A stretch of DNA of 64,000 nucleotides from Macrostomum lignano (taxonomy: Eukaryota). The stretch spans positions 53,950-117,949 of the forward strand of contig NIVC01003134.1 in assembly GCA_002269645.1 (NCBI GenBank). Direction: 5' to 3'. This document shows, piece by piece, positions 1 through 64,000 of this stretch. Within the stretch, counting starts at the first letter, position 1. Every line of letters begins with the position of its first letter. The notes beneath the pieces are model-generated. The model was not told where the DNA came from and did no database searches. It was given only the letters and a program-made list of their open reading frames with translations. The position numbers and the translations under genes are program-made.

Positions 1-2
1 TC

Positions 3-983
3 ATGAAGCATTGGCTTCGGCGGTTTTTGAAGCTGAGTAAACTTCCAGAAAAGTTCTGGACAGATGAGCTGACCAACTTGGGCGATTTGACTGTTTGGCT
101 TTTGCCATACAATGGTGTAATGGGCAATCCAGCCAAGCGACTCTTTGTTGAGCTCTCTGCAGATGACTAACAAAAATCATTCAAGTCAATGAAGTGCTTT
201 TTCAAGGCTGGTACACAGAAGCTTCAGAAATACTTACTGTTTAACAGCACCTTTCTCTCAGCCTGCCAAATTCTTGATCTGGTTCTTGGCGCGTCGTCTT
301 CTGAGCATTTTCAAGGACACGGACATTGGTTCTCTTGAAGTAGAGGCTTGACTGCATCAAACCAAAATTGATTCTACAGCTAATGCGGATTTTGACATTG
401 TTACATTCTGGCAAAGACTTTTCAAGCCAGTGGGGGACAAGCGCCCTCTACTGATTTGACTTGTTTGCGCACTTCTAATCCTTCTTCATGGAAATGGGGA
501 AATTGAGCGCGTCTAGTACTTTGAGTGACACAGTAACAAAGAAATGCTGAGTTTTGAAACCAGAAACAGTTAGGGCATTGGTTGTGGCTTGTTCCTGCCT
601 TCAAGCTCAACAATGGACTGCAGCTACTCTGCCAGTGACTTCTAGTCTGATCAATATATGTAACAGTGCCTACGCCAACTACTGTCAAAGACTAAAGGAT
701 GATGCAGCTTTTGAGGAGGCACGCCATGCAAAGGAGCTCACAGAGTTGCTTACTATTGAAGTCCGAGCCGAGAAGCAGGCCAGTAAGGCCATTTTCAATC
801 TGCATGAGAATTTGGAGGATAAGGACAAAGAAATTGAGACTAAACTTAAGGAGAATGATGTCACCTACCAGCTGCTGCTGGATGCTCAAAAAGCTAAGGA
901 GAAATGAGAACAAGAAATTGAGATGCTGCGATAGGATCGCAACAGACTCCAGAGGCACAAAGAGAATGAGACAGAGCATGTGA
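3..983 (+). pseudogene. Decayed hAT-superfamily transposase, C-terminal (dimerization) region
   Basis: Hand translation across stops and frameshifts gives ...DIVTFWQRLFKPVGDKRPLLI*LVCALLILLHGNGEIERV* (HGN at 487-495), then LKPETVRALVVAC... and a coiled-coil tail (ORF 554..907). This matches the hAT C-terminal pattern FW...P.L..LV.ALL.LPH.NA..ER.FS...L...T..AL. Multiple in-frame stops; the element continues off the left edge. Confidence 0.7.
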
Positions 984-1816
984 CTGACAGTGTGCTAAAG
1001 CAAAAGGCATGCAAGCTGGCAATGGCCAGTTTGGAGGCTTCTGCATCAGTGAAATTGCTTCCCAAAACCTCGAAGTGTCTATGATTTTCCTTATCTTTAG
1101 CTGACTTGACTGACTGCATGCTTTTATTTTACTAATATTCACTTTTTATATTAGGGTACATTCACTTACTTCTAGTTAGCACTAAGCCAGCAACATAGCA
1201 ATGAGGGGTTTTCCCTTGGATACATATCTTTTTGTAAGTGTGCCAGTTGGCGCTATGTGTGCCACATAGACAAACGTTTGTGCCAACTTTTGATGCTGCT
1301 TTCATACCTTGAAGTTTAAGTAAGATCCCACAATGATGAAAAGAAAAATGTTTTTTTTGTAATTTTTAAACTTCTACTTTTAGCGCCCAGAAAGGTTTAT
1401 CAATGCCACTTTTTGCCAGAAGGTTGCTATGGTGCTGGCTTGGTGCTAACTGGAAATAAATTATCACTATTGAATACTTGTTCTCTGTTATTGCTGCATT
1501 CAATCTTATTAAAACTTACTCCTTCATTTTAACTATATTGTAACATTGCACCATCTTTGATTTACCATCTTACTGCTAAAAACTAACGTATAACTAGAAT
1601 TTTATTTGTTTGAAATATTTGTTTAATATGTTTTACTGTTGTGAGTGCTTTAAACGCTGCCACCATACATCCTGATGTTGAGATGAAGAATACACATCTA
1701 TGAAAGTGCATTATCATACAAGCTAATAGCATTGGCATGTTCTGAAATTTTGAAGCTTTGCTCAGTGCAAATTCTGGCACAATTTTTTTTCATGGCCCAA
1801 AAAATCATAGGCATAA

Positions 1817-1851
1817 CTAGCAATCTAGTGCGGCCCCCCTTCGGGGCGCCC
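1817..1851 (-). mobile_element. Helitron-like 3' terminus (hairpin + CTAG|T)
   Basis: The minus strand reads GGGCGCCCC-GAA-GGGGGGCC (8-bp stem, 1 mismatch), an 11-nt spacer GCACTAGATTG, then CTAG followed by T. This is the canonical Helitron 3'-end geometry. The 5' end was not located. Confidence 0.5.
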
Positions 1852-2084
1852 AATAAGAAAGGAGCAAAAATAGTTCATGGAAAACAATAAAAAAACACAT
1901 TTTCTTAAACACTAATTCCTTCTTCACATTTTAAAAATCACCTTATTCGTGTAAAATTGTCACGGACTAAGATGTTTGCAAAATTAAAAAATCACTTTTT
2001 CTCTAAAATTAACAAACAGTCAACAAAATATCGTTTCACTAAATAGAAAATATTCCCAAGACAGCAAGCAACCCCCTCCAAAAG

Positions 2085-2510
2085 TGAACAATCGCAGATA
2101 GCAAGCATCCTCTAATGCTCATAGCAAGAATCACCACAGATAGCAAGCATCTGCAGATTAGCAAGCACCCCCCAGATATTATAGAAGCATCCACCCAGAT
2201 AGCAAGCATCCACTCAGATAGCAAGCATTCTGCAGATATCAAGCACCCCCAGATATTATAGAAGCATCCTGCAGATAGCAAGCACCCCCCAGATATTATA
2301 GAAGCATTCACCCAGATAGCAAGCATCCTGCAGATAGCAAGCATCCTGCAGATAGCAAGAATCCCTAAATAGCAAGCATCCTGCAGATAGCAAGAATCCC
2401 TGAATAGCAAGCATCCCTGGATAGAAAGAATCCCATGCATGTAGCCAGTACCCCCTCTCCCAAATAGCAAGTATCCCCCCTCGAGAGCAAGCATCCACGA
2501 GACAGCAAGT
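2085..2510. repeat. Degenerate ~18-bp tandem array (CTGCAGATAGCAAGCATC)
   Basis: Recurrent AGATAGCAAGCATC core with variable linkers. Confidence 0.85.
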
Positions 2511-2629
2511 AGCTAGTGCAAATGTTACTTCCGCTAATGCAATAATCGCTTTCTCAGGTTGTGCAACAATCCACGTCTCAGCGAGCGCAATAATCTCTTT
2601 TTTAGACAGCGCAGTAATCAGCTTCTCAG

Positions 2630-5445
2630 CTAGTGCAATAATCCTTGGTTTATTAATAGCAATAATCCTTGATTAATCAAGTGCAATAATCCTTGGTTTA
2701 TCAAGTGCAATAATCCTTGGTTTATCAAGTGCAGTAATCTTTGGCTTATCAAGTGCAATAATCCTTGGTTTATCAAGTGCAATAATCCTTTGTTTATCAA
2801 GTGCAATAATCCTTGGTTTATCAAGTGCAATAATCCTTGGTTTATTAAGTGCAATAATCCTTGGTTTATCAAGTGCAATAATCCTTGGTTTATCTAGCGC
2901 AGTAATCCTTGGCTTATCAGGTGCAATAATCCTTGGTTTATCAAGTGCAATATTTGTTTATCAAGTGCAATAATCCTTGGTTTATCAAGTGAAATAATCC
3001 TTGGTTTATCAACTGCAATAATCCTTGGCTTATCAACTGCAATAATCCTTGGTTTATCAAGCGCAGTAATCTTTGGCCTATCAAGTGCAATAATCCTTGG
3101 TTTATCAAGTGCAGTAATCCTTGGCCTATCAAGTGCAATAATCCTTGGTTTATCAAGTGCAATAATCCTTGGTTTATCAAGTGCAATAATCCTTGGTTTA
3201 TCAAGTGCAATAATCCTTGGCTTATCAACTGCAATAATCCTTGGTTTATCAAGTGCAATAGTCCTTGGTTTATCAAGCGCAGTAATCCTTGGCCTATCAA
3301 GTGCAATAATCCTTGGCTTATCAAGTGCAATAATCCTTGGTTTATCAAGTGCAACAATCCTTGGTTTATCAAGTGCAGTAATCCTTGGCCTATCAAGTGC
3401 AATAATCCTTGGTTTGCCAAGAGCAATAATCCTTAGTTTATCGAGTGCAGTAATCCTTAGTTTTCCAAGTGCAGTAATCCTTGGTTTATTAAGAGCAATA
3501 ATCCTTGGCTTATCGAGTGCAGTAATCCTTGGTTTGCCAAGAGCAATAATCCTTGGTTTATCAGATGCAATAATCCTTGGCTTATCAACTGCAATAATCC
3601 TTGGTTTATCAGATGCAATAATCCTTGGCTTATCAACTGCAATAATCCTTGGTTTATCAAGTGCAATAATCCTTGGTTTATCAAGCGCAGTAATCTTTGG
3701 CCTATCAAGTGCAATAATCCTTGGTTTATCAAGTGCAATAATCCTTGGTTTATCAAGTGCAATAATCTTTGGTTTATCAAGCGCAGTAATCTTTGGCCTA
3801 TCAAGTGCAATAATCCTTGGTTTATCAAGTGCAATAATCCTTGGCTTATCAAGTGCAATAATCCTTGGTTTATCAAGCGCAGTAATCTTTGGCCTATCAA
3901 GTGCAATAATCCTTGGTTTATCAAGTGCAGTAATCCTTGGCCTATCAAGTGCAATAATCCTTGGTTTATCAAGTGCAATAGTCTTTGGTTTATCGAGTGC
4001 AGTAATCCTTAGTTTTCCAAGTGCAGTAATCCTTGGTTTATTAAGAGCAATAATCCTTGGTTTATCGAGTGCAGTAGTCCTTGGTTTATTAATATCAATA
4101 ATCCTTGAATAATCCAGTGCATTAATCCTTGGCTTATCAAGTGCAACATTCTTTACTATCAAGTGCAATAATCCATGGCTTATCAAGTGCGATAATCCTT
4201 GGCTTATCAAGTGCAATAATCCTTGGTTTATCAAGTGCAATAATCCTTTGTTTATCAAGTGCAATAATCCATGGCTTATCAAGTGCAATAATCCTTGGCT
4301 TATCAAGTGCAATAATCCTTGGTTTATCAAGTGCAATAATCCTTGGCTTATCAAGTGCAATAATCCTTGGTTTATCAAGCGCAGTAATCTTTGGCCTATC
4401 AAGTGCAATAATCCTTGGTTTATCAAGTGCAGTAATCCTTGGCCTATCAAGTGCAATAATCCTTGGTTTATCAAGTGCAATAGTCTTTGGTTTATCGAGT
4501 GCAGTAATCCTTAGTTTTCCAAGTGCAGTAATCCTTGGTTTATTAAGAGCAATAATCCTTGGTTTATCGAGTGCAGTAGTCCTTGGTTTATTAATATCAA
4601 TAATCCTTGAATAATCCAGTGCATTAATCCTTGGCTTATCAAGTGCAACATTCTTTACTATCAAGTGCAATAATCCATGGCTTATCAAGTGCAATAATCC
4701 TTGGCTTATCAAGTGCAATAATCCTTGGTTTATCAAGTGCAATAATCATTTGTTTATCAAGTGCAATAATCCTTTGCTTATCAAGTGCAATAATCCTTTG
4801 TTTATCAAGTGCAATAATCCTTGGTTTATCAAGCGCAGTAATCCTTGGCTTATCAAGTGCAATAATCCTTGGTTTATCAAGTGCAATAATCCTTGGTTTA
4901 TCAAGCGCAGTAATCTTTGGCCTATCAAGTGCAATAGTCCTTGGTTTATCAAGTGCAGTAATCCTTGGTTTTCCAAGTGCAATAATCCTTGGCTTCTTGA
5001 GTGCAGTAATCCTTGGTTTGCCAAGAGCAATAGTCCTTGGTTTATCGAGTGCAGTAATCCTTGGTTTTCCAAGTGCAGTAATCCTTGGTTTATTAATAGC
5101 AATAATCCTTGGCTTCTTGAGTGCAGTAATCCTTGGTTTGCCAAGAGCAATAGTCCTTGGTTTATCGAGTGCATTAATCCTTGGTTTTCCAAGTGCAATA
5201 ATTCTTGGCTTCTTGAGTGCAGTAATCCTTGGTTTGCCAAGAGCAATAGTCCTTGGTTTATCGAGTGCAGTAATCCTTGGTTTTCCAAGTGCCGTAATCC
5301 TTGGTTTATTAATAGCAATAATCCTTGATTAATCAAGTGCAGTAATCTTTGGTTTGCCAAGAGCAATAGTCCTTGGTTTATCGAGTGCAGTAGTCCTTGG
5401 TTTATTAATAGCAATAATCCTTGGCTTATCGAGTGCAGTAATCTA
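2630..5445. repeat. 24-bp minisatellite (TCAAGTGCAATAATCCTTGGTTTA)n, ~2.8 kb, with higher-order blocks
   Basis: Directly visible; the 8-aa periodicity of all overlapping ORFs (LSSAIILG / MHLINQGL) confirms the 24-bp unit. Confidence 0.95.
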
Positions 5446-5515
5446 AGTGTTTTTATTTAGTCCTTTAATAAAACCTTTTATTAAAAAATTTTACACTACT
5501 ACTTTTAAACTACTT

Positions 5516-5572
5516 AGATTCGAACCTAGGTCGCTGCATTAGCAGTCTGGTCTGTTCAGCTCTAGGCTAGCT
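5516..5572 (-). mobile_element. Degenerate tRNA-derived (SINE head-like) fragment
   Basis: The minus strand reads GCTAGCCTAGAGCTG...GACTGC...GACCTAGGTTCGAATCT, with a B-box-like GGTTCGAATC and a weak A-box. No complete cloverleaf. Confidence 0.35.
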
Positions 5573-5904
5573 CTCATCGAAGTTATCAGTGATGTTGTAC
5601 CACTTATATAATTCAACACTCACACCAAGTCAGGTAGAGTAAAAAGTCTCACGAAGCAGTTATGACATAATCAATTTCTTAGGCAAGTCAGTACCAGTGT
5701 CTATGAAAGTTTACAATATGGTTACGTAATATAAATTCAGTACTGCGCTATGCTTTCACACTCAAAGCTGTGACGCAATTCAATTGAGTGTCAAATTCAG
5801 CCAGTACACAGACGATAAATAAAGTGTATTGTGATGCAATCTATTTCAGAATCAGAATTTAACCAGTCAGTTTTTCTGCTAGCATTCTTACGATGCATTT
5901 CAAG

Positions 5905-6123
5905 TCGAAAGAGCTGCTTGACCTTTGCAAAAAAGCATGTTTTTCGAATATTTAATCCCTTTAGCATCAAGCAATTTCTTAGCCACGATGCATGTACTGT
6001 CACGGGAAAATTTCTGATCGAACAGTGCAAGTTCGAAGAAAATCGGTTGAGCCGTTTTTGCTAAAATCGATCACACACACACACATACACACACACACAT
6101 ACCGACAGACCATTTTTAGTATA
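5905..6123 (+). mobile_element. Non-autonomous DINE-1/Helentron-like (or MITE) element, copy 1, 5'-incomplete
   Basis: High identity to 57630-57824. Contains the stem-loop AAAATCGG-TTGAG-CCGTTTT, a (CA)n microsatellite and terminal ACCATTTTTAGTATA. Confidence 0.6.
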
Positions 6124-6463
6124 TTGGATTACTGGGACCACTGGGCAAAAGGTCATCTAGCCATTTTGAAGTGAAGAGCACTTGATCCCAGCATGTTTAG
6201 CTTAACAACTAACATTTCTAGCCCCAAGCCTATCTCTCTTAAAATGCAGAGTCAATGCAGTAATTTTGGCATTCTTTCATTTTATGATCCCCATTCCTAG
6301 GCACTTTCATTATATGATCCATATGTAAAAGATACAGTCAAAGAATAGAAAACAGACAAAACATTATCCATGAGTCAAAGGCACTGTATTAAGGCAGTTT
6401 CAATTGATGTCTATCTGAAGTGGAGTTCAACCAAAAAGAGACAATCAAACAAAGCCTTGACAA

Positions 6464-7044
6464 GATTCTTGGTAAGAGTAGGGATGTCTTTATATTCACT
6501 TTCATTATATGATTATTTAAATGGAGAAAATGTATACAAAGGGATTGGATAACAAAACTTGGGCTTTTCATCAATTTTGTAATACAATCCCCCAAGTCGA
6601 AAATTTGTTTGCAGGGGATTATATATCAAAAATGAAATCAAGGTATTGCACTTGTAGATGAAGTAAAGATAGTTCATACTATCTAATAATTCCATGCCTG
6701 ACCCCCCTCACTTTTGTTTTACAATCCCCTTATAGTACGGACAACATTGTTTCATGCTGTCAGGGATTGTATAACGAAAGTGAAAGGGAGTTTTAAAAAA
6801 AGAGAAAGGAGGGATTCCAAAAAAATTACAACTTACTTTTGTGGAATCTCCATCATGTAGCCTAGACAAGGGGTTAGACAAGGTACACGATCCCCTGCAA
6901 ACAAATTTTCAACTTGGGGATCGTATCACAAAATTAATGAAAAGCCCAAGTTTTGCTATCCGATCCATTTCCATACATTTCCTTCATTTGAATGATGATA
7001 TAACAAAAGTGAATATAGATATGTCCCTATTCTTGCTAAGAATC
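6464..7044. mobile_element. Foldback/MITE-like element with ~160-bp imperfect inverted arms plus an inner inverted repeat
   Basis: 6464-6622 is the reverse complement of ~6888-7044 (e.g. AAACTTGGGCTTTTCAT / ATGAAAAGCCCAAGTTT; AAAATTTGTTTGCAGGGGAT / ATCCCCTGCAAACAAATTTT). Inner pair CACTTTTGTTTTACAATCCC / GGGATTGTATAACGAAAGTG. Confidence 0.7.
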
Positions 7045-7873
7045 GTAGCTTAGGATTAGTTAGGGTAATTGCATTTTAAACATACTCTAGTGATATGCAA
7101 ACAAGACTCCTATCTTTTATATAAAGGAATTGTATAACCTATATTGTGGAAGGTGTAGTATATGCTAGAAAATTCTGGCATACAGATGCTTTAGCTGGCA
7201 TATATCTGGCGTACAAATACTTTAGCTAATATACATATTGGCATACAAGGAGGAAAAACAACGTTCTGGCACAATCATTGGCTTACAGTTTTAAAAAATA
7301 TATGTTCAAGCTTGTGGTGCGTTGTACAAAAGCATTGAAGTATGTGTCATAATTGTGTAAATTATACTAAGCAATCCTTGGTTGTAGTAAAAGTTAATTT
7401 CAGTTTTAATTTTAAGACAATGAATTAATTTTTTAAAATAATAAATCTAGTTTTTCTACAATAACTAGTGAAAAACAATATCTAAAACAATAGTATATAT
7501 AACTATTTTGTTTTAATTATTATTTCCATTTTTAAATTAATATATGCTTCATTTTTTGCAGCCATTAATTGCTACGTGTATGCATACTACTGCTTGTGGT
7601 ATTAGTTATGAGCTTTTTCATCACGCAATTTTTAGTGGTGTACAATTTACTAGACCACTTAATTGATGTATTTTACTAGCGTACACTTTATTAGATAGCC
7701 AAATACTTTCCGGTATACATATAACATGATCTGCAATATGGCATATAACGAAAGTACTATGTTCTATAGAACAAATGTAAAGAGATTGTAAAAGGAAAGA
7801 ATACCATAATTTTGGCCATAGATATATTTTCTCAAAATGCAGTTCATGCCATGCCATGTGGCATAGAATTGGT

Positions 7874-8165
7874 AATGGCTAGAGTTCCGGCACCGGAACC
7901 CGTTTTCTAACAGCTAAGGATCCGGCAGTATCATATAGAAGCATATAAAGACTGCTAAGAACATATCTAAAGAAGTATGAATATTAGAAGCATCTTGTCC
8001 CAAATCTTATTATATTGTCTTTAAATTTTAATCTATTCGATAGAACAAAATCTCAATATCAACCACCTATAGAAAGGAAAATATAATGTTCCATCTATAT
8101 TATAATGGCACTGCCGGATCCGTAGCCAATAGAAAATGGGTTCCGATGCTGGAACTCTAGCCATT
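7874..8165. mobile_element. MITE-like element, ~290 bp, ~60-bp terminal inverted repeats
   Basis: AATGGCTAGAGTTCCGGCACCGGAACCCGTTTTCTA...GGATCCGGCAGT versus ACTGCCGGATCC...TAGAAAATGGGTTCCGATGCTGGAACTCTAGCCATT. Confidence 0.7.
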
Positions 8166-9569
8166 GCCCATAGAATTATTAATGGCATGCCAATAAACAT
8201 CATTTTTGGAATTTTAGACATGTTATTATGGGAATTCAAATGCATGTTCATATTAATTTTGTCCAGTATTTGCCCAGTACTTTTTGTACTGGGTTGTCCA
8301 CTATTACCTATTCTAAATGCATAAAGTACATGAAGACATGACTATAACAAACTAACTTAGCATCTATTTTTCATTTTGTCATTTCAATGTTACTTTCTTA
8401 CATTAGGCCCTATTCTAAACTCAAGAGTTAAGATGCAAGTTATTCCTGTTGAGAAAATAATTTAACAAACGATTCTGCAGTATAGCCCAAGTCATTTTAG
8501 GCCTAATGACAAAAAGGACCCTTAATTTGATAACAGCTGTTGTGGTTGCAAGTAGAAATCTATCTTGCCAATCTTAACTTCTTAACTTGAGTGATATTAG
8601 TTACAGTGACATTTTATCAGTGAGGGTTTTGATTAAAAAGGGCAACAATCTAGAACTGAGTAAGTTAAGATCGGACAAAATAATAAAATATATTAGGATA
8701 TATAATGGAAAAATGTAGAGGTGCAGGCCTCTATATTTTGAAGTTAGGCCTATCTGTTAGGCCCTAACAATTATGTTTGATGATCTAGCACATAAAAACA
8801 TACCAAAAGACGTCAATTAATAGGTTTATGCTTATAAGAACATCACAAATTTACAAGGAAAACTATATATATAGTAAATGTTAATTTAGTCGGCCTAAAT
8901 ACTACCTCTAGTCTAAGTCTAACTTATAAAATATGTACTTTGATGGATAAGTCTTGCCCTTGAATAGTCATAACCCCAGCTTACATTGTAATTGATCAAA
9001 ATAAATACGATTCATACACTGACAGCCGACACTATATTATATAATAACATTAGTAAGGTCGATTCGATCGTGGATTAGGTGAGATCGAAGAGTCAGAAGA
9101 GTAAATATTGTTTCTTTGAGTATTCGAATTTAAAAATGTAAGATACCTGTTGATTTAAACAAAATATCAAGTACATTAATTTATTGAAATTTCTGTCACT
9201 AGATTAGCCAGATTAAAAGATGTCTAAAATATATTAGAATATATTATAAATATATAAAATACATTACAGTAACACACAGTGCATGCTAAATTTAAAAAAT
9301 TATAATTCTTTAAACGCATGTGACGAATTAAGTAAATATAGCGCAGCGTATCATAGACTTTGGCACTCAAGAACGACTGAACAGAATTATGGTAGTAGTC
9401 CAAGAAAGCAATATTTTAGCTTGCTGAGTTAGCCCCGTTTCTTAGAGTAGCGACGAAGAAACAAGTTATTAATAATAGATCAAAGGATACATGGTAGCAG
9501 CAAATTATGATTGGTTAAAAGTTACATTGGGCGCTGGGCAAAATTATCAATTGGCTAGAAATTTATCAC

Positions 9570-9613
9570 CAAGGACGACTTAAGTAAGTACTTAAGTACT
9601 TAAGTCGTCCTTG
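9570..9613. repeat. 44-bp hairpin with perfect 17-bp arms
   Basis: CAAGGACGACTTAAGTA-agtacttaag-TACTTAAGTCGTCCTTG. Confidence 0.9.
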
Positions 9614-9980
9614 TTTATCACTTGCCGATATATAAACGCCGATGTTAGAATATACACAGAAGTTATACAAAATAGGATACATTTACATATTAGTCTACTG
9701 ACGGTAAAAACAATGGTAGATTGTATAGTATGCAACTGAGTTGAATAATGGCCAAAATACGAGTTGCATTGCGGGATTGCATTGATTGGATTAAGAATGA
9801 CCATGGAACTGAATAACTGCCGGACCTGCCGGAAGTGGATGGCTTCAATGAGCAGTTGGCCAGGGAACTCAGCGCTTTGAGAACTGCACCTTTAATTTCG
9901 GGGCTTTGCTCGCCTCGAGACCATCATTAAATGCAGCCTCGGACATTCTGACCATAGAATGCTTATTAAATGGCTATTAA

Positions 9981-10418
9981 AGTTCAGAAAATTTGCATTC
10001 AATTTAAGAATTTGAAGTGAGCATATATGGCCACATTGGCTGCAAAGTGCATGGCGGCTGGCAGATATACATGTATCATATGGTAAAAAATGGGGGTCTC
10101 GCTGTGGGGCCAAAACCGTTTTTGCGTTCAATTTAAGAAAAGTAGCGTTCATTTTGAGAACCATAGACTTTGCCTTTGTTTATGTTAGAGACGTTTCATC
10201 TTTGCTCGCTGTTCGATCCTTCCTGCGATCTATCTGTCAGTTAAATTGTTATTTCAACTCAGCGGGATCTTAAATTGAACGCAATTGTTTTCTGAAATTG
10301 AACGCAATTGTTTTCTGAAATTGAACGCAAAGTCCTTCAGAAAGGCCATAGACGATAAATCGAAGCCAGTGGAAATACTGTATATGGCTCTCTTAATTGA
10401 ATGCAACCTTTCTGAACT
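9981..10418. repeat. Nested inverted repeats built from TTGAACGCA/TGCGTTCAA motifs (possible decayed MITE)
   Basis: Outer pair AGTTCAGAAA..TTGCATTCAATTTAAGA / TCTTAATTGAATGCAA..TTTCTGAACT. Inner pair TTGCGTTCAATTTAAGA (10122) / TCTTAAATTGAACGCAA (10268). Confidence 0.55.
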
Positions 10419-11936
10419 TGAACGCAAATTAAAAAGCTATATTTATTTCAAGGAAGCCTCTACTGTCAAATGGTTCACGGGTTTATCTGTTAAAATACAC
10501 TTAATAACAGCTTAAATAAGGATTTCAAATCCTTATGGCCTAGAACCTGAAAAGTGTGGAATAATGGCCAAAATATTTTGTTATTGCGTCTGGGTATAAT
10601 TGTATAGTTACAATGACATTTCACAACTAAGTCAACCTGCAGTCACATACAGATCAGATACAATCACTGGCTAATTGGTTAAAAAAAGGTTTTTCCTATC
10701 TCCGTAGTGTAATTTTTATAATATTTTTTCCCTCTAAAATTATACTATTTTTTATTGTACTGTAATCTTTTGGAGGGAAATTGGAGGGGAATTTGCTGGC
10801 AGCCCCAAAAGAAAAAAATGACAAGATCATTGACTTCTACAACCTACACTCAGCAACATTGAAAAGTTTCACCCTAGCGCGCAAAGGGTCAACGTAGACT
10901 TTAGACTCCTGTAAGCTGCTGCTGTCTGCTCCATGTGACTGTTTCATTCGACCTGTCTGGCGTCTATGACTCTGCAAGTTTTTGTCTATGGCCCATGTGC
11001 GTGTTGACGAAATCATCAATCGTCTATGGCACAAGTCTGGCGACAAAAACAAGTTTTGAAACTCTAAATATACACGGCTGGCGCGAGGGTGGAAACTTTT
11101 CAATGTTGCTGAGTGTAATTATAATTCAATACTACAGTGGTTTGGATTTAAAGTGCTATATATAGTGCCTATAGTGGTACATGTAAACTTCGACAGGAAA
11201 CCAGCCTACGGAAAAATCTCCTAGACCCAGTATTATATCCTTTTTAAGTCACTCGCAAAGTTATGTAAGCGTCGAAAACATGCCGAATGTTTGGCTTTGA
11301 ATCGACATCCATTAGCCCGAGGGAAAAGGCTCGACATCGAATCGAGAAGGCAAGCACGTCACGCCTCCTCAAGTCGACAGCTATAAAATATTATTTTGTC
11401 GTTTTTCAAGCAAAAGCGAAACTGCATGCTTAAAATACATGTAAACACGTTTGGGATTGTTGCAGTGTAGGAATTCTGATTGCCCTTTCTTATAATTACC
11501 CCACTACTGTCACCAAGTTGTTGTAGGGGTTCACTTCTATCCCAGCGGTGACACCATGAGGTTAAGTGGTTGTAGGGATTTAAAAAGTTCCTTCTTTTAG
11601 AAATTCCACACAATAACCACAAGTTGTTGTAGGCCTCTGCTCTGTCCTATAAAATCCTACCGTTAACGCCAAGCTGAGCTAATTTCAAATCTACTGTACT
11701 GTGTATTTCTAATCGATTCCGATAATTTTGGCGTTTCCGAGGATAAAGGATTTCCATGCAGCGACGTAGGCTCTATTCTATACTGACGTGCCTTCACGGT
11801 TTACCTACTTTAATTCCAAAGCATTCCCCTAACGCCTACAGTGATGCCTAATTGCCTCTCCTAACCTTAATTTTAGCCTTCACGCTTAGGTCTTGAGTCT
11901 TCACGACTTCTGTTTCTTTCCTACTATACCTGAATC

Positions 11937-12970
<1,034 letters not shown>

Positions 12971-13541
12971 GCTGAATTGCAAATAAATCGTCACCACCTG
13001 CAGAGAAGCTCAAAACATTTTCACCCTGCACTGCATCCCAATCTAGACAAACAAGTCAAAGGCATTAGGCCAGCGAATTACTTCATAGTTAAATATGAAT
13101 CGCATTCGGTGGTAAACACAAACGGGATAAAAACACATGCATTCGCTATGTCAATATTTCAGTCCGTTTTTTGAAAAATTTATGGCTCAGAGACAACCTC
13201 AGACATTGGTGACACATCTGATACAAGCAAGGCCTTAATTTGGGCATTGCACATCATTAACTACTATAGATAGCTTACAGTGTGGGTGACAGACTATGGG
13301 GGGGGCATCGTTTGGGTTCCATTAGCAATATCTGGAGAATCGATAAACTGAAGCTGCTATGCGCGGTCACCCCAAAAAATCGTTGCAATGCCAAAATCCA
13401 TTGGGTTGACTCAAATAAAAGATCTGTGTCATTAGGGAGGCATTGAAGGCTTGATAGCCTTCCCAATGACACATCTCTGCTTAACTAGTCAACTAAACTC
13501 TACTCAATCATCACCACTCAATCACTCACTCAATCAAACAC

Positions 13542-13700
13542 TATAGACTCAAGTCTACTCAGTCATCACCACAACTCTACCCAGACACAGTATAGACTCA
13601 AGTCTACTCAGTCATCACCACAACTCTACTCAAACACTATATAGACTCAAGTCTACTCAGTCATCACCACAACTCTACTCAAACACTATATAGACTCAAG
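13542..13700. repeat. 49-bp tandem repeat, ~3.3 copies
   Basis: TATAGACTC recurs at 13542, 13591, 13640 and 13689. Confidence 0.9.
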
Positions 13701-13950
13701 AAATAAACGCAAACAATACAAGGTGTTCTGCAGTTGATGCTTTTCAAACTTGCAAAGCTTTGCTCATATCTAGTCTATTTGCTCGTGGATTTAAAACTGG
13801 AGGATCGTTAACAGTCCTGATAAGATAAAAGTTTTGCGAGAAGCAAACGAGTTAACAGTTTTCAGATTTTATTTGACTTAAGAAAAGTCTGTCTAAATAT
13901 TCCAACGTGATTCTGGCTTATTCTGATGAGCTCAAACCAATTCAGCTGGC

Positions 13951-14724
13951 TCAGTTGAATGGCGACACGCACTCGCAGAGAACTTTGGAGACAGTTGCAA
14001 AAGCCTCACCTATATCGACTAACTTTTCAAGACTATGATAACGCGCAATAGCCTTCTCGAGGCCTACTCAGAGTGGGCCTTTTCCACTAGGCTCGCCCTC
14101 GTTCCACAGGCTGCCGTTCAGAGCAATATCGCAGGCAACCCAATGCCAGCCTTCTTTCGGGTCCGAACTTTCTACTTTCTTGTAGCCTCCAAGAAAAAAA
14201 GATTTACCAGAACTGCGACGACGGTGAATCTCGTTCACGTGGCTCATCTCGGTAGCGTCCACCACATCGGCCATGATCACCAGGCCGCTCTCCGACTCGC
14301 ACTTCTGTCTGCTCTGCTGCCAGTTGCCAGTCTCATTGAGCAGCTTGTACTTCACTCCGCACAGGTCGTCTCCGTAGCCAGACGGACACAGCGCGCCCGC
14401 CTCGAGTCCCGGCTGCTGCTTCACAAACACCCGGCCTCTCCTGGAGCAGCCGCAGTCCCTCACCGACTTGCTGCACTTGTCGAACACGAACAGCTGGCAC
14501 GGACCGTCAGCCAGGCTGAACGCCTGACAGCGCCGGTCGCTGCTGCACCAGAAGGCGCAGCCGGCCATCGAGGCAACGTCGGGGAGGCTCCGAACGAACT
14601 GGCGGTTGATGCAGAGGCTGCCGTTGATGCTCGAGTACGAAGCCACGTCAGCTGCCTGCGCAACTTTGAGCAGGAAGAGAAAAACAGAGAACTGCTGGGA
14701 GTTGCTCAGCCTCTTTGATGTCAT
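13951..14724 (-). CDS. Secreted PAN/apple + C-type lectin domain protein, intronless, with in-frame TGA at 14068-14070 (218 aa to the first stop; 257 codons if read through); possible pseudogene or recoded gene
   Basis: Hydrophobic N-terminus (FSVFLFLLKVAQA). PAN-type CAFWCSSDRRCQAFSLADGPCQLF. Long-form CTLD CPSGY...C...WQQSRQKC...FFLGG...WHW...WNEGEPS. After the TGA the frame continues VGL...LVDI...VLCECVSPFN* and supplies the terminal lectin strand. AATAAA on the minus strand at 13868-13873. Confidence 0.75.
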
Positions 14725-15404
14725 CTCGATAGTAGCCTAGGCTGCTGCAGAAATAACTTAAAATAAGCAGTCAACGAAATTGAAGCCCAAGTTTGACACT
14801 TTTTTAGGAATCCTTTTGATGGGAGAGTGCAGCTGCATTTTAGTCAGTATTGTTCTGCAATATATTTGGATTGTTGGGAATGTACAGTTCCTTTTGACTT
14901 TTTTGCTATTGACGATTGTCTCCCTGGCCAATGGGAAGTCGAACCTGATATTGCTACCTCTAACATGCTATGCTGACATTCAAGTTTGGGTTGCAGCATC
15001 CAATATTGGTTCTATGATCAAAGTTACAGAGTAAAATTACTTTTAAAAAAGAATTGTAGACATTCGTTTGTCCTCCACTAATAACTACTAATAGTAGCGA
15101 CCGCTTCAGTATCAAAGTTTTCTGTATCAACTATTGCTTTGCTGAAATCCCCTCAACTGCTAAAAACACTATCAACTACAAAAGCACCACTAAATTACGA
15201 ACAAAAGCAACTACCAGACCAACACTCGAAATAAAACGCCTAAAAGATTCTTACGTTAACTTAAAATTGTCTGCAGAGGGCACCAACATTTAGCCGGTAC
15301 CGGCAGCTCTTCTCCCTATCCACAAAGTCCCCGAAACCTTGTCTTCTAAGGTTACGTGACGGAAATGGTTTATCTCAATATACTATAAGATCATACTCAA
15401 CGCT

Positions 15405-15830
15405 AACACAACACAACACCTCAGCACTCCGCAACAACACAACACCACAGCACTCCACAACAACACAACACCTCAGCACTCCGCAACAACACAACACCTC
15501 AGCACTCCGCAACAACACAACACCTCAGCACTCCACAACAACAACACACCACAGCACTCCACAACAACAACACACCACAGCACTCCACAACAACACAACA
15601 CCTCAGCACTCCGCAACAACACAACACCTCAGCACTCCGCAACAACACACCACCTCAGCACTCCACAACAACACACTACAGCACTCCACAACAACACAAC
15701 ACCTCAGCACTCCGCAACAACACACCACCTCAGCACTCCACAACAACACACTACAGCACTCCACAACAACACACCACCTCAGCACTCCGCAACAACACAC
15801 ACCTGAGCACTCCGCAACAACACAACGCCA
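15405..15830. repeat. ~25-26-bp AC-rich tandem array (AACACAACACCTCAGCACTCCGCAAC)
   Basis: Directly visible, upstream of the lectin gene. Confidence 0.9.
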
Positions 15831-17121
15831 CCTCAGAAGTTAAGCCATTATCACTTGAAATGTGCATCATCTTACACTTGATTGCGACAACAGTACGGTA
15901 GAATGGAGTGTAATGCCTCTTCATTAGTGTATCTCAGTAGAATTATCACTAAGTGAATAAGCAACAAATGAAGCAATTTAGCGATTTCTAATTCCATTAT
16001 AACAATGACAAGAGAGCAGGCCAAAGCCCTAGCCCAGCATTTGAAAACGAAGACTTGACAGCAAAACAATTGTTGTCTTCTAGATGCAGCATATATTTAG
16101 CATGCACAATATGTTATATAGTAAAAAATTCAGCAAAGAATGTGTCTACCAATATATTTTTAAAGAGACTTCGACACTATGTTTTTGCTGAACTGATGGG
16201 TTGACTGTAAAGTACATCTTTTTGACTAGGCCAATTGAATGAAAATCTATTAATTGCCAAGCAAGTCTTCTTCAGCAGCTAAAAGTTCAGTCTAACAAAT
16301 TTATCAACGCATTAGAACACTGAGGTATTTATAATCGGGTAGAAAAGTTGGTTTTGAAAAGCAATTACGAGCTAGTTCGAATTGAAGAGACAAATTAGGA
16401 CACTAGTATAAATGGTTGAGTTAATGCCCAAAATCCAGCAGATATAGAATTAAGATTCGCTCACGTGGAGAATACAGAAGACAAATAAATGTATTTTGCT
16501 CACACACACTTGTACATGTATATTAATCAGTTAATTAACAATAACGCGATAATAACACAAATGACTAACACAAAATTTAAAGTAATCTTGTCCATGAACA
16601 TCCACCCCGATACGACAGAATGGAATGAACTTTTGACCGTTCAGACAGACTCTTCTCTGGTCGTTCTCATATGAGGTGTCTTTTTCCTGAAAAAAGAAGA
16701 TTTATTTTCTTCTTCTTTCTCCTTCCTACTCTCACTTTCTCCTCCCCTACAGACCAAAACCTGTTGGATACGACACGTCATAGCAATAATTGACATGCCT
16801 AAATAGAAGTACATTTAAAGTACAAAACCTGTGATTTTTATTTCTTGGAAACTGTAAAATTAAAAAGATATTAAATGACAGGGCAGTACGTTGCTCTCAT
16901 AGAAACTAAAAAATAGAATTATTACAGACTGCCTGACTAGAGACACGGATATCCGCCGCGAGTAGAACACAATAACAAATTTGACTAGAAAGTTTTGTAA
17001 AAAAACAAACTGCTACAGTAGCTTCGAAGTTTTCATAGAACACAAAAGATGTTGTTAACAGTTATGAGCAGTGTAGAGATATTACTGTTATAAATGTTAT
17101 AATTTACTGTTTATAAATGTT

Positions 17122-52186
<35,065 letters not shown>

Positions 52187-52488
52187 TTTCAAAATGCTCG
52201 ACAGTTTTCTGTCAGACTCAGATTGCTGTATATTCGGAAGACCCTGCAGTCCGTAGTTCGGTCTGGTCTCGTGAGGGCTTCTAGCAGGTCATGCCTGACA
52301 GCTTGACAAGGTGGGTAAGCCACCGAATGCTTCTTATTGAAGTTTCTTATATTTATTATTTTGACAGTTTCACTGGCAGCTGAAATTAATTTCGTATTGC
52401 TTCTTAATTAGCCAATTAATTATTAGCAGAACCTGATAGTAGGTTTTCTATTTAAAAGCATACAAAAGGCTTAGTAGCTGGTACTTAC

Positions 52489-52830
52489 TTTCTCTCTGCT
52501 CTTGTCTCTTTACTCCTGTGAGGGAACGGCCGGGAAAATCCCAACGAGCCGGTTGCGGGGTTGGTGAGGGAGGGAGAGAGTGGGGAGGCGGGGTTGGGCC
52601 GACAGAGACGACCGAGCCGAAAGACGAGCAACGGCGAATGGCAGCGAAAAACCAAAGGCGGCTTCAGGGGATTTCCAAAGGGTAGGCGGCGAGGAAAAAA
52701 TATGAGAGAGAGAGAGAGGGGGAGAGAGAGGGAGAACTGACAAACCCCATCCCGACCGGCCCAGCCAACCCACCAAAACCCCAAAACCAACACGCTTTCC
52801 CTTCGTCCCTCCCCTCCCTCTCAGTCAGTC
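52489..52830 (-). other. Putative non-coding first (5' UTR) exon / promoter region of FARP
   Basis: Strong minus-strand donor AA|GTAAGTAC at 52488 and a GC/GA-rich region upstream. The start of the exon is not defined. Confidence 0.3.
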
Positions 52831-55800
52831 AGTCTATATCGCTTCCTTTCCTCAGAGGAAATTCTTCCCCAACCCAAAAAAAGATGACGGCTAGCACCCT
52901 TGGCATATCCCCTTCAAACACACACACACACAAGGGGAGAGAGTTGTGTGCAAGAACTGGCGGGAGACGAGAGCCGCAGTCTTGTCTCCAAGATTACCAA
53001 GTGACCAGCCCCAGATACAAGAGTCTCCAGTCAGCAGTTGCCGTGCCGCAATGGTGGAGACAGTGAGTGTACCGAGGCACGCCTGATCAAACTGCGCGTG
53101 TAGCAGGAGCCACGTATTCCCATTTGCCTCGACCCCACCTCTCTCTCTCTCCCTCTTTCTTTAAGTCTTGGCTATTTCTTGGCAGGAGAAGAAAAAACTA
53201 ATGTGCGCATTCGGTCTTTTTGAAACAGCCAATAGCAACCCAAGTCAGCGCGGGCAGCAGCCAAGAAGCCCGGGCGGCCAAGTGCCAAGCAAGGAACTTG
53301 GCAGCAGGAGGAGTTCGCGTCCTCCCGCCCCCTGCTGTTTTCCTTAACCTTCCAACTGCGCCGGAGATTCTCTTAGATTCCCTCTTTCTATTTTCACTTT
53401 CCCAGAATCTGAAATACTAGTCCAATAGGCTCTGGGAAGTAAATTGCATTCCAGTCTCTTTCTACCAAGCTGTCTCTGGCTGGCTCTCTCTCTCTCTCTC
53501 TCTCTCTCGTCTGACTTGACGTTTGTTTGCTGAAATCTTTTCGGTTCCTGCCAAATCTCTGCATAATGTCATATCCTCTCCTTTTTCTAAGAAATCATCA
53601 CAAAAAAACTAGTGGTGCACTTTCAATTTGAACAAAAACGCAACTGATAAATACCGTAGGTATAGAGAAAATTGACCTATATTTTTTCACGACATAAAAT
53701 AGCTCTTTGCTATCTCAAACTTGGTAAAGCCACATTTGGACAATGTTGCCATTAAAAAATATTCAATGATTATGGTTAAACAAAGATTTGAGACATATTA
53801 GACACTGTTTATAAAAATGAAGCCACTTAACAACACATGCTAGAAATATTTGTTATAAATAGATATATGACACTATTTAGACAAATAGATATTAATAAAG
53901 CTTAAAAGTAAACAAATATTATTTAGTCTCATAATAGGAGTAAATAGTGGGTTCAAAAACAGTTTCTTCAAATAAAAAAATGACTATAAAGATTTTGTTT
54001 TTCAGATACTAGCTAACTTAAAACCTTAATGCTAGAATAGTTAACAATGTAGTTAGCAATAGTTAGATAAAGGAAAAGAAACATACGCCAACTATAAAAA
54101 AATTTAAGGGTTTTATCTTATAATAATTAATATCTTGACACATATGGTAAAATCTGAAATGAAATTAAGAAAAAGTTGATGTATTTTTTCTCAAAATATA
54201 TAAAGTATATGTTTTATTACAATGTAGATTTTATTTACATTTGCTATTTACATATATGCAAACAGAGGAGGTCAGACTGAAAAATATAAAAAACATTAAG
54301 TTCATCAATACGCTGGTAGAAAAACAGTCGCTGAGTTTAAGGCGTAATTTCTTGTTTAATTATATACTAGAAGACAAAATATAAATATTAGCTATTTTAA
54401 ATTTAAAACAAATTTTGTAAGGAGCATTATTTCATGATGACGAAGCTTGAATAAATCTGATAAATGATAATTCTTTCAGTCAAATATTATTACAACTATG
54501 AAAATTTAGGCTTTATATTCCTAGATTAATAAGTTAAAGCTTCAACATAACACTACTAAAGACTAAATTTTATGCCTGTTTTTCTTAGAAAGTTTGGAAA
54601 AAAAGAAATGATTTTATTAATATTATTAACTGATAAATATTTTAATTACTTTTTTATCGAGAATTTCCAACTTTGCGGTCAAGGATTAAAATGTTTGCTG
54701 ACATGTACGACAAATTAAGTCCGCGATGATTAAAATAATCAGTCAAATTAGCGCCACTTAAATTAACGATTCTAAGAAACGTTTAATAGCTAAACAAATA
54801 GTATCATAATTTTAACTTTATATTCTGCACAACTACTGTAACTTTATTTTCAGATTATTTTTACTTAATACTCTCGCCATACACGTTCTTTTAAAGCCTA
54901 GCTGATCTTCATTTAGAATTTTTTTAATTCAAATATTCAGTCACGCACGCTCAAGGCAAAGCGTAACCATATAGCTAAATGACAAATTCTCACATCTTCA
55001 TCCCCTAGCATTACCCTATTACAGCTATGAAAAAGGATCTGCTTTATTCATATGTGAATTTTTATAGATTCATGTAAATTTATACTTATCATGTACATGT
55101 ACGTTCGCGTACACTACATGCACTGCATGTCCATGTTGTATCTTATAATTTGTAGGCATGTAGTTGATATTCTGCACATTTCAACCTAAGAATACAAATA
55201 AATTTTTACTCTAACAGCTCTTATGATTTTAAAGTAGCGCAGCCATTGAAAAGGCAAATTCTCACGAATATCTCAGCTACGTGTAGAGTTGGTGGTCCTT
55301 TGTTTTAGCCTAAGCTTGCAAGGACTTCGATCTAGCCTAAAAACTTTCACCTGTTGTGAAAATTACATTTACATGTATTATGCGCTACACATCTACAAAG
55401 CAGCTAGTAGCGCTATAGGTCGTATAAATCGGTCGTGTTTCATTTGACGACATGCAATTGATTGAACTGTACGTCGATCAAATAGTAAAATAGTCGGCTT
55501 TCAAATAGTGACAATCAAATGTTTTAATTTGCTATGCTGTTTATAATAGTATACAACGAAAAATTCAATTTTTTAGTCAATTAGCATTTTTATATGTGCA
55601 TGAATTAAAAATGTTTTATCAACGCAGACTAATGTTTGATTATGTTAAGGAACATTAAAAAAACTGCGGGCAGCATATCAAACGTGAATACATAGACATG
55701 TAAACATGTACATGTCACATCGGGAAACATTAAACCAATCGATTTGAACAAGCTAGCCTGCATGCACATGTACTTCTGCCCCACATACAGCAATCCGACG

Positions 55801-56040
55801 TTTTCGACGTCTATGCACGGGCGTCGCTGGAAAATGAGCTAATTTTTATTGTAACGACATTAAGCCGACTTACGACTTCGATCGTTATCCGGCCATCGGC
55901 GTAATCCAAACATAACTATATATCAGCGACGCACATCAATTGCATGATCGGCGTCTATCGACATCGCGTTTGGGCTTCGGAATCGTGGACAGACGAGCGA
56001 CATCGGAAGATGCAAAAGACAACTCAGTGGCTAAAGTACT

Positions 56041-56290
56041 AATAATAATTGATTACACCTGCCCACGGACAGATGTGTAACCGACAGCTCGTCAGCCGCA
56101 GCTATTGCGCGGCGCATCTGAAGGCTGCGTTGGGCTTTCAGTCCAAGGACTGGGGGGTCGACGTACACAAATCCTCAAGTACCCTAGCTAATGCTGGCAC
56201 ACATTTTGCAGCTGGGTGAACTCTTGCTCAAGTACAAAAATTCTTCCGAGTGCGAACCCCCAACCCTTCAGTCTCTGTAGCTATGCGGAG
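56041..56290 (-). mobile_element. tRNA-headed CORE-like SINE, minus-strand copy
   Basis: Reverse complement of 56773-57070, with a deletion in the central domain and a degenerate head. Confidence 0.85.
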
Positions 56291-56772
56291 GCTAAAAATC
56301 TAGCTAAGTTATAATAAATGCGAGTCAAGAGTTCTGTTGATGATATTGCAATTATTTATCAATAACTGAAAAGCCACATGCTGTAAAATTTCCCGGAAGA
56401 GCCAACGCGTGAGAGCCAAACTTAACGCTCGGCAAAAACAGCTGAGCGATCAGTGAGCTGCAGTTTAACTACTGGTTATACACTGTGGGGACAGAAGGCT
56501 AAAGTTGCGCTTTTAACTAAAACAAATTAACTGACAGAAAAAGAAGGCTGCCAGGTCTGCGACAGAGTTGATTTATATAAGCCACTTCCGGATTCTACGC
56601 GCAGCTTGCAAATGTGCGAGTGTGAATGCCTGTTGTGGGCACTCGTGCGATATTGAGTGTAGAAAAACAACTGCTCGATTTTTTCCCATATATAACTTCC
56701 CATTCAATTGGGAATATACTGTAGTATACAGTACTAGGTATATAATATCTATAGTAGGGATCCATAGGGATT

Positions 56773-57070
56773 GAAGCTTATGTGGTTACAGCGTCGACTC
56801 ACGGGCTGAAAAGTCGGGGGTTCGATTCTCGACCACTCAGAATAATTTGTGTTTCTTGAGCAAGATACTTAACTCTGCATTGCTTCAGTTCACCCAGCTG
56901 TTACAATGGGTGCCAGCATTAGCTGGGGTAATTGAGGCTGTGTGTGGCGACCCCCAGTGCTTGGACTGAACAGCCGTACGCAGCCTTCAGATGCGCCGCG
57001 CAATAGCTGCGGCTGAGCTGTCGGTTGCACGTCTGGCCCATTAAGGGCAGGTGTAATCAATCATTACTAT
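56773..57070 (+). mobile_element. tRNA-headed CORE-like SINE, near full length (~300 bp)
   Basis: A box TGTGGTTACAGCG; B box GGTTCGATTCTC; central GTGTTTCTTGAGCAAGATACTTAACTCTGCATTGCTTCAGTTCACCCAGCTGTTACAATGGG; tail GGGCAGGTGTAATCAATCATTA. Confidence 0.85.
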
Positions 57071-57558
57071 CCATATTAACAAACAAAGCTTCACTGCATG
57101 AAACGAATTTTCAATCTTCGAATAGCCAAAAACATGTGCTCTATCAAAAGACGATAAAGTTAGCAATAAAAAAGTTTTTTGATGCTCCGTTTTACATGTA
57201 TTTTGGTTCATTTTATTCATTCTTTCAAGAGTGGCAATTGATGTGCAAAAACATCTGCTGATTGAATTGGGGGCTCCTAGCTGTTTTTGAGATAAAATGA
57301 TTGTATCAAGCTTCTTGCGTCATTGCCGAAATGATGCAGACAAGCAGGTGCAGCGGCTCAAGAGATGCCCGAAACCCGGCCGCATGGCTGATGCCACTGC
57401 TGCTGAATAACTCGTACACAATTTGATGCCTTTGCTAGTGTACTTGAATTTCTTCGTAACACCTGCGAACAAGCAAACCGCTCTCATGCACTGTGCTGTG
57501 CGTAGATTTCTTCGTGACTGTAAAAAAAAGATACCTACTGCTTTACTGTGGGTATCCA

Positions 57559-57824
57559 CTATACTAAAAATGGTTCGTCCATCTCTATAGGTATCATAGG
57601 TATGATCGATTTTAGAAAAAAAAATTCAAATCGAAAGAGCTGCTTGACCTTTGCAAAAAAGCCCTTTAGCATCGAGCAATTTCTTAGCCACGATGCATGG
57701 ATCATCACTGAAAAAATTCTGATCGAACAGTGCAAGTTCGAAGAAAATCGGTTGAGCCGTTTTTGCTAAAATCGATCACATACCCACACACCTACCGAGT
57801 ACCGACAGACCATTTTCAGTATAG
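57559..57824 (+). mobile_element. Non-autonomous DINE-1/Helentron-like (or MITE) element, copy 2, 266 bp
   Basis: 16-bp inverted ends CTATACTAAAAATGGT / ACCATTTTCAGTATAG (1 mismatch); internal stem-loop CGGTTGAGCCG; AC-rich tract; homologous to 5905-6123. Confidence 0.7.
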
Positions 57825-58828
57825 AAAAAAAATATGGCTCATCAGATTCTCATCAAATTCAAACCTTTTGCACCCTTCGATCGGAAATACTCCCGTGACG
57901 GTATACACGTGTCGAAGCTTCACGTAAAACATAAAAAGCGTCATGTAAAAAATAAAAAGACGTCATTTCAAACATAATAGAAGCGTTTTAGGGAGAATTG
58001 CCGACATGTCTGAGATTGTTGGGACGCTGATTGCTAGTTGTAAACAGGTTTTCTAGACTTGCAAGCATTTTATCTATCGACCAAGTTTGTCTATGGCAAA
58101 CTCTATTCAATAACGCAATGTAAAAAAGGCAGACTGTATTTTTATGTATTGCCAATCTTGAATCTTCAATAAATTTTCGGTCGGGTAAATCTTTGATTTA
58201 ACCTTAGACCAACAATATACGTGGATGACACGTGAAAGCTTCCTTTCTTGCAAGAATTATCCAAATATACACTAGCCATACGACAAATAAAAGTTCTCTA
58301 CCGGGGTCTAGCTCATTTCTAAGAAAACCCAATGTCTTACTTCAGTTGTCCATGACTCTGAGTCGTAAAATCAAGCGCTTTCATGACACGCACACCGTCT
58401 TAGAATATAAAATATTCAAAAATCTTCAAGAATTAATTTTGATCAACCTCACGCTGCTTCAGCTGGCTTGTAACATTTTTTGAAGAAGTAATAAAGGTCA
58501 CTTTGCAACAGAAATTTCCTTCTTCAAGACGGATGCGAGTGACACGGCGAAATGCTCTGGGCATACTCAAACACACTCCAGAGTTCAAAAAGCGTTCTAC
58601 AAGGGCAATGGGAATGTAGAATTTTTGCTTTTAAAGGCATTCCTAATTAGAGAAACGTGTAACTCAAATTAATAGACAGGACGGCTGGCAAGCAGACCGT
58701 TTGATGTCTCAGATAATTTCAGTTACATTGTACTTTACGGAGAATTGATCTGGCTCTGAGCATACGGGTGCTCAGAGTTCTTAATTAATTGAATCCCAGC
58801 TAGCTAAGGGTCCGACTGGTCCTGGTCT

Positions 58829-59130
58829 GTGGGATCATCCTCCACTCTGACAGTCAAGCGGCTATGCATATATGAAAGTGTCTGCTGCATCAGGCATCAC
58901 AACTGCTTAGACGGCTCTAACAAGGGTGTCTCTAAGGTGGAACCCCGAAAGAAAATCCGCATAGAGGATTGCCCATTCTGCCTCTCCGGTGTTGAGAATG
59001 CAAAGAACGTTATCTGTGAATGCCTAGCCTTTACTTAGGACAGGCTCACCTATCCGAAGGGGGACCCCGCTGCGGACGACTTTGCCGCACGATAGCAACT
59101 AGCCGGAATTTCGGCTTGCAACGCGCCAAC
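58829..59130 (+). mobile_element. Decayed non-LTR retrotransposon ORF2 C-terminal (zinc-knuckle) fragment
   Basis: ...CPFCLSGVENAKNVICECLAFT*DRLTY (Cys-X2-Cys...Cys with His lost). The DNA CCTCTCCGGTGTTGAGAATGC is shared with 63602-63930. Confidence 0.5.
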
Positions 59131-59709
59131 TAGGCGCGTCGCCACCGGGGGGAGACAGGGGGGAAATGTCCCCTACCCCAGTAAAAGTTATGGGGGGGAC
59201 ATGCCAATACTTTGTCCCCCACCCCATCTTGTGTCTCGTTGTGGTAATCAATAATTTTTTTCAGGGCGGCAAAATACAGCGCCTTCTGCGCTAAATGAGT
59301 GCCTGCGGCGCTAAAATGAGTGCCTGCGGCGCTAAAATGAGTGCCTGCAGCGCTAAAATGAGTACCTGCGGCGCTAAAATGAGTGCCTGCGGCGCTAAAA
59401 TGAGTGCCTTCTGAGCTAAAATGAGTACCTGCGGCGCTAAAATGAGTGCCTTCGGCGCTAAAATGAGTGCCTTCTGAGCTAAAATGAGTGCCTTCGGCGC
59501 TAACATGAGTGCCTGCGGCGCTAACATGAGTACCTGCGGCGCTAAAATGAGTGCCTGCGGCGCTAAAATGAGTGCCTGCGGCGCTAAAATGAGCGCTGAC
59601 AACACGATTCTCAAAATAATGGAAATTTAGAAATTTAGTTATGTACATGTACATGGTGAATTCTTGGCTTTGTCCCCCCCCCACCATAAAATCCATGGCG
59701 ACGCCCCTG
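59131..59709 (+). mobile_element. hAT-type MITE with 8-bp TSD and internal 21-bp tandem array
   Basis: TIRs TAGGCGCGTCGCCA / TGGCGACGCCCCTG; flanks GCGCCAAC (59123-59130) and GCACCAAC (59710-59717); ~14-15 units of AAAATGAGTGCCTGCGGCGCT at ~59293-59600. Confidence 0.88.
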
Positions 59710-60457
59710 GCACCAACAGTCCTCCCGGCAAACTAAATCTGTACAAAAAGTGATCCCAGCCATAAAAAAATGGTACAAGGATAGGACAGGATACCTGATA
59801 CCCTAAGCATGTGCAGGCCAAGGCAGTGAGAGGCATAGTTACAACTTCCTGACTTACTATAGTCGTGAAGTGCTTCCAGCCGAAGCACCAATAAAAATTT
59901 GCCTCGTGCCCGAAGTTCCTCGGCCGCGCACTTGTTTGAAGGGATAACAAGTAGGTCTAGCCCCTTACTCCCTCAGTCTTCCTCTGTATGTTCATATATA
60001 TATATATAGCTCTGATAGAAAGTAAGCGAGATATGCATAGCCAGAAAAGATCCGGTGACCCCTAGCTATCTCCGTTTTACACTCTCTTCCCTTGCACCGT
60101 AAAGCGCATCCGCGATCTACGCTGCTCTCTTGAAGTCACTCTTTCACTCCTCGTACGAGTATGGCCACCACTATATAAGCGCTTTCTGCATTAAGGCAAA
60201 ATTGAAAAGGCAAACCGCTAGAACAAAGTCGGCTGCATTGGGGTGTGTTTTTGGCCCGGGGCACGCTTCATTGCCTCGACATTTATCTCCCTTGGGGAAC
60301 TGATCAGGAGCTAGCAGCTCCTCGCGCAGCTTGGACTGTACTTTCACTGATGGATTATTTGGTTCAATAAAATTTCGTCAACTGAATTAAAACGACGAAG
60401 CTATTGGTTATCATATTTTGACCACTCATTCCTAAGCCCAAGGATAGATACATATCC

Positions 60458-61202
<745 letters not shown>

Positions 61203-62107
61203 GTGGTATAGGTAAGTGCGGATAGGCAGGCTTCCTTCAGTATATTGCATGATATGATATTACAAGATTCTGTATGCGTTGGCTCCAAGCATGCTTGGCA
61301 TGGCGAAACCAATAAGTCCAAGAGACTTTTCTCCAGTAAGATGTACGCTCGTATCTGTGAACCCAACAGCCATGCTTATTTTGCACGCAATTACAAAAAA
61401 ATCAAGCGCTTTCAGATTAAAATATTACGATCATTTCGTTATCTACCTTCTGTATCATAAGTGACAACCTGATGTAATAACATATTAACGTCTTACTGGT
61501 ATCTGTTGCTTCTTGAGCACTTTCAGTTTTTCTTTCAAGCAACTCAGTTTTCTAACTTAAAAGAAAATCATTTCATAGCACTTCGCTAATATAAAAAATA
61601 TGGGCTCTACTTTTTGCTTGTTGCCATGTCCTTCTACATCTCTCATTGTCAGGACTCTAAAGAGATGGTAAATAGCAAAGCCAACAGTGCTGAAGCAGTG
61701 GAGAGAGCGGCAGACCGATGATGGGGGGCAAGTCATGCTTCACCATCCCATCCATACAGACCCGGCCAGATCCCCGCTGAGCTCGCCCTCTCATTGGCTT
61801 TGCTTAGGCAAATTTCCTGCCTCTCCATCCGGCTTTGATTCGTTTCGTGGAAAGAATTGGCAAAAGCCCCGAGGAAAACTGGGCGGGGCTAAAAACAAGA
61901 GCTGGAGAAGCAAACAGGGACGGTCTTGGCTAACATTTGATATCAGCTCTCCTTAATTCGGTACTTCTCCAATTTGATTTATTTCGATTGGGAAAAAGAG
62001 TTTCAAAGAGACGTGCTCCGCTTCTCAATATATTAATACATTATTCCCTAAGAGATTTGCCTTTGGACTTATTGCTACTGCCATACCTTACTCGACATCC
62101 TGAACTC

Positions 62108-63304
62108 ATGCTTGCCGCTACGAAGCGCATCATTCTACTGTCCAACTCGTCCCACGAGTGCGAAAATGCCACCAGATCGAATACGTCACACCTGAACGAC
62201 CTGTTTGGTTTGAAGGCCTACAAGATATTTATGATCTGCTTACCAATGCTCAACTGCGTGTTGAACAGCCTGTGCTGTTCGGTGTTTCGTTGGATGAAGC
62301 CGAACAATCAGTTCAACCGCATCCTCATGTATCTATCCGTTGCCGAGGTCCTTTTTCAGCTGATGTTCGCCTCGCATCAGTTGCTTTTTCTTCTGATGGA
62401 GACCAACCGCCTGGAAATGAGAACTCTTCTAGAAGCTCGGATAGTCGCAGCCAGCATTGTGGTGTCAATCGTGCTGCTGACGGCCTGTCACCTGATTCGC
62501 AACTGGATGGTTGTCATTATCAGCTACTATCGATACTGCTCTGCATCTGTCCCGAGCGTTCGCTCCTGCCTTTTTTCTGGTCATCTGCGTTTGAAAAGTT
62601 GCTGCCTGGTAGCTGTCTGCCTAATGGTTGCCCTGCCTCGCAGCCTGGAGTTCAGCATAGTGGTTTGCTCGTTTGAGAAACAGGTGACTCATATTGACAG
62701 CAACCTGAGTGACACGCAGCTCTATCGGATACTCTACCTGGGACTTATTCTCTTCCTGGCTCAGAATGTTGGTCCGGTGATGCTGCTCCTAGTGTTTAGC
62801 ATCTGCCTGTGCCATATTCTCTACAGGCAGAGACGGTCGCGCAAGTCGATGCAGAGCCGCGATCGAAACTGTCGCGAACGCGGCGAAGGTTTCGAAGGTC
62901 GGCACAGGCATCAGTCTGGCACTAGGCTGGTTATTGTACTGTGCGCTGTGTTTCTCACGTGTGAGATACCGACTCTACTGAAAGTGATCGACCCAATGAG
63001 GACTCGACTGCACCTGCTTGGCTACACAACCAACCTGCTAACCTGCGTTGACTCCACCTTCAACATCCTTGTGTACTACCTGAGCAACCGGGAGTTTAAG
63101 CGCGTCATAAGACGTCGACTACCGTGTTGGCTGAGAGGCAGATCGGCTGATCGAGGGCGGAACCGGACTCCAGATACTGATGGAAGAGCAGCTGTCCCAG
63201 AGATGCCTGCTGAGGCTCATGAAGCTGCTGATTTGGTACCTCTTGCAAGCGTTAGAATTGGTAACACGCGAAGAGAAACGTCAGATATAACCGAAGAGGT
63301 GTGA
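62108..63304 (+). CDS. Intronless class A (rhodopsin-like) GPCR, peptide-receptor/FMRFamide-receptor-like orphan, 398 aa
   Basis: First ATG at 62108. N-terminal sequons NSS/NAT/NTS; seven hydrophobic segments; TM1 N (LNCVLNSL); TM3 RNWMVVIISYYRY (DRY-equivalent); TM4 LMVALPR; TM5 GP; TM6 FLTCEIP; TM7 DSTFNILVYYLSNREFK. Confidence 0.88.
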   Translation: MLAATKRIILLSNSSHECENATRSNTSHLNDLFGLKAYKIFMICLPMLNCVLNSLCCSVFRWMKPNNQFNRILMYLSVAEVLFQLMFASHQLLFLLMETNRLEMRTLLEARIVAASIVVSIVLLTACHLIRNWMVVIISYYRYCSASVPSVRSCLFSGHLRLKSCCLVAVCLMVALPRSLEFSIVVCSFEKQVTHIDSNLSDTQLYRILYLGLILFLAQNVGPVMLLLVFSICLCHILYRQRRSRKSMQSRDRNCRERGEGFEGRHRHQSGTRLVIVLCAVFLTCEIPTLLKVIDPMRTRLHLLGYTTNLLTCVDSTFNILVYYLSNREFKRVIRRRLPCWLRGRSADRGRNRTPDTDGRAAVPEMPAEAHEAADLVPLASVRIGNTRRETSDITEEV

Positions 63305-63601
63305 ATGTTCAAAAAGACGAATGAAACCAAAAGAAAAGAGAAGATTCTTTAACTTTATTGAACTAGCAAAAAACAACTAAAAATCAATTCCGAACTTGAT
63401 TCAAATTTTTAACTTTCCCAAATTGTCTATACTTTCCAAGCCGTGTGATTACAAGTATACGTCGTGTTGTTACCATGCGATACGAGGTATGTCGGCTGAG
63501 ATGCTTTTCATTTGCGTATTCTGCAAGCTATTCCCTTGATTTACTTGACTCAGCTGCAGGGGGCATCCTGATGCAGCGAGGAGGCGTTGCTGCCCATTCC
63601 G

Positions 63602-63930
63602 CTAAACCCAGCTGGCGACCGCGGGCAGCTGGTACTTCGCTGTCGCGCAGGGAGATCCGTTGGTGACGATGTTCACAGCACGGTCGGAGAGTCCAGGAGG
63701 TGGATGGTCGCTTTCCCGGTAGGCCTTATAGGTAGCGGACGAGCTGACAGAGATTTTCAGACCTGAAAACGTCGGAGAGGTACGGTTTTGGGCCAAGGTA
63801 AGTGAGAGTGTTGTGTCGTGAGCATTCTCGACACTGGAGAGGCCGGAGAGGACAAACGGTTCCTCGTTGCGGACTAGGTGACGGTGCCTGGCAAAACAGC
63901 CATGACCCGAGAGGGCCACGGTCAGAGCCC
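63602..63930 (-). mobile_element. Decayed non-LTR retrotransposon ORF2 C-terminal fragment (same family as 58829-59130)
   Basis: LSGHGCFARHRHLVRNEEP..SSVENAH then, in a shifted frame, LTYLGPKPYLSDVFRSENLCQLVRYL*. The GHGCF + CCHC-region pattern is typical of I/R1/LOA-type LINE C-termini. Confidence 0.55.
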
Positions 63931-64000
63931 GGATGCCCCCCCCCCCCTAGAATAGACTTACTGACTACATGTATAGAAATCAAACAAACGAAATATTGAT

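What the first reader, a model, noticed from the sequence alone, without database searches (positions are those of the whole stretch)
13951..14724. In-frame TGA sits exactly at a conserved cysteine of a C-type lectin domain, and the domain continues after it
The annotated ORF stops at ...WNEGEPSGKGPL*. The same frame continues VGLEKAIARYHSLEKLVDIGEAFATVSKVLCECVSPFN*. In CTLDs the residue after EPx...E is Cys2, followed by WND and the terminal F/V-I/L-C-E strand whose Cys4 bonds to Cys1 (here SRQKC). The TGA occupies the Cys2 slot, LVD aligns with WND, and VLCE supplies Cys4, so the 218-aa product could not complete the fold. Cys3, the partner of Cys2, is absent. Options are a recent TGY->TGA nonsense allele or pseudogene, a base-call error, or recoding (selenocysteine or readthrough). 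A Sec-containing secreted lectin would be unusual. However, I found no convincing SECIS before the AATAAA at 13868-13873, and TGA-G is not the classic leaky TGA-C context.
Basis: partly seen in the sequence, partly recalled or inferred. Interest (0 to 1): 0.7.

Follow-up and report, generated by a model that had tools for sequence, protein, structure and literature searches.

The report
Premature stop in flatworm lectin gene
A small secreted lectin-like gene of a Macrostomum-type flatworm carries one premature TGA in a variable surface loop, not at a conserved cysteine, so it is most likely a very young broken copy and not a case of selenocysteine or other recoding.

Summary
The sequence facts hold. 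On the minus strand an ORF (14724..14068, 218 aa) ends at TGA 14070..14068, and the same frame runs 38 more codons to TGA 13953..13951. The product belongs to a Macrostomum-specific family of secreted PAN/apple + C-type-lectin-fold proteins. With the stop masked as X, the AlphaFold model (pLDDT 90.6) is a clear CTLD whose last three strands lie after the TGA.

The key interpretation fails. The TGA is not in the Cys2 slot. Relatives that keep Cys2 place it at window I226/A227, 7-8 residues downstream. The window's subfamily has lost both Cys2 and Cys3. The TGA lies in a 4-5-codon loop extension that 26 of 27 aligned relatives lack, and none of 141 related domains has Cys anywhere in that loop.

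I found no SECIS, leaky stop context, downstream RNA structure, usable intron or productive frameshift. The stop sits at the centre of a 19-nt near-palindrome, which fits a snap-back insertion that created it.

The post-TGA peptide is the most family-like C-terminus of 12 members, so the lesion is very recent. Best reading: a young null allele or nascent pseudogene. An assembly error or read-through cannot be excluded without reads. This is ordinary.

The parts
14068..14724 (-). Open reading frame of 218 codons plus the premature TGA. It has a predicted signal peptide (aa 1-~25), a PAN/apple-like domain and the first three quarters of a CTLD. It is intronless.
   Evidence: homologs
14068..14070 (-). 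In-frame TGA (codon 219), followed by G (TGA-GTA).
14059..14076 (-). CCA CTC TGA GTA GGC CTC: the loop stretch in which 4-5 codons are extra relative to nearly all relatives. The exact boundaries are ambiguous. Removing 12 nt (CTC..CTC repeat) or 15 nt (GGCC..GGCC repeat) gives a family-typical loop length.
14061..14079 (.). 19-nt near-palindrome GGCCCACTC-T-GAGTAGGCC (8 of 9 arm pairs). Its centre is the T of the TGA. The right arm is the reverse complement of the 9 nt just upstream, with one mismatch.
13954..14067 (-). 38 sense codons after the TGA that encode CTLD strands beta3-beta5 and the family C-terminus ...VLCECVSPFN.
13951..13953 (-). TGA at the position where intact relatives (P0002, P0005, P0019) also terminate. 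This is the ancestral stop codon.
14044..14049 (-). Codons I226-A227 (ATT GCG): the true Cys2 column of the CTLD, occupied by hydrophobic residues in this subfamily.
13969..13977 (-). TGC GAG TGC (C250-E251-C252) in the last strand: the Cys4 position plus a family-specific extra Cys.
14299..14301 (-). Cys1 (C142, SRQKCES) in helix alpha1, invariant in the family. It would be left without its partner in the 218-aa product.
14473..14613 (-). PAN/apple-like domain (aa 38-84, Cys-rich).
   Evidence: PAN_4 E=0.017, below cut-off; 1hky PAN domain, E=7.7e-5
13954..14388 (-). CTLD (aa 113-257 of the conceptual full-length product), long form with an N-terminal Cys113-Cys122 hairpin.
13868..13873 (-). 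AATAAA, the likely poly(A) signal, about 80 nt after the ancestral stop.

Best explanation
The gene is a single-exon member of a Macrostomum-restricted family of small secreted proteins: signal peptide, PAN/apple domain, then a C-type-lectin-fold domain. The window comes from a macrostomid other than M. lignano. This copy has one disabling lesion, a TGA in the variable loop between the EPx motif and strand beta3. The TGA lies in a 4-5-codon extension of that loop that nearly all relatives lack. The 218-aa product would lack strands beta3-beta5 and the Cys4 strand, so it could not complete the CTLD (inferred from the fold). The lesion is very young, because everything downstream is intact and is the most family-like C-terminus known. 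The copy is therefore a recent null allele or nascent pseudogene in a birth-and-death gene family. The most economical origin, inferred and not proven, is one snap-back or template-switch insertion of 12-15 nt. It copied the adjoining 9 nt in inverted orientation and created the TGA at the turn. A point nonsense change in a pre-existing longer loop is the alternative origin. The TGA is not a recoded cysteine or selenocysteine codon.
For: The frame, stop and continuation are as described. All named relatives are M. lignano proteins at 30-61% identity. A neighbouring RhoGEF gene is only 53% identical to its best M. lignano hit, so the window is from another species. All seven relatives in alignment A2 run through the site with a gap where the window has PL*V(G)L; five of them continue to the ...CEC[VAL]SPF[NDV] end, while P0001 and P0003 stop short of it. 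In the 28-sequence alignment only P0033 has residues at that place, and it has Leu or Phe, not Cys. In 141 related CTLD domains, 0 have Cys between EP and beta3. Cys2 falls at the I226 column (18 domains) or the A227 column (7 domains). P0014 and P0015 keep ENYAC and MNDC, while the window's subfamily lacks both. The AlphaFold model has pLDDT 90.6 and pTM 0.86, with three strands after X219. The top 50 Foldseek hits are all CTLDs (2vuv TM 0.85, rmsd 2.3). In a leave-one-out HMM of the C-terminal block, the window scores 53.0 bits, the highest of 12 members (the others score 8-35). The near-palindrome centred on the TGA has about 0.009 expected per codon in shuffles. Another family copy, L004, carries three in-frame stops, which shows that copies of this family do decay.
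Against: No reads, transcripts, alleles or close orthologs (>61% identity) exist in any searchable collection. The TGA therefore cannot be shown to be real, polymorphic or untranslated. A perfectly preserved downstream region is also what ongoing translation would produce. The snap-back origin is weakened in three ways. The gene holds two other such palindromes. L004 has a loop extension of the same total length beginning KGP. And 15 of 141 related domains carry 4-6-residue inserts at this loop.
Confidence: 0.72

Rival explanations
1. Assembly, polishing or base-call error: the real genome has a sense codon, or lacks the short extension, and the gene is intact.
For: The downstream 35 aa are the best-scoring C-terminus in the family, as expected for an intact gene. 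There is only one lesion. Published non-lignano Macrostomum genomes are PacBio/canu assemblies polished with Arrow and pilon, with residual haplotype problems (PMC10468722). Whether the window comes from one of them is not known.
Against: Long-read errors are mostly homopolymer indels, not substitutions or a structured 12-15-nt insertion. By a rough prior from general knowledge, young nonsense alleles in expanded gene families outnumber residual substitution errors that create stops.
Confidence: 0.1
2. The stop is decoded: programmed read-through of TGA, or A-to-I editing of UGA to UGG in the small hairpin. The full-length PAN-CTLD protein is made and the downstream codons stay under selection.
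For: The downstream frame is open, homologous and the most consensus-like of the family, and it ends at the ancestral stop. The UGA sits in a short predicted hairpin. The gene is intronless, so classical exon-junction-dependent decay would not remove the mRNA (inference).
Against: The context is TGA-G, not the leaky TGA-C/CUAG type. The 150 nt from 14100 to 13951 fold no better than shuffles (z=+0.29). The hairpin has only 8 base pairs, far shorter than known ADAR substrates (established knowledge). Read-through normally extends a complete protein and does not rescue a domain core. No relative shows a stop here.
Confidence: 0.05
3. The TGA encodes selenocysteine in place of CTLD Cys2.
For: There is an in-frame TGA with conserved sequence after it.
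Against: The TGA is not at the Cys2 column. No relative has Cys at or near it: 0 of 141 domains in the whole loop. The would-be partner Cys3 is absent. No Rfam SECIS appears at E<=10 in 13300..14200. The only loose ATGA..AA..GA match (13767..13727) lies about 100 nt past the AATAAA and folds like shuffled sequence (z=-0.08).
Confidence: 0.01
4. The 218-aa truncated protein is the functional, selected product (PAN domain plus a partial lectin domain) and the downstream homology is a recent leftover.
For: The upstream ORF is intact, with a signal peptide and a complete PAN domain.
Against: The truncation removes three core strands and the Cys4 strand, leaving Cys142 and Cys198 unpaired. No relative ends there. 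An undecayed downstream region argues that there has been no time for any new selective regime.
Confidence: 0.05

Closest known systems
C-type lectin-like domain (CTLD) proteins, e.g. codakine (2vuv), CEL-I (1wmy), DC-SIGN and langerin CRDs
   Same: Same fold: Foldseek TM up to 0.85 and rmsd 2.3 A over about 144 columns. Long-form N-terminal Cys hairpin, Cys1 in alpha1, Cys4 in the last strand, an EPx motif and a (W)xD motif.
   Different: Too divergent for Pfam Lectin_C. The Cys2-Cys3 disulfide is lost in this subfamily. The motifs are EPS and LVD instead of EPN/QPD and WND, so canonical Ca2+/sugar binding is doubtful. There are extra family-specific cysteines (C198, C252). The domain is fused behind a PAN/apple domain. 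This copy is interrupted by a stop.
Macrostomum lignano 'C-type lectin domain-containing' / 'Apple domain-containing' proteins (UniRef A0A1I8GTV8, A0A1I8HTM9, PAA63283.1 and others)
   Same: Same PAN + CTLD architecture, same invariant cysteines and same ...LCECVSPF[ND] C-terminus; 30-61% identity.
   Different: They come from another species. They have no stop and, except for the Logan fragment P0033, no loop extension. The M. lignano genes examined have 1-2 introns, while the window gene has none.
Eukaryotic selenoprotein genes
   Same: An in-frame TGA followed by conserved coding sequence.
   Different: There is no SECIS, no Cys-containing homologs at the position, and the position is a variable loop, not a redox or disulfide site.
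Snap-back / template-switch (quasi-palindrome) insertions, as left by polymerase-theta end joining or replication template switching
   Same: The inserted bases are an inverted copy of the 9 nt immediately upstream, with 3-4-nt direct repeats (CTC or GGCC) at the junctions.
   Different: There is one mismatch in the arm, and no ancestral allele is available to prove an insertion. The resemblance is recalled from established knowledge, not tested.

Membership tests
C-type lectin-like domain (CTLD) | Match to the curated sequence model (Pfam PF00059 Lectin_C) above its gathering score | tested here: not met
   No Lectin_C hit at E<=1 for the 218-aa or the X-masked 257-aa product. None for paralog P0014 at E<=0.01.
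C-type lectin-like domain (CTLD) | CTLD fold (two helices, two sheets, N- and C-terminal strands paired) | tested here: met
   AF2 model pLDDT 90.6. Foldseek against PDB gives 434 hits at E<=1e-3; the top 50 are all CTLDs, best 2vuv with TM 0.85. The family profile hits many PDB CTLDs at 1e-4 to 1e-2.
C-type lectin-like domain (CTLD) | Cys1 (alpha1) and Cys4 (last strand) present | tested here: met
   C142 is invariant and LCEC sits in the last strand. But Cys4 lies after the TGA. The bond itself is not testable here.
C-type lectin-like domain (CTLD) | Cys2 (start of beta3) and Cys3 (after WND) present | tested here: not met
   The window has I226/A227 and no Cys after LVD. P0014/P0015 keep both (ENYAC, MNDC). 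25 of 141 related domains have Cys in these columns.
C-type lectin-like domain (CTLD) | Ca2+/carbohydrate motifs EPN or QPD plus WND | tested here: not met
   The window has EPS and LVD. Paralogs have EPN or QPD with xTD, xVD or xND.
PAN/apple domain | Sequence match to PAN models or solved PAN domains | tested here: inconclusive
   Pfam PAN_4 E=0.017 and PAN_3 E=0.057, both below cut-off. The family profile hits Eimeria MIC5 PAN (1hky) at 7.7e-5. UniRef names P0016 'Apple domain-containing'.
Selenoprotein gene | SECIS element in the 3' UTR | tested here: not met
   No SECIS family at E<=10 in 13300..14200. The single loose pattern match lies beyond the poly(A) signal and has fold z=-0.08.
Selenoprotein gene | Cys in homologs at the TGA position | tested here: not met
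   Gap in 26 of 27 aligned relatives, Leu or Phe in the one with residues there. 0 of 141 domains have Cys anywhere in the loop.
Selenoprotein gene | TGA conserved in orthologs | not testable with these tools
   No sequence closer than 61% identity exists in the collections.
Programmed stop-codon read-through | Leaky context (TGA-C / TGA-CUAG) or a stimulatory downstream structure | tested here: not met
   The context is TGA-GTA. The downstream 150 nt fold with z=+0.29.
Programmed stop-codon read-through | Protein-like conservation after the stop | tested here: inconclusive
   The post-stop peptide scores 53 bits against the family, the best of 12. This is equally expected for a very young nonsense allele. 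No orthologs are available for a dN/dS test.
Pseudogene / null allele | A disabling lesion relative to intact relatives | tested here: met
   The stop lies before three core strands that the five relatives with complete C-termini (P0002, P0004, P0005, P0014, P0015) encode.
Pseudogene / null allele | Further decay (more stops, frameshifts, loss of conserved residues) | tested here: not met
   This is the single lesion. All conserved downstream residues are kept. If it is a pseudogene it is nascent. Contrast L004, which has three stops.
Spliceosomal intron removing the stop | GT..AG interval of workable length that restores the homologous frame | tested here: not met
   Only 21-nt and 24-nt GT..AG intervals keep the whole C-terminus. 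Paralog introns are 105, 294 and about 597 nt, and none lies at this site.

The most novel reading that the evidence does not exclude
The TGA is fixed and decoded, either by efficient read-through or by editing of UGA to UGG in the small hairpin that it centres. A secreted lectin-fold protein would then be made through a stop codon inside its domain core. The unusually well preserved downstream 38 codons would reflect ongoing selection and not youth.
Probability: 0.05. Interest if true: 0.5.

Novelty: new member of a known kind. Interest (0 to 1): 0.12.

Why it matters
It matters little beyond annotation. The locus should be recorded as a disrupted or possibly polymorphic member of a lineage-specific PAN+CTLD family, not as a 218-aa lectin and not as a selenoprotein candidate. 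Two by-products are mildly useful. First, it is a worked example that a stop 'at a conserved Cys' judged by motif spacing can be wrong when the subfamily has lost that disulfide and the loop length varies. Second, this Macrostomum family is invisible to Pfam Lectin_C yet folds as a textbook CTLD. If the TGA proved to be conserved and translated, it would be an unusual case of recoding inside a domain core.

Tried and rejected
1. Pfam scan of the ORF and of the X-masked product: no Lectin_C hit. Membership had to be settled by profile-to-PDB search and by fold.

2. First AlphaFold run on 6 sequences: pLDDT 46, unusable. I repeated it with 28 sequences.

3. GC3 as a sign of decay: 0.75 upstream against 0.47 downstream looked suggestive. 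But GC3 already falls to 0.39-0.5 about 70 codons before the TGA, so I rejected it.

4. Splicing out the stop: only 21- and 24-nt GT..AG intervals preserve the C-terminus. Paralogs have no intron at this site. Rejected.

5. Frameshifting at CTC-TGA: +1 meets TAG at once, and -1 gives a non-homologous peptide (...SRPREGYCALS*), both read directly. The homologous sequence is in frame 0. Rejected.

6. SECIS: Rfam at E<=10, a loose pattern search and folding all found nothing.

7. A second copy of the gene in the window: none found.

8. Exact-sequence look-ups of the window protein, P0001, P0002 and P0017 found no contigs. No allele or close ortholog could be obtained, so dN/dS was not feasible at 50-60% identity.

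9. Shared ancestry of the window's and L004's loop extensions: an NJ tree does not make them sisters. This remains unresolved.

10. Two literature searches found no study of this family.

Full report
**Observation**

On the minus strand an ORF starts at ATG 14724 and ends ...WNEGEPSGKGPL at TGA 14070..14068 (218 aa). The same frame continues VGLEKAIARYHSLEKLVDIGEAFATVSKVLCECVSPFN and stops at TGA 13953..13951. AATAAA lies at 13873..13868. So the sequence facts in the finding are correct.

**What the gene is**

A search of 5.8 billion proteins gave only five relatives at 49-58% identity. Three are Macrostomum lignano proteins that UniRef names 'C-type lectin domain-containing', and two are unnamed Logan contigs. 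A profile search added two more distant M. lignano paralogs, P0014 and P0015. A profile search of 1.84 billion representatives gave 919 hits at E<=1e-3. The close ones are again M. lignano proteins of 230-280 aa, or multi-unit proteins such as P0016.

The neighbouring RhoGEF+PH ORF (18128..19843, minus strand) has its best hit in M. lignano at only 53% identity. The window therefore comes from a macrostomid other than M. lignano.

Pfam does not see Lectin_C at E<=1. It sees only sub-threshold PAN_4 and PAN_3 at aa 49-86. A family profile does hit a solved PAN domain (1hky, 7.7e-5) and many solved CTLDs (1e-4 to 1e-2).

An AlphaFold model of the conceptual product, with X at the stop and 28 sequences in the alignment, has pLDDT 90.6 and pTM 0.86. 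Foldseek against the PDB returns 434 matches at E<=1e-3. The top 50 are all CTLDs, and the best is codakine 2vuv (TM 0.85, rmsd 2.3 A).

The architecture is a predicted signal peptide, a PAN/apple-like domain (aa 38-84) and a long-form CTLD (aa 113-257). Strands 223-228, 235-239 and 245-253 of the model all lie after residue 219, the TGA.

**Where the TGA lies**

All seven relatives run through this point and show a gap of 4-6 columns where the window has PL*V(G)L. Five of them continue to ...LCEC[VAL]SPF[NDV]; P0001 and P0003 break off earlier. tblastn of the relatives crosses the TGA in one same-frame HSP, and two of them, P0002 and P0005, reach 13954.

The residue counts between EP and LCEC are 36 in the window, 31 in L001, 31 in L002 and 27 in P0002.

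P0014 and P0015 keep both canonical cysteines (S-ENYAC-RW and LMNDC). These align with window EKAIA-RY and with the position just after LVD. Two independent profile-to-PDB alignments place the Cys2 of codakine (NEDC) and of mosGCTL-1 (NEDC) on window I226.

Among 141 CTLD domain instances taken from the best 150 representatives:
- 18 have Cys at the I226 column and 7 at the A227 column.
- None has Cys anywhere between the EP motif and the beta3 column.

The Cys2 slot is therefore 14049..14044, which is 7-8 residues downstream of the TGA. The window's subfamily has lost Cys2 and Cys3 together. The claim that the TGA occupies the Cys2 slot is refuted, and the reason to think of selenocysteine goes with it.

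**Tests of recoding and rescue**

- **SECIS:** Rfam finds no SECIS, and nothing else credible, at E<=10 in 13300..14200. Nothing in the whole window reaches a gathering score. A loose ATGA..AA..GA pattern has one minus-strand match at 13767..13727. That is about 100 nt past the AATAAA, and it folds like shuffled sequence (z=-0.08).
- **Stop context and structure:** The base after the stop is G. The 150 nt from 14100 to 13951 fold no better than shuffles (z=+0.29).
- **Splicing:** Only 21-nt and 24-nt GT..AG intervals would remove the stop and keep the whole C-terminus. The M. lignano paralog genes have introns of 105, 294 and about 597 nt at other positions, and a continuous last exon across this site.
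- **Frameshifting:** A +1 shift at CTC-TGA meets TAG at once. A -1 shift gives non-homologous sequence (read).

**Age of the lesion**

I scored each member's C-terminal block against a leave-one-out HMM of the others. The window's post-TGA 35 residues score 53.0 bits, the highest of 12 members; the others score 8-35. Every conserved downstream residue is kept: the D of LVD, LCEC and SPF. The frame ends at the ancestral stop. There is no second lesion.

The lower GC3 after the stop (0.47 against 0.75) is not informative, because GC3 already drops about 70 codons upstream. The stop is therefore very recent, or it is an artefact, or it is decoded.

**Origin of the lesion**

The 19 nt GGCCCACTC-T-GAGTAGGCC (14079..14061) form a near-palindrome with 8 of 9 arm pairs. 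The T of the TGA is at its centre. Such a palindrome is expected to cover a given codon about 0.009 times in shuffles, although the gene contains two others.

The right arm is the inverted copy of the 9 nt just upstream, with one mismatch. The junctions carry short direct repeats (CTC or GGCC). Taking out 12 or 15 nt leaves a loop of 6 or 5 residues, inside the family range of 4-6. This is the signature expected of a snap-back or template-switch insertion that created the stop in one step. That comparison rests on established knowledge and is an inference.

Three observations count against certainty:
- L004, which holds P0033, has an extension of the same total length beginning KGP, with Leu or Phe where the window has TGA.
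- 15 of 141 related domains carry 4-6-residue inserts at this loop.
- An NJ tree does not make the window and L004 sisters, so the two extensions may be independent.

A point nonsense change in a pre-existing longer loop therefore remains possible.

**Context**

L004 carries three in-frame TAA codons in an otherwise collinear homolog. This shows that copies of this family do decay. Published non-lignano Macrostomum genomes come from inbred lines and from polished PacBio assemblies (PMC10468722). Both conditions make fixed private null alleles plausible, and residual errors somewhat less so. Whether the window is from one of those assemblies is not known.

**Verdict**

This is a real premature TGA in a variable CTLD loop of a lineage-specific PAN+CTLD gene.
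- Most likely it is a very young null allele or nascent pseudogene (0.72).
- An assembly error (0.10), a functional truncated product (0.05) and read-through or editing (0.05) cannot be excluded without reads or orthologs.
- Selenocysteine is effectively excluded (0.01).

The finding is ordinary. Its main value is to correct the annotation and the Cys2 assignment.

Noticed in passing
L004:1-640 (Logan SRR31628425 contig): A family homolog with three in-frame TAA codons in one otherwise collinear frame: after YSG, at the Cys1 position (QKW*AE), and at MA*V. It still ends with LCECVSPFY followed by TGA TAG, so it looks like a decayed copy. All three stops sit in G-TAA-(C/G) contexts. Its EP-to-beta3 loop is 4 aa longer than in its nearest relatives and contains the 8-nt perfect palindrome TCCTAGGA.
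   Followed up: partly
window 13951-14724 versus L003:3001-4240 and L005:6001-7386: The window gene is intronless from ATG to the ancestral stop. M. lignano paralogs have introns at non-matching positions: P0014 has two, of 105 and 294 nt, and P0019 has one of about 597 nt. There is no poly(A) tract or other retrocopy hallmark downstream of the window gene.
   Followed up: partly
window 13954-14388 (-); P0014: This Macrostomum PAN+CTLD family is invisible to Pfam Lectin_C. That includes P0014, which keeps all four canonical cysteines. Yet the AlphaFold model is a textbook CTLD. The window copy has EPS and LVD in place of EPN/QPD and WND.
   Followed up: yes
P0016 (M. lignano, 3072 aa), residues about 420-1430: It contains at least three complete tandem PAN+CTLD units of this family plus one PAN-only unit. 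The small secreted form and a giant multi-unit form therefore coexist.
   Followed up: no
window 11934-12970, 13492-13700, 15408-15826: The gene is flanked by large tandem arrays: (ATCT)x259, a 49-nt unit x4 directly after the 3' end of the gene, and a 26-nt unit x16 upstream. The 49-nt unit contains CTGAGTAG, the same 8-mer as around the premature stop. That is probably chance, since about 2 are expected in 64 kb.
   Followed up: partly
window 2894-5414, 20158-23350, 24216-26456, 29988-30446, 32614-33222, 35049-36182, 37960-38869, 44302-47675, 60401-61366: Much of the window is satellite or minisatellite DNA that gives long spurious ORFs on both strands. No Rfam family reaches its gathering score anywhere in the window.
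   Followed up: no
window 18128-19843 (-): A GC-rich (0.65) ORF encoding RhoGEF (DH) + PH domains, FARP-like. Its best relative is an M. lignano protein at only 53% identity over a quarter of the query. I used this to infer that the window is not from M. lignano.
   Followed up: partly
window 61937-63304 (+): A 455-codon ORF with several hydrophobic stretches, possibly a multi-pass membrane protein. It has no Pfam match at E<=0.01.
   Followed up: no
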